From the NCBI GenBank assembly GCA_964392715.1, contig CAYMQI010000001.1, positions 1 through 60,721 of the forward strand: DNA of 60,721 nucleotides, read 5' to 3'. This document shows positions 1 to 60,721 of this stretch, one piece after another; position 1 is the stretch's first letter; each line of letters starts with the position of its first letter. The DNA is from an uncultured Pseudomonadales bacterium (GTDB lineage Bacteria > Patescibacteriota > Microgenomatia > UBA1400 > CAYNFZ01). The notes below the pieces were generated by a model. The model had not been told where the DNA came from. It was given only the letters and a program-made list of their open reading frames with translations, and searched no databases. Both the position numbers and the translations under genes were made by a program.

Positions 1-2
1 TA

Positions 3-1595
3 AGCGCCCAAGACCCGTTTATTACCGGCCTTATCGGCCTCTTTGCTAAAGTTAAACACTCAATACCCCTAAATATCCAATTACATAACGACTTTTTTAC
101 CAATCCCTATTGGCAGAGCGAATCGCTCCAAAACCGCCTGTTTTTTTTCTTGGGTCCGCTGGTGCTTAGGTTTGCCGACAGCGTCCGCGCCGTTAGTCCC
201 CGCATCGCCGCCCACCTTCATTCACACCTCTTGCCAAAAATTCCCTGTTGGATTATTCCCGTTCCGCCAGATAAAAAATTTCTTACTGTCAAACCTGCCC
301 GCCGCCGCCCAATCGATGTTATCGCCGTCGGTCGTCTCTCACCCCAGAAAAACTTTTCCGATTTATTGCGGGCCGTATCTTTGATTGTCAAAAAATTTCC
401 TCAAACCCAAGTCGTTATCGTCGGGTCCGGACCAGAACGGTCGTCGCTTGTTGCTCAAGTGGACAGTCTCCACCTTGAAGCCAACGTCACCTTTGTGGGT
501 GCCAAAAACCAGTCTCAAACCGCCAAACTCCTCTCAGAGTCCAAAATTTACCTATCTACTTCAAATTATGAAGGTAGCAGTATTTCTCTGATCGAAGCCA
601 TGCTTATTGGACTGCCCGCTGTCGTCACCAAAGTCAGTGGCAGTCAAACACTGATCAAGTCAGCCATTAACGGTTACTTGGTTATACCCGGAGATTTTCG
701 TAGCCTTGCCAAACATGTCAATAACATCCTCTCAGACAAACACCTCTACCGTCGCTTGGCTCGCGGCTCCGCCAGGTCTGGTCAACACTTTCTTAAAGTC
801 CACCCGGAAAGCGCCTGGACAAATTGTTTAATCGCTGCCGCGGCCAAAGACACGCTCACCAAGTCCATGAAGCGGGCCAACATTACCCATTACGACCACA
901 ATCAATCAGAAATAGCCAAGTCCACAAATCACGCGAGCAAGTTAATTTATTATCCCCAAATGGTCTCTTTTGCCGCCAACTATCTTGATTTACAAGATAC
1001 CCTCATCGACATTGGTGGCGGGGCCGGCGTCTTAACCTCGCTAATCGCCGCCAAGATCCCCGACCTTAAAATTATTGGTTTAGACATATCAAAACTAATG
1101 TGCCAATCACGCATCAAAGTTGGCCTGACCGACAATCTTGTCGGGGACATGGACCGTCTGCCGATCCTCTCCAACTCAGCTGACGCAGTAATTTTTATTG
1201 CTTCCATCCATCACACCCTCAACACCGATTTGGCAATTCAGGAAGCCTACCGGATCCTCAAACCCGGTGGACGGGTGATTCTCCTTGAGCACAATTCTTT
1301 TCGCTATCTTTTCCAACTGCAGCAAACCCGTGCCATTCCCGCCCCCAACGACTCAAGAGAATGCCTGATCAATCACCACTTAATTACCCATCAACTCCAA
1401 TCTTTCGGTTTTATCATTCTTCATGATTCGGTTCATCGTCAACTGGTCAGTCTCGTCGAAATGTTTTGGAAACAAATACCCCTGCCTTTTTATCGGTTGC
1501 TTACCCTCATCGATCGGGCCACAAATAACCTTCCCCTTTACAAAGAGCTTGGCAACTTAAGTTTCACCGTTGCCCTCAAACCGTTCACCCAATAA
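3..1595 (+). CDS. Two-domain protein with its 5' end outside the window: GT4 (group 1) glycosyltransferase fused to a class I SAM-dependent methyltransferase
   Basis: The frame of ORF 150..1595 stays open back to nt 3 (SAQDPFITGLIGLFAKVKHS...), so the gene starts upstream of the window. GT-B C-terminal half: VIAVGRLSPQKNF, VVIVGSGPE, NYEGSSISLIEAMLIGLPAVVT. Second domain: LIDIGGGAGVL (SAM motif I), ADAVIFIASIHH, LKPGGRVILLE. Confidence 0.8.
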   Translation, partial: SAQDPFITGLIGLFAKVKHSIPLNIQLHNDFFTNPYWQSESLQNRLFFFLGPLVLRFADSVRAVSPRIAAHLHSHLLPKIPCWIIPVPPDKKFLTVKPARRRPIDVIAVGRLSPQKNFSDLLRAVSLIVKKFPQTQVVIVGSGPERSSLVAQVDSLHLEANVTFVGAKNQSQTAKLLSESKIYLSTSNYEGSSISLIEAMLIGLPAVVTKVSGSQTLIKSAINGYLVIPGDFRSLAKHVNNILSDKHLYRRLARGSARSGQHFLKVHPESAWTNCLIAAAAKDTLTKSMKRANITHYDHNQSEIAKSTNHASKLIYYPQMVSFAANYLDLQDTLIDIGGGAGVLTSLIAAKIPDLKIIGLDISKLMCQSRIKVGLTDNLVGDMDRLPILSNSADAVIFIASIHHTLNTDLAIQEAYRILKPGGRVILLEHNSFRYLFQLQQTRAIPAPNDSRECLINHHLITHQLQSFGFIILHDSVHRQLVSLVEMFWKQIPLPFYRLLTLIDRATNNLPLYKELGNLSFTVALKPFTQ

Positions 1596-1600
1596 CACCC

Positions 1601-3400
1601 ATGCCCTATCTAGTTGGTCTAATTACTATTGGCTTGTCATTAACCGATAAACTCTCATTTTTTCGGATTTTGTTTGGTCATTTGTTTATCTTAATTTTTG
1701 CCGGCTGGCCGCTTGCCGGCCGCATCTTTAAATCCTCCAGTGTAATTGACCGCCTTCTCAGTTCCTCACTCATCTCCATCCTCCTTACTTATCCGGCCAC
1801 CGTGCTCGTCGCCCTAGTCGAAGGCAAATCAGGCCAAGCCATCTTTTCTCCCCACCTTACCACCTCATTATTCATCTTACTATCTATCAGTTGGTTATCG
1901 GCGTTCATCGCGCCCAAAAAAATTTCACACCCTCCAACTTTCCCCCCAAAACCAACGATTTCTTTGACTCAGCCCTTGTTGTTTTCCCTTTTTATTTTTT
2001 CTTTTTTTTCGTTTACCAAGCTCGGCTACGCCAACGTCTATGGGGACGAATACGATTTGGGCTACCAAGCCTACAATCTTGTCGACGGCATTCAAGCCGG
2101 TCGCAACGCCTATCTGCTTTCCTACAGTGGCCATCCTCCGCTAACCATGTCTTTAAAACACTATTCTCTCAACTTACTCGAACCAAAAGGGTTAGATCAT
2201 CTCTCCGATTGGCACTTCCGTTTTTCCGAAGCCCTTCTCGGATTATTAACTCTTGTGGCCGTGTTTGCCTTAAGCTCACAATTTTTTTCAACCAAAGTCG
2301 CCAATCTTGCAGTCTTAATTTTAGCCACTAACAATTATTTCATTTGGCTCGGGCGCATTTTTCACCGCGAAATGCTCCTTACCTTCCTACTAACTCTTAC
2401 CGTTTACTATTTTTTCAAGGTCACCAAAGCAAAGAGACTATATTTGTTTGCCGGTCTGTCACTTGGGGCTGCCCTGCTGGTCAAGGAAACGGCCCTAGTT
2501 CTTATGCCGACGCTGTTGTTACTAACCCCCAGGAAACAGCTATCCAGGCCATTCTTGATTGCCTTCTTGATCTTCTTGCCGGTGGTCCTCTACAACATTT
2601 TGGCTTTTCTGGTCACCGGTTATGCCGACGTGTTTTTCTCAAATCTTTTTGGCGTCTATCGGCCCGGCGCCACTCCCCGAGATGATCTAAATCTACTTCC
2701 CCAAATAATTTCCATCGCCACTTACTTGATTGATCTGTTTTCACCTCTTGTCCTCCTTGCCCTCACCGCCTCAGTGGTGTTTTCCCTAAAAGACAACAAA
2801 GCCCGACCGCTTATTGCCTGGATAGTTATAACTCTACTTTTTTTCTTACTCACCGCCGTTCGGGGTTATTATTTTGTCATTCTGGCCATACCCCTAGTTA
2901 TCATCACCGCCAGAAGATTGACCGCTCTGCCTCGAATTTTTACCTCCGCCATCGCCGTCACCATTGTCCTTTTATCCTCTTTTTATTCATTCAACACCCA
3001 CATTCGTCGCCAAGATACCGTCTTGGACGAACCTAGAAATATAGACGGAAGTGTCTTTGTTCCCGTCTCCTGGAACCAAACCAAATCAAGCGTAGCCATT
3101 GGCTGGGCATACAATCACGGCTGGCTACAACTCCTTAAGGCCCTAGCCTCTCTGCCCCCTGAGTCCTCCTGTGTCACCGTCGACGACTCTCTCAACTCGC
3201 TTGCGGTTCGTCGCTACCTCTCTCTCAACGACGACATCAAAGCTTATTACCTGGGAAAATACCCTTCTCGTTTTCCCCGATGTCTCCCCAACTCAGATGG
3301 TGTTTTGGTAAGTAAAAAACACTTGACCTCTCCCGTCCTTAGCACCATCAGCGACTCGCGCCTTACCCCCCAGTTTTTCCTCTACCATTTTTCTCCCTAA
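1601..3400 (+). CDS. Polytopic membrane glycosyltransferase, GT-C fold (ArnT/PMT-like)
   Basis: 599 aa with more than 10 hydrophobic segments, an acidic loop motif (YANVYGDEYDLGYQAYN) and a soluble C-terminal domain. Starts 5 nt after the upstream stop. Confidence 0.65.
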   Translation: MPYLVGLITIGLSLTDKLSFFRILFGHLFILIFAGWPLAGRIFKSSSVIDRLLSSSLISILLTYPATVLVALVEGKSGQAIFSPHLTTSLFILLSISWLSAFIAPKKISHPPTFPPKPTISLTQPLLFSLFIFSFFSFTKLGYANVYGDEYDLGYQAYNLVDGIQAGRNAYLLSYSGHPPLTMSLKHYSLNLLEPKGLDHLSDWHFRFSEALLGLLTLVAVFALSSQFFSTKVANLAVLILATNNYFIWLGRIFHREMLLTFLLTLTVYYFFKVTKAKRLYLFAGLSLGAALLVKETALVLMPTLLLLTPRKQLSRPFLIAFLIFLPVVLYNILAFLVTGYADVFFSNLFGVYRPGATPRDDLNLLPQIISIATYLIDLFSPLVLLALTASVVFSLKDNKARPLIAWIVITLLFFLLTAVRGYYFVILAIPLVIITARRLTALPRIFTSAIAVTIVLLSSFYSFNTHIRRQDTVLDEPRNIDGSVFVPVSWNQTKSSVAIGWAYNHGWLQLLKALASLPPESSCVTVDDSLNSLAVRRYLSLNDDIKAYYLGKYPSRFPRCLPNSDGVLVSKKHLTSPVLSTISDSRLTPQFFLYHFSP

Positions 3401-3417
3401 AGGCTAAACTGTAGGCT

Positions 3418-5253
3418 ATGTGTGGCATCAACGGCTTTACTTTTCCCAATTTAACTCTCATCAAAAGCATGAATCGTACTCTCAAACACAGGGGGCCCGA
3501 CGATGGTGGAGAGTACGTTGACGGTCAAGTGTCCTTGGGCAGCAGGAGACTGTCTATCATTGATCTTTCTGCCAATGGTCATATGCCCATGTGTACAGAG
3601 GATAGCAAACTTTGGATCGTTTTTAACGGCGAGATTTACAATTTTCAGGCATTAAGGGCTGACTTACGCAAAAAAGGCATCAACTTTAAATCCCGCACTG
3701 ACACCGAAGTCATTCTCCAAGGCTATCGCCAATATGGCCGAAGTTTTATCTCCCGTTTAAATGGTATGTTTGCTTTTGCCATCTGGGACAAAGACAAGCA
3801 AGAATTGATTCTGGCTCGAGATCGTATCGGCATCAAACCCCTTTACTATACTTCCCCAAACAACCAGTTGATATTTTCCTCAGAAATCAAAGCCCTACTC
3901 ACTCACCGATTCTCCAAGCGCCTTGACCCAGACGCTATCAATCTTTATTTTCGCCTTTTGTACATTCCCTCTCCTTACACAATTTTTGAATCGGTCAAGA
4001 AGTTGGCTCCGGGCCACTTATTGGTCTGGAAAGCCGGTCGCCTCCACATCCATCAGTATTGGCAACCCGTATTTAATCCTGCAACTTTAACCCACTCTCA
4101 AGTCCTCGAGGCACTCGACACCAACTTGAACCAGGCGGTAAAAAGCAATCTCATTTCCGACCGCCCCGTTGGCGTCTTTTTAAGCGGCGGTATTGACTCC
4201 TCTTTGGTTCTGGCTTTAGCCTCACGCCACTCAAGCAAACGGCTTCATACCTACACCGCCGGTTTTGTCGTTGCCTCGGAGCAAGAAAAATATAATCAAG
4301 ACCTGATCAACGCCAGAATTTCTAGTCAGTATTTCCACACTCTCCACCACGAAGTGATGATTACCGCAGCCGACATGATCAAGCACACTCCCAAAGTCAT
4401 CTATCACCTCGACGAACCCATTTCCAACCCCAACCAAATTGCCCTCTTCATGTTAAGTAGAGCTGCCCAAAAGGACGTCACCGTTATCCTGGGAGGCGAC
4501 GGCGGTGACGAACTTTTTGCCGGCTATACTCGTTATTTAGTGCTCTATTATTTATCTTTGTATAATCATTTGCCCTCACTGCTTAAAACCAGCATCTCCA
4601 GACTCCTGACTCTGCACTCTAAACACCTAGGCAAATTGTTGGCAGAAGCCAACACTGCCGAAAGCTCCAAACTCCATACGTTATTTATGTCACAGCCAGA
4701 AGCGATCGTCACCCAAATTTTACGCCCGCAGCTAAACGACGCCACCGCCACCCCCCGATACTTTAACGCAATATTGGCCAGTCGTGCCGGTCTCCATATG
4801 GAAGAGTTTCTTATGACGGATCTGCAGACCTGGTTGCCGGAGGAATCACTTATTAAGTCCGATAAACTCAGCATGGCCAATTCCATCGAACAACGAGTTC
4901 CACTATTAAACAACGAAGTCGTAGACTTGGCCCTTGCCATCCCTTTTTCCAAAAAAATTTACCCCCGTCAAACCAAAATCCTCTTACGCCGCCTCGCCGG
5001 AAAATACCTGCCACCGGAATTAATTCGCGCCCCTAAATGGGGTTTCTTTTCACCGGTGTCCAAATGGTTCCGAGGCGATTTAAAGGAATTTGTTGCAGAC
5101 TGGATCGATTTTTCAGATACCAAAGATTATGTTAACCAGCGTCAGGCAAAAAAAATATTTAAGACCCACTTATCTGGTGGATATCATCCCCACACGATCT
5201 GGAGCGTGGTCACATTTAATTGTTGGTACCAAAGTTTCATGTCACGCCTATGA
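3418..5253 (+). CDS. asnB: Asparagine synthase (glutamine-hydrolysing) family amidotransferase, paralogue 1
   Basis: N-terminal MCGI (Cys2 Ntn nucleophile), RLSIIDLS, FNGEIYN, PP-loop SGGIDSS. 611 aa. Confidence 0.85.
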   Translation: MCGINGFTFPNLTLIKSMNRTLKHRGPDDGGEYVDGQVSLGSRRLSIIDLSANGHMPMCTEDSKLWIVFNGEIYNFQALRADLRKKGINFKSRTDTEVILQGYRQYGRSFISRLNGMFAFAIWDKDKQELILARDRIGIKPLYYTSPNNQLIFSSEIKALLTHRFSKRLDPDAINLYFRLLYIPSPYTIFESVKKLAPGHLLVWKAGRLHIHQYWQPVFNPATLTHSQVLEALDTNLNQAVKSNLISDRPVGVFLSGGIDSSLVLALASRHSSKRLHTYTAGFVVASEQEKYNQDLINARISSQYFHTLHHEVMITAADMIKHTPKVIYHLDEPISNPNQIALFMLSRAAQKDVTVILGGDGGDELFAGYTRYLVLYYLSLYNHLPSLLKTSISRLLTLHSKHLGKLLAEANTAESSKLHTLFMSQPEAIVTQILRPQLNDATATPRYFNAILASRAGLHMEEFLMTDLQTWLPEESLIKSDKLSMANSIEQRVPLLNNEVVDLALAIPFSKKIYPRQTKILLRRLAGKYLPPELIRAPKWGFFSPVSKWFRGDLKEFVADWIDFSDTKDYVNQRQAKKIFKTHLSGGYHPHTIWSVVTFNCWYQSFMSRL

Positions 5254-6353
5254 CCCGCATTTGTTTTGTGATTCCCCAATACAAACCAGCCACCGATGCT
5301 CATTACTTCTACCTCTACCAACTAATGGCCTCACTGGCTATTGCTCACGACGTCTTTGTCTTTTCCGAAACAGGTTTTAGACCCAACATTCCGGGCGCCT
5401 TAGGTTATCTCCAAAAGTTTTCCTTCCTGCCTTTGCGTTTGGCCGAACGCTGCCTTTTTTTTGCTTACCTGAATTTATCCGGATACAAAAAAATATATTG
5501 TCATTATGCCGAAACCTCCACCGTGACTGCCGCCGTTGTTTATCGGCTCATGGGAGGACAAGTCTATAAATGGCTCTGCTCCCAGGAAGATATTTATCTT
5601 AAATCATTTAGTCTCAAGCACTTGCCAGAAATTATTATCCGCCAACTGCCTTTGCTTATTTCGCTACGACTCACCCACCATCTGGTCACTTGTACAAAGT
5701 CAATGAAACAATACTATTTCGACAAGTTTCATGTTCCCAAAGCTCGCATCATCGTCATCCCCAACTTTGTCTGCCCTGAGCGTTTTGCAGAGGCCAAACC
5801 GGCTAAACTAAACATCACCAAACCCATCCTCCTATATGTTCACTGGTTATCGGAGCGTAAAGGGGCCGACAGGCTTATCGATTATGCTAGGGTTATCAAA
5901 CAACGACACCTAAATTTTCATCTGTTGGTCATCGGCGGTGGACCACTCCTACCTTCATTAAAACGTGCTGCCGCAAGAAAGCGCTTGAACAAAGTCATCA
6001 CTTTTCTGGGCCCTCTCCCGAACCAAATACTGCCTGCTTATTATCGCCTTGGCTCCTTTTTGTTACTGCCCTCCAAAGTCGAAGAGTTCGGTAGGGTCCA
6101 ACTTGAGGCCATGGCCGCTGGTCTGCCCATCTTGGCCACACAGACTCTCGCTACCCACGCGGTTCTTACTCGTTTCCAACAAGAATTAGTCGTTCCTCAA
6201 ACCAACTTTTTGGATCTGCTAGATGTAGCCCAAGATCTGATTAACAACAAGAAACGCTATCACCTCTACGTTACGGAAGGTTTAAAACAAGTGGACAATT
6301 TCAAACTTGATAAAATCACCACTATATTTAATCGCCGGATTCTCAATTCATGA
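5250..6353 (+). CDS. Glycosyltransferase family 4 (GT-B)
   Basis: ATG at 5250 overlaps the asnB stop (ATGA). The TTG at 5220 in the ORF track is a less likely start. Motifs: LLVIGGGPL, LLLPSKVEEFGRVQLEAMAAGLPILAT. Confidence 0.8.
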   Translation: MTRICFVIPQYKPATDAHYFYLYQLMASLAIAHDVFVFSETGFRPNIPGALGYLQKFSFLPLRLAERCLFFAYLNLSGYKKIYCHYAETSTVTAAVVYRLMGGQVYKWLCSQEDIYLKSFSLKHLPEIIIRQLPLLISLRLTHHLVTCTKSMKQYYFDKFHVPKARIIVIPNFVCPERFAEAKPAKLNITKPILLYVHWLSERKGADRLIDYARVIKQRHLNFHLLVIGGGPLLPSLKRAAARKRLNKVITFLGPLPNQILPAYYRLGSFLLLPSKVEEFGRVQLEAMAAGLPILATQTLATHAVLTRFQQELVVPQTNFLDLLDVAQDLINNKKRYHLYVTEGLKQVDNFKLDKITTIFNRRILNS

Positions 6354-7519
6354 AATTAACTTATACAGTCAACGCCAAGCTCCCCACCCAAAAAGCCCAC
6401 GGCACCCAAATCGCCAAAATGTGTGAAGCCTTTGCCAGTCAAGATCTCAAACTCACGCTCTATCTTCCCTCCAGAAAACAAACCAACGATTCACGGAAAC
6501 ACATCTCAATTTATGACTATTACTCTGTTGGAAAAAATTTTCAGATAAAGAAAGTATTTACCCTCGACTTTCTGGACTATAGTTTTTTGGGCAAAAAAAT
6601 TCTCTCCCTCATGTTTCTTCTTGAGGAAACCATTTTTTCGCTGTTGGTATTTCTGATTACTTATTCACACCCGGTCGTTTATACCAGAACCAAATTAGTT
6701 GCTTTACTTCGCTCCATCTTTAACAGGCCGGTTTTTTTGGAAGTCCACGACTTCACCGTCAACTCCTCGATAAATCGCTTTCTGGCCAAACGTATTTCGG
6801 GTATTATTGGCACCACTCCAGCCAATACGCAATTTTGGCGGCAGCTCCACGCCCCTGCCCTAGTCGCCCCCAACGCGGTTTCCCAGGAGTTCTTCCCCCG
6901 CCAACCCCGACACCTTGCCAGAAGCCAACTCAACATTTCTCAACAAGATCGACTCATTGGCTACATTGGCAATCTGGAAACTCTAGGCATGAAAAAAGGC
7001 ATCGACAATCTGATCGAAGCCTTTAGTCTTCTTTGCCAAATCCACCAGCACCTGCACCTGCTCATTGTTGGCGGGCCACAGGATTTAATCAATTTCTATC
7101 AGCAACAAGTTATTCGGTTGAATCTAAGCCAACAGGTGACTTTCACTGGGGCCAAACCATTTTCCCAAATACCCACCTATCTGCAGGCATGCGACATCCT
7201 CACCATTCCCTTTCCCAATCAACCCCATTTTGCCCATCACGCCTCGCCAATCAAGCTCTATGAATACATGGCCTCAGGCAAACCCATTGTTGCCTCCAAA
7301 CTTCCCTCTCATACTCGAGTGCTCAAAGATACCGCTGTCTATTTCAAACCCGGTGATAGCCATTCTCTTGCTCTAGCCATTACTACCTTAATTACAGACA
7401 AAACCCTTGCTGCCAGGCTTGGCCGGCAATCCCAAAAACTGGCCCAAAAAAACACTTGGAATAGCCGAGCCGTCAACATTCTCGCTTTTATCGCCCAAAA
7501 TTTACCAAATCATGAATAA
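6350..7519 (+). CDS. Glycosyltransferase family 4 (GT-B)
   Basis: ATGA overlap with the upstream gene. Motifs: HLLIVGGPQD, SPIKLYEYMASGKPIVASKLP. Confidence 0.8.
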   Translation: MKLTYTVNAKLPTQKAHGTQIAKMCEAFASQDLKLTLYLPSRKQTNDSRKHISIYDYYSVGKNFQIKKVFTLDFLDYSFLGKKILSLMFLLEETIFSLLVFLITYSHPVVYTRTKLVALLRSIFNRPVFLEVHDFTVNSSINRFLAKRISGIIGTTPANTQFWRQLHAPALVAPNAVSQEFFPRQPRHLARSQLNISQQDRLIGYIGNLETLGMKKGIDNLIEAFSLLCQIHQHLHLLIVGGPQDLINFYQQQVIRLNLSQQVTFTGAKPFSQIPTYLQACDILTIPFPNQPHFAHHASPIKLYEYMASGKPIVASKLPSHTRVLKDTAVYFKPGDSHSLALAITTLITDKTLAARLGRQSQKLAQKNTWNSRAVNILAFIAQNLPNHE

Positions 7520-8381
7520 AGTTTTCATTCTCATCCCCACTTTCAATCGCTCTGAAATTCTCAAGCTCTGCCTTGACTGCATTCATAAACAGACTTCCCC
7601 AAACTACCAAACCATTGTTATCAACGATGGCTCTCGCGACAACACCTCTGCAATCATCTCCAAGTACCCCAAAACAACAGAATTAAAAGGTGATGGCCAT
7701 CTCTGGTGGACCGGGGCCATGAGAAAAGGGGTTGAGTACATTTTGCCTAGAAGTAAAAAAGGGGATTGGGTACTTTTAATGAACGATGATACCAAGTTTG
7801 ACAAAGATTACATCAAAAAAATTATTGGAGTAGGGGAGCGCCCAAAAAGATCCATCATCACCTCAGTCTGTCTTGACATAAAAACTAAGTCCAAAGTTCT
7901 AGAAGCCGGTGTCAAAGTTGACTGGACTAAACCTCGCTTTGACCAACCTTTAAAACCTCCCACTAACCTCTCCAATGCCCCCTTAACACCCGTTGATACA
8001 GCCTGCGGTCGTGGTACCCTCATCCCCATTGAAGTCTTTAACCAAATTGGTAATTTCACTTGTCACCTTCCCCACTACGGAGCTGACTATGAATTTATGA
8101 TCCGGGCGAGAGAGGCTGGTTTCCCTCTATATATCTCCTATCAATGCCGCGTCTTTGCCACCGCCAAAGCCGGAGGTGTCAGTTTCGTTCCTGGCCGTCA
8201 CCTCACCATCGGGAAGCTCTGGCAACAAATGTTTTCCCGCCGCTCCAAATCCAATATTGTCGATCAATTAATGTTCATCCTCTTAACCGTTCCCAAACCC
8301 CTAATTCCTCTCAGATTTTATTTCTGGATCAAGGACATTGTCTTTCGCACAGTTTTTCTCTTTAGACAAAAAACTTCTTAA
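7512..8381 (+). CDS. Glycosyltransferase family 2 (GT-A)
   Basis: Internal ATG at 7512 gives MNKVFILIPTFNRSEILKLCLDCIHKQTSPNYQTIVINDGSRDNT, followed by LLMNDDT. The upstream extension in the ORF track overlaps the preceding gene. Confidence 0.8.
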   Translation: MNKVFILIPTFNRSEILKLCLDCIHKQTSPNYQTIVINDGSRDNTSAIISKYPKTTELKGDGHLWWTGAMRKGVEYILPRSKKGDWVLLMNDDTKFDKDYIKKIIGVGERPKRSIITSVCLDIKTKSKVLEAGVKVDWTKPRFDQPLKPPTNLSNAPLTPVDTACGRGTLIPIEVFNQIGNFTCHLPHYGADYEFMIRAREAGFPLYISYQCRVFATAKAGGVSFVPGRHLTIGKLWQQMFSRRSKSNIVDQLMFILLTVPKPLIPLRFYFWIKDIVFRTVFLFRQKTS

Positions 8382-9504
8382 TTTCTAGTATCACTTCTGT
8401 TTGTTCAGTTCTTTTCATTCTTGCGAATATGGGTAGCCGAATCAGCCGGCCTGCGTATTTTTGAGTCAAGGGTAAATCTTCGGTCCTATACCCAAGCTTG
8501 CGCCCCATCGGAGCACTATGCAAAGGAATATAATGGAACACTGCCAGGACGCCCTTACTTTTCAAATAATCCATCAGAGCATTCCTTACTTTTTGCGAAT
8601 TTAAAATCAAGTAAAAAATATGATAGTTGCTCTCTCTATCCCCTGGTGCCTGAGACATTTTTAATAAGCCTTTTGCTTCTAACGGTTTTAGCTTTTTCCT
8701 ATAAGTTTCATAAATCACTCTCCTTATCTTGTGAATTCTCTCTATTTGTTCCAGTTGACCAAGCAGAAATGCCGCCCCCAACTCCGAAATTAAATACGAA
8801 GATCCAATATCCACCCATGTATACTTATCAACTTCCCCTCGAAAAAACTGGCTCCGATTCGTCCCTTTCTCCCTAATTATCTCCGCTCTCTTGATTAGTT
8901 TAGGATCATTTATCACCAGCGCCCCACCCTCACCAGCCACAAAATTTTTTGACTCGTGGAAACTATAAGCCCCCAAATCACCAATCGTTCCCAAATAACG
9001 ATCTTTATATTTGGCATTCACACCCTGAGCCGCATCCTCTACCACTTTCAATTTATACTTCCTTGCCGTACTCATAATCTTATCCATCTCGCAACCAACC
9101 CCGGCATAATGCACCACATAAATCGCCTTCGTTTTTTTGGTAATCAATTTTTCTATTAAATTTTCATCCATATTCATGGCCCTTGGGTTAATGTCCACAA
9201 ACACTGGTTTTGCCCCAAAGATCATAAAAGCATTCACTGTTGACGAAAAAGTGAATGAAGGCACAATTACCTCGTCACCAGGGCCCAAGCCCAGTAACAA
9301 CGACGCCATCTCCATCGCTGAAGTGCACGAGGGGGTTAGTAAAACCTTTTGTGCCTTAAACTTTTTTTCCAGCAGAGTTTCGCACCTTCTCCCAAAACTG
9401 CCATCTCCGGCTAAATTCACTCCCGCCAACACTTCCTTCACATATTTTTTCTCATTTCCCTCATTACTCACGCGCGCTAAGGGCACTTTATATGCTTTAT
9501 TCAT
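8362..9504 (-). CDS. wecE: dTDP-4-amino-4,6-dideoxyhexose (Fuc4N-type) transaminase, WecE-like, DegT family
   Basis: Long colinear similarity to E. coli WecE as I recall it: GDGSFGRRCE, VLLTPSCTSAMEMA, VHYAGVGCEMD, VEDAAQGV, SFHESKNFVAGEGG (PLP lysine), EIIREKGTNRSQFFRGEVDKYTW, AVFHYIPLH. ATG at 9504 forms an ATGA overlap with the wecD-like stop; the track start at 9516 is TTG. Confidence 0.8.
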   Translation of the reverse strand: MNKAYKVPLARVSNEGNEKKYVKEVLAGVNLAGDGSFGRRCETLLEKKFKAQKVLLTPSCTSAMEMASLLLGLGPGDEVIVPSFTFSSTVNAFMIFGAKPVFVDINPRAMNMDENLIEKLITKKTKAIYVVHYAGVGCEMDKIMSTARKYKLKVVEDAAQGVNAKYKDRYLGTIGDLGAYSFHESKNFVAGEGGALVINDPKLIKRAEIIREKGTNRSQFFRGEVDKYTWVDIGSSYLISELGAAFLLGQLEQIERIHKIRRVIYETYRKKLKPLEAKGLLKMSQAPGDRESNYHIFYLILNSQKVRNALMDYLKSKGVLAVFHYIPLHSAPMGRKLGYRTEDLPLTQKYAGRLIRLPIFARMKRTEQTEVILEIKKFFV

Positions 9505-10235
9505 CTTCGATGCCAATGAAAAATATATCTGGCCGATTTTAATTCAAAACCACACCCCAAATAAAACTTCACAGCTATTATATTCGATAGTTGGGTCACT
9601 ACTGCTACTTCACCAATCCCATCGGCTGCCAGTTTTACCAAACTTGAATCCATCATTTTCCTACCCCATCCCCTACCTCGAAAATCATCTTCAACGGCAA
9701 CTAACTTCAACACCACTTTTTCTTCTCCTTCATCCTGAAAAATTGCCATACTTATCACTTTATTATTAATTTTCAGACCATAACACCAACCTTTATCAGT
9801 ACCTCCAATAAATCTCTTTATCCAAATTCTATACATTTCCTCTACCCTAAACCTTGTTTTTACATCTCTCCAGAACCTGCTTTTTTGCGACAGCTTTTGC
9901 GCCAACATATACAATTGCTTTAAAGTTTGGGAATTTTTAATTTTAGTCAGATCAATAAGATGTTCATCCACATTCTTCTCGTATTTTGCGAGCCTCTTTT
10001 CCAGTATTACTTCGATATCTATTAACTCAAAACCAAGACGATACAAACCCTTCAAGTTTTCAGTCAGCGAACTTCCTTGCCAATAATATATAGTTTCAAA
10101 TTTTTCATTTTTAATTTCTGCCAACAATTTTGTCTCATTGTCCTTATCTAAAATTATTTCCTCGGCCACTCTGGCCGTCTTCTTGCCAAAGAACTTGCTG
10201 TCCCACTCCATAATTTCCAAAATATCACTCTTCAT
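9501..10235 (-). CDS. wecD: GNAT acetyltransferase, WecD-like (dTDP-fucosamine acetyltransferase family)
   Basis: N-terminal LEIMEWDSKFFGKKTARV resembles the WecD N-domain (W-x-x-x-FFG). C-terminal GNAT core: VAVEDDFRGRGWGRKMM ... AVKFYLGCGF. Translationally coupled to the wecE-like gene. Confidence 0.65.
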   Translation of the reverse strand: MKSDILEIMEWDSKFFGKKTARVAEEIILDKDNETKLLAEIKNEKFETIYYWQGSSLTENLKGLYRLGFELIDIEVILEKRLAKYEKNVDEHLIDLTKIKNSQTLKQLYMLAQKLSQKSRFWRDVKTRFRVEEMYRIWIKRFIGGTDKGWCYGLKINNKVISMAIFQDEGEEKVVLKLVAVEDDFRGRGWGRKMMDSSLVKLAADGIGEVAVVTQLSNIIAVKFYLGCGFELKSARYIFHWHRR

Positions 10236-11511
10236 TTTTCTCTCTTATCAATTTTCTAAGTAATTTAATGTACTCTTGTGCTTGCCTTTCCGGTTTAAGT
10301 CTTGGATCGATGTTTCTTCGTCTGTCATTTTTTGTTTCCAACATCATCATCAACTCCTGAGCCATTTTTTTTTGTTTACCAAGCGGAACAGACACCCTTT
10401 TATCTTTTTTGTCCATCAAATCACGGGCTACACCCATATCATACATTACCACTCTAGCTCCACAAGCTACCGCTTCATTAACCATCATTGGTCCACCGTC
10501 TTCAATCGAAGGACACCAAAACACATCACACGCATTATAGACAGTCGCCAAAACCCGTTCATCAACCGCACCTAAATGTTTATGTCTAAACTTTTGGGTC
10601 GCCAGTTTCAATTTATCCCCTGCACTTACAAGCAAAATATTCTTGGCTAGATCGGCGCGCTTTCTTACTAACTTTTCCAAACGAAGTAACACCTCATTAA
10701 TTTCTTTCGCTCCTTTCCTTCGCTCGCTCAAATTTCTGGCTCCAAAAAATATCACCAAGTCATCGTTTTTCATTTTCATCCTTCTTCTGCATCTCTGTTT
10801 ATTCATAGGTCTGTATTTTTTTGTATCGACAGCCAACAAAATTTTTATCGCCATTCTTTTTTCAAACAAATTATTCCCTCGCACTTTCTGATAGAGCCAT
10901 TCTGTCGGAGCCACCCAATTTATTGGTAATCCGGCCAAATGTCGTTTCTTGTACTTAATATTTTCATTTAGTATCTTTTTAAATCTCCTCACCATAACTT
11001 TATCTGCACATTTCAACCATTCCTTCACATCAGTTTCGTAATGATACCCTCCGGTTAAGGGCTCTAAATCCATCAACGTCCATACTATTGGCGCTTGTGT
11101 GGTTTGATGAATTTTCTGGATATCTTTGCTCGAGAGAAACCCATCAATCCAATGCAAAAAGACCAGATCAACATCTACTAAATATTTTTTAATCAATTCC
11201 ACATCCACACCGCTTTGATTCCAATTAAAACTAAAAGGCAGCGGTATCTCATTTAAAATTCTTTTCCTATATTCCTGATCCAACCAATAAATCAGCGCCC
11301 CCAAACTTCTCTTTTTACCAAGCCCATATTTCAGTTTAACCCACAAATTGCTGACTTCAACCACTCTTTTATCACTTGTTTCCTTTCTCCCAACAAGCAT
11401 CACTGAATCAACCCCTGCCCTTATCAAAGATGCATGAATTTGATACGCAGCCTTATTGGCTCCATCCGTATCGCGTCCGGAAAAATGTACTACTCGCAAC
11501 CTTCTTCTCAT
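10225..11511 (-). CDS. Glycosyltransferase, GT-B (family 1/4-like)
   Basis: 428 aa. C-terminal half reads LVIFFGARNLSERRKG ... VFWCPSIEDGGPMMVNEAVACGARVV (E-x7-E-like). Overlaps the downstream gene by 11 nt. Confidence 0.7.
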   Translation of the reverse strand: MRRRLRVVHFSGRDTDGANKAAYQIHASLIRAGVDSVMLVGRKETSDKRVVEVSNLWVKLKYGLGKKRSLGALIYWLDQEYRKRILNEIPLPFSFNWNQSGVDVELIKKYLVDVDLVFLHWIDGFLSSKDIQKIHQTTQAPIVWTLMDLEPLTGGYHYETDVKEWLKCADKVMVRRFKKILNENIKYKKRHLAGLPINWVAPTEWLYQKVRGNNLFEKRMAIKILLAVDTKKYRPMNKQRCRRRMKMKNDDLVIFFGARNLSERRKGAKEINEVLLRLEKLVRKRADLAKNILLVSAGDKLKLATQKFRHKHLGAVDERVLATVYNACDVFWCPSIEDGGPMMVNEAVACGARVVMYDMGVARDLMDKKDKRVSVPLGKQKKMAQELMMMLETKNDRRRNIDPRLKPERQAQEYIKLLRKLIREKNEE

Positions 11512-11515
11512 GATT

Positions 11516-12214
11516 TTATTGTTTGCGGATCACCAGAGCAGGAGGCACCACAAATTTTTCTGCTATTTGTCGTTGTCTTTTGGCGAAAAATTCATTCACT
11601 GCCTGTGCTACCCCGGGAAAATCGCCACCCGCATAGTCGTCCACCACCACAAATCCTCGCGGCACTAACTTATCAAACAATTCATTTAAACAATATACCG
11701 TGGATTCATACCAATCAGCATCAATATGAACCAAGGAGAGCTCTTTAAGCTTTAGTTTGGGAACAGATTCTTGAAACCACCCCCCCACAATTTTAACTTT
11801 CGCTGGCTCATACGAATCTACGGTTTTAAGAGCTTTAACCACATCTTGTTTTGAAGCTACCATTGTTCCCGCCCACTCTTTCATCAATTTGGTGTCAACA
11901 CCGCGCCTTTTTTTAGGTTTTGGATGTCCCGCAAATGAATCAAGTAACCAAATTTTGCGCTTCCATCTAGCCTTTTTAACAACATATGCCAACACAGCTC
12001 CACTACCCCCCCTGCAACTGCCACACTCAATCATGTCACCAGACAACTTTCTTGCTTCAATTTCCTGCGCCAAGACCAACAAGTTGGCCAAACGATCAGC
12101 AGATAACATGCTAAAAGCCCGTACGTCTTTGACCACTTTTTGTTCAACCGGAGTCAATCTCTCAATCTGACTAAGTGGAATCAATCCTAGATTTTTTAGA
12201 ATTTTTTGCCACAT
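11516..12214 (-). CDS. TylF/MycF-family (macrocin-type) sugar O-methyltransferase
   Basis: Motifs: GDMIECGSCRGGSGAVLA, LLDSFAGHPKP, VHIDADWYESTVYCLNELFDKLVPRGFVVVDDY. Confidence 0.75.
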   Translation of the reverse strand: MWQKILKNLGLIPLSQIERLTPVEQKVVKDVRAFSMLSADRLANLLVLAQEIEARKLSGDMIECGSCRGGSGAVLAYVVKKARWKRKIWLLDSFAGHPKPKKRRGVDTKLMKEWAGTMVASKQDVVKALKTVDSYEPAKVKIVGGWFQESVPKLKLKELSLVHIDADWYESTVYCLNELFDKLVPRGFVVVDDYAGGDFPGVAQAVNEFFAKRQRQIAEKFVVPPALVIRKQ

Positions 12215-12228
12215 GTGTTTTTGTTTAA

Positions 12229-13368
12229 CTATCCACTTATCCTATCATGATATTTATCAATAATACCCAACAATTCTCTCATTCTAATTTTGTAAACATG
12301 GTCTTTTTTAGTTCTATTCCTTCCCGCTTTTGCTATCGCCTGCCTCTCTTTCTCTTTGGCCAAATAATATCTAATTTTTTTTACACAATCATGTGCAGAT
12401 ATATAAATGACCATTTCCTTTCCATCTTCATAGCACTTACGATCGGTTTTTTCGTCGGTTAATAGCAAACTTCCCAAACCCGCCACTTCAAACAATCTCA
12501 TGGCGTGTGCCGCACCTTTGGCCATATCGACATGCGAGTGGATCACGATTCTGGCATTATATATCGCCTCAAGCATCTCCACCCCATCCAGTGGCCCCCT
12601 GTATTTTTCCTTGAGGTGGGGATACTCTTGCAGGTCGATACTCACCCTACCGTACAGCTCCAGCTCCGGCACTTTTTCTGCCACGTAGTTTAACAGTTCC
12701 AACCTCTGCTTGTGATCGGGGCTCAAACTCCCCACGAACAACACCAATATTTTTTTTCGCCATCTTTTCAAATCCATTGCCACATTGACCTCAAACCCCG
12801 GGTTTAGCAGCTCACAATTGACTCCCAATTCTCTGATCATCCGAACCAAAAAATCTGCTGTCGTTATCACCAGGTCATAGTGTTTCAATCTCTCCACCCC
12901 CAAAGATTTGGGGTTGGCTGAATGTAACACTAACATCAGCCCTTTATTTTTTTGCCTCAAAGCCTCAGCTTTTCCAAATACATTATAAAAAGTATAAATT
13001 ACATCAGGTTCAAAATTTTCGATCTGTTTCTGCACAATCAATCTAGCTAGCCACTCCGGCCATATTTGCTCGTCCCCACCTTGCACTCGCTTCAACATCA
13101 AATACACCCACACCCCAACGAAGATAGAGGGCCTCTTTTCTTTAAGCCAGGCCAATTGCACCTGCGGACAGTTATAAAAACAAGTTTCGGTTTCTTGTCC
13201 CAATTTCTCCAGGCCCTTACTGTAAAAGTCAGCCACACCCAACTTTTTACCCAACAAGGTTTTCATCTGCCACCGATACGAACGCTCAGCCAACTTGGGG
13301 GTTCTTTCGTATAGTTCCCGCCAATACTCACTATAGTATCCACTTACAAAGAAAAACTTATACTTCAC
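12229..13368 (-). CDS. CgeB-like protein with a Glyco_trans_1_2-type C-terminal domain
   Basis: C-terminus RLFEVAGLGSLLLTDEKTD ... YEDGKEMVIY ... YYLAKEKERQAIAKAGRNRTKKDHVY is typical of CgeB/DUF3880-type proteins. GTG start at 13368. Confidence 0.6.
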   Translation of the reverse strand: MKYKFFFVSGYYSEYWRELYERTPKLAERSYRWQMKTLLGKKLGVADFYSKGLEKLGQETETCFYNCPQVQLAWLKEKRPSIFVGVWVYLMLKRVQGGDEQIWPEWLARLIVQKQIENFEPDVIYTFYNVFGKAEALRQKNKGLMLVLHSANPKSLGVERLKHYDLVITTADFLVRMIRELGVNCELLNPGFEVNVAMDLKRWRKKILVLFVGSLSPDHKQRLELLNYVAEKVPELELYGRVSIDLQEYPHLKEKYRGPLDGVEMLEAIYNARIVIHSHVDMAKGAAHAMRLFEVAGLGSLLLTDEKTDRKCYEDGKEMVIYISAHDCVKKIRYYLAKEKERQAIAKAGRNRTKKDHVYKIRMRELLGIIDKYHDRISG

Positions 13369-13374
13369 TCTCTC

Positions 13375-14481
13375 TTATCGCCCATAGAATTTTTTAATCA
13401 TCTCCACAACATACTCTATTTGTCTAGGTGTCAGTTCCGCAAACATGGGCAATGATAATATTTTATCTTGATATTGTCTAGCCACCGGAAAATCATCTCC
13501 TTTGTGGCCCAGGTATTTATAGGCTCTCAGGAAGGGAAGGGGGGTTGGGTAATGGATTGCGGTTTCTATTCCCTTGCTTCTCAAAAACATCTGCAATCTG
13601 TCTCTGTCTTCAGCTCGAATCGCATACACATGAAAGACGTGTCTACTGCTATTTCTCACTTTTGGCATTGCTACTTCGTCAACATCAGCCAACAGCTTGT
13701 TATAGTACTCAGCCCACCTGCTTCGCGCTCGATTCCAGGATTTAACCTTCTTTAGTTTCACGCTCAATACCGCCGCTTGTATGCCATCCATGCGACTGTT
13801 AACCCCCTCCATCAAGTGTTCATGCTTAACCAGAGATCCGTGGTTGGCATACATTCTCACTTTTTCTGCTAGATTATCATCATCAGTCAGTACCGCTCCG
13901 GCATCGCCATAAGCGCCCAGATTTTTGCCAGGATAAAAACTGAAAGTGGCCACTTTTCCAAACTTACCTACCAATTTGCCGTGATACTCGGCAAAGTGTG
14001 CTTGTGCACAATCTTCGATTAGGGTGAGTTTATATTCTTTGGCAATTCTCTTGAGATTCTTCATATCGGCCGCTTGGCCGTACAGATGAACAGGAATAAT
14101 TGCTTTTGTTCTTTTAGTAATTTTTCTCTCTACGTCCTTTGGGTCAATCGTGAAATAATCAGCTTCCTCATCGGCAAACACCACCCTGGCTCCTGTTTGA
14201 GTCACCGTCTCCGAGGTCGAAATCCAAGTATTGGCCGCCGTGATCACTTCGCTGCCCCGACCCATCCCCAGCATCTTTAGAGTAATATATATAGCATCTG
14301 TACCGTTTCCCAGGCTTATACAGTGCTTCATTCCATAAGCCTTGGCAAATTTCTTCTCAAATCCTTCCACATATTCACCTCTGATATAGGCGCTTTTATT
14401 AATCACCTCAGTAATCGCTCTATCCATTTCCGGTTTCATCGTTTTATATTGAGCATATAGATCAACAAAGGGAACTCTCAT
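13375..14481 (-). CDS. DegT/DnrJ/EryC1-family sugar aminotransferase (WbpE/QdtB-like)
   Basis: Motifs: VPFVDLYAQY, LGNGTDAIYITL, IPVHLYGQ, IEDCAQA, FSFYPGKNLGAYGDAG (PLP lysine present). GGAG lies 5 nt upstream of the ATG. Confidence 0.85.
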   Translation of the reverse strand: MRVPFVDLYAQYKTMKPEMDRAITEVINKSAYIRGEYVEGFEKKFAKAYGMKHCISLGNGTDAIYITLKMLGMGRGSEVITAANTWISTSETVTQTGARVVFADEEADYFTIDPKDVERKITKRTKAIIPVHLYGQAADMKNLKRIAKEYKLTLIEDCAQAHFAEYHGKLVGKFGKVATFSFYPGKNLGAYGDAGAVLTDDDNLAEKVRMYANHGSLVKHEHLMEGVNSRMDGIQAAVLSVKLKKVKSWNRARSRWAEYYNKLLADVDEVAMPKVRNSSRHVFHVYAIRAEDRDRLQMFLRSKGIETAIHYPTPLPFLRAYKYLGHKGDDFPVARQYQDKILSLPMFAELTPRQIEYVVEMIKKFYGR

Positions 14482-14524
14482 TTAATCTCCAAAATCACAA
14501 TTTATACAATAAAAATATCATACA

Positions 14525-14553
14525 TTGATATTTAATAAAAAAAAAGCTATAAA
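14525..14553 (+). promoter_or_regulatory. Candidate sigma70-type promoter for the 14564 operon
   Basis: TTGATA (14525-14530), a 17-nt A-rich spacer containing an A9 run, then TATAAA (14548-14553). The ATG is only 10 nt downstream, which implies a very short or absent leader. Confidence 0.4.
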
Positions 14554-14563
14554 TATTCTGAAA

Positions 14564-15595
14564 ATGAAAAAAACATCAAAAAAACATGGAAAAATTAAAA
14601 TCGGTCTTATTGGCGGCGGTTATTGGGGTCAGAACCATGCTCGAGTTCTTTCAGAAATCAACTGTAACTTTGTTGGTATAGCCGACACAGACCCCGCCAA
14701 ACAAGCATTAGCCGATCAATATCACGTGCCCTATTTCAATAGCTACCAAAAACTTATTCTTCAAACTGACGCCGTCATCGTCGTTACACCCCCACAAACT
14801 CACTACGCTATCACCAAAGCCGCTCTCAGCGCTGGTAAACACGTTTTGGTAGAAAAACCGATTACCACAAAATTATTCCAAGCCAAACGCTTAGTTTCAC
14901 TTGCTAAAATCAAACATCTTCAATTAGCGGCTGGCCACGTTTTTCTCTACACACCAGCTTATCAATACATCAAGTCAGTTATAAAAAACAAAGAGCTCGG
15001 AGAAATTTACTACATTTACTCAAGAAGAGTTAATTTTGGCATCATCAGAAGTGATGTTAATGTTATCGACAATTTGATTCCTCACGACCTTTCAATTGTT
15101 GTCGATCTCCTGGGCAAACCCCTATCAGTCCAAGCTTTTGGTTATGACTTAATTCAGCCCGGCATCCATGATATTGGTTTTATCCACCTCAAATACCCAA
15201 AAAAAGTATCAGTCCATATTCATCTCAGTTGGCTAGATCCTCAGAAACAACGCCAGCTCATCATCGTCGGCAGCAAAAAAATGCTCATCTGGGACGATAC
15301 CAACAAAGATCAACCAATCGAAATTCACGACAAATCTTTCACCGTTCCCGATCAACTCCATCAGCTCAAAACGTGGAAAAGTTTCCAAGACTTCAAAATT
15401 ATCACTACTGCTGGCGAAATTACTCATCCCAAGATCCTCCTGAAAGAACCACTGAAGCTGGAAGTCTCACAATTCATTAATGATATCAATAATCACACCC
15501 CATCCATATCTGGTGGCAAACATGTAATAATCGTCACTTCCATTTCCCAAGCAATCCAGAAATCAATTGCCAAAAGTAGGTTGACTAAGATATGA
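14564..15595 (+). CDS. Gfo/Idh/MocA-family NAD-dependent sugar oxidoreductase (WbpB-like)
   Basis: KIKIGLIGGGYWGQNHARVL Rossmann N-terminus and GKHVLVEKP. I chose the ATG at 14564 over the TTG at 14525. Confidence 0.75.
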   Translation: MKKTSKKHGKIKIGLIGGGYWGQNHARVLSEINCNFVGIADTDPAKQALADQYHVPYFNSYQKLILQTDAVIVVTPPQTHYAITKAALSAGKHVLVEKPITTKLFQAKRLVSLAKIKHLQLAAGHVFLYTPAYQYIKSVIKNKELGEIYYIYSRRVNFGIIRSDVNVIDNLIPHDLSIVVDLLGKPLSVQAFGYDLIQPGIHDIGFIHLKYPKKVSVHIHLSWLDPQKQRQLIIVGSKKMLIWDDTNKDQPIEIHDKSFTVPDQLHQLKTWKSFQDFKIITTAGEITHPKILLKEPLKLEVSQFINDINNHTPSISGGKHVIIVTSISQAIQKSIAKSRLTKI

Positions 15596-16575
15596 AACGC
15601 AAAAAGATTGTAAACATCTTGCTCACCGCAGCCGGAACCATGAAAGGCCCGACAATGATTCATTATTTAAAACAACAGACTAAATATAATATCAGCATAA
15701 CTGCTTGTGATGCAGATGGATTATCTGCTGGGCTTTATTTAGCCGATAAACACTACCTTATTCCCAAAGTCACCGATAAAAATTATATTCCTGCCTTACT
15801 CGAAATTTGTAGGCAGGAAAAAATCAAAATTTTTATACCTCTTCTTTCTGATGAATTACTGCTTATTTCCAAACATAAGGAGGATTTAAGTAAACTCGGA
15901 GTAGCAGTCATCGTTGCTGATCCTCCTTGCATTGAGACCTGCGAGGATAAATGGTTAACATATAAACTATTCAACAAATTAGGAGTTCCCACACCCAAAA
16001 CCTGGCTTACATCAATGCTTCCCAAAAAGTCACACCTTCCTCTAGTGGTCAAACCTCGCGTTGGTAGCGGTGCCAAAGGCTTTAAACTAGTTGAGAATCA
16101 AACACAATTAAAACAAATAACAAAGCTTGAAAATCATATTGCCCAATCACTCGTAGAGGGAAAAGAATACACAACTGACTTTATTTGTGACAATAAAGGC
16201 CATCTCATCGGAGCTGTCACCAGAATCAGGCTCAAAGTCATGGAAGGTAAATCTGTCAAAGGTCAAACAGTAAACAATCCGTCAATAATAAAACACATCA
16301 AGAAAATAGCTTATGCAACTAAAATGTACGGCCCTGCTAATGTTCAATGTTTTGAAACCAAGCGAGGAAAATTGTTATTTACAGAAATTAACCCCAGATT
16401 GGCAGCCGGTGGTCTGCCCTTGTCAATTGTCGCCGGTCTAAATATTCCTCTACTATGTCTTCAACTTGGTCTTAAACACAAAATCAAAACACCCATCAAA
16501 ATCAAGCCAAACATCTATATGTTACGATATTTATCTGAAATCTTTATTGATCACAATAATCACAGTTTAAATTGA
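15592..16575 (+). CDS. ATP-grasp family ligase
   Basis: ATGA overlap with the upstream gene. Motifs: EDKWLTYKLFNKLGVPTPKTW, PLVVKPRVGSGAKGF, QSLVEGKEYTTD, FTEINPRLAAG. Confidence 0.75.
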   Translation: MKRKKIVNILLTAAGTMKGPTMIHYLKQQTKYNISITACDADGLSAGLYLADKHYLIPKVTDKNYIPALLEICRQEKIKIFIPLLSDELLLISKHKEDLSKLGVAVIVADPPCIETCEDKWLTYKLFNKLGVPTPKTWLTSMLPKKSHLPLVVKPRVGSGAKGFKLVENQTQLKQITKLENHIAQSLVEGKEYTTDFICDNKGHLIGAVTRIRLKVMEGKSVKGQTVNNPSIIKHIKKIAYATKMYGPANVQCFETKRGKLLFTEINPRLAAGGLPLSIVAGLNIPLLCLQLGLKHKIKTPIKIKPNIYMLRYLSEIFIDHNNHSLN

Positions 16576-16577
16576 GC

Positions 16578-17564
16578 ATGAAAGTTTTTATTACAGGCGG
16601 AGCTGGATTCATCGGCTCACACATTGTCGATTCGCTAGTTGTCAATGATCATCAAGTCACTGTTTACGACAATTTCTCATCAGGGCATATAGACAATCTT
16701 AAACATTTGGGAAACAAAATCAAAATTGTTCGCGGTGATATTCTAGACCTTGATAAACTCACACATTCCGCACAGGGGCATGATATCATTTCCCATCAAG
16801 CAGCTCAGCTTGAAATAATGCTAGCCCAAAATCACCCAGAAACCGATTTAGCATCAAACACAATTGGCTCTCTCAACGTACTCCAAACAGCCAGCAAAAA
16901 CAAAATACAACATCTGATTATGGCGTCTTCTGCCTGTGTCTATGGCCAACCCATATATTTACCTCAGGATGAAAATCACCCCACCAACCCCAATTGGAGC
17001 TATGGCGTTTCAAAACTTGCAATGGAGAAATATGCACAAATCTACGCCAAAACTCAAAATATAAACATTACTTTGCTTCGCTATGGTATTGTTTACGGTC
17101 CAAGAGAATGGTATCGACGAGCACTAACCTTATTTATAAAACGAGCCATAAACAAACAATCCCCCGTTATTTTTGGAACCGGTCGACAGTTTAGAGATCT
17201 AATTTATGTGCAAGACATCGCTAACTTTCATTCAATATGTCTGAATCAAAAAACTACCTCAAACCAAACATACAATCTTGGAAGCGGTAAAAAATATTCA
17301 ATTAGACAACTGGCCAATAAAGTTTGCAAGCTTTCGGGCTACAAGTTCAAACCTATTACAGAACCAGTCTCAGAAGGTGAGTGTTCACGTTTGATTAGGG
17401 GCAAAACTAGAAACATCAACGACCTCTCCGGCATGTTTCTAGATATTACCAAAGCAAAAAAATTAGGATGGAAACCTCAAACAAATCTTGCCGACGGCAT
17501 TTCCCAAAGTATCTCATGGTATAAAAAAAATAAAAGCAGATGGAACAAAATCGCCGGAGCCTAA
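16578..17564 (+). CDS. NAD-dependent sugar epimerase/dehydratase (extended SDR, GalE-like)
   Basis: Motifs: VFITGGAGFIGSH, SSACVYG, YGVSKLAMEKY (YxxxK). Confidence 0.8.
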   Translation: MKVFITGGAGFIGSHIVDSLVVNDHQVTVYDNFSSGHIDNLKHLGNKIKIVRGDILDLDKLTHSAQGHDIISHQAAQLEIMLAQNHPETDLASNTIGSLNVLQTASKNKIQHLIMASSACVYGQPIYLPQDENHPTNPNWSYGVSKLAMEKYAQIYAKTQNINITLLRYGIVYGPREWYRRALTLFIKRAINKQSPVIFGTGRQFRDLIYVQDIANFHSICLNQKTTSNQTYNLGSGKKYSIRQLANKVCKLSGYKFKPITEPVSEGECSRLIRGKTRNINDLSGMFLDITKAKKLGWKPQTNLADGISQSISWYKKNKSRWNKIAGA

Positions 17565-17565
17565 A

Positions 17566-18150
17566 ATGAATAAAATAATCTTTGATTTTGACCAAACGCT
17601 ATATAACATAAAAACAGACTGGAAATTGTTAAAAGAAGAAATCAATCAATTACTAGAATTTAATCAGTTGCCAGCAATTTCCACAAAGCTTTTTGAACAT
17701 CTTTATACCGCTTTCCTTTCAATGCCAAACCATCCACTAATTCCACGCATAAGCCAACTCATTTCCTCGTTTGAGGAGTCTGGAATCAGAACTGGTAACC
17801 CTCTTCCGCTATTTGAGGATGTCAAGTTAATAACAAAATTATCGCATGCACCAATGATTATATATACTCAAAACACACAAACAGTTGTAAAAAAATTTTT
17901 CATTAAGCAGTCAATAAACAATGTCAAAGTGATAGGAAGATTGTCCAATAGTTTTTTGCCAAAAAATCATCAAGAATGTATCAGCAGATTTAACCATTTT
18001 TTAAACAAAAATCACAAGGTTGCACAACTAACATTTGTTGGAGACAGTCAAGTCGACGCTGAAATCGCAGCCAAGTTAAACGCGAAATTTATTAGAGCAA
18101 ATAACAATACAGAAATATTCAATTATCACAAACTAACATTTACGCATTAA
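17566..18150 (+). CDS. HAD-superfamily phosphatase/hydrolase
   Basis: MNKIIFDFDQTLY carries the DxD nucleophile motif; FVGDSQVDAE lies near the C-terminus. The ATG at 17566 sits 1 nt after the upstream stop. Confidence 0.65.
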   Translation: MNKIIFDFDQTLYNIKTDWKLLKEEINQLLEFNQLPAISTKLFEHLYTAFLSMPNHPLIPRISQLISSFEESGIRTGNPLPLFEDVKLITKLSHAPMIIYTQNTQTVVKKFFIKQSINNVKVIGRLSNSFLPKNHQECISRFNHFLNKNHKVAQLTFVGDSQVDAEIAAKLNAKFIRANNNTEIFNYHKLTFTH

Positions 18151-18153
18151 AAC

Positions 18154-18879
18154 ATGCAGATTAAAAAGAACAAACTCGACAATATTTACAAATGCCATAC
18201 AGAAGAAAGCGGTTTTGAGTCCAAGCTCTTAAAGTACAAAACACAAGAAATTCTTTTCCACCTCAAAGGACCGAAAGTTCTAGACTTGGGATGTGGCGTG
18301 GGGATGATAACCAAAGCTCTAGCCTCAAACGTCAAAGTTTGCGTCGGTGTTGACGGTTCACCCCAAAAAATAGCCGTGGCCAAAAGAAAAAACAAAGCTT
18401 CAAATCTTACTTACTTCTGCACACTATTCGAGGATTATCAACCAAAATTTAAATTTAGCTCTATTGTTATGACCAATGTCCTGGAGCATATTCCCAAACC
18501 TATTCCATTTTTGAAACTACTCAAGGCTTGGCTCACTCCCACTGGAAGGCTTATTATCACAGTTCCCAACGCCAAAGCCTTTCACAAGCTTCTTGGCCAT
18601 AATATGGGCCTCATCACCAACTACTATCAACTAACTCCGGCCGATACAAGCCGCGGCCATTTTCATATGTACGACCTTCCCAAACTTAAACGTCACCTGA
18701 AAATGGCTGGTTACACCACTCCAGTGCTTTCTGGTTTCTTTTTCAAACCATTCTCTTCTGCCCAGATGGAAATCTATTCTGACGAAATTCTTGACGGCCT
18801 CTACTCTATCGGCAAGCACTATCCCAGACTCTGTTCAAGCCTAATTGTTCTGGCTCAACCGCGACTCAGGAGCAAGTGA
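18154..18879 (+). CDS. Class I SAM-dependent methyltransferase
   Basis: Motifs: VLDLGCGVGMIT, VGVDGS, VMTNVLEHI, PTGRLIITVPN. Confidence 0.75.
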   Translation: MQIKKNKLDNIYKCHTEESGFESKLLKYKTQEILFHLKGPKVLDLGCGVGMITKALASNVKVCVGVDGSPQKIAVAKRKNKASNLTYFCTLFEDYQPKFKFSSIVMTNVLEHIPKPIPFLKLLKAWLTPTGRLIITVPNAKAFHKLLGHNMGLITNYYQLTPADTSRGHFHMYDLPKLKRHLKMAGYTTPVLSGFFFKPFSSAQMEIYSDEILDGLYSIGKHYPRLCSSLIVLAQPRLRSK

Positions 18880-20783
18880 GCGTTTAACACTCTCCAAAAA
18901 TGTCCCGCTTCCAACAAACTCCAACTGTTTGTCCGGATTTTTTCCCTAACCCAACCTCTAATTTTTTTTCCATCCCACAATTCAGATTTTAAGAATTTTT
19001 CGGAATTAACCTCCCTTAAAACCCATTCTTTCATTTCGCCGCCAAACCATTCTTGCATCGGCGCATTCAAACCAATTTTTATTTTGCGTCGCCTTACTTT
19101 TTCAGCGATCACCCCCTTAGCTGCGTCACGAAGAATTCTTTTTGTATAACCGCCGCCAACTCTGGAGCTCAAAGGTAAACTAAACACAAAACACACAAGC
19201 CGCCAATCCAAAAACGGCATCCGCACTTCTACTCCATGCAACATTGACGCCTGATCAAAATTACGCAGAATAGATGGTAGAGTTGTCTGGTGAAAATTAA
19301 TATAAATTTGTTTTTCAATTTTGTTTAACCCCGACAAATCTTCTGTCTGGAAGTAAGGCGAAACTATATTGAGTGATTCTGGTGACTTTAGTTTTAACAA
19401 ATCTGCAACACTATTATTCTCACTCTGATATTTCTCTCTCAACACTTTTGCCAGCGCATGCATTTTATGTCTCCATTTGGCAGTATCTGGCCCAGGATAA
19501 TCTCTCTTGATTCTTTCTCTCTCTTCGATTGTGTTCATACCCAAATAGATCTTCCATAGTTGTCTCGCCAATTTTTTGTTTTCTCCCTCCCAAGCGAATA
19601 AATAGTAATCCCCAACCAAGTTTTGATATCCAAACAGCATTTCATCAACTCCGTGTCCATCCATAGATACCTTGATCCGATCCTGAGCCATAAACTCATA
19701 GATCACACTAGCTATTTGCGGAGACACAGAGACAATACCGCTGTGAAGAGTGCTTTTCTCTATATTCTTCAACAAACTTGCGAGCCTACATTTTATATAG
19801 CGGGCCTTCCCTCCAATATAATCTACTCCTGCTCTTGCAAAATCACTCTCATCCAGGCCTGTGTTTTCAAATACTGCGACATAGGCCTTGTTCCATTCTT
19901 TGGGCAGTCGGCCATCTTTTTTGGCCGCCTTAGCCGCCCTCTTCACAAAACTGTATACGCACATTGAATCAATTCCTCCGGACACAGCCGAAGCTACCGG
20001 CACATCGCTTCTCAATCTTAATCTGCAAGCATCTTCAAACAGTCGTCTGAATTTTTCTACTTGTCTATTGTAATTTCTGGGTACTTCAACCAAATGTTGC
20101 AATGTTGACCACCACCTTTTAACTTCGCCTTGTAGACTAGCATCAATTTTTGCATAGTGACCTGGCGGAATTTTATAAATATCTTTATAAATACTCAGGC
20201 CGACCCCCTCAAGCGAGAAGGGTTTTTTAATCGCCATTGCCAGCATTTTTTCGTCAATCTTTTTTTTGAATGTAGGCAGTTCATCAAATACGCACAGCTC
20301 CGAAGCAAACGCTAGTAATTTTCCCGGCTTAAAAACAAATGCTAGTGGCTTAATCCCAAATCTATCTCGCGCTAAAAAAATACTCTCTTTTTTCTTGTCC
20401 CAAATTGCCAAGGCCCACATGCCGTTAAATTTTTCCAAACATTTTTCACCCCACTTATCAAACGCTGCCATCACAATTTCTGTATCAGTTCTGGTTCTAA
20501 ATTTGTAACCCAAATTCTCCAATTCCTTCTTTAACTCCAAAAAGTTATAAACCTCACCATTAAACACGATCCAGTAGCGATTCATATATTCCATGGGTTG
20601 TAAACCAGCATCTGAAGTATCCAGGATTGACAATCTTCTGTGCCCCAAGATCAAATTGGCTCTGCGATCAACATACACACCCTCACCATCAGGGCCACGA
20701 TGGGCAATCGTCCTCAGCATTCGCCGCATACTCGGCTTATCTATTTTTCTATCTTTTCTCCATACCCCCGCTATTCCGCACAT
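18855..20783 (-). CDS. asnB: Asparagine synthase (glutamine-hydrolysing) family amidotransferase, paralogue 2
   Basis: Motifs: MCGIAGVW, RLSILD, FNGEVYNF, SGGIDS. AAGGA lies upstream of the ATG. The 3' end overlaps the convergent methyltransferase gene by 25 nt. Confidence 0.85.
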   Translation of the reverse strand: MCGIAGVWRKDRKIDKPSMRRMLRTIAHRGPDGEGVYVDRRANLILGHRRLSILDTSDAGLQPMEYMNRYWIVFNGEVYNFLELKKELENLGYKFRTRTDTEIVMAAFDKWGEKCLEKFNGMWALAIWDKKKESIFLARDRFGIKPLAFVFKPGKLLAFASELCVFDELPTFKKKIDEKMLAMAIKKPFSLEGVGLSIYKDIYKIPPGHYAKIDASLQGEVKRWWSTLQHLVEVPRNYNRQVEKFRRLFEDACRLRLRSDVPVASAVSGGIDSMCVYSFVKRAAKAAKKDGRLPKEWNKAYVAVFENTGLDESDFARAGVDYIGGKARYIKCRLASLLKNIEKSTLHSGIVSVSPQIASVIYEFMAQDRIKVSMDGHGVDEMLFGYQNLVGDYYLFAWEGENKKLARQLWKIYLGMNTIEERERIKRDYPGPDTAKWRHKMHALAKVLREKYQSENNSVADLLKLKSPESLNIVSPYFQTEDLSGLNKIEKQIYINFHQTTLPSILRNFDQASMLHGVEVRMPFLDWRLVCFVFSLPLSSRVGGGYTKRILRDAAKGVIAEKVRRRKIKIGLNAPMQEWFGGEMKEWVLREVNSEKFLKSELWDGKKIRGWVREKIRTNSWSLLEAGHFWRVLNAHLLLSRG

Positions 20784-20815
20784 ATATCCTTAAGTAATTC
20801 TCAACGAACGATTAA

Positions 20816-21682
20816 TCATATTTTTCGAACGATTTTGGCCTTATTTCCGGTCACCACAGAATTGGCTGGGATTTTCATGTTACTCACCACGCAATTTGTT
20901 CCAATCACGCTTCTTCTTCCAATTTTACTGCCTTTCAATATTGATACTCTCTCTCCTATCCACACGTCATCACCAATTTCTACCCCTTTTGTTTCTGGTT
21001 TGTTAATTTCCATGGCTCCCTTGGGGAACGACTTGACAATTACTCCATGTCTTTTTTTCCAATCTATAGTATGCGTGTTGGTATCATAAATCGAAACATC
21101 GTAAGAAATTAAAACACACCCCCCTATGGTTATTTGATCATCGCAAAGAATTTTTGAACCTTCACCAATCCCCGAATAATCCCCCATCAGCAAGACGCCA
21201 CCAAACCTTACACCAACGTTCCCCTCCAATTTAACACACTTGCCCAGTTTCATCATTCCACCATCGACGAAGACATCTACCACAATCTCACTTGTCTCCA
21301 ACCTTCCCACCAAGCTTTTTTCCCCAACTTCCAATCTCCCGCCACCGCCAACCGACAGCTGACCATTAATCACCACCCCTGACCTTATATATATTTTTGA
21401 TCCTTTGTCTGCCTCGATTTTTCCACTTATTCTTAGACCGTCGTCCATAACGATTTTTGACCCGTTCTTGGCAATTATCTGGCCGCTGAATACTTTGCAC
21501 CCCCTACCCAATTTTAAGTTTGAGGTTTTATCAATTTCTATTCTTACTCTGGGCGAAAGCCTCACAATGCCATCAACTTCAATGTTTTTGCCAAGCATTA
21601 CCCTCAATAGCCAGACTTTGATAGCCCCCAACCAAAAAAAAAGTTCTCTTGATACACTCAAGATTAAATCTCGTCGTTTCAT
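20816..21682 (-). CDS. Left-handed beta-helix (hexapeptide-repeat) acetyltransferase with an extended N-terminal beta-helical region
   Basis: C-terminal part ITIGGCVLISYDVSIYDTNTH ... VEIGDDVWIGERVSILKGSKIGRRSVIGTNCVV is typical of sugar O/N-acetyltransferases. The N-terminal roughly 170 aa is repetitive and G/V/K-rich. Confidence 0.7.
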   Translation of the reverse strand: MKRRDLILSVSRELFFWLGAIKVWLLRVMLGKNIEVDGIVRLSPRVRIEIDKTSNLKLGRGCKVFSGQIIAKNGSKIVMDDGLRISGKIEADKGSKIYIRSGVVINGQLSVGGGGRLEVGEKSLVGRLETSEIVVDVFVDGGMMKLGKCVKLEGNVGVRFGGVLLMGDYSGIGEGSKILCDDQITIGGCVLISYDVSIYDTNTHTIDWKKRHGVIVKSFPKGAMEINKPETKGVEIGDDVWIGERVSILKGSKIGRRSVIGTNCVVSNMKIPANSVVTGNKAKIVRKI

Positions 21683-21689
21683 TTGATGT

Positions 21690-21695
21690 ATTATA
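21690..21695 (-). promoter_or_regulatory. Candidate -10 box placed for a leaderless transcript of the acetyltransferase gene
   Basis: The bottom strand reads TATAAT, 7 nt (acatcaa), then the ATG at 21682. There is no Shine-Dalgarno sequence. The -35 region is weak (tcttaa). Confidence 0.35.
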
Positions 21696-21719
21696 AACTG
21701 ATTCCAGGATTTTTAAGAT

Positions 21720-22823
21720 ATGAGATTAAATTTATCCAACCGTCATTATCCAACCATCTTTTTCCTGGGCCTTATCTCTGCGGCAGCCCACCTCACACTC
21801 TTTTCCTTTCGCCCCACTGAAGACACTCCTTGTTGGTTTGGCGTTGTTGACTATTTTAGATCCGGCTTCAACCTTCCAGTAACCGGCCATTGCCTCTACA
21901 ACCCACTCATTCCGTTCATCACCCTGCTTATCAACAGCATCACCGGACTTGGCTACATCTACGCCTATTTCTCTATAAACATTTTTGCCTACTTTTTAAC
22001 CGCCCTTATTGTCTACCGTTTTTCCCACATTTTCTTCTCAAAGCACATTTCACTTCTGGCGAGCCTATTTTTTCTTTTAAGTTTCACTACCCAAATCCTC
22101 AGCTTTTCTGTCGTGCCCGACATCTTCACTTGGAGTCTAGAGGCCGTTTTCATCTACGCCATCTTTAAACGCCTAATCGCAAAAGGATCCGTCAACTCTG
22201 GTTGGATTATGATCCTTGGCCTTTTTTCAGCCCTATTGGTCCTTACCAAAATCAACCTGGGCTTTCTTTTGCCGTCAGCTTTAGTTCTCTTTTATCTAAA
22301 ATCTCCTCGCAATTTTATAAAGCATAGCCTCATTTTCGTCATTTTTGTCTCAATTCCGATTCTTGCTTACTACTTTTGGATTTATCAACACACCGGTATT
22401 CAACCTTGGGATAGTCTTATAATTGGACTGGAAACTGAAAAGCCTACCGTTATCAGCCACCTTACTGCCTTTGTCGCTGCCTTTCTTTATTTTTGGCCCC
22501 TAATTCTTGCCTCTTTCCCCCTTCCCAAGTTCTCCCAACCTCAAAAGATACTTTTGTTCTCAATCGCTCTTGGCCTCTTAGTACCCATCATTATCTGGCC
22601 CTACGTTGGTTTCCGATTCGCCTACTCATTCTTTATCTTCTTCTTGCCACTTGCCGCCTTAGGCACCCACTGTCTTACCACTCGCACCAAATCATACAGC
22701 AATACTATCCTCATCAGTATTATAGCCGTGTATTGGGCAATTAATCTCCTGCGCGTTCACCTTACCTTGACCAACCAGACGCACATTGTATACTTCCTCC
22801 ACCTTATCAATCGCTTTTTCTAG
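21720..22823 (+). CDS. Polytopic membrane protein, possible GT-C fold transferase or polymerase
   Basis: 367 aa, almost entirely hydrophobic segments (9 or more). I recognised no soluble-domain motif. Confidence 0.5.
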   Translation: MRLNLSNRHYPTIFFLGLISAAAHLTLFSFRPTEDTPCWFGVVDYFRSGFNLPVTGHCLYNPLIPFITLLINSITGLGYIYAYFSINIFAYFLTALIVYRFSHIFFSKHISLLASLFFLLSFTTQILSFSVVPDIFTWSLEAVFIYAIFKRLIAKGSVNSGWIMILGLFSALLVLTKINLGFLLPSALVLFYLKSPRNFIKHSLIFVIFVSIPILAYYFWIYQHTGIQPWDSLIIGLETEKPTVISHLTAFVAAFLYFWPLILASFPLPKFSQPQKILLFSIALGLLVPIIIWPYVGFRFAYSFFIFFLPLAALGTHCLTTRTKSYSNTILISIIAVYWAINLLRVHLTLTNQTHIVYFLHLINRFF

Positions 22824-22829
22824 TCATCT

Positions 22830-23447
22830 ATGTCCGCCCCCAAACTCCATCTGGGTTGTGGCACTATCTATCTCCAGGGTTACATCAACATTGACGTCGC
22901 CATTCCCGACTGGTCGTATCTCGCTTCAGACCGCCCTGACTTAGTCAATTTGAACCAAACCACCGTGGACCACTACTACGGCTCCAAAATCCACAAAAAC
23001 GTCACCCGCTCTGACTTTGAGACCAAAAAATTCGAAACCAGGCCCATTGTTGTCGATATTTTTGCCGATGTTCGCCACCTCCCCTTCAAGCCAAACTCCG
23101 TGGCGGAGATTCGCTCTGTCCAACTCTTTGAGCATTTTTCCTTCCAAGAGGGGAGAGAGTTACTCAAGTATTGGCACAGGCTCCTCAAAAAGGGTGGCAC
23201 AGTCCATATCGACATTCCCGACCTAGACGGCACAATCGAGGGCTACTTCCGCTCCAAGACCCAAAAAGACCGCGATTGGTACACCAGGCTCCTCTTTGGC
23301 AGCCAAAAAAACGAATTTGGCTTTCATAAAGCCATGTATTCCAAGTCATCCATCAGACATTTACTTCAGGCCTTGAAATTCACCCACATTAAATTCCTCC
23401 CCAACATCCACCTTTACCCCGCCTTCGCCGTCGAAGCCCTTAAATAA
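22830..23447 (+). CDS. Small class I SAM-dependent methyltransferase
   Basis: Motifs: [43 protein letters not shown]. Confidence 0.7.
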
Positions 23448-24383
23448 CTCACGCTTTTGCCGCGCAAACCATTCCACAGTTTTTTTAAGGCCTATTTCAA
23501 AACTTGTTCTCGATTTAAATCCAAATTCATTTTTGGCTCTGGTTACATCCAGCCTTCTTCGCGGTTGGCCATCCGGCTTGGTTTTATCCCAAACTATCTC
23601 GCCCCTATAACCCACCAATTTTTTTATCACCTCCGCTAATTCTCGAATCGAAATTTCCGAGCCACTTCCCAAATTCACCGGATCAGCTCCATTATATTTC
23701 TCACTTGAAAGTATGATTGCCTCCGCCGCATCTTCTACATATAAAAATTCTCGAGTAGGTTTACCTGTCCCCCACACCACTACTTCACTAGCTCCAGATT
23801 CCCTCGCTTCTACGAACCTTTTGATCAAAGCGGGGATAACATGCGAACTTTTTAAGTCAAAATTATCGCCAGGACCATACAAGTTCACCGGCAGCAAATA
23901 AATCGCATTAAAGCCGTACTCTTGACGATAAGCTTGAGCTTGTACCAACAACATTTTTTTGGCCAGACCATACGGCGCATTGGTTTCCTCAGGATAACCG
24001 TCCCACAGCCGATCTTCCTTAAAAGGCGTTGGCGTGAATTTGGGATAAGCACACACCGTGCCAATTGCCACGAACTTTTTTACCCCCGCTTTTCTCGCCT
24101 CCTCCATCAATTGAATTCCCATAATTGCATTCTCGTAAAAAACCCTTCCCGGGTGTTGTTGATTAAAACCAATTCCCCCCACCAGTGCCGCCAAGTGGAT
24201 GACCACATCTACGCCAGCCGCTGCCTCGCGGCAGGCTTCCAGACTTTTCAAATCCAGTTCTTTTGAACTGGGCGCCCACACTTCTTTTGGTTCCAGTTTC
24301 CCCAACCGCTCCAGTAAATGCTCTCCCAAGAAGCCATGGCCGCCGGTTACCAATACTTTTTTGTTTTGCCAAAAATTATTCAT
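23361..24383 (-). CDS. fcl: GDP-L-fucose synthase family (GDP-4-keto-6-deoxymannose 3,5-epimerase/4-reductase; Fcl/ColC-like)
   Basis: Colinear with E. coli Fcl as recalled: [55 protein letters not shown]. About 25 extra C-terminal residues are encoded antisense to the 3' end of the convergent gene. Confidence 0.85.
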
Positions 24384-24385
24384 AT

Positions 24386-25126
24386 TTAAACTACTTGTGA
24401 TTTTCGATATTCATCCACCACTTCTCTGGCGTTGCCGTCGCTTCTGATTCTGCCTTTATCTATCCACAAAACTCGATTGCAAAACCGTTTCATCAAATCC
24501 AGATTGTGGGTCACAAACACCACCGTTTTTTGTTCACTGCCAAAAAACACTTCCATTTTTTCAATACATTTATTTTGGAAAGCTTCATCCCCCACCGACA
24601 GCACTTCATCAACCAGCAACACATCTGGGTCTGTAAAAATTGCCACCGCAAACCCGAGCCGGGCATACATGCCCGAAGAAAAATGCTTGACTGGCATATC
24701 TATAAACGATTTCAAGCCAGAAAACTCCAAAATTTTCTCGTACTTTTCTGCCATTTCTTGTTTGCTGTTTCCCAACAACATGCCGTTAAACATAATATTT
24801 TCTCTACCCGTGAGTTCCGGATGAAATCCGGCGCCCAATTCCAACAGCCCGGCGATTTTTCCCTCAGTCTTGATCGTTCCTCGGTCAGGTAAGGCTACTC
24901 TTGAAATCAGTTTAAGCAGCGTAGTTTTTCCTGCCCCATTATTGCCCACAAAACCCACCGACTCTCCCCGATTAATGGCAAAAGTCATGTCCCGAACAGC
25001 ATAGAACTTTTCATACTCGACCTTCTTGCCGGTTGCCAGTGCGCCCAGGAAATCCCGCAGCGACGGGAAATACCTTGGGCCCTTAAAATACTGTTTACTC
25101 ACCCGGTCAAATACAATGCTTGTCAT
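24386..25126 (-). CDS. wzt: Polysaccharide ABC exporter ATP-binding protein (Wzt/TagH-like, short form without a C-terminal carbohydrate-binding domain)
   Basis: Walker [13 protein letters not shown], signature FSSGMYARL, Walker [12 protein letters not shown]. 246 aa. Confidence 0.85.
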
Positions 25127-25134
25127 CTTTCCCC

Positions 25135-25917
25135 TTACAAAATATCAATTACAAATCCCTCTAATTTTTTAAACAACCAATAGCCAAATACAAACAACCC
25201 CACTGCCCATATTCCCGATGAAGCCAGCAGCCCCCAGTTGGGCGCTTGATTCAGCAGAATTACTCTCCGAAAGCTATCAATAATCCCCGCTGCCGGATTT
25301 AAATAAAACAGGGGCAGGTAAGTCTTTTGAATGCCCTGAAGCCCATAAATTACCGGGCTGGCGTACATCCACAGCTGCACAAACAAAGGCATGGCAAATT
25401 GCAGGTCTCTAAATATCGCGGTCAGAGTGCTCACAATCAGAGCCAGCGCCCCTGCCAGCAATATCATCATCGGCACCAAAAACACCAGAAAAAGTCCCCA
25501 CCCACCCACATCCACTTTAAAGTGCAGCAACATGATGAAGAATACCAAACTGCCGATCGCAAAATCCACCAAAGAAGAGACCATAATCGATAACGGCACA
25601 ATTTCTCTGGGGAAATAGACCTTAGTCACCAAGGCTTTAAATCCAATCAGGCTAGTTGCAGCCACATTCATCGATCTGGATATAAACAACCACGGCAGCA
25701 AAGCAGCGTAAGAGAAAATCGGGTAGGGGATGCCACTTGAGTCAACCTTTAAAAACTTGTCAAAGATCAGGCTAAACACCAGCATCAAAAACAACGGTTG
25801 AATCACCGCCCAGCCTACCCCCAAAAAGGTCTGCTTATATCTGGCTTGTAAGTCCCTTTGCACAAATAACCAGATTAAATTTTTGTATTGCCACAACTCC
25901 ATCAAGTGTTCTTTCAT
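25135..25917 (-). CDS. wzm: Polysaccharide ABC-2 exporter permease (Wzm/TagG-like)
   Basis: LWQYKNLIWLFVQRDLQARYKQTFLGVGWAVIQPL and six hydrophobic segments. Lies immediately upstream of wzt. Confidence 0.85.
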   Translation of the reverse strand: MKEHLMELWQYKNLIWLFVQRDLQARYKQTFLGVGWAVIQPLFLMLVFSLIFDKFLKVDSSGIPYPIFSYAALLPWLFISRSMNVAATSLIGFKALVTKVYFPREIVPLSIMVSSLVDFAIGSLVFFIMLLHFKVDVGGWGLFLVFLVPMMILLAGALALIVSTLTAIFRDLQFAMPLFVQLWMYASPVIYGLQGIQKTYLPLFYLNPAAGIIDSFRRVILLNQAPNWGLLASSGIWAVGLFVFGYWLFKKLEGFVIDIL

Positions 25918-25924
25918 GACAGAT

Positions 25925-25936
25925 TGTATAATACCA
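25925..25936. promoter_or_regulatory. Overlapping divergent -10 boxes in the 39-bp wzm/GT2 intergenic region
   Basis: The top strand reads TATAAT at 25927-25932. The bottom strand reads TGgTATTAT (extended -10 type), with TATTAT at 25933-25928. Confidence 0.4.
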
Positions 25937-25956
25937 GAAAATTGTCAGGACAAACC

Positions 25957-26676
25957 ATGCCGCATCAAAAAAAGATTGTTCTTTCCATAATCATCCCCGT
26001 TTATAACGAGGAAAAAACCATTGATAAAGTTATCGATAAGGTCAAAAAAGTTAAGTTAGCCCCCAACATCGTCAAAGAAATCATTGTGATTGACGACGGT
26101 TCCACCGACAACAGCCGCCAAAAAATTATCAGAAAGAAGCAGCTTGACAGGAAGAATCTCAAGGTCCATTTCTCCCTCATCAACCTGGGCAAAGGCGCCG
26201 CCGTCCGCGTCGGTCTCAAGTTTGCCAAGGGCGATCTGATCATCATCCAAGACGCCGACCTGGAGCTTGACCCCAAAGATCACCGGAAAATTATCGAACC
26301 CATTATCAAGGGAGAAGCCAAAGTGGTCTACGGCTCTCGCTTCCTCTCGCCAAACCCGAACATCCCCCAAAAGACCCGTCTTGCCAACTGGTTTCTCACC
26401 ACCCTGGTCAATCTCCTCTACGGCTCACACTTAACCGACATGGAAACAGCCTACAAGGCCTTCGCCGCCAAAACCATCAAACCCATCCGCCTTCGCGCCT
26501 TGGAATTTGAATTCGAGCCGGAAATTACCTGCCAACTCTTAAATCAAGGCACAGCTATCATGGAGGTCCCCATCAAGTATCGGCCCCGTACCAAAAACGA
26601 AGGTAAAAAAATCAACTTTATCCACGGCATCGAGGCCATCTACACCATCTTCAAGATCAAATATGCCAAAACTTAA
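25957..26676 (+). CDS. GT2 polyprenol-phosphate sugar synthase-like (DPM1/ArnC/GtrB-like)
   Basis: Motifs: LSIIIPVYNEEKTI, IIVIDDGSTDNS, IIIQDADLELDP. ATG at 25957. Confidence 0.75.
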   Translation: MPHQKKIVLSIIIPVYNEEKTIDKVIDKVKKVKLAPNIVKEIIVIDDGSTDNSRQKIIRKKQLDRKNLKVHFSLINLGKGAAVRVGLKFAKGDLIIIQDADLELDPKDHRKIIEPIIKGEAKVVYGSRFLSPNPNIPQKTRLANWFLTTLVNLLYGSHLTDMETAYKAFAAKTIKPIRLRALEFEFEPEITCQLLNQGTAIMEVPIKYRPRTKNEGKKINFIHGIEAIYTIFKIKYAKT

Positions 26677-26892
26677 CCGAATTTGACAAAAGATGTTGTC
26701 CTCAGTTGTTCCAATAACCGTAGATTTTTGCTAGCCTGACTAATCAGCTTAAATACCATCGTTGCAAAAGATGTATAAAAACTTCATCAACGAATAGCTA
26801 AACTGCCAGATAGAAAAATATAAATAAACAAAAGAAAGTCACACTACAAATATGATATTGAAAAAAACCACGGACTAAATTACACTCCAGTT

Positions 26893-28104
26893 GTGCCTCG
26901 CAAAAAACTTCCTCGCAAAACCATCGGCGTTGGTGAAGTGCAAATTCACGACCTGGAAAAAAAATACGTTAACGACGTCCTCAACAATAATCGCCTCTCC
27001 CACGGTTACTACTCCGACCGCTTTGAACGCGCCTTTGCCCGCGCCCACAAATGTAAATACGCCTTCTTTACTAACTCTGGTACCTCAGCCTTGCAGGTTG
27101 GCCTCCACGCCATGAAGATCAAGTATGGCTGGCAGGACGGCGCCCAAGTCCTGGTACCCGCCGTTACTTTCGTCGCCTCCGTCAACACCATTCTCCAAAA
27201 TAACCTTACCCCGGTTTTGGTCGACGTCGAAGCCGACCACTACAACATTGACCCCAGTCTGATCGAAGCCAAGATCACCGCCAGGACCGTCGCCATCATG
27301 CCCGTGCACCTGTGTGGCAACCCCTGTCACATGGACCCCATCATGCACCTTAAGAAAAAATACCAACTCAAAATGATCGAGGATTCCTGCGAAACCATGT
27401 TCGCCCGAGTCGGCCATCAACCCGTCGGCTCATTTGGCGAAGTCGGTTGTTTTTCCACTTACGCCGCCCACGTCCTGGTTACCGGCGTTGGCGGTTTCTC
27501 GACCACCAGCGACGACGAACTGGCCGTCCTCATGAAGAGCCTCTATAACCATGGCCGCGACGGCATTTACACCTATATCGACGACACCAAAAAGGCTAGC
27601 CTCAGACAGCTGTTTTCCATCGTCTCCCGTCGTTTCAACTTTATCCACCAAGGCTACAGTTACCGCGCCACCGAACTCGAGGCCGCCTTGGGCCTGGGCC
27701 AAATGCGCCGCTGGCGCCAGATCATCCGCCGTCGCAAACAAGTTGCCCGGCGGCTCACCAGTGGCCTCAGAAATTTGGCACACTACCTACAACTTCCCAC
27801 CATTAGAAAAAATCACGAACACATTTTTATGATGTATCCCCTCGTCGTCAAAAATGGCGTCGACCGCGACGACCTGATCCTCTACTTGGAAAAAAACGGC
27901 GTCGAAACTCGTCCCTTACTCCCGCTCACCAACCAGCCCATTTACGTACAAATATGGGGCGGTATCGAAGGCAAGTATCCGGTGGCCAAACATCTAAATC
28001 AACACGCCTTCTACGTTGGCTCCCATCCATACTTAACCGACCAAGACGTCGATTACATTATTCACACCTTCCAGGACTACTTCAAACAAGGTAAACTCTT
28101 TTAA
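26893..28104 (+). CDS. DegT-fold PLP/PMP enzyme with His in place of the catalytic Lys (ColD/E1-like sugar 3-dehydratase candidate)
   Basis: DegT-family layout: TNSGTSALQVGL, MPVHLCGNP, IEDSCE. The active-site block reads FSTYAAHVLVTGVGG, whereas the two neighbouring paralogues have SFHESKNFVAGEGG and SFYPGKNLGAYGDAG. GTG start, so the start position is uncertain. Confidence 0.7.
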   Translation: MPRKKLPRKTIGVGEVQIHDLEKKYVNDVLNNNRLSHGYYSDRFERAFARAHKCKYAFFTNSGTSALQVGLHAMKIKYGWQDGAQVLVPAVTFVASVNTILQNNLTPVLVDVEADHYNIDPSLIEAKITARTVAIMPVHLCGNPCHMDPIMHLKKKYQLKMIEDSCETMFARVGHQPVGSFGEVGCFSTYAAHVLVTGVGGFSTTSDDELAVLMKSLYNHGRDGIYTYIDDTKKASLRQLFSIVSRRFNFIHQGYSYRATELEAALGLGQMRRWRQIIRRRKQVARRLTSGLRNLAHYLQLPTIRKNHEHIFMMYPLVVKNGVDRDDLILYLEKNGVETRPLLPLTNQPIYVQIWGGIEGKYPVAKHLNQHAFYVGSHPYLTDQDVDYIIHTFQDYFKQGKLF

Positions 28105-28116
28105 CCATATAACCCT
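28103..28116 (+). repeat. Two-unit copy of the AACCATNN repeat
   Basis: aaccatat aaccct. The 12-mer aaccatataacc is identical to 45643-45654. Lies between the stop at 28104 and the ATG at 28128. Confidence 0.5.
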
Positions 28117-28127
28117 CGGGCTTTCCG

Positions 28128-28820
28128 ATGACTCAAAAAATTAAATCATCACTGATCATCCTAACCAGAAATGAGATCGAAGGCATGCGCTCCTTGATCG
28201 GCCGCATCCCTTTCGAAGCCGCCAACGAAGCCTTCGTCGTCGACTACCGCTCAAACGACGGCACCGTCGAATTTGTCAAAAGGCGGGGCATCCGTTTGGT
28301 CGCCCAAACCAAATCGGGTAGGGGAGAGGCTTTCAAATTGGCCGTCACTAAAGCCCGCGGCGACATCTTAGTCTTCTTCTCACCAGACGGCAACGAAGAC
28401 CCGGGGGACATCCCCAAACTCATCAAAGCCATCCGGGACGGAGCCGATATGGCCATCGCTTCCCGTTTCCTCCCCGGCTCCCGGAATGAAGAAGACGATC
28501 AACCCCTCAAGTTCCGCCTCTGGGCCAACCAAGCCTTTACCGCCGTCGCCAACTTGCTCTGGAACCAGTCGGGGACCTACGTCACCGACACCATCAACGG
28601 CTACCGCGCCATCAACAAGTCAGCCTTCAACTCCCTAAACTTGGACGCAGCCGGCTACGCCATCGAGTATCAAATGACCATCCGCGCCCTCAAAGCCCAC
28701 CTCAAGATTGTCGAATTCCCCACCATCGAAGGCAACCGTATCGGCGGCCAGTCCAAATCCCAATCAATCCCCACCGGCCTCAAATTCCTCCAACTCCTGG
28801 CTCAAGAAATCTTCACTTAG
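28128..28820 (+). CDS. Glycosyltransferase family 2 (small, DPM1-like)
   Basis: Motifs: SLIILTRNE, VVDYRSNDGT, ILVFFSPDGNEDP, ADMAIASRF. Confidence 0.75.
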   Translation: MTQKIKSSLIILTRNEIEGMRSLIGRIPFEAANEAFVVDYRSNDGTVEFVKRRGIRLVAQTKSGRGEAFKLAVTKARGDILVFFSPDGNEDPGDIPKLIKAIRDGADMAIASRFLPGSRNEEDDQPLKFRLWANQAFTAVANLLWNQSGTYVTDTINGYRAINKSAFNSLNLDAAGYAIEYQMTIRALKAHLKIVEFPTIEGNRIGGQSKSQSIPTGLKFLQLLAQEIFT

Positions 28821-30102
28821 TTTTTATCTCAAAGGGTTTGTCTCCATAATACCCGATAAACGGCGGGCAAATTCGCGCCTCCTCCTCCCAGACTTCAAAC
28901 GTCAACACCTTGTCACTCTCTTTCACTCGCTCCCCAAACTCCACACACTTTTCGTGCGGTCTAATCGCCGCTAAATCAACATAGAACTTATTTGTCACCA
29001 CTACTGTAATTATCGCCAGCAACGACAAGCCAGCCACGACAGATCCTTCTCCTCGCTTGTCAAACCGGTTCGCCAGCCCTGCAACCGCCAGCACCGCAAA
29101 CGGGATTAGATGATAAAGCATATAGTCGTGATACCAGGCTATATTGCGAAATACTAGGATATGGCTCACCCCCGTGGATAACGCCACCAGCAGCATTTTA
29201 CTTTCCTTCCCCGAGCCCTTTACTACTGTTAAGCCAAGCCCCAAGGCCGCCGCTATCAGAACCGGCAAACCGAAAAAAGCTTTGCTTCTCGAGACCAGTA
29301 GCCCTAACCATCCACTCGGCGTATAAGGTTGCGCCGCCACCCCCAACCTTACACTAACCACGCTCAAGAAATCGCGCAGTAAGTGCCCCGTCACCAACCA
29401 CTGATGCCCCAAAATTATCACCCCCGCCCCCACCATCGCCGCCACTATGCCCAACACCACCTCTTTTCTTTTTTTTGTCAGCGCTTCTGCCGCCAGAATC
29501 CAGGCCCCCACCCAAAACCCGGGCCAATCAATCAGTAACAATACAAATATACTCCCCATCAACCACCATCGATATTTCCCGTCATAATCAATTTTTACAT
29601 AAGCCCACAATGCCAAACTGGTAAACGTGAGCAGCAGCGGCTCAAACACCGGCAGCCGCCCGTAATACAAAAACAACGGCGTCACTGATACCGGCAATAC
29701 GGCTAGTGTTTTACCCCTTCCAAACACTTCACAGGAGAGGAGCATCAACACCCCCACCCCCAGCATCGAAAAGATCACCGATACCACCCGGGCTGCGGCT
29801 TCACTCTCGCCCACCACAGAAAACACCCCTGCCAATAGTAGAGGATAAGTCGCCGGATGATGGGTATGCAACGACCAAGATGTTTTATCCGCCCTCCACA
29901 AATTCGTCACTTGTGCTCCCTTAGTCTCGAACAAACCATACCGCAAGTAATTTCTGGCAATCTGACCGTAAAACACTCCGTTAAACTCATGATGTCCGCT
30001 AAAAGGCTCGCCCATCCTGGGTATCAACAGGCCAAACACCCCCACCATCACCACTGCCATTTTTATCAACCGCCACCAACCACTACCTTTTTTCTTGTTC
30101 AT
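28813..30102 (-). CDS. Polytopic membrane glycosyltransferase, GT-C fold (ArnT/PMT-like)
   Basis: HHEFNGVFYGQIARNYLRYG loop motif and more than 10 hydrophobic segments. I preferred the start at ATG 30102 (MNKKKGSGWW...) over 30189, which would overlap the upstream gene by 107 nt. Confidence 0.65.
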   Translation of the reverse strand: MNKKKGSGWWRLIKMAVVMVGVFGLLIPRMGEPFSGHHEFNGVFYGQIARNYLRYGLFETKGAQVTNLWRADKTSWSLHTHHPATYPLLLAGVFSVVGESEAAARVVSVIFSMLGVGVLMLLSCEVFGRGKTLAVLPVSVTPLFLYYGRLPVFEPLLLTFTSLALWAYVKIDYDGKYRWWLMGSIFVLLLIDWPGFWVGAWILAAEALTKKRKEVVLGIVAAMVGAGVIILGHQWLVTGHLLRDFLSVVSVRLGVAAQPYTPSGWLGLLVSRSKAFFGLPVLIAAALGLGLTVVKGSGKESKMLLVALSTGVSHILVFRNIAWYHDYMLYHLIPFAVLAVAGLANRFDKRGEGSVVAGLSLLAIITVVVTNKFYVDLAAIRPHEKCVEFGERVKESDKVLTFEVWEEEARICPPFIGYYGDKPFEIKTK

Positions 30103-31048
30103 ACCATGCCACCAATTGCCTGATTCCCCTCTCCAAATCCGTTTTTGCCCTCCACCGCAACAGCCTCTGGGCCTTGTTGGTATCGGCATAGGTCATCTGC
30201 ACGTCACCAGGTTTTTCCGCCTCCCTTTCAATCACCGCCCGCTTCCCCATTGCTTTTTCAATCGTTTCGATCAGGTCTGAGAGCCGCGTCGGCTTGCTGC
30301 CTCCCAAATTGATAATCTCGTAAACCATAGGGTTATCAACTGCGGCCACCACCCCATCGGCAATGTCTTCGATGTAGGTATAATCTCTACCGCTGCTGCC
30401 ATCGCCAAATACGGTTATCGGTTTATCATGTGATATTGCCTCCACAAACAAATAGCAGGCCATATCCGGCCTATTTCTTGGTCCATAAGCCGTAAAAAAC
30501 CGTAACCCCGTCGTCTTGATGCCGTACAAATGAGCATAAGTGGCACACAACACTTCTTTAGCTTTCTTACTGGCGCCATAGGGCGAAATCTGCCGGTCGG
30601 TATTATCCGTTTCTTTAAATGGCCCGCTCTCTCGTATCCCATAAACGCTCGAAGAGCTGGCAAACACCAATTGGTTTACCCGGCACTTCCTCATCCCTTC
30701 GAGCAAATTCAGCGTCCCCATCACGTTCACGCTCCAGTAAAGTTCCGGCTCCACCAGTGACGGCCTAATGCCTGCCCGGGCCGCCATATGAACCACCGCC
30801 TCCACCTTTTCTTTTGCCAAGATCTTCCATAACTTTATATCGCGTATATCAAGCTTAATTACCCTAAAGTTGACCTTACCTTCGTGCCCCCCCACATTCG
30901 CCCATTTAATCTTCGGATCATAATAATCGTTAAAATCATCCACTACGATTACCCGATCCCCCCGGGCCACCAATCGGTCTACCACATGCGACCCAATCGA
31001 CCCCGCCCCCCCCGTCACCAGCACCGTTTTCCTTTTCATGGCAGCCAT
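30083..31048 (-). CDS. UDP-glucuronate 4-epimerase-like SDR
   Basis: Motifs: VLVTGGAGSIGSH, DDFNDYYDP, ASSSSVYG, YGASKKAKE, LRFFTAYGPRNRPDMA (hallmark of the UDP-GlcA 4-epimerase group). Confidence 0.75.
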   Translation of the reverse strand: MAAMKRKTVLVTGGAGSIGSHVVDRLVARGDRVIVVDDFNDYYDPKIKWANVGGHEGKVNFRVIKLDIRDIKLWKILAKEKVEAVVHMAARAGIRPSLVEPELYWSVNVMGTLNLLEGMRKCRVNQLVFASSSSVYGIRESGPFKETDNTDRQISPYGASKKAKEVLCATYAHLYGIKTTGLRFFTAYGPRNRPDMACYLFVEAISHDKPITVFGDGSSGRDYTYIEDIADGVVAAVDNPMVYEIINLGGSKPTRLSDLIETIEKAMGKRAVIEREAEKPGDVQMTYADTNKAQRLLRWRAKTDLERGIRQLVAWYEQEKR

Positions 31049-31089
31049 TATATACTAACCAAAGCACACCCCTTACTATGACCAATACC

Positions 31090-31131
31090 CTAGGCACTAG
31101 AGCCTAGACTACTAACTACTCTACCCCATCT
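31090..31131 (+). repeat. Six 7-nt periodic units abutting the start codon
   Basis: ctaggca ctagagc ctagact actaact actctac cccatct, then the ATG at 31132. Confidence 0.65.
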
Positions 31132-32022
31132 ATGTCTACATCTCGAAAATCTGGATTTACCCTTTCCAAAGAAGACTTCGGCATCGTCGTCTTCCCCTTT
31201 CTCCTCACCGCCGCCCTCATCGTCCTCGGCTACCAAATCCTGGTCAGACAAACCCCAGAGGCGCGCCTTAGCCTTCCACCTGCCGACAACACCGTCGAGA
31301 TCATTAGGTCTGGAGAATTTTCTCCGGTCTCCCCGCCTACCACCACTCCCCAAACCGTCCAGTTTGTCATCGGGAGCCTCCCCCAAAACAGCTCCCAGCT
31401 TACCAATCTTATTGACCGGGCCAAAACCACCGGGGCCAATGCCGTTTATCTGTCTCTGCCCCTCACCATGGGCTCAGACCATAGCCTCAAAGTTGACTAC
31501 ATCGACAAAAGCTCCCAGGATAACGTGGAAAAGTGGCTCAAACGCACCACCATTGCCCTTCACCAACAGGGTTTCCATACCCTTCTAGCCTTGACCATCA
31601 ACGCCAGTACCACCATCTCCGACTATGCTGCTTTCGAGAAAAACTACTTGGCCCTGATGAAAAGCAATTGGATCGATATCGCCGCCGCCTACCACGTTTC
31701 CTTCCTTTTCCCCGGTATTACCGTGGGCCATCCGCTTTATTCGCAGTTGACCCCGCCGCAAATGAGCCAGCTCGTCATTCGCACCAACCAGGCTCTAAGG
31801 CAAACTTATCAGGCCCAGATCGGCATCGGCCTTTGCTGCCAGACCGATCCGCCTACCAACTACCTCTTTGGTTACAACTTCGCCCTGGTGATCGGCAATC
31901 AAGACGTCGCCACCAGTGTCCTTTCACCCATTGCAGAGAGTCTCAAACCCAAGCACCGCTTCTCCCACGTCTTCTACTACTTAAGGGATTCCATGACCGC
32001 CACTTCCTCCATTCCCCAATAA
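31132..32022 (+). CDS. Hypothetical membrane-anchored extracytoplasmic protein
   Basis: One N-terminal hydrophobic helix (FGIVVFPFLLTAALIVLGYQILV), a P/T-rich linker, then a roughly 200-aa domain with no motif I recognise. Confidence 0.5.
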   Translation: MSTSRKSGFTLSKEDFGIVVFPFLLTAALIVLGYQILVRQTPEARLSLPPADNTVEIIRSGEFSPVSPPTTTPQTVQFVIGSLPQNSSQLTNLIDRAKTTGANAVYLSLPLTMGSDHSLKVDYIDKSSQDNVEKWLKRTTIALHQQGFHTLLALTINASTTISDYAAFEKNYLALMKSNWIDIAAAYHVSFLFPGITVGHPLYSQLTPPQMSQLVIRTNQALRQTYQAQIGIGLCCQTDPPTNYLFGYNFALVIGNQDVATSVLSPIAESLKPKHRFSHVFYYLRDSMTATSSIPQ

Positions 32023-32031
32023 CTTTCGCCT

Positions 32032-32979
32032 TTAGCCCAACGATTTGAAGTATTCGATGGTGTTAGCTAACCCCTCCTCCAACCCCACTTTCGGTTCCCA
32101 GCCGGTCGCTTCCCGGACTTTGTCAATCACCGGCCGTCTTCTGGTGGGATCGTCCTCCGGCAAATCGCCATAGGTAATTTGCGAATCAGAACCCGTGGCC
32201 TTCTTAATTAGCTTAGCCATCGCCAGCACGGTGTACTCATCGGGGTTACCGAGGTTATAAGCCTCACCAGCCGTTTTTTCCGACTCCATCACCAGCTCTA
32301 TCCCTTCCACCAGATCATCAACATAGCAATAACTTCGCGTTTGCGATCCGTCACCATACACCGTAATCGGCTCGCCCTTGAGTGCCTGGGTCATAAAATT
32401 GGGAATAATCCGCCCGTCTTTGGGATCCATCCGCGGCCCATACGTGTTAAAGATCCTGACCGTTCTGATGTCTAAACCATTTTGTCGCCGCCACACCGTC
32501 TGCACCATTTCCCCAAACCGTTTAGAGACGTCGTAACACGCCCGTACTCCCCGGATATGCACGTTCCCCCAATAACTCTCTTTTTGTGGGTGCTCCAACG
32601 GCTCCCCGTACACTTCCGAAGTCGAAGCAAACAGCATTCTCGCCCCGATCTTACTGGCATATTCGCACAAGTGATGGGTCCCAAACGAGTTGACCATATA
32701 GGTAGGTATCGGATTATCCATATATCCCCTCGGGCTGGCTGGACTGGCCAGGTGGTAGATCCGCTCAAACTCCACTTCTGCCGGTAAGTACTCACCCGCC
32801 GGCCGCGCTACATCCGCCTCAATCAGGTGGAACAGGTCATTTCCCTGCAGGTCCGCCAAATTCTCATGGTTTCCTGTTATAAAATTATCCACACCCCACA
32901 CCTCATGGTTCTCGCCCGCCAGCCGCTCACACAAATGTGAGCCAATAAACCCCGCCCCACCAGTTACCAAAATTTTCAT
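32032..32979 (-). CDS. uxs: UDP-glucuronate decarboxylase (UDP-xylose synthase, UXS; ArnA C-domain-like)
   Basis: Motifs: MKILVTGGAGFIGSH, YHLASPASP, STSEVYG, ACYDVSKR, RIFNTYGPRM, DGRIIPNF, VYGDGSQTRSYCYV. ATG at 32979 is preceded by AAAGGT. Confidence 0.85.
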   Translation of the reverse strand: MKILVTGGAGFIGSHLCERLAGENHEVWGVDNFITGNHENLADLQGNDLFHLIEADVARPAGEYLPAEVEFERIYHLASPASPRGYMDNPIPTYMVNSFGTHHLCEYASKIGARMLFASTSEVYGEPLEHPQKESYWGNVHIRGVRACYDVSKRFGEMVQTVWRRQNGLDIRTVRIFNTYGPRMDPKDGRIIPNFMTQALKGEPITVYGDGSQTRSYCYVDDLVEGIELVMESEKTAGEAYNLGNPDEYTVLAMAKLIKKATGSDSQITYGDLPEDDPTRRRPVIDKVREATGWEPKVGLEEGLANTIEYFKSLG

Positions 32980-33039
32980 AATTTTACCTTTGTCGTGATT
33001 ACTTCCTCGCCACCGATTATCTGTTATTTTTTGCTTTTT

Positions 33040-33063
33040 GACAATGAGGCAATGGGACAATGA
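33040..33063 (+). repeat. Three 8-nt units GRCAATGR
   Basis: gacaatga ggcaatgg gacaatga, overlapping a TTGACA hexamer at 33038-33043. Lies in the divergent region between uxs and the GT-C gene at 33093. Confidence 0.6.
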
Positions 33064-33092
33064 AACCAGCAATTTTGTTGTAAGATAAACCC

Positions 33093-34634
33093 ATGAAGAC
33101 TCTTCGAAACAGTTTCCTGATTACCCTTCTTGTGGCCGTTTTTCTTAAGGGAATTGTTTTTTCCATTATCGTCCCCCTGTGGGAATTCCCCGACGAACAG
33201 GCCCATTTTGGGCAGGTCCAAAACACGGTCGAGACCGGCCAGCTGTTCAAAAAAGGCAACAACTTATCCGAAGAAATTTATCTTTCCGAACTCGTCCTAG
33301 ACACGCTTCGCGACAATCGGGGGATCAATAAATTCACTTACCACCCCGACTTTAAGCATACTTTCAGCACCAGTCTAATCGGTCCTCAGGAAGAAGCCCT
33401 CGCCTCCCTCTCAGTCCTCTCCCGCACCAACTTTATCAAAACCGAAGCTACCAACTACCCGCCCCTTTTCTATCTCCTCTCCGCCGCCGGCTACATCCTC
33501 ACCTCCCCCACCAACCTGTTTGTCCGCGTCTTTGCGACCCGTATGGTATCTGTCTTGCTCTCCGGTGCCTTCGTCTGTCTTGGTTGGAAATTAGCCAACT
33601 TAGTCTTCCCCAAACAAAAAGCTCTCGCTCTGGCTCTAGCTCTATCCCTCGCCTTCCACCCCATGCTCTCGTTCGTTTCCGCCGGTATCAACAATGATAA
33701 TCTCCTAAACTTACTAGGCCTGTTTGTCGTTTATCTTGCCGCTTCTTGGATCACCAAGGGCCCCAGTGTCAAAATAAGCCTCTTACTGCTTCTTTCTTCC
33801 GTCCTTGGTCTGCTCACCAAACCCCTGATCATCCCCGTCCTTTTTGGCTTTGGCTTGGTTTATCTCCACGAGTGGTTTGTCACCCGCAGACACTTTAAAC
33901 GCCAACTTCGCCTTTCCTGGCCTCTTGTGGCCATAACTGCCTTAGCCATCGCCTACTTGCTCTTCACCTTTGCCGGGACCGGCCGCATCCGTTACTGGCC
34001 CAGCACCAACGCCGCCTCCACCACGACCCTATTCGACTATCTCCAGGCCCAACTACCCCGCTACTACCGCGAGACTCTGGTTTGGTACTGGGGGGTCTTT
34101 AAGTGGCTTGGAGTAATTTTGCCCCTCAATCTAGTGCGCATTATCAAAGTTATCATGGCTATATCGGCCTTTGGCCTCGTCAGGTTGTTTTTGACCAATA
34201 AGCCAATTGTTCCCAAGTCGCTGGTTGCCGCCTTTATCATTATTACCCTCTCTTACATTGCCCTGCTCACCCTCTGGGATTTTTCCCTGGTCCGTAGCCT
34301 CGGTTTCTCCCACGGCCTCCAGGGTCGCTACTTCTTCCCTGTCATTGGCGCGCACTTGGCGCTCTTGGTCACAGGCTTCTCTTCCGCTTTCCCCAAACGC
34401 TTTTTAATCCGCGCCGCCCAGTTCTTAGGCGTTTTCATGATTTTTTCACACTTGGTTTCTCTCTACACTCTAGCCCACTCTTATTACTCGCTTACCAACC
34501 TGAACATTTTTCTTATTCAGGTTAGCCAATACAAGCCTTTCTTTTTGAAATCCCCCCTTGCCCTTGTTATAATCCTCACTTATCTGCTAACCTTAGCCGT
34601 CCTTATCAAACAATCTCTCAAACCCAAGAACTAG
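33093..34634 (+). CDS. Polytopic membrane glycosyltransferase, GT-C-like (DUF2142-type)
   Basis: PLWEFPDEQAHFGQV motif after TM1 and more than 10 hydrophobic segments. Confidence 0.6.
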   Translation: MKTLRNSFLITLLVAVFLKGIVFSIIVPLWEFPDEQAHFGQVQNTVETGQLFKKGNNLSEEIYLSELVLDTLRDNRGINKFTYHPDFKHTFSTSLIGPQEEALASLSVLSRTNFIKTEATNYPPLFYLLSAAGYILTSPTNLFVRVFATRMVSVLLSGAFVCLGWKLANLVFPKQKALALALALSLAFHPMLSFVSAGINNDNLLNLLGLFVVYLAASWITKGPSVKISLLLLLSSVLGLLTKPLIIPVLFGFGLVYLHEWFVTRRHFKRQLRLSWPLVAITALAIAYLLFTFAGTGRIRYWPSTNAASTTTLFDYLQAQLPRYYRETLVWYWGVFKWLGVILPLNLVRIIKVIMAISAFGLVRLFLTNKPIVPKSLVAAFIIITLSYIALLTLWDFSLVRSLGFSHGLQGRYFFPVIGAHLALLVTGFSSAFPKRFLIRAAQFLGVFMIFSHLVSLYTLAHSYYSLTNLNIFLIQVSQYKPFFLKSPLALVIILTYLLTLAVLIKQSLKPKN

Positions 34635-34666
34635 CCCTCGCCCCCCGTCTGCCGCTTTTTTGATTC

Positions 34667-34708
34667 GTCATTTCATTACTTCTTACTCATTACTTTCTAT
34701 TCCTTAAT
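34667..34708 (+). repeat. Six 7-nt periodic units (CATTACT family) abutting the start codon
   Basis: gtcattt cattact tcttact cattact ttctatt ccttaat, then the ATG at 34709. Confidence 0.7.
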
Positions 34709-35440
34709 ATGATCATCGGCATTCTTGGCCTCGGGGAAGTCGGCTCAGCCATCAAAAAACTCACTAGCCCAAAACACACCGTTTATGTCAGGGAGCTCTC
34801 CTTCGATGAAATCGGCACCAACAAGCTGGATGTCCTCCACATCTGTATCCCGTTCACCCAGACTTTCGTTTCCGCCGTCACCAAACTTATCCGGCAGAAC
34901 AAACCAAAACTGACCATCATCGACGCCACCGTCAAACCTGGCACCACTCAAGCTCTCCACCAGAAAACCGGCGCCAACATCGTCCACGCACCGATAGATG
35001 GCGTCCACCCTCACCTCTACGACTACCTTTTTAAGTTCAAAAAACCCATTGGCGCCGTCAATTTACAAAGTTACCAGCTCGCCAAAAAGCACTTCGAGGA
35101 TTTGGATGTTGCCACCATCCGCTTCGACTCGCCCTTAGAGACCGAGCTGGCCAAAGTCCTCTCCACTACTTACTATGGCTGGAATATCATTTTCGAAAAA
35201 TATGTCCACAATCTTTGTCAGCATCAAAGCGCCAACTTCGACCAGGTGTATACCAAATATAATCAAATCTACAACCAAGGCTACCAACAAACCCACCCCC
35301 ATACTATCCGCCCCGTGCTAAAACATGTCGATGGGAAAATTGGCGGCCACTGCGTCATTCCCAATGCCGAAATTATGGACGACTGGCAGGGCGACGCCTT
35401 CACCAAATTTCTCCTCGATCAAAACAAAAAGCTCAAGTAA
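34709..35440 (+). CDS. Short UDP-sugar 6-dehydrogenase family protein (Ugd/WecC-like, lacking the C-terminal domain)
   Basis: MIIGILGLGEVGSAI Rossmann N-terminus, the central-domain-like stretch ELAKVLSTTYYGWNIIFEKYVHNLC, and the catalytic-Cys-like motif KIGGHCVIPN. Only 243 aa. Confidence 0.5.
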   Translation: MIIGILGLGEVGSAIKKLTSPKHTVYVRELSFDEIGTNKLDVLHICIPFTQTFVSAVTKLIRQNKPKLTIIDATVKPGTTQALHQKTGANIVHAPIDGVHPHLYDYLFKFKKPIGAVNLQSYQLAKKHFEDLDVATIRFDSPLETELAKVLSTTYYGWNIIFEKYVHNLCQHQSANFDQVYTKYNQIYNQGYQQTHPHTIRPVLKHVDGKIGGHCVIPNAEIMDDWQGDAFTKFLLDQNKKLK

Positions 35441-35645
35441 CTTCATCCTGTTTCAACCATCATTCTCAAATTCGCAAGAATTTAAGAATAGTTAATACAC
35501 TCTGCTATCTTTCCATCAGTAAAAAAAACAGCCGATTCTTCAAAAATACTCCCCAATACTTTCCTCAACTTCCGCAAAAAAATCTGATCGACTTAATTTA
35601 TCATAGTTCCGTGCATTTTGTGCCCGACTAGGATTAAATACGCTT

Positions 35646-37157
35646 ATGCCGCATCGCACTTCTTCCCATAAACTAAGATTGAAGTCTCTAGCCACTTCGC
35701 TCCTTCAAAAAGACAAAGTGGTAATCTATGGAATTATTCTCTTGGCCATTTTCACCCGCTTCTGGCGCTTGTCAGAACTCTTACATTGGACCCTGGACGA
35801 AGAATACTGGGCCTACGTCGTCCGCAATATCGCCACAGGCTACCACTTACCCTTAATTGGCGGCCCGGCCGCCGGCACCGGTCTCTACTTGGGTCCTCTC
35901 TATGTCTGGCTCGTCGGCCTTTATGGCGCCATCTTTGGCACCCATCCCGTTACTCTGGGCATCTTTGCCTCTACCCTTGGAGTCCTCACCACTGTCGCCA
36001 TCGTTAAGTTATTTCCAAAGCTTCTGGGCCGCCATGGAGCCTACCTGACTGCCTTTCTTTACACCTTCTCCGTTTTTGCTCAACTTTATGACCGCAAGTT
36101 CTGGAACGCCACTCCTTTGCCATTACTTTCCGTCCTCACCCTTTATCTAACCCATCAGGTCATCAACCAAAAACAAGCCAAGCCTTGGCTCTTACCGGCC
36201 CTGGCCTTGGTCATCTCCCTTGCCTTTCACGCCCACTTAAGCGGCGCAGTCCTCACCCTTTTCGTTTTCACAGCTTTCACGATCCACCATATACCCAAAA
36301 AATACTTTACTCAACTGGCCATATTTTTTGCCCTCCTACAAACTCCGCTCGTCATCTTTGACCTCAGACACAACTTCACCAATCTCCATGCTTTGGGTAA
36401 GTTTGTGACCGCTCAATCGAGCCAACACATCAACCTAATTAGTAGGGGAGTGGAAGCCGTCCAGATTACTTTGACCACCTATGCCCGCGCCCTCTACACT
36501 CCGGTCACCGACATCGCCCGTGAGCTTACTTTGTGCACTGATTACGCCAATAGCCGCGTCCTGCCCCCCATAATCTACACGCTCGTCGCCTGCCTGATTC
36601 TGCTCTTCGCCCTCAAGCAGCTCCGGGCCAAGAATTTATTTTCCCTGCTCCTGTTGGTCAACCTCGTCGGCTTTTTTCTCTTTCGCCTTTTGGCCGCCGA
36701 CTCCACCCTCTATCCGGGCCAACTCTCCGAATACTACCTGCTCTCCTCACTCGTGCCTTTTTTTATCTTCGGGGCGCAACTTATCATCAGGTTACACAAA
36801 CACGCCCCACTGGCCTCGTTCTCAGTGCTGATTTTTTTTGCCGCCATCAACCTGAACCGCACTTCCGAGCTTATCCACACTCACGGTTTTATTACCAAAG
36901 ATCAAACTGTCACCTCCGCCATCAGCAAGCTTGACGGCCATGCTTTTGGTTTGCGTGTCACCGGCGATCCTTGCCAAATTTACGGCTACCGCTACCTGTT
37001 TACCGTCTACGGCCGGGAACCCGCTAGTAGTTACTTAGACGCTAACTTCGCCTGGCTTTACCAGACAGCCCCTTCACCAATTCCACCTCAAAAAAGTCTG
37101 GTTATAGACGCCGACTCTGCTACAATTGAGCTTAGCGATGTTTCAACATCTCCTTAA
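35646..37157 (+). CDS. Polytopic membrane glycosyltransferase, GT-C fold (ArnT/PMT-like)
   Basis: FWRLSELLHWTLDEEYWAYVVRNI acidic loop motif and more than 10 hydrophobic segments. Confidence 0.65.
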   Translation: MPHRTSSHKLRLKSLATSLLQKDKVVIYGIILLAIFTRFWRLSELLHWTLDEEYWAYVVRNIATGYHLPLIGGPAAGTGLYLGPLYVWLVGLYGAIFGTHPVTLGIFASTLGVLTTVAIVKLFPKLLGRHGAYLTAFLYTFSVFAQLYDRKFWNATPLPLLSVLTLYLTHQVINQKQAKPWLLPALALVISLAFHAHLSGAVLTLFVFTAFTIHHIPKKYFTQLAIFFALLQTPLVIFDLRHNFTNLHALGKFVTAQSSQHINLISRGVEAVQITLTTYARALYTPVTDIARELTLCTDYANSRVLPPIIYTLVACLILLFALKQLRAKNLFSLLLLVNLVGFFLFRLLAADSTLYPGQLSEYYLLSSLVPFFIFGAQLIIRLHKHAPLASFSVLIFFAAINLNRTSELIHTHGFITKDQTVTSAISKLDGHAFGLRVTGDPCQIYGYRYLFTVYGREPASSYLDANFAWLYQTAPSPIPPQKSLVIDADSATIELSDVSTSP

Positions 37158-38409
37158 ACAATTCATTGGCAGTCAAACTGCCAAAGACAGCTTCATCAGT
37201 TCTACCGGCCAGCTGGCGGCCTCGGTGATGGGTGCGGTTTTTTTTGCCCTCACCGCCCGCTTTTTGGGCCCCAAAAACTTCGGTATTTTTTCCTTAGCCT
37301 TGGCTTCGGCCGTGATTGTCAAAGATTTATTAGGCCCGGCCATCAACGCCAATTTGCTGCGTTTCGTCCCCGCCCAAACCGACAAAACCGTTGCCTACCA
37401 ATACATTAAGTACGCCGCCCTAATTGTCTTGGCCTACTACGCCGTCATCTCCCCGATCATCCTCGTCGCCAACCGCTTCTTTTCTTTTGTAATTTTTCAT
37501 CAATTCTTTTTTGCCTTGATTCCTCTGACAATTGCCACCGCCCTCGGCTTCTCTCTAGCAGGTTTTATTTCCGGTTACTTACAAGCCGAGAAAATGTTTT
37601 TCCAAGACGCCCTCCTGACCATGGCCCAACCCATGCTGCGCTTGATTTTCCTCACCCTGGTTTATTCTCTGGGCCTTTTGTCAATTCAATCTCTTTTGGT
37701 TTTGAACTTGACCGCTTACGTCATCGTCTCCGTCGCCGGCCTCAGCTTTTTCTCCCCGGCTATCCTCGCCACCAAAGTAAGTGCCAAAGTCCGCCGTGCC
37801 ACCAACCGTTTTCTGCCCCTGATGGCCGCCTCCGTGGGCACCAGTACCGTCACCGACCGCCTCAACCTGTTCATTACCAATTTCTACACGAGCGCCTCAG
37901 AAGTGAGTCTTTTGGCAGTCGTGGGCGCCCTCTTTACCCCAGCCAAACAGATTTCCGGCTCCATTAGCAGTGTCTTGGGCTCCCGTTTTGCCGCCTTTCA
38001 GACTAGGGCTGAAGCCTATGATTATCTCCAAAAGGCCGTGGCCCTCTCCTCCCTCATGGCCTCACTCCTTATCACCAGCATGATTTTTGCCCGGCCCGTT
38101 ATCCTGATTATCTACGGCCAAGCTTTTGCCGACGCCATTCCCATTTTCCAAATCTTCACCATTGCCTACGCTTTTTTTATTTTTCAAATCCCCTTCTCCG
38201 CCATGCTACTTTATTTCAAAGGCCGTTCAGACTTGCTGGCCGTCATCGCCGGCATTAGCTTAATTCTTACCGTCGCTGCCAATTTAATCCTTATCCCCAG
38301 GTTTGGCGTGATCGGCGCCGCTTCATCATTGGTGGCGGTTTTAATCGCTTCTGCCATTATCACCATCGCCGCTTCTTTCCTCGCCCGCCGCCACGTCCGG
38401 AGCACTTAG
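37138..38409 (+). CDS. wzx: Polysaccharide flippase, MOP superfamily (Wzx-like)
   Basis: About 12 hydrophobic segments. The N-terminus (FIGSQTAKDSFISSTGQLAASVMGAVFFALTARFLGPKNFGIFSL) is typical of Polysacc_synt flippases. ATG at 37138. Confidence 0.65.
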   Translation: MFQHLLKQFIGSQTAKDSFISSTGQLAASVMGAVFFALTARFLGPKNFGIFSLALASAVIVKDLLGPAINANLLRFVPAQTDKTVAYQYIKYAALIVLAYYAVISPIILVANRFFSFVIFHQFFFALIPLTIATALGFSLAGFISGYLQAEKMFFQDALLTMAQPMLRLIFLTLVYSLGLLSIQSLLVLNLTAYVIVSVAGLSFFSPAILATKVSAKVRRATNRFLPLMAASVGTSTVTDRLNLFITNFYTSASEVSLLAVVGALFTPAKQISGSISSVLGSRFAAFQTRAEAYDYLQKAVALSSLMASLLITSMIFARPVILIIYGQAFADAIPIFQIFTIAYAFFIFQIPFSAMLLYFKGRSDLLAVIAGISLILTVAANLILIPRFGVIGAASSLVAVLIASAIITIAASFLARRHVRST

Positions 38410-38419
38410 CAGAAAGATA

Positions 38420-39220
38420 ATGGCCTCAATTACCAGCCACACTATCGTCAGGAACGAAGACCGCTTTATTTGGTATGCCATCATGTCTGTTATCAGTGAG
38501 GTCGATCGGATGATTATCTACGACACCGGCTCCACCGACCGCACAGTCGAAGTGATCAAATCCATCAACAGTAGCAAAATCTATTTCCAACAAATACCCA
38601 CCACCACTTCTGCCCAAATCACCAATCTCCGTCGCCGGCAACTTAAACTAACCAAAACGGATTGGTTTATGCTCCTAGACGGTGATGAGATTTGGAATCA
38701 AGATACTATCAAACAATTCACCCAGTTCGCCACTTCCCAGCCTAAACGGGTTAAAGCAGTCATCGCCCGCACCAGAAACTGCGTCGGCGACATCTATCAT
38801 TACTTACCAGAATCCACCGGCAAATATCACCTCAAAGGTGTTACCGGCCACCTCACCGTTCGTGCCTACCGCCAACTTCCCGGCTATAACTGGATCGGCC
38901 ACTACCCCATGGAAGCCTACGCCGACCGCTCCCACCAAAAAATCAATAATCAAAATGAAGACCTGGCGTTTTTTGATAATTTTTATTGGCACATGACCCA
39001 CTTGACCAGAAGCACCAGCCCCGACCGCGTCTTGGGTTTTAGAAATCATAAGTATGACTTAGGCATTGCCGTCAACACTAAACAACAATTACCCAAAGTA
39101 TTTTTTTCTCCGGCTGCACCAAAGTTTGCGCATGTCACCAAACCTAGGAGTGTCAGCTATACTCTCACTGCCGCTGCCTTGGCACCGTTTAAATATATCA
39201 AAAATTACCCCACCTCATGA
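38420..39220 (+). CDS. Glycosyltransferase family 2-like
   Basis: Motifs: SHTIVRNEDRFI, MIIYDTGSTDRT, MLLDGDEIW. Confidence 0.6.
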   Translation: MASITSHTIVRNEDRFIWYAIMSVISEVDRMIIYDTGSTDRTVEVIKSINSSKIYFQQIPTTTSAQITNLRRRQLKLTKTDWFMLLDGDEIWNQDTIKQFTQFATSQPKRVKAVIARTRNCVGDIYHYLPESTGKYHLKGVTGHLTVRAYRQLPGYNWIGHYPMEAYADRSHQKINNQNEDLAFFDNFYWHMTHLTRSTSPDRVLGFRNHKYDLGIAVNTKQQLPKVFFSPAAPKFAHVTKPRSVSYTLTAAALAPFKYIKNYPTS

Positions 39221-39975
39221 GTTTACCAAAAAACATCTGGTCCCAAAAAGAATATTACGACAAGATTAAATCTTGGGACGATCTCTCCCACCCGGGTATC
39301 AAAACTATTGCCGCTTACATCAAAGACCTCCACGCCATTTTAGATATTGGCTGTGGCGATGGTCGTAAACTGACCCTCTTGGGCAGCAACACCAACTTTC
39401 GGGTAGGTACCGAGGTCTCGACAACACCACTCATCAATGGCAACCACCTTGGCGTCGTCGCCCTTGGCGAACAGTTGCCCTTTGCCGACCATAGCTTCAA
39501 CGCCGTTACTTCTTTCTTTGTTTTGGAACACACCCAAACACCCCAACTCGTCGTCGAAGAAGTCCTCCGGGTATTAAAACCAAAGGGTTTACTTTGTTTT
39601 CTCGCACCCAACTACGGCGCCCCCAACCGCGCCTCCCCCAATTTCCAAGGCTCCAGGTTGACCAAACTAATCGCTGGCTTTTTATCCTCTTTTTTCTTCA
39701 CGAACTCCCTCTCTTGGCGCCAAGTTACCCCTCAAATTGACGACATCAACCAGTTTCACAGCGACTTAGACACAACGGTCGAACCAAGCCTCACATCCTT
39801 AATTCACTTTCTAGGACGTCGCAACATGAAACTGCTCCACACCTCATCCTACTGGGACATGGAAACCCGCCACCCCAAACTACACCAAAAGCTTTTTCGT
39901 GTCCTATCAGACCTTCATCTCTACCCCTTTATCCACTGGGGACCACATTTACTCGCCATCGCTCAAAAATCATGA
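39217..39975 (+). CDS. Class I SAM-dependent methyltransferase
   Basis: ATGA overlap with the upstream gene. Motifs: ILDIGCGDGRKL, FNAVTSFFVLEH, LKPKGLLCFLAPN. Confidence 0.75.
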   Translation: MSLPKNIWSQKEYYDKIKSWDDLSHPGIKTIAAYIKDLHAILDIGCGDGRKLTLLGSNTNFRVGTEVSTTPLINGNHLGVVALGEQLPFADHSFNAVTSFFVLEHTQTPQLVVEEVLRVLKPKGLLCFLAPNYGAPNRASPNFQGSRLTKLIAGFLSSFFFTNSLSWRQVTPQIDDINQFHSDLDTTVEPSLTSLIHFLGRRNMKLLHTSSYWDMETRHPKLHQKLFRVLSDLHLYPFIHWGPHLLAIAQKS

Positions 39976-40994
39976 ACTTACTTTTTCTAAACCTCTACTC
40001 CGGCGGTCTCGAACGCGGCGCCGAATCCTTTACCCATGAATTGGTAAAAAGGCTAGGGGAGATTCACCAAGTTACTCTTATTAAAGGCAACTGCCGCCTT
40101 CAGCCCCAACACCGATTTTCCGGCTCTCTTTCCAACCAGCTTCTCAAACGCCTTTTTCTTGATGATTCAGGCCGCCAGGTCCTCACCTTTTCCCTTAAAC
40201 AACTACCTCATATTGCCTCTTCAAACTATGACGTTGTATTTTCCTTAAACGGCTTCTGGCAACTCCTACTGCTCAAACTCTTACAACCCTTTAAAGGCTA
40301 CAAAATTATCGTCACCGGCCATTCTGGTCCCGGTTGGGACGAACGTTGGAACTTATACCTTAAACCCACCTATTTTGTCGCCACCACCAAACCGACTCTC
40401 GACTGGGCACGCCACACTTGCTCCTGGATCAAATCAATTCTGATTCCCTACGCCATCGACCCACAGACTTTTCAAGTCAAACCTGCCAAAATTAATTTAC
40501 CCGGGCCACTCATCCTCTGCCCCGCCGCCCTCGTCCCCTACAAACGCCTCGACCTGGCCATCCGCGCCGTGGCCAACCTCAGGCAGGGGAGCCTTTTAAT
40601 CCTAGGCAAGGGCCCGCTTCGCCGGTCACTTACGATCCTGGGCCACCGGCTCCTTGGTAAACGATTTTTATTAACTTCTGTCTCCTATCAAGCTATACCA
40701 AGTTATTATCAAACCTGCTCCATAGTTACTCTCCCCAGCCTGCCTCAGGAGAACTCGCCCATGGTCTTTATCGAAGCCCTCGCTGCCGGTAAAATGGTAG
40801 TTGCCACCAACTCTCACAGAAACCGCTGGATGTTGGGTGGCGCTGGCTCTTACGTCGACCCCCAAGATGTCAATGCCTACTCACAAGCGCTCAAGCATAC
40901 CCTAGGCATCAAACCAGATACCTCCAAACCACTGCAAAAGTTCAGTTGGCCGGCAGTCACTAAAAAATACCAAAAGCTTATCCGTGAACAATAA
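39972..40994 (+). CDS. Glycosyltransferase family 4 (GT-B)
   Basis: ATGA overlap with the upstream gene. Motifs: LLILGKGPL, TLPSLPQENSPMVFIEALAAGKMVVATN. Confidence 0.7.
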   Translation: MNLLFLNLYSGGLERGAESFTHELVKRLGEIHQVTLIKGNCRLQPQHRFSGSLSNQLLKRLFLDDSGRQVLTFSLKQLPHIASSNYDVVFSLNGFWQLLLLKLLQPFKGYKIIVTGHSGPGWDERWNLYLKPTYFVATTKPTLDWARHTCSWIKSILIPYAIDPQTFQVKPAKINLPGPLILCPAALVPYKRLDLAIRAVANLRQGSLLILGKGPLRRSLTILGHRLLGKRFLLTSVSYQAIPSYYQTCSIVTLPSLPQENSPMVFIEALAAGKMVVATNSHRNRWMLGGAGSYVDPQDVNAYSQALKHTLGIKPDTSKPLQKFSWPAVTKKYQKLIREQ

Positions 40995-41844
40995 ACCGCT
41001 TGTCACCGCCATCATTCCCACTTACAACGAGGCCGCCCACATTGCCGACTGCTTAACCAGCTTACTCGAACAAACCTATCTACGCCTGGAAATTATTGTT
41101 GTCGACGACGGTTCCACTGACAAGACTGTCAACCTGGTCCGGGATTTCATTGAGGTCAAAAAATCAAAAACCCACATCACCTTGCTCACTCAGAAACACC
41201 TTGGCCCTGGGGCTGCCCGCAACCAAGCGGCTGCAGTAGCCCACGGCCGCATCTTGGTCTTTGTCGACGCCGATATGGTTTTTGACCATGGCTTTATCAA
41301 TCACCTCACCGCTCCCATTAGGCAAGGCAAAACCATCGGCACTTTTTCCAAAGAAGAATACGTGGCCAACACCAAAAACCAGTGGGCCAAGTCTTGGAGC
41401 CTCCTGCGCGGCTGGCAGCAAGGCAGAATGCACTCACCTGATCAACCAGAAACTCAGGCCGTCTTCCGCGCCATTACTACCGGAGCTTTCAAACAATCCG
41501 GTGGCTTCGACCAAAACCGCGGTTACGACGACGACTGGAGTCTCTCCGAAAAACTGGCAACACTCGCCACCAACGCGCCCCAAGCGATCATCTATCACAA
41601 GAACCCGGATTCTTTGGGGGAAATTTATACTCAATCAAAATGGATGGCCAAGAGAAGATATAAATTCGGTTTATTGGGTAAATTATTTGCTCTGATTCGC
41701 GTCTCACCGATATTTTCCTTGATTAATAGCCACAGGTTGGCCAAAAAGCACAACTTTAAACCCCTATTTCAAGCCAAACTTATCTCCGACCTTGGACAAC
41801 TGCGCGGCCTCATCGAATCATTTACTGGAAATACCGCCCGATGA
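40984..41844 (+). CDS. Glycosyltransferase family 2
   Basis: Motifs: VTAIIPTYNEAAHI, IIVVDDGSTDKT, ILVFVDADMVF. GTG start. Confidence 0.8.
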   Translation: MNNKPLVTAIIPTYNEAAHIADCLTSLLEQTYLRLEIIVVDDGSTDKTVNLVRDFIEVKKSKTHITLLTQKHLGPGAARNQAAAVAHGRILVFVDADMVFDHGFINHLTAPIRQGKTIGTFSKEEYVANTKNQWAKSWSLLRGWQQGRMHSPDQPETQAVFRAITTGAFKQSGGFDQNRGYDDDWSLSEKLATLATNAPQAIIYHKNPDSLGEIYTQSKWMAKRRYKFGLLGKLFALIRVSPIFSLINSHRLAKKHNFKPLFQAKLISDLGQLRGLIESFTGNTAR

Positions 41845-43352
41845 AAAAAATCTTCTTTCTGTTACTGGCCGCTTTTTGTTTCCGGCTTATCGCTCTTGAC
41901 CAATCGCTTTGGCTCGATGAGGCCATCAGCGTCCACGCCGCTTCTGGAAATATCTTCGACATGCTCACTCATTATTCCCTCACCGACTTCCACCCTCCCC
42001 TTTACTACGCCATTCTTCACTTTTGGACCAAGATTTTTGGCCTCAGAGAAATCTCCGTCCGTCTCCCCTCAGTAATTTTTGGCCTCCTGACCATCTTCTT
42101 TACTTACAAAATCGCCGAACAGATTTTTCCCAAGAAGAGTTTGGCATTTGGCGTTTGGCAATTAGAATTAAAATATATTCCACCGTTATTATTGACCACT
42201 TCCGGCCTTCACATTTATTATTCCCAGGAGGCCAGGATGTATTCAGGGGCTGCTTTGGCCATCGCCGCCAGCATTTATTTTCTACTGCGACTTATCGATA
42301 ATGATCGAGGTCTCTTTGCCAACTTGAAACAGCTTTTTTTCCATCAAAAACCGAGCCATGTCCTCTTGCTCCCCACCCGACACCAACTCACGGATCGTGG
42401 CTATCTCACCTTTTCACTGCTTTTCACCCTCTGTCTGTCTCTGGCACTCTACACCGACTACCTGCCCTGGCTGTTGTTGCCTCTATTCTTTTTAATTATT
42501 CCGGCTCACACCCTTGTCTCGCTCCTGCTAACTCTTCCTTGGTGGCCGTCCCTTACCCAACAGTTGACCGTCGGCCTGGCTACGGCCCGCGACTTCCCCT
42601 TATGGAGCCAGGTGGTTGGCGGCTTTTCGCTTCAGTCTCTTGCCTTGATTCCGGTTAAGTTTGTCATCGGCCGCACCAGCCTCGACAACAACTTCATCTA
42701 CGCTCTCCTGCTTGCGCCGGTCCTGTTTAGCCTCGCTTTCTTGATATTTTCCAGCCTTCGTCGCTTGACCCGTACCCGGGATCGCAACCAATACATTACT
42801 TACTTCTGGCTCCTTACCCCAGTACTTATCGGCACGGCCCTTTCCTTTAAAGTTTCCCTGCTCTCCTACTTCCGCTTTTTGTTCATTTTGCCCGCTTTCT
42901 ATCTTATTCTCACCACTGGGCTTGCTGCCATTAAACCTAAATTAGCCGCCAAACTTTTTGCCCTGATTCTCGCCGTCAACCTGTTCACCTCGGCTGCCTA
43001 TTTGTTCCTTCCCCAATTCCACCGCGAGAACTGGCGTGGGTTTTCCGACTATATTAACGCCCGCCAGGCAACACCAGCCGTCACCTTAATTCCCTCACTC
43101 GCCCAAGCGAGCCCCTACCTGTTTTACCAACGGCAAGTCCCCATTGCAGACGAGATCGTCTTTGATCCGGCCGCCCCCCCCGAAACCGTTTATTTAGTAA
43201 GATATGTGCAGGAAATCTTTGACCCCACCGATTCTCTACGCCTCAAACTCGAGAATTTAGGCTACCGGCGCACCGACACTAGGAATTTTAACGGCGTTGT
43301 GGTCTGGATCTACGCTTACACCGGTCAGATTTTCGCAATGAACGTTTTTTAG
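41841..43352 (+). CDS. Polytopic membrane glycosyltransferase, GT-C fold (GT39/GT83-like)
   Basis: ATGA overlap with the upstream gene. LWLDEAISV ... FHPPLYYAILHFWTKIFG is the classic ArnT/PMT first-loop pattern. Confidence 0.75.
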   Translation: MKKIFFLLLAAFCFRLIALDQSLWLDEAISVHAASGNIFDMLTHYSLTDFHPPLYYAILHFWTKIFGLREISVRLPSVIFGLLTIFFTYKIAEQIFPKKSLAFGVWQLELKYIPPLLLTTSGLHIYYSQEARMYSGAALAIAASIYFLLRLIDNDRGLFANLKQLFFHQKPSHVLLLPTRHQLTDRGYLTFSLLFTLCLSLALYTDYLPWLLLPLFFLIIPAHTLVSLLLTLPWWPSLTQQLTVGLATARDFPLWSQVVGGFSLQSLALIPVKFVIGRTSLDNNFIYALLLAPVLFSLAFLIFSSLRRLTRTRDRNQYITYFWLLTPVLIGTALSFKVSLLSYFRFLFILPAFYLILTTGLAAIKPKLAAKLFALILAVNLFTSAAYLFLPQFHRENWRGFSDYINARQATPAVTLIPSLAQASPYLFYQRQVPIADEIVFDPAAPPETVYLVRYVQEIFDPTDSLRLKLENLGYRRTDTRNFNGVVVWIYAYTGQIFAMNVF

Positions 43353-43386
43353 CATTACTCATTACTTCCGACTTCTACTCCCTACC
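43353..43386 (+). repeat. 7-nt periodic units (CATTACT family) filling the whole intergenic gap
   Basis: cattact cattact tccgact tctactc cctacc, then the ATG at 43387. Begins immediately after the stop at 43352. Confidence 0.7.
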
Positions 43387-44505
43387 ATGAAAATCGGCAT
43401 CGATATCACCCAAGCCCAATACCAAGGTACCGGAGTCGGTACCTATACCCTGTCTCTGGTCAAAGCCCTGCTTGACCTTGATTTCAACAACTACTATCTT
43501 CTTTTTGGCGGATCTTTGCGCGGTTTTGGGAATCTAAAAAAAATTGCCACCACCCTACCCGCTCCCGAAAAAAAGCTCTACCCCCTGCCCCCACTGGCTC
43601 TGGATTTAATTTTCAACCGCCTTCACAGCGTGCCCATAGAAACTTTCACGGGATATTTAGATATTTTTCACGCTTCCGATTGGACCCATCCACCCACCAC
43701 CAACGCCAAAACTGTTACCACCGTTCACGATTTGACCACTATTAAATTTCCCCAGAACCAACACCCCAAAAACATCGCCACTCACCAGCGCCGTCTCCAC
43801 TGGGCCGTGCGCGAAGCCGCCGCCATTATTACCGATTCCCAGGCTACCAAACGGGATCTAATCGAACTCTTTCCCCAATCTGAGCCGCGTATTACCACCA
43901 TCTACCTGGCACCCAGAGACGGTGTCACTGCCTTTGCCCGTTTAAGTCATCCCCAAAAACATCGCCGCATTGACCAGATCAAAACCAAATACCACTTACA
44001 TAATGAATATATCTTGAGCTTGGGCACCAACGAACCCCGCAAAAACTTGTTAAGGACAGTCAAGGCGTATACTCAAAGTGATTTGGTCGAAGACTTGGTC
44101 ATCGCCGGTCGCTTCGGTTGGGGGTCCAAGGTTAAACCGGCTCCATCAATCAAAGTCTTAGGTCTTGTTGGCGACCAGGACTTGCCCGCCCTCATTGCCG
44201 GTGCCTCTTGTTTTGTTTACCCCTCTTTGTACGAGGGCTTCGGCCTGCCGGTTCTGGAAGCCATGGCTCTCGGGGTTCCCACAGTCACCACCAACCAAGG
44301 TAGTCTCAAAGAAATCGCCGGGCAAGCAGCAGTTAGTGTTGATCCTTACCATACCGCCTCCATCACCGCCGGTATCAAAAAGGCTTTACTTAATCCCAAA
44401 CTCTACCAAGACGAAGGTCTCAAACAAGCCCGTAAATTTAGCTGGCCCCAAACGGCCGCCCAAACCCTGGCGATCTATGAACAGGTTTACCAAACCGCAA
44501 ACTAG
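43387..44505 (+). CDS. Glycosyltransferase family 4 (GT-B)
   Basis: Motifs: MKIGIDITQAQYQGTGVGTY, FVYPSLYEGFGLPVLEAMALGVPTVTT. Confidence 0.85.
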   Translation: MKIGIDITQAQYQGTGVGTYTLSLVKALLDLDFNNYYLLFGGSLRGFGNLKKIATTLPAPEKKLYPLPPLALDLIFNRLHSVPIETFTGYLDIFHASDWTHPPTTNAKTVTTVHDLTTIKFPQNQHPKNIATHQRRLHWAVREAAAIITDSQATKRDLIELFPQSEPRITTIYLAPRDGVTAFARLSHPQKHRRIDQIKTKYHLHNEYILSLGTNEPRKNLLRTVKAYTQSDLVEDLVIAGRFGWGSKVKPAPSIKVLGLVGDQDLPALIAGASCFVYPSLYEGFGLPVLEAMALGVPTVTTNQGSLKEIAGQAAVSVDPYHTASITAGIKKALLNPKLYQDEGLKQARKFSWPQTAAQTLAIYEQVYQTAN

Positions 44506-45619
44506 CCTCATCAGCCTCGTTATCTTACTCTTGCTTATCTTCCGCCTGTTGGGCCTTGTCTCCAACTACCACCTTGCCCTGGGGAGTAGCTTCAATTTAC
44601 CAGAGGCCCAAACTATGTACGAACACTCCCAGTACAACTTGGGCCAGGCTGAGTTTTTCGGCAACATCAACGACGACATCCTCTACACTTACGCTGGCAT
44701 CCGCGCTGCTGCCGGTGCCGACCCAAGCCTGATCAATCCCGAAACCCCCTATTTGATCAAATATCTGTATGGCTTCTCGGTCTTGATTTTTGGCAACGCC
44801 GTTATCATTCAGGCTTTATTTTCACTTGGTTTGCTCGTCGTCACCGGTTATCTTGCCTACCTGTTTACCGGCAACCCCCTCCTCTCCTTACTATCAGCTA
44901 GCCTCTTGACTTTCGACAAGGTCTTTATCGATCAATCATTTGCTTCCTTTCTTGATCTTCCCCATGCTCTGTTTATTGTCTCGACTTTTATTGCCTTCAC
45001 CCTTTATTCCAGGCAGACCAATCCGCAACAAGCCAGACGCCTGCTTATCATCACCGGAGCTTTGGTTGGTGCGGTCGCCGCTACCAAGTTTTTCGCCACC
45101 GCCCTAGTTCTTTATTTAGTGTTCCTTCTTTTCCTTCAAAAGACTCTCAGCAATTTGCTCCGCTTAACCACTCCTGCCCTGCTTGTTTACTTGGCAAGTT
45201 TTCTCGCCTTTTTCTACCACCATCCCAATCCCCTCGATTTTCTAACCCTCCACTTTAACCTTCTCAAGCTCTACAAATCCTATCTGCCCGCTTACCCTCA
45301 AGGCGAGTTTTTGCGCATCATTTTCTTGGGTGAGTGGCGTACCTGGTGGGGCAGTGACCCGATCATTAAAGTCAGCGCCTGGACCCTGATCTGGCCGGTC
45401 ACCACCGCCACTTCTCTGCTTGCCCCCTTATTATTGGCAAATAAGCAAAGAACACAAATTTTACCCATGTTCACATTTATTACTCTTTATCTTTTCACGA
45501 ACTTATTTCACGTCATCTTCCCCAGGTATCTCCTTAGTATCCTTCCGCTGTTAATTGTTGTTACAATATTCATCCTGTCTCAAATTACAGGAAAGATCAA
45601 CAAATTATTGACCAAATAA
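44477..45619 (+). CDS. Polytopic membrane glycosyltransferase, GT-C-like (PMT_2-type)
   Basis: I preferred the internal ATG at 44477 (MNRFTKPQTSLISLVILLLL); the track start at 44165 runs through the preceding GT4 gene. Loop motif: NDDILYTYAGI ... NPETPYLIKYLYGFSVLIFGN. Confidence 0.6.
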   Translation: MNRFTKPQTSLISLVILLLLIFRLLGLVSNYHLALGSSFNLPEAQTMYEHSQYNLGQAEFFGNINDDILYTYAGIRAAAGADPSLINPETPYLIKYLYGFSVLIFGNAVIIQALFSLGLLVVTGYLAYLFTGNPLLSLLSASLLTFDKVFIDQSFASFLDLPHALFIVSTFIAFTLYSRQTNPQQARRLLIITGALVGAVAATKFFATALVLYLVFLLFLQKTLSNLLRLTTPALLVYLASFLAFFYHHPNPLDFLTLHFNLLKLYKSYLPAYPQGEFLRIIFLGEWRTWWGSDPIIKVSAWTLIWPVTTATSLLAPLLLANKQRTQILPMFTFITLYLFTNLFHVIFPRYLLSILPLLIVVTIFILSQITGKINKLLTK

Positions 45620-45642
45620 CTTCCGGCTATCTAGCCACCAAA

Positions 45643-45698
45643 AACCATATAACCATTGAACCGTCAAACCATTCAGTCATCTAACCATTATTCATCAT
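45643..45698 (+). repeat. Direct tandem array, 8-nt period, unit AACCATNN (6 to 7 units)
   Basis: Hexamers start at 45643 (aaccat), 45651 (aaccat), 45659 (aaccgt), 45667 (aaccat), 45675 (agtcat), 45683 (aaccat) and 45691 (ttcatc). Lies between the stop at 45619 and the ATG at 45708. Confidence 0.8.
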
Positions 45699-45707
45699 TC
45701 TATTCCT

Positions 45708-46808
45708 ATGTTCATCGCCATCGACGGCAACGAAGCCAACGCCCCTCAAAGAGTCGGCAGCAATGTCTACGCCCACCGGCTCTTACAAGGCATCAACCAC
45801 TTCGACCCTCACACCCACTACCAAATTTATCTCAAATCGAAACCCGCCTCCGACATGCCTCCGGCCTCACCCCACTGGCGCTATCGTATTTTTGGCCCGC
45901 GTCCGGCTTGGACCCGGTGGCGCCTGCCCTTAGACCTTTATCTAACTCACCCTCGTCCCCACCTCTTTTTTACCCCTGGCCACTACGCTCCAGCCTTCTC
46001 TCCCGTGCCCACAGTCATCTCCATCATGGACTTGGCCTTTCTCTACTTCCCCGAGACATTCACACCGAGGGCTCTAGCCCAACTCAAATCCTGGACCAAA
46101 AGTTCGGCCCTGTCTGCGACCCATATCTTCACCATTTCCCACCATTCCAAAGGAGATATCATCAAACACTACGGCATTGATCCAGCCAAGATCACCGTCA
46201 CCTACCCCGGTAGTGGCCTTGAGGATTCTCCCCGCCCAAATGAGGACACAATCCATAACGTCCTTGCCGCACATTCCTTGCCAGAGAAATACTTTCTTTT
46301 TATCGGCACCAATCAACCCCGCAAAAATCTCCCCCGTCTCCTTGACGCCTACAGCGTCTTCTCCAAAAAACACCCGGACATCAAACTGGTTCTCGTTGGC
46401 AAGACTTGGCATCAATTCAGCCGCACCAACCTCACCCTGTTGCCAGGTGTTACACAGCTTGATTACCTGGATCAACCAGAACTTCTAGCAGTCCTATCGG
46501 GCGCTCAAGCCTTAATTTTCCCCTCACTCTATGAAGGCTTTGGCCTTCCCGTCCTCGAAGCCATGCAGCTTGGCGTCCCAGTTGCCGCCGCCCTCACCAG
46601 CTCCATCCCAGAGATCACCGCTGACTCGCCCCTGTTATTTGACCCCACCAGTGCTCAGGCAATGGTCAGCGCTTTAGCCAAAGCCGCCTCGCTCACCGGC
46701 GAAGCCAAGCAAAAGCTCATCAAACAAGGTAAAATCAAAGCCAAAGCTTTTACTTGGGAAAAATGTACCAAGCAAACCTTGGAGGTTCTCCATGAGCTCA
46801 CCCTTTAA
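45708..46808 (+). CDS. Glycosyltransferase family 4 (GT-B)
   Basis: Motifs: MFIAIDGNEANAPQRVGSNVY, LIFPSLYEGFGLPVLEAMQLGVPV. Confidence 0.85.
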   Translation: MFIAIDGNEANAPQRVGSNVYAHRLLQGINHFDPHTHYQIYLKSKPASDMPPASPHWRYRIFGPRPAWTRWRLPLDLYLTHPRPHLFFTPGHYAPAFSPVPTVISIMDLAFLYFPETFTPRALAQLKSWTKSSALSATHIFTISHHSKGDIIKHYGIDPAKITVTYPGSGLEDSPRPNEDTIHNVLAAHSLPEKYFLFIGTNQPRKNLPRLLDAYSVFSKKHPDIKLVLVGKTWHQFSRTNLTLLPGVTQLDYLDQPELLAVLSGAQALIFPSLYEGFGLPVLEAMQLGVPVAAALTSSIPEITADSPLLFDPTSAQAMVSALAKAASLTGEAKQKLIKQGKIKAKAFTWEKCTKQTLEVLHELTL

Positions 46809-47400
46809 AGACAAACACGGCCAAGCCCTTTCTTGGGGTCAGGCCCACCACAAAATCACCAACCGCTCCTATAACTACTGGCTCGATTTGAAGCTCGCTA
46901 AAATGTGGTACTGCTTTGGCCGCATTCCTTTCCATTTCCTTCGCAATCACCTCTTCCGCCTTTGCGGCGTTAAGATCGGTCGTCACTCCACCATCCATAT
47001 TGGCGCCCGTTTTTACCAACCCAAAAACATCACCATTGGTAACGGCACCATCATTGGCGATCACGCCACTCTCGATGGTCGCGGCCCTCTGACCATCGGC
47101 GATCACGTCGATATCGCCTCTCAAGTCATGATTTTTAATTCCAAACACGACCTAAACGACCCAGAATTTAAGCCGGTTGAAGCCCCCGTCGTCATCAAAG
47201 ACTATGTCTTTATCGGCCCCCGCGCCATTATCATGCCCTCCGTCACCATCGGCACTGGAGCCGTGGTGGCGGCCGCCGCCGTGGTCACCCGTGACGTGCC
47301 CGACTATGCCATCGTCGCCGGCATCCCGGCCCGCCAGATAGGGGAGCGCCAGGCTAAAGATCTCCACTACCGGCTGGGCAGGTTCAGATTGTTCCAATAA
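46792..47400 (+). CDS. Hexapeptide-repeat (left-handed beta-helix) acetyltransferase
   Basis: Motifs: GVKIGRHSTIHIGARF, ITIGNGTIIGDHATLDG, VVIKDYVFIGPRAIIMPSVTIGTGAVVAAAAVV. Confidence 0.8.
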   Translation: MSSPFKDKHGQALSWGQAHHKITNRSYNYWLDLKLAKMWYCFGRIPFHFLRNHLFRLCGVKIGRHSTIHIGARFYQPKNITIGNGTIIGDHATLDGRGPLTIGDHVDIASQVMIFNSKHDLNDPEFKPVEAPVVIKDYVFIGPRAIIMPSVTIGTGAVVAAAAVVTRDVPDYAIVAGIPARQIGERQAKDLHYRLGRFRLFQ

Positions 47401-47411
47401 TAAATAAATTA

Positions 47412-47475
47412 ATGGTTATATGGCTTTATGGTCAGGGGTAGTTCAGACCATCAAACCATCTGACCATCAAACCAT
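47412..47475. repeat. Inverted pair of 8-nt periodic arrays: 3 x ATGGYY, a 12-nt spacer, then 4 x RACCAT
   Basis: Left arm: atggtt 47412, atggct 47420, atggtc 47428. Right arm: gaccat 47446, aaccat 47454, gaccat 47462, aaccat 47470. Lies between the stop at 47400 and the ATG at 47488. Confidence 0.85.
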
Positions 47476-47487
47476 TATTCTTCATGC

Positions 47488-48375
47488 ATGAAACTTTCCA
47501 TCATTATCGTCAGCTACAATACCAAAGCCCTCCTCCATCATTGTCTTGACTCCCTCAAGCCGCAGCTAAATAGCCAAACCGAAGTCATCATCATTGACAA
47601 TGCCTCCACCGACGGCTCGGTCCAAGCTATCCAAAAAGCTTTCCCCAAAGTCAAGCTCATTGCTAACAAGATAAATCTTGGCTTTGCCGCGGCCAACAAT
47701 TTGGGCATTAAAAAAACATCTGCGACTTACGTTCTCCTCTTAAACCCCGATACTTTGGTCCAACCTGGCAGCCTCAAACTCCTCACCGATTATCTCGACG
47801 CACAGCCCCAGGTGTCCATCGCCTCACCCAAGCTTTTAAACCCGGATGGCAGTCTCCAACCCGCCGGCGGCGCCCTCCCCAACCTAAACAACTTAACCAC
47901 CTGGTTTTTTCTCTTGGATCACTTGCCCTACGTCGGTGAATTTATCGACCCCTACCACCAAAATCACCAGGATTTTTACACCAAGACTCAGTTAACCGGT
48001 TGGGTACCCGGTACTGCCATGATCATCAGACGAAAGGTTCTCGACCAAATCGGCCTCTTGGACGATCAGATTTTTATGTACGCCGAAGACGTCGATCTTT
48101 GCCTTCGCGCCCACCAAACCGATCATCAAGTTGCCTTGCTCCCGCAAGCGACAGTCATTCATGCCTCCCACGCTGCCGCCGGCAAACCCAAAGCTTTAAT
48201 CGGCGAGGTCGACGGTCTAAAGTATCTCTTTGCCAAATACAAACCTGCCTGGCAACAACTACTTTTGCGCCTGGTCTTTAAAAAAGGCGCCCTCATCCGC
48301 ATGCTCCTCTTTGCTACAATAGCAAGGGACAAAACTCGCTATGACACCTACCAAAAAATATTTAACCTGGCTTGA
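47488..48375 (+). CDS. Glycosyltransferase family 2 (rhamnosyltransferase-like subgroup)
   Basis: Motifs: MKLSIIIVSYNTKALL, IIIDNASTDGS, NLGFAAANNLG, LLLNPDT, FMYAEDVDLCLR. Confidence 0.85.
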   Translation: MKLSIIIVSYNTKALLHHCLDSLKPQLNSQTEVIIIDNASTDGSVQAIQKAFPKVKLIANKINLGFAAANNLGIKKTSATYVLLLNPDTLVQPGSLKLLTDYLDAQPQVSIASPKLLNPDGSLQPAGGALPNLNNLTTWFFLLDHLPYVGEFIDPYHQNHQDFYTKTQLTGWVPGTAMIIRRKVLDQIGLLDDQIFMYAEDVDLCLRAHQTDHQVALLPQATVIHASHAAAGKPKALIGEVDGLKYLFAKYKPAWQQLLLRLVFKKGALIRMLLFATIARDKTRYDTYQKIFNLA

Positions 48376-49930
48376 TCGGCACCTGCTCGAACTAGTCGCC
48401 GGCTTTTTGCTCGCCTTTATTCCACTTTATCCCAAGTGGCCCCTGTTCGATATTCTTCCCGGCTATATCGTCCGTGCCCGTTTGGACGACCTCGTCGTCG
48501 GCACTGCTTTTCTCCTGCTCCTGCTTCAAGTCGCCCGCAGGAAGACCCGTCTCGGGGACAACCCCCTCTTTAAGCCAATCCTCATCTACCTGCTCATAGG
48601 TTTTCTCTCCACCCTCTCCTCAATCTTTATCACCAAAACCGTCCCCCTCGAGTTGCTGCACGTGGGCAAAGTTGTCCTCCACTGGATCCGTCGTGTCGAG
48701 TACATGTCCCTGGCTCTGGTCTTTTTTGCCGCCGCCACCAACAAGCACAGCCTCAAACGCATCTTGACCGTTTTTGTGGTGACCGTCACCGCGGTTAGCC
48801 TCTACGGCTTTGGCCAGAGGTACCTCGCTTGGCCTGTCTACTCCACCATGAACCGTGAGTTTGCCAAAGGTTGGCGCTTGGTGCTAACCGAGTTTGCCCG
48901 CGTCTCTTCCACTTTTGCCGGCCACTACGACCTGGCCGCTTATACAGTCCTCTCTTTATCTTTTCTCGCCGGCTTGGTGGCAACGGCCGCCACCAGACTT
49001 AAATGGCTCATTGCCTTTATCTTTCTGCTGACTTTTGCCATTCTCTTGCTGACTGCCTCAAGAAGTTCGTTTATTGCCTATATTGGCTCGCTCACCCTGC
49101 TCTTTCTGCTCCTCTCTCGAAAAATCGGCACCAAAAAAGCCCTGGTTTCTTGGTTACTGTTTATGTTGGTGAGCGCCGTGGGCCTTCGATCCTTTGGCAG
49201 CCTCTACTCCCGTTTTGCCCACATTCTCATGCTCGACCGGCTCGAGGGTTACCTCACCCAGTTGGTTGACCGCTTCAAACCAGAACCCGCGAGAAACTAC
49301 CAGATCAACAACGACTTAGCCTTGGTCTACACCGAGACCGACACCCCCCCAAGCCCGGCAGCCACTTCCAGTACCGGCCTGCCCCCCGACGTCTATGAAA
49401 ACATCCCCCTCACCTTTCCAGAGGCCTCTCTCTCGGCGGTACCCGACACGAGCGGCACCGGCACCGAAGGCCAATCCCGTACTTACTCCGACGCCGCCTA
49501 CACTTACGGCCTCTCCTCCGCCATCCGCTTCGACGCCCTCTGGCCCAAAGCCATCGCCGGCTTCTTGAAAAACCCCCTCTTGGGTTCGGGCTACTCCACT
49601 CTTCTCAAGGACCAGCCTACCCAATTTACCGAAGCCGAATCCACCGACAACGACTACCTCCGGGCCCTGGGCGAAACAGGCCTGCTTGGCTTTTTAAGCT
49701 TTTATGGCATTTTTGTCTTTATTCTCTACTTGTCCTACCGCTCCTACCAAAAACTCAAAGACCCGGTCCTGCTTGCCTTTGCCGCCGCCTTTATCGCCGG
49801 TCTGGTTGGCCTGATGGTCAACGCCCTTTATATTGATATCTTCGAAGCCTCCAAAATTGCCTATACGGTCTGGTCGTTTATGGGCCTGACTGCCGCCCTG
49901 TTTATCATTACCAAGAAATCTTCCGTATGA
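48341..49930 (+). CDS. O-antigen ligase/polymerase family membrane protein (Wzy_C-like)
   Basis: About 10 to 12 hydrophobic segments, LLLTASRSSFIAYIGSL (Wzy_C-like block) and a large P/T/S-rich extracytoplasmic loop. Confidence 0.6.
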   Translation: MTPTKKYLTWLDRHLLELVAGFLLAFIPLYPKWPLFDILPGYIVRARLDDLVVGTAFLLLLLQVARRKTRLGDNPLFKPILIYLLIGFLSTLSSIFITKTVPLELLHVGKVVLHWIRRVEYMSLALVFFAAATNKHSLKRILTVFVVTVTAVSLYGFGQRYLAWPVYSTMNREFAKGWRLVLTEFARVSSTFAGHYDLAAYTVLSLSFLAGLVATAATRLKWLIAFIFLLTFAILLLTASRSSFIAYIGSLTLLFLLLSRKIGTKKALVSWLLFMLVSAVGLRSFGSLYSRFAHILMLDRLEGYLTQLVDRFKPEPARNYQINNDLALVYTETDTPPSPAATSSTGLPPDVYENIPLTFPEASLSAVPDTSGTGTEGQSRTYSDAAYTYGLSSAIRFDALWPKAIAGFLKNPLLGSGYSTLLKDQPTQFTEAESTDNDYLRALGETGLLGFLSFYGIFVFILYLSYRSYQKLKDPVLLAFAAAFIAGLVGLMVNALYIDIFEASKIAYTVWSFMGLTAALFIITKKSSV

Positions 49931-51393
49931 TCAAACTCATCAGACACACTCCCTTAATTCTCATCCTGGCCCTCGGGCTCCTAGTCCGGACCTATCGACT
50001 CGATCGCCCCCTGGGTGATTGGCATTCCTGGCGTCAGGCCGATACTGCCTCCGTCACCCGTTACTACGCCCAACACGGTCTTGATCTCCTCCACCCCAAA
50101 TTCGACGACCTCTCCGCCATCCCTTCTGGCTTTGATAACCCCGAAGGCTACCGCATGGTCGAGTTTCCCATAATCAACGCCCTCATTGCCGGTTCCTACC
50201 GTTTTACTCCCGCCTTGCAATCCTTCCCGATCCACGTCGTCAGCCGTTTCTTTGCCATCGCCTTTTCTCTCCTCACAAGCCTCGTCCTCTACCGGCTCGT
50301 CGCTAAACTTGAAGGTCAAACCGCCGGCTTGATTGCCACCGCCATTTTTACTTTTTTGCCCTTCAATATCTTTTTTTCCACCACCACCTTGCCCGAGGTT
50401 CCTCTGGTCTTCTTTACCCTTGCCTCTATATATTTTTGGGTCGTCTACGCCCAAAAGCCGACCCTCCTGCCCCTAGGTGCTTTTGCCGCCAGCGCCGCCC
50501 TGGCTCTGTTATTAAAACCCACTTACCTCTTTATCGCCCCGGCCCTGGTTTATTTTTACTTCTTGCACCACGGTTTCAAAACCTTCAAGCTGCCCCGCCA
50601 TTATCTGGTCGCCGCCCTTACCTTGGCACCCTTTCTCCTCTGGCGCCGCTGGATCGCCGCCTATCCCGAAGGTATCCCCAGCTACGCCTGGCTTTTAAAC
50701 GGCTCGCACATTCGTTTCACCGGCGCTTTTTTCCGCTGGCTTTTTGCCGAACGGCTCGCCAAATGGATCCTTGGTTACTGGGGCCCCGTCCTCTTCATCC
50801 TGGGTTTGCTCACCAAAACTTCCAAGAAAACCGGCTGGTTTTTTCACGTTTGGCTTTTGGGCATGCTAGCTTACTTAGTCGTTTTTGCCACAGGCAACGT
50901 CACCCATGATTATTACCAAATCTTCCTCTTACCCATCGTCGCCGTCTTCGCTGCCTTGGGCACTAAATCACTGCTTAACCTTCCCTCGACTCACTTTAAT
51001 CGCCTCGTCTCTTGGGCCCTGGCGCCCGTCCTGCTTGCCTTTTCCTTCGCCTTTTCCTGGTTTCACGTCCGCGACTACTTCAACATCAATAACCCAGCCA
51101 TGGTTGCCGCCGGAGCCTATGTCGATGCCCACCTACCCCAGGACGCCTTGGTTGTCGCCCCTTACCTCGGGGACACCGCCTTTCTTTATCAAACCAACCG
51201 CCGTGGTTGGCCCGTAGCCGGGGATATTCCCAAACGCATTGACCAGGGCGCCGACTATTACATCACCACTGCCATGAATGATGAAACCAAGGCTCTCGTC
51301 AGACAATGCCACCTCATCCATGAGACCGACCAATTTGCCCTCATTGATCTTGCCGCTTGCGACTTCACCATCAGTCCTACGACTGCTCAGTAG
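49927..51393 (+). CDS. Polytopic membrane glycosyltransferase, GT-C fold (ArnT-like)
   Basis: ATGA overlap with the upstream gene. GDWHSWRQADTASVTRYY loop motif and more than 10 hydrophobic segments. Confidence 0.7.
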   Translation: MIKLIRHTPLILILALGLLVRTYRLDRPLGDWHSWRQADTASVTRYYAQHGLDLLHPKFDDLSAIPSGFDNPEGYRMVEFPIINALIAGSYRFTPALQSFPIHVVSRFFAIAFSLLTSLVLYRLVAKLEGQTAGLIATAIFTFLPFNIFFSTTTLPEVPLVFFTLASIYFWVVYAQKPTLLPLGAFAASAALALLLKPTYLFIAPALVYFYFLHHGFKTFKLPRHYLVAALTLAPFLLWRRWIAAYPEGIPSYAWLLNGSHIRFTGAFFRWLFAERLAKWILGYWGPVLFILGLLTKTSKKTGWFFHVWLLGMLAYLVVFATGNVTHDYYQIFLLPIVAVFAALGTKSLLNLPSTHFNRLVSWALAPVLLAFSFAFSWFHVRDYFNINNPAMVAAGAYVDAHLPQDALVVAPYLGDTAFLYQTNRRGWPVAGDIPKRIDQGADYYITTAMNDETKALVRQCHLIHETDQFALIDLAACDFTISPTTAQ

Positions 51394-51397
51394 CTAT

Positions 51398-51431
51398 TAG
51401 TTTTTAGTTTTTCGCTTTGCGTTTTTAGTCT
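51398..51431 (+). repeat. 7-nt periodic units (TAGTTTT family) abutting the start codon
   Basis: tagtttt tagtttt tcgcttt gcgtttt tagtct, then the ATG at 51432. Confidence 0.65.
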
Positions 51432-52721
51432 ATGAAGATCTTGATGCTTACCCCTTATCTGCCCTACCCCATCCTCTCCGGCGGCCAAATCCGTACCTAC
51501 AACCTTTTAAAGAATCTAAGCCATCACCACCAAATCACCTTGTTTGCCCTGATCAAAGACGATCAAGAAAAGCACTACATACGGAAACTAAAACCCTTCT
51601 GCCAAAGTGTCCAGGTCTTCAAGCGCACCAAAAACCCTTGGGCCCCAAGAAACATTCTTCTGGCCGGCTTTACCCGCTACCCCTTCCTCGTCACTCGCAA
51701 CCTGCCTCGGGCCATGAAATCGGCCATCAAAACCGAGCTCAAAAACGGCTACGACCTAATCCACGCCGAAACTTTCTACATGATGCCCAATATCCCCAGG
51801 ACCAGCGTCCCCGTCCTCTTAGTCGAGCAGACCATCGAGTACTTAGGTTACCAGTTCTATGCCAAAGCCAGTCCACACTGGTTCTTAAAACCTCTCCTTT
51901 ACGCCGACATCTTCAAAATCAAGTACTGGGAAAAACACTTCTGGGCCAAAGCTACCCATTTAGTCACCATGTCAGAAGAAGACAAAAAGTTTATTGCCAA
52001 AGAAATTGATCAGAGCAAAATTGACGTCGTCGCCAACGGCGTCGATATTGAAAAATTCTCAGCCGTCAACAAAAATCTCCCACCAGAACCGACCATTCTT
52101 TTTGTCGGCACTTTTAAGTGGCTGCCCAATATCGACGCCGTCGAATTTTTGGTCCGGGAGGTTTGGCCCGGCGTCAAAGCTACCATCCCGACAGCCAAGC
52201 TCTGGATCGTCGGCCACAGCCCCACCGCCACCGTTCGCGATTTCGGCCACCTGCCAGACATTACCGTCAGTAGCAACATCAAAGATATCACAGATGCCTA
52301 CAAAGCCGCCCACATGCTCTTGGCACCCATCAGAAGCGGCAAAGGCACCCGTTACAAAATTCTCGAAGCCATGGCCACCAACACCCCGGTGGTTACTACC
52401 AAACTTGGCGCCGAAGGCCTCCGGGTCACTCCCGGGCAACACTTACTCATCGGCAACACTGCCAAGGAATTAACCGATTTGACCGTCAAACTCCTCTCAG
52501 ACCGCCAGCTTCAAAGTCAGCTTGCCCAACATGCTCGCATCAACGTCGCCAAATACTACAACTGGAAAACCATCTCCGAAGATTTGGATAAGCTCTATAG
52601 GCAGATAGGTAAACCAGAAGAAATAAATAATCAAGCACCCCCTCGACTTCGCTCGGGGCAGGCAAGCATCAAATCACAAACAAGCTCCAAGCATCAACCT
52701 TCAATCACCCAAACATCTTAA
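51432..52721 (+). CDS. Glycosyltransferase family 4 (GT-B) with a Q/S/T/P-rich C-terminal tail
   Basis: Motifs: MKILMLTPYLPYPILSGGQIRTYN, LLAPIRSGKGTRYKILEAMATNTPVVTT. The last roughly 40 aa are low complexity (NNQAPPRLRSGQASIKSQTSSKHQPSITQTS). Confidence 0.8.
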   Translation: MKILMLTPYLPYPILSGGQIRTYNLLKNLSHHHQITLFALIKDDQEKHYIRKLKPFCQSVQVFKRTKNPWAPRNILLAGFTRYPFLVTRNLPRAMKSAIKTELKNGYDLIHAETFYMMPNIPRTSVPVLLVEQTIEYLGYQFYAKASPHWFLKPLLYADIFKIKYWEKHFWAKATHLVTMSEEDKKFIAKEIDQSKIDVVANGVDIEKFSAVNKNLPPEPTILFVGTFKWLPNIDAVEFLVREVWPGVKATIPTAKLWIVGHSPTATVRDFGHLPDITVSSNIKDITDAYKAAHMLLAPIRSGKGTRYKILEAMATNTPVVTTKLGAEGLRVTPGQHLLIGNTAKELTDLTVKLLSDRQLQSQLAQHARINVAKYYNWKTISEDLDKLYRQIGKPEEINNQAPPRLRSGQASIKSQTSSKHQPSITQTS

Positions 52722-52768
52722 GTTTTATTATTTGTATTTTGGTTATTCATAAATCATCTGACCTAAAT

Positions 52769-53614
52769 ATGCGCCTTTCTATCATCATCTTAAACTACAA
52801 CACTCGTGACCTTCTTGATGCAGCCATTGGCTCGCTCCACTCCAAAGTAAGCCACGAGATTATCGTCGTCGACAATGCCTCGACTGATGATTCTGTCTCC
52901 TTTATCAAATCAAACCACCAAAACGTCAAACTTATCGTCAGCCCCCAAAACGTCGGCTTTGCCGCCGGCAACAACCTGGGCATCAGGGCCGCCCAAGGCG
53001 ACTACATCATGCTTCTTAACTCCGACACCAAAGTCCAAACTGGCGCCTTAGATAAGCTGCTCCACTTTGCCGATTCCCACCGGGAAATCGGCATCCTCAC
53101 TCCCAAGTTGATCCTCCCCGACGGCGCCCTCGACCTCTCTTGCCACCGCGGCTTTCCCACTCTTGGCAACTCAATTGCTTATTTCCTCGGTCTGGAGTCA
53201 ATTTTCCCGAACTTCAAGCCCTTAGCCCAATATCACCAGACTTATCAAGACTTCGCCACCCCTCACCCGGTCGACGTCGTCTCCGGCGCTGCCATGCTCA
53301 TCCGCCGTCAACTTATCGACCAAATTGGTTTACTGGACGAACGCTTTTTTATGTACGCCGAAGATATTGACTTTTGTCTCCGCGCCAAACAAGCGGGTTG
53401 GCTTACTTATTATTACCCAGGAGCAGTCGTCGTTCACTTCAAAGGTGCCTCCGGTTCAAAAAGCCAGGACCCGTCGGCCAAATCGCGCACCAGGGGTCAC
53501 TTCTACACCACCATGCACCAATACTTTCATAAACACCACGCTGCCAAATACCCCAAACCAGCCCGTTGGTTGGTCAAAGCGGGGATATATATCGTCGGAA
53601 AGATTAAAGGTTGA
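52769..53614 (+). CDS. Glycosyltransferase family 2 (paralogue of 47488..48375)
   Basis: Motifs: MRLSIIILNYNTRDLL, IVVDNASTDDS, NVGFAAGNNLG, MLLNSDT, FMYAEDIDFCLR. ATG at 52769. Confidence 0.85.
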   Translation: MRLSIIILNYNTRDLLDAAIGSLHSKVSHEIIVVDNASTDDSVSFIKSNHQNVKLIVSPQNVGFAAGNNLGIRAAQGDYIMLLNSDTKVQTGALDKLLHFADSHREIGILTPKLILPDGALDLSCHRGFPTLGNSIAYFLGLESIFPNFKPLAQYHQTYQDFATPHPVDVVSGAAMLIRRQLIDQIGLLDERFFMYAEDIDFCLRAKQAGWLTYYYPGAVVVHFKGASGSKSQDPSAKSRTRGHFYTTMHQYFHKHHAAKYPKPARWLVKAGIYIVGKIKG

Positions 53615-53620
53615 TATTTA

Positions 53621-53725
53621 AACCAAAATCAAACATCAAATCTCAAAAATCAAAATTACCAATCAAAATGAAAAAGTTTTGAATTTTAATTGCATTTTGC
53701 TATTTGATTTTTAATTTTTGCCTTA
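53621..53725. repeat. AT-rich region with roughly 7-nt periodic ATCAAA units followed by inverted TTTGA(T/A) units
   Basis: atcaaa at 53628, 53635, 53649 and 53662, and ctcaaa at 53642. Downstream come ttttgaatttt and tatttgattttt. Lies in the 131-nt gap between the stop at 53614 and the ATG at 53746. Confidence 0.55.
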
Positions 53726-53745
53726 AGCACGTTTTTAAATAAAAT

Positions 53746-54879
53746 ATGAAAATCGGTATCGACGCTCGTCTCTACGGCCTCCGGCACGCCGGCATCGGCC
53801 GTTACACCCAAAACCTAATCGGAGAGTTGGCAAAAATCGACCGCCAGAATCACTACCTCCTTTTTGTCACCGATCCCAAGGTGATCGATCCTTTACCCGA
53901 CAATTTTCAGCTTGTTGGCGCCAATATCCGCCACTACACCTGGGCCGAGCAAACCCAATTTTTGCGCCTCCTCAATTCTTACCGCTTTGACTTCTTGCAC
54001 GCCACCCACTTTAACGTCCCCTTTTTCTACCGCCGGCCCTTTATCGTCACCATCCACGACCTCCTCTGGCACCACAAAATCGGTTTAAGCGTCACCACTT
54101 TAAATCCCGCCGTTTATCTCATCAAATACTTAGGCTATCGCGCCACCGTCAGAAATGCCGTCTCCCGCGCCGTCAACATCATCACCCCAACCAGGACCAT
54201 CGCCTCTTCAGTCCAACGACACTTCCGCCTCCAAAGCACTAAGCTCGCCGTCACCTACGAGGCCGCCGCCCCCGTCTTTAGTCACAAACCTCGCCCTTCG
54301 GCAGTGACCCAAAGCCTCAAGCAGTTCAAGCTTACCCCCCCTTTTATCATCTACACCGGTAGCCTCTATCCCCACAAAAACGTCACCACTTTGATCAACA
54401 GCCTCCGCTTTTTGCCGCCGACCCTATCCCTGGCTATCGTCTCCTCCCGCGATGTCTTCACCCAAAAAACCGAGGCGTTCGTCACCTCAATTGGCCTCTC
54501 CTCTAGGGTCAAGTTCCTCGGCTATCAACCCGATGACGTCTTGGTTGGCCTCTATCAAGCCGCTTCAGCCTTGGTCTTGCCTTCCCTCTCCGAAGGCTTT
54601 GGCCTGACCGGACTTGAGGCCATGGCCGCCCGCCTGCCCGTGGTCTGCTCAAAGCACTCGGTTCTTTCAGAAATCTATGGTTCTGCCCCTTTGTATACCG
54701 ACACCGCCAAGCCCCAAGTCCTGGCCGCCACCATCAACCGTTTTTTGACCGACAAAGACCTGTCATTCAGGCACCGCCAGCTGGGCCTGATCCAAGCCCA
54801 AAAATACTCTTGGAGTAAAATGGCCGAAGCAACCCTGGACATTTACCAACAAACCTACCGCCAACTCACCCGCAAATAA
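53746..54879 (+). CDS. Glycosyltransferase family 4 (GT-B)
   Basis: Motifs: MKIGIDARLYGLRHAGIGRYTQN, LVLPSLSEGFGLTGLEAMAARLPVV. Confidence 0.85.
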   Translation: MKIGIDARLYGLRHAGIGRYTQNLIGELAKIDRQNHYLLFVTDPKVIDPLPDNFQLVGANIRHYTWAEQTQFLRLLNSYRFDFLHATHFNVPFFYRRPFIVTIHDLLWHHKIGLSVTTLNPAVYLIKYLGYRATVRNAVSRAVNIITPTRTIASSVQRHFRLQSTKLAVTYEAAAPVFSHKPRPSAVTQSLKQFKLTPPFIIYTGSLYPHKNVTTLINSLRFLPPTLSLAIVSSRDVFTQKTEAFVTSIGLSSRVKFLGYQPDDVLVGLYQAASALVLPSLSEGFGLTGLEAMAARLPVVCSKHSVLSEIYGSAPLYTDTAKPQVLAATINRFLTDKDLSFRHRQLGLIQAQKYSWSKMAEATLDIYQQTYRQLTRK

Positions 54880-55014
54880 TGTAAGATGTTTTCACACAAA
54901 AAGATTCGCTCATCTCAAAAGTCAAAATAATTTCAGTCTTACCGATCACAAAAAACCCGAGGTAATTCGACCCGTCGCGCCAGACGCGAGCCAAATTCGA
55001 ATAATTTGTCTACC

Positions 55015-60721: not shown

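What the first reader, a model, noticed from the sequence alone, without database searches (positions are those of the whole stretch)
47412..47475. Dyad-symmetric pair of 8-nt periodic hexamer arrays (ATGGYY x3 / RACCAT x4) between two glycan genes
The 87-nt gap between the acetyltransferase stop and the GT2 start is almost entirely a structured repeat.
- Left arm: atggtt, atggct and atggtc at 47412, 47420 and 47428.
- A 12-nt G-rich spacer follows.
- Right arm: gaccat, aaccat, gaccat and aaccat at 47446, 47454, 47462 and 47470.
- The period is exactly 8 nt on both arms, and the arms are reverse complements at the hexamer level.
- As a hairpin it would be only 4 to 6 bp blocks separated by 2x2 internal loops, so it is a poor intrinsic terminator.
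- The layout looks more like an array of binding sites for a dimeric or oligomerising DNA- or RNA-binding protein.
- The same architecture recurs at 59892-59958, and in direct form at 45643-45698 and 28103-28116.
Basis: seen in the sequence. Interest (0 to 1): 0.7.

Follow-up and report, generated by a model that had tools for sequence, protein, structure and literature searches.

The report
Octamer repeat hairpin between two genes
The spacer between two sugar-chain genes of an uncultured groundwater bacterium is filled by a fast-changing 8-base repeat (RRCCAT plus 2 variable bases) and its inverted copy, one of several such repeat leaders that sit just before start codons in this genome: a new example of a known, poorly understood kind of bacterial repeat, not a new kind of element.

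Summary

It is not specific to this gene pair. The genome is a Microgenomates/CPR bacterium from Rifle groundwater. It carries at least six RRCCATNN arrays in about 70 kb. Each has the G-poor RRCCAT strand on the sense strand and ends 4-21 nt before a start codon. Genes here mostly lack Shine-Dalgarno sites.

Two arrays, 47412-47475 and 59892-59958, also have an inverted 5' arm. That predicts an interrupted hairpin spanning the whole intercistronic spacer.

The arrays change quickly:
- Co-occurring strains differ by whole units, 3 vs 4 at this locus and 2 vs 8 at another.
- Variant density is 14-16 times that of the flanks.
- The array is absent from the same gene junction in relatives at 60-70% protein identity, which carry other 7-8-nt repeat families before their start codons.

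Best reading: slippage-generated long-unit simple sequence repeats that form the untranslated leader, here with a hairpin. This resembles the TAACTGA heptamers of Beggiatoaceae and the inverted GGGAATC pairs of Xanthomonas. A binding-site array for a protein is neither supported nor excluded.

The parts
47412..47433 (+). Left (5') arm: ATGGTT-at-ATGGCT-tt-ATGGTC, three units in this strain. Other strains have a fourth unit (ATGGTTGA) inserted at 47411/47412.
   Evidence: Sequence read. Alleles: 3 units in the window, L202, L517 and L519; 4 units in L001, L203, L516, L518, L520 and L521.
47434..47445 (+). 12-nt spacer (aggggtagttca) that forms the hairpin tip. T47439 is C in allele C.
47446..47475 (+). 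Right (3') arm: GACCATCA AACCATCT GACCATCA AACCAT. G-poor, on the sense strand of the downstream gene, and effectively a duplicated 16-mer.
   Evidence: TRF: period 8, 4.1 copies
47476..47487 (+). G-poor tail TATTCTTCATGC running up to the GT2 start codon, with no Shine-Dalgarno. Nearly the same tail (TATTCATCAT) follows array 45643-45688.
46792..47400 (+). Upstream gene, a hexapeptide-repeat acetyltransferase. Its stop codon is 11 nt before the left arm.
   Evidence: Pfam Hexapep 3.1e-15
47488..48375 (+). Downstream gene, a family 2 glycosyltransferase
   Evidence: Pfam Glycos_transf_2 2.5e-25
45643..45688 (+). Direct array, same family: AACCATAT AACCATTG AACCGTCA AACCATTC AGTCATCT AACCAT. 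It ends 19 nt before the ATG of a GT4 gene (45708) and has no inverted arm. A small hairpin GGCTA-tc-TAGCC precedes it.
   Evidence: The allele in L518 differs by 5 substitutions within 18 nt.
59892..59958 (+). Second inverted pair: TTGGTT ATGGTC ATGGTC CTGGTT, loop atgctaa, then AACCAT AACCAT AACCAC AGCCAT, followed by TTTT and the RecO ATG at 59963. It starts 4 nt after the stop of the DUF4012 gene.
   Evidence: MFE -22 kcal/mol, z -3.8; identical in 7 contigs
28103..28116 (+). Two-unit remnant AACCATAT AACCCT, 11 nt before the ATG of a GT2 gene (28128)

Best explanation
The feature is one locus of a species-specific family of short, degenerate octamer tandem repeats, with unit RRCCAT plus two nearly free bases.

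Where the arrays sit. The organism is a Microgenomates (candidate phyla radiation) bacterium with a very compact genome and little use of Shine-Dalgarno sites. The arrays fill some of its few long intergenic spacers. The G-poor, AUG-free RRCCAT strand is always the sense strand and runs to within 4-21 nt of the next start codon, so the array is the untranslated leader of the downstream gene.

The hairpin version. At this locus and at 59892-59958 an inverted copy of the array lies 5' of it. The intercistronic transcript can then fold into a 24-30-bp hairpin made of 4-6-bp blocks separated by small internal loops. The repeat arms begin 4-11 nt after the upstream stop codon and end 4-12 nt before the downstream AUG.

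How they arise and change. Arrays arise and change size by slipped-strand events between units, and they turn over fast in evolution.

Likely effect (inferred, not shown). The single-stranded RRCCAU leader supports Shine-Dalgarno-independent initiation. The inverted arm partly sequesters it, which ties downstream translation to hairpin opening by ribosomes finishing the upstream gene and/or protects the upstream 3' end. Unit number sets how much leader is free.

Shown: anatomy, genomic distribution, orientation, polymorphism, lack of conservation, predicted folding. Inferred: transcription across the spacer, any effect on translation or RNA stability, and slippage as the mutational mechanism.
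For: A family, not a single site.
- There are six arrays in about 70 kb of the same genome.
- Four are in the window: 28103, 45643, 47412 and 59892.
- Two are in the 10 kb upstream of it: AACCATATAACCATTTCCTT-ATG before a UDP-glucose dehydrogenase gene, and an array at the dehydrogenase/epimerase junction.
- All are intergenic or at a gene end, all have RRCCAT on the sense strand, and all end 4-21 nt before an ATG.
- A profile of 34 units gives 1.2-2.0 bits at positions 1-6 and 0.3 bits at positions 7-8.

Leader context.
- Only 2-3 of 21 called starts have a GGAG-like site.
- Upstream regions are G-poor.

Unit-sized polymorphism.
- At this locus, 3 left units occur in the window and 3 other contigs, and 4 left units in 6 contigs.
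- At the epimerase array the counts are 2 vs 8 units, a 48-nt difference bounded by the 13-nt direct repeat CCATCCGGCCATC.

Variation hot spot.
- 10 of 40 differences (L518) and 5 of 17 (L521) fall in the 175 nt of the two array spacers, out of about 7 kb compared. That is 14-16 times the flank density.

Not conserved.
- The DUF4012-RecO junction holds an unrelated 90-nt spacer in a relative with 70% protein identity.
- It holds 9-10 nt in relatives with 60-61% identity.
- Those relatives carry other 7-8-nt arrays just before start codons: TTAAACC, GACAATNN, TCAATCA, CATTCAT, TTTCCAA.

Folding.
- The spacer alone folds at -21.3 kcal/mol (3 units) and -29.5 (4 units), z -2.9 and -4.8.
- With the first 42 nt of the downstream gene included, the values are -22.9 and -33.5.
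- The extra unit lowers the mean unpaired probability at -25..-13 from the AUG from 0.48 to 0.14.

Same habit elsewhere.
- In 818 kb of GTDB loci that contain such arrays, TRF finds many period-7 arrays (29) and period-8 arrays (33 without ACCAT), but few at period 6, 9 or 10 (4, 4, 1).
- A 613-kb control set has 2 and 1.

Published precedents.
- PMC4679880 describes start-proximal TAACTGA heptamers without Shine-Dalgarno sites, absent from close relatives with the same gene order.
- PMC4692102 describes intergenic GGGAATC heptamers, including 70-75 convergent inverted pairs per genome, with lengths that vary between species.
Against: - No expression data are available, so transcription through the spacers, hairpin formation and any effect on translation are untested.
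- Only about 70 kb of the genome could be examined, all of it glycan genes, so genome-wide positional rules are extrapolated from six arrays.
- The units are imperfect, which should make slippage slow. The conserved hexamer with free 2-nt spacers looks more like a selected sequence motif than like decaying copies. The units were picked by that motif, however, so this is partly ascertainment.
- In other phyla, ACCAT octamer arrays show no uniform orientation relative to genes: 40 antisense, 21 sense and 20 between convergent or divergent genes. The leader role cannot be general.
- The strain substitutions in the hairpin are all structure-neutral (G-C to G-U, internal loop, hairpin tip), but three changes are too few to demonstrate selection on pairing.
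Confidence: 0.5

Rival explanations
1. Post-transcriptional regulon. A sequence-specific RNA-binding protein recognises RRCCAU motifs spaced 8 nt apart in the leaders and controls translation of the downstream genes. The inverted arm would compete with the protein for the motif.
For: - The hexamer core is conserved while the 2-nt spacers are free.
- All arrays are on the sense strand close to the start codon.
- In one strain the degenerate unit AGTCAT reads as the consensus AACCAT.
- The same idea was proposed for TAACTGA repeats, with S1, Csp or CsrA as candidates (PMC4679880).
Against: - No candidate protein was found.
- The downstream genes share no function: GT4, GT2, RecO, UDP-glucose dehydrogenase, epimerase.
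- The arrays are absent from orthologous junctions in relatives, which use other units. The protein would have to co-evolve with the unit in each species.
- Unit number differs among co-occurring strains.
Confidence: 0.15
2. Operator or centromere-like array on double-stranded DNA, bound cooperatively by a small oligomerising protein. Known examples are the ribbon-helix-helix proteins MetJ (8-bp met boxes), omega (7-bp heptads in direct and inverted order) and ParG (ACTC boxes every 8 bp). These examples are from my own knowledge.
For: - The units are contiguous 8-bp repeats in direct and inverted orientation with a conserved core.
- The order of the arms is consistent: the ATGG arm is 5' of the CCAT arm in the window (2), in GTDB loci (6 by a strict test) and in one phage contig, against one reverse case.
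Against: - No regulator, ribbon-helix-helix gene or partition gene turned up in the Pfam scans of the ORFs across the window.
- Arm-to-arm spacing differs between the two inverted pairs (18 vs 13 nt) and is almost nil in L245.
- The array is not conserved in relatives.
- Unit number is polymorphic.
- No sigma-70-like promoter overlaps the arrays.
Confidence: 0.08
3. Intercistronic terminator, attenuator or processing hairpin. The inverted pair exists for its RNA structure: partial termination, an RNase III-type processing site, or a 3' stabiliser for the upstream message, as with REP hairpins or the phage T7 intergenic RNase III sites (from my own knowledge). The repeat texture is only how the stem was built.
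For: - The hairpins are significantly more stable than shuffles.
- They begin 4-11 nt after a stop codon.
- The 59892 hairpin is followed by UUUUU and the 47412 hairpin by a U-rich tail.
- The strain substitutions keep pairing (C to T giving G-U) or fall in loops.
- A phage contig has the same kind of dyad directly after a stop codon.
Against: - Four of the six arrays in this genome have no inverted arm, so structure cannot be the family's common denominator.
- The stems are AU-rich and interrupted every 4-6 bp.
- The consensus terminator scan does not call them.
- Relatives manage the DUF4012-RecO junction with a 9-10-nt gap.
Confidence: 0.15
4. Contingency (phase or rheostat) locus. Unit gain and loss is the function, switching or grading expression of individual glycan genes so that the population displays varied surface glycans.
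For: - Two of six arrays differ by whole units among strains from the same aquifer.
- The 4-unit allele is predicted to bury more of the leader.
- At the epimerase array the expansion also changes the C-terminus of the upstream enzyme, 412 vs 407 aa.
Against: - The units are imperfect and few, so switching rates would be low compared with classical contingency repeats.
- Arrays also precede RecO and nucleotide-sugar genes.
- Array 59892 is invariant in 7 contigs.
- Nearly every gene in the region is a glycan gene, so the association with glycan genes is uninformative.
- The differences track strain haplotypes (3 alleles) rather than showing within-population flicker. No read-level data were available.
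Confidence: 0.1
5. Miniature mobile element of the REP/BIME or MITE type, inserted into intergenic spacers.
For: - Imperfect palindromes are confined to intergenic DNA.
- They are present or absent at an otherwise syntenic junction.
- A 3' flank CCATYATTMWTCAT is shared between three arrays.
Against: - No terminal inverted repeats distinct from the repeat itself and no target-site duplication.
- Copies differ in unit number, unit order and presence of the second arm, rather than being copies of one element.
- No transposase or RAYT gene in the window.
- The indels are unit-sized and bounded by direct repeats, as expected for slippage.
Confidence: 0.04

Closest known systems
TAACTGA heptamer direct repeats of marine Beggiatoaceae, some cyanobacteria and Bacteroidetes (MacGregor 2015, PMC4679880)
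   Same: - 2-6 tandem copies, mostly intergenic.
- Oriented towards the downstream start codon and ending a few nt before it.
- G-poor, replacing a Shine-Dalgarno site.
- No common function among downstream genes.
- Close relatives with the same gene order have shorter spacers without the repeat.
   Different: - The unit here is 8 nt, with a conserved hexamer and a free dinucleotide, rather than a fixed heptamer of different sequence.
- The host is a CPR bacterium.
- Two loci here carry an inverted arm; only one inverted repeat was reported in that genome.
GGGAATC heptamer repeats of Xanthomonas, including convergent inverted pairs (Rehm et al. 2015, PMC4692102)
   Same: - 89-93% of arrays are intergenic.
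- 70-75 cases per genome of two arrays in convergent orientation close together, able to form stem-loops.
- Array length varies between related genomes.
- Arrays are mostly transcribed.
   Different: - Those units are G-rich and form G-quadruplexes or i-motifs; RRCCATNN cannot.
- Those arrays sit closer to the upstream ORF (about 28 nt) than to the downstream one (about 160 nt), and most are kept between Xanthomonas species.
- Here they abut the downstream start and are not kept.
STRR heptamers of heterocystous cyanobacteria and the long-unit simple sequence repeats (5-11 bp) of Mrazek et al. 2007 (both cited in PMC4692102; details from my own knowledge)
   Same: Tandem iterations of a 5-11-nt unit, many loci per genome, non-coding, with genome-specific units. 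Polymerase slippage is the proposed origin.
   Different: Those are usually near-perfect and often long arrays in large genomes. Here the arrays are short (2-8 units) and degenerate, in a very small, compact genome.
REP/BIME palindromes of enterobacteria (from my own knowledge)
   Same: Imperfect intercistronic palindromes that are transcribed within operons and can stabilise upstream mRNA.
   Different: REPs are copies of one about 35-nt sequence mobilised by a RAYT transposase. They are not built from a periodic short unit, and no RAYT is seen here.
Operator or centromere arrays of ribbon-helix-helix proteins: MetJ met boxes, omega heptads, ParG parH (from my own knowledge)
   Same: Contiguous 7-8-bp units in direct and inverted orientation with a conserved core.
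   Different: Those arrays lie at promoters or partition sites next to the gene for the binding protein, and they are conserved with it. None of this is seen here.

Membership tests
Long-unit simple sequence repeats (5-11 nt; STRR/LSSR type) | Head-to-tail iteration of a 5-11-nt unit | tested here: met
   Period exactly 8, with 3-4 + 4 units here. TRF reports period 8, 4.1 copies, 80% matches. The units are degenerate rather than near-perfect.
Long-unit simple sequence repeats (5-11 nt; STRR/LSSR type) | Several loci per genome with the same unit, biased to non-coding DNA | tested here: met
   Six loci in about 70 kb, all intergenic or at a gene end. Intergenic DNA is about 2.4% of the window. 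The whole genome was not available.
Long-unit simple sequence repeats (5-11 nt; STRR/LSSR type) | Unit-number polymorphism between strains | tested here: met
   3 vs 4 units at 47412, each allele seen in at least 3 independent assemblies. 2 vs 8 units at the epimerase array, where the 8-unit allele was seen in one scaffold only.
Start-codon-proximal heptamer repeats (TAACTGA type, PMC4679880) | Forward orientation towards, and ending a few nt before, a start codon that lacks a Shine-Dalgarno site | tested here: met
   6 of 6 arrays are on the sense strand and end 4-21 nt before the ATG. No GGAG-like site lies before these genes.
Start-codon-proximal heptamer repeats (TAACTGA type, PMC4679880) | Unit is the heptamer TAACTGA | tested here: not met
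   The unit is the octamer RRCCATNN. The resemblance is in layout, not in sequence family.
Inverted pairs of intergenic repeat arrays (Xanthomonas GGGAATC type, PMC4692102) | Two arrays of the same unit in convergent orientation close together | tested here: met
   47412-47433 / 47446-47475 and 59892-59921 / 59929-59958
Inverted pairs of intergenic repeat arrays (Xanthomonas GGGAATC type, PMC4692102) | G-rich unit able to form a G-quadruplex | tested here: not met
   No G runs of 3 or more in the units. The only GGGG is in the 12-nt loop.
Intrinsic (Rho-independent) terminator | Uninterrupted G+C-rich stem followed directly by a U tract | tested here: inconclusive
   The consensus scan calls no terminator at any array. 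The stems are AU-rich and interrupted. The 59892 hairpin is nevertheless followed by UUUUU. Terminator rules for CPR bacteria are unknown.
REP/BIME or MITE | Many near-identical copies, a cognate transposase (RAYT or IS), terminal repeats or target duplications | tested here: not met
   The copies differ in unit number, unit order and arms. There is no transposase in the window and there are no flanking duplications. Genome-wide copy count was not testable.
Ribbon-helix-helix operator or centromere arrays | Cognate small DNA-binding gene nearby; array at a promoter; conserved with the regulon | tested here: not met
   No such gene in 60.7 kb. No promoter-like site at the arrays. The array is absent in relatives. 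Binding itself is not testable here.
Any described RNA family (Rfam 15) | Match to a covariance model | tested here: not met
   No hit at gathering score in the window. Only a chance-level snoRNA hit (E 0.099) in 45500-47600 at the permissive threshold.
Classical phase-variable contingency repeat | Near-perfect repeat tract whose length toggles a promoter spacing or reading frame | tested here: inconclusive
   Length polymorphism exists but the units are imperfect. The effect on expression is only a folding prediction.

The most novel reading that the evidence does not exclude
In these Shine-Dalgarno-poor CPR bacteria, species-specific 7-8-nt repeat leaders could be a real translation-control layer. 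A factor, or the ribosome itself, would read the periodic RRCCAU motif. Gain and loss of units, or of the inverted arm, would then give heritable, gene-by-gene tuning of a 60-kb surface-glycan programme among co-occurring strains.
Probability: 0.1. Interest if true: 0.7.

Novelty: new member of a known kind. Interest (0 to 1): 0.33.

Why it matters
On its own this is a modest result: another bacterial lineage with short non-coding tandem repeats of unknown function.

It has some value for three reasons.
- It extends the start-codon-proximal repeat-leader phenomenon, described so far for heptamers in Beggiatoaceae, cyanobacteria and Bacteroidetes, to octamers in a tiny, compact CPR genome where almost every intergenic base is accounted for.
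- Related species each carry their own unit at equivalent positions. That makes the clade a natural comparative system for asking how translation starts without Shine-Dalgarno sites.
- The unit-sized alleles among strains from one aquifer offer a concrete, testable link between repeat length, leader accessibility and expression.

It also warns annotators. The repeat provides in-frame ATGs, which led one gene caller to extend RecO by 21 residues.

Tried and rejected
Orthologous comparison of this exact spacer.
- A metagenome scan with the GT2 protein returned only the same strain plus homologues of at most 44% identity. No between-species alignment and no covariation test of the hairpin was possible.

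A cross-phylum 'AACCAT octamer' family.
My own estimate of the chance expectation is about 1. Most hits were Bacteroidota.
- Those genomes also hold many period-7 and period-8 arrays with unrelated units.
- In viral contigs, ACCAT arrays are at least as common at period 7 (119 or more) and period 9 (118 or more) as at period 8 (55).
- I therefore rejected ACCAT-period-8 as a special conserved element. It is generic repeat behaviour.

Uniform orientation relative to genes in those other phyla. Not found.

Known RNA families. None found.

Promoter or terminator consensus at the arrays. None found.

A regulator, ribbon-helix-helix protein, transposase or RAYT in the window. None found: the ORFs scanned are almost all glycan genes, plus RecO and two ORFs with no Pfam match.

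A contig from the same metagenome flagged as viral (L245) with the same dyad. It has 54% G+C and is a different organism.

A T-box-like 14-mer before glyS in relatives. Rfam did not confirm it. No RNA family was found after RecO in this organism either.

Literature searches for octamer or octanucleotide intergenic repeats in bacteria. Nothing specific was found.
Full report
**1. The observation**

The sequence at 47412-47475 is exactly as described.
- Three ATGGYY hexamers start at 47412, 47420 and 47428.
- A 12-nt spacer follows.
- Four RACCAT hexamers start at 47446, 47454, 47462 and 47470.

The feature fills the 87-nt gap between a hexapeptide acetyltransferase (46792-47400) and a GT2 glycosyltransferase (47488-48375).

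RACCATNNRACCAT occurs six times in the window against 0.03 expected from shuffles. TRF reports period 8 with 4.1 copies. All six matches are intergenic. By a crude ORF map, intergenic DNA is only about 2.4% of this very compact window. In 616 kb of unrelated metagenome loci the looser ACCATNNNACCAT occurs once.

- 59892-59958 is a 4+4 inverted pair.
- 45643-45688 is six direct units.
- 28103-28116 is only a two-unit remnant.

The 59892 array is intergenic. RecO really starts at 59963, because the RecO_N profile aligns from residue 1 of that start. Most gene calls in sister contigs also use 59963.

**2. Source and context**

Exact-protein look-ups place the window on ANAN16-1_SAMN03202996 scaffold_418 of the Rifle aquifer groundwater metagenomes (PRJNA268031). 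The window is the last 60.7 kb of that 67.9-kb scaffold.

The nearest named homologues of its DUF4012 protein come from Patescibacteria, Microgenomates and Candidatus Chisholmbacteria, at 52-59% identity.

Of the ORFs scanned against Pfam across the window, all but RecO and two with no match look like glycan-biosynthesis or export genes. 'Between two glycan genes' therefore says nothing specific. No regulator, transposase or small DNA-binding gene is present.

Only 2-3 of 21 called start codons have a GGAG-like site upstream. The upstream regions are G-poor.

**3. A family of arrays in this genome**

The 10 kb upstream of the window holds two more arrays.
- AACCATAT AACCATTT CCTT-ATG lies before a UDP-glucose dehydrogenase gene.
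- A second array lies at the dehydrogenase/epimerase junction.

That makes six arrays in about 70 kb. All have RRCCAT on the sense strand of the downstream gene and end 4-21 nt before its ATG.

A profile of 34 units shows 1.2-2.0 bits at positions 1-6 and about 0.3 bits at positions 7-8. The units were chosen by the motif, so part of this contrast is ascertainment.

Only two of the six arrays have the inverted 5' arm. Two others are preceded by a small unrelated G+C hairpin.

**4. Dynamics**

Array 47412 has three alleles.
- Allele A has 3 left units. It occurs in the window, L202, L517 and L519.
- Allele B has 4 left units. It occurs in L203.
- Allele C has 4 left units plus three substitutions. 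It occurs in L001, L516, L518, L520 and L521.

The three substitutions of allele C are these:
- T>C at the hairpin tip.
- gaCcat>gaTcat, which turns a G-C pair into G-U on the + strand.
- Ca>Ta in an internal loop.

The epimerase array has 2 units on the window's own scaffold and in L218. It has 8 units in L219. The 48-nt difference is bounded by a 13-nt direct repeat and shortens the upstream protein from 412 to 407 aa. The 8-unit allele rests on one scaffold only.

Array 45643 has an allele in L518 with five substitutions within 18 nt. Two of them turn AGTCAT into the consensus AACCAT.

Variant density in the two array spacers is 14-16 times that of the flanking 7 kb. Array 59892 is identical in seven contigs. 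Other long spacers show only single substitutions.

**5. No conservation at the same junction**

The DUF4012-RecO gene order is kept in relatives. The spacer is not.
- At 70% protein identity it is an unrelated 90-nt sequence.
- At 60-61% identity it is 9-10 nt.

None of 14-18 kb from each of three relatives contains an RRCCAY period-8 pair. They carry other G-poor 7-8-nt arrays, several ending 3-15 nt before start codons.
- L211: TTAAACC and GACAATNN
- L214: CTTAAAC, TCAATCA and GAGCTTA
- L216: TTTCCAA, CATTCAT and AAATCAA

The habit is shared across the clade. The unit is species-specific.

**6. Structure**

| RNA folded | MFE (kcal/mol) | z-score |
|---|---|---|
| 47401-47487, window allele | -21.3 | -2.9 |
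| same spacer, 4-unit allele | -29.5 | -4.8 |
| 59888-59962 | -22.0 | -3.8 |
| direct array 45620-45707 | essentially unstructured | - |

With the upstream stop codon and the first 42 nt of the downstream gene included, the fourth left unit extends the stem towards the AUG. The energy goes from -22.9 to -33.5 kcal/mol. The mean unpaired probability at -25..-13 falls from 0.48 to 0.14.

The deviant hexamers of the 59892 pair are not compensated across the stem; I checked this by hand. With three substitutions and no orthologues, selection on pairing cannot be shown. No Rfam family matches. No promoter or terminator consensus is called at the arrays.

**7. Wider picture**

Most were Bacteroidota. 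Ignavibacteria, Calditrichota, Longimicrobium, Phycisphaerales, Verrucomicrobiota, Vibrionaceae and others also appeared. My own estimate of the chance expectation is about one hit.

About 87% of these arrays are intergenic, with mixed orientation relative to the flanking genes.

The same loci hold 33 period-8 arrays with unrelated units and 29 period-7 arrays. They hold only 4, 4 and 1 at periods 6, 9 and 10. A 613-kb control set has 1 and 2.

In viral contigs, ACCAT arrays are at least as frequent at periods 7 and 9 as at period 8.

So there is no special cross-phylum AACCAT-octamer element. Some genomes simply accumulate 7-8-nt intergenic repeats, each with its own units.

One regularity is unexplained. 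Inverted pairs are nearly always ordered 5'-(ATGGxx)n...(xxCCAT)n-3'. That order occurs twice in the window, six times in GTDB loci by a strict test, and once in a phage contig. The reverse order occurs once. A possible reason is that, whichever strand is transcribed, this order places the G-poor, AUG-free arm next to the following start codon.

**8. Comparison with the literature**

MacGregor 2015 (PMC4679880) described TAACTGA heptamers.
- There are 169 sets of 2-6 copies in one Beggiatoaceae genome.
- Most are intergenic and oriented towards a start codon; the largest single class ends 1 nt upstream of it.
- A Shine-Dalgarno site is mostly lacking.
- The downstream genes share no function.
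- In Bacteroidetes, the repeats are absent from close relatives with the same gene order.
- She proposed binding by S1, Csp or CsrA-like proteins.

Rehm et al. 2015 (PMC4692102) described intergenic GGGAATC heptamers in Xanthomonas.
- 70-75 convergent inverted pairs per genome can form stem-loops.
- Array lengths vary between species.
- They cite the hypothesis that about 7-nt units favour polymerase slippage.

The present case combines both layouts with an octamer unit in a CPR genome. I found no report of such octamer arrays in CPR bacteria. The searched library does not cover most subscription journals.

**9. Conclusion**

The best-supported reading is a species-specific, rapidly evolving family of degenerate octamer simple sequence repeats. 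They make up the Shine-Dalgarno-less leaders of some genes. The finding is the inverted-pair version, which can fold into an interrupted intercistronic hairpin.

The mutational mechanism (slippage between units) and the functional consequence are inferred, not shown. The consequence would be leader accessibility or coupling, possibly RNA stabilisation.

This is a new member of a known but poorly understood kind, of moderate-to-low interest on present evidence.

Noticed in passing
window 53615-53745: A second kind of dyad repeat fills the 131-nt spacer before the GT4 gene at 53746. About 8.5 AAATCA-like hexamers are followed by an inverted TGATTT-like arm. Here the C-containing arm comes first. 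Unlike the AACCAT arrays, this spacer appears homologous in a relative at 61% identity (L216 5762-5888) but not in L211. RNA fold z-score is only -1.6.
   Followed up: partly
window 57210-57228 and 33073-33092: Two nearly identical 19-20-nt upstream regions, TTTGTTCTAAGATACACCC-ATG and TTTTGTTGTAAGATAAACCC-ATG. They look like a -10-type box (TAAGAT) about 7 nt before the start codon, which could mean leaderless or very short-leader transcripts. L211 has TTTGTTATACT in its DUF4012-RecO spacer.
   Followed up: no
window 33040-33063: GACAATGA GGCAATGG GACAATGA, period 8, in the probable divergent spacer before the gene at 33093. The Pfam match of the opposite-strand epimerase begins at residue 34 of its ORF. 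The same GACAAT unit is the main array unit of the 70%-identity relative (L211 10756-10778, and inverted at 12551-12572).
   Followed up: partly
window 51397-51429 and 34673-34694; L219 5620-5680: Further G-poor period-7 arrays directly before start codons: TTAGTTT x4.7 before 51432 and TCATTAC x3 before 34709. A TCATTACTT / CTTACTCATTA motif recurs in a spacer 10 kb upstream of the window.
   Followed up: no
window 59900-59962: The left arm of the repeat supplies an in-frame ATG (59900) with no stop before RecO. One gene caller annotated a 204-aa RecO with a 21-residue extension encoded by the repeat. Other calls and the Pfam alignment support the 183-aa protein starting at 59963.
   Followed up: yes
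window 1-60721 plus 10 kb upstream (L218-L220): About 70 kb of almost uninterrupted glycan genes: many GT4 and GT2 transferases, several PMT_2/ArnT-like membrane transferases, two asparagine-synthase homologues, three DegT aminotransferases, Wzy-like and Wzx-like proteins, and an ABC-2 exporter. That is a large share of what is probably a genome of about 1 Mb (typical size for this group, from my own knowledge).
   Followed up: partly
called start codons between window 37138 and 59963: Only 2-3 of 21 called genes have a GGAG-like Shine-Dalgarno site. The bases just before start codons are typically C/A-rich, e.g. CACCC, CCAC, CCTACC.
   Followed up: partly
GTDB loci L002-L121: Genomes from many phyla, mainly Bacteroidota, hold long, often perfect period-8 and period-7 intergenic arrays with genome-specific units of up to 35 units. 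Periods 6, 9 and 10 are rare in the same loci. Adjacent arrays often switch unit while keeping the period.
   Followed up: partly
L245 10280-10335 (IMG/VR contig from the same metagenome, 3300025030): A 54% G+C phage-like contig carries the same dyad layout, GAATGGTT..TATGGCT / AACCATTT x4. It lies directly after a stop codon and before a G+C hairpin with a T run. It comes from a different organism than the window.
   Followed up: partly
L211 7834-8139 and L216 12491-12770: The long leaders before the glycyl-tRNA synthetase gene of two relatives contain AGGGTGGAACCGCG, which resembles the T-box consensus (from my own knowledge). Each is followed by a period-7 array up to the start codon. Rfam did not call a T-box at gathering score in L211.
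   Followed up: partly
L518 6092-7406 versus window 51432-52721: In one strain (SAMN03202998 scaffold_5960) the 429-aa GT4 gene is called as two ORFs of 205 and 190 aa. This may be a disrupted or rearranged allele.
   Followed up: no
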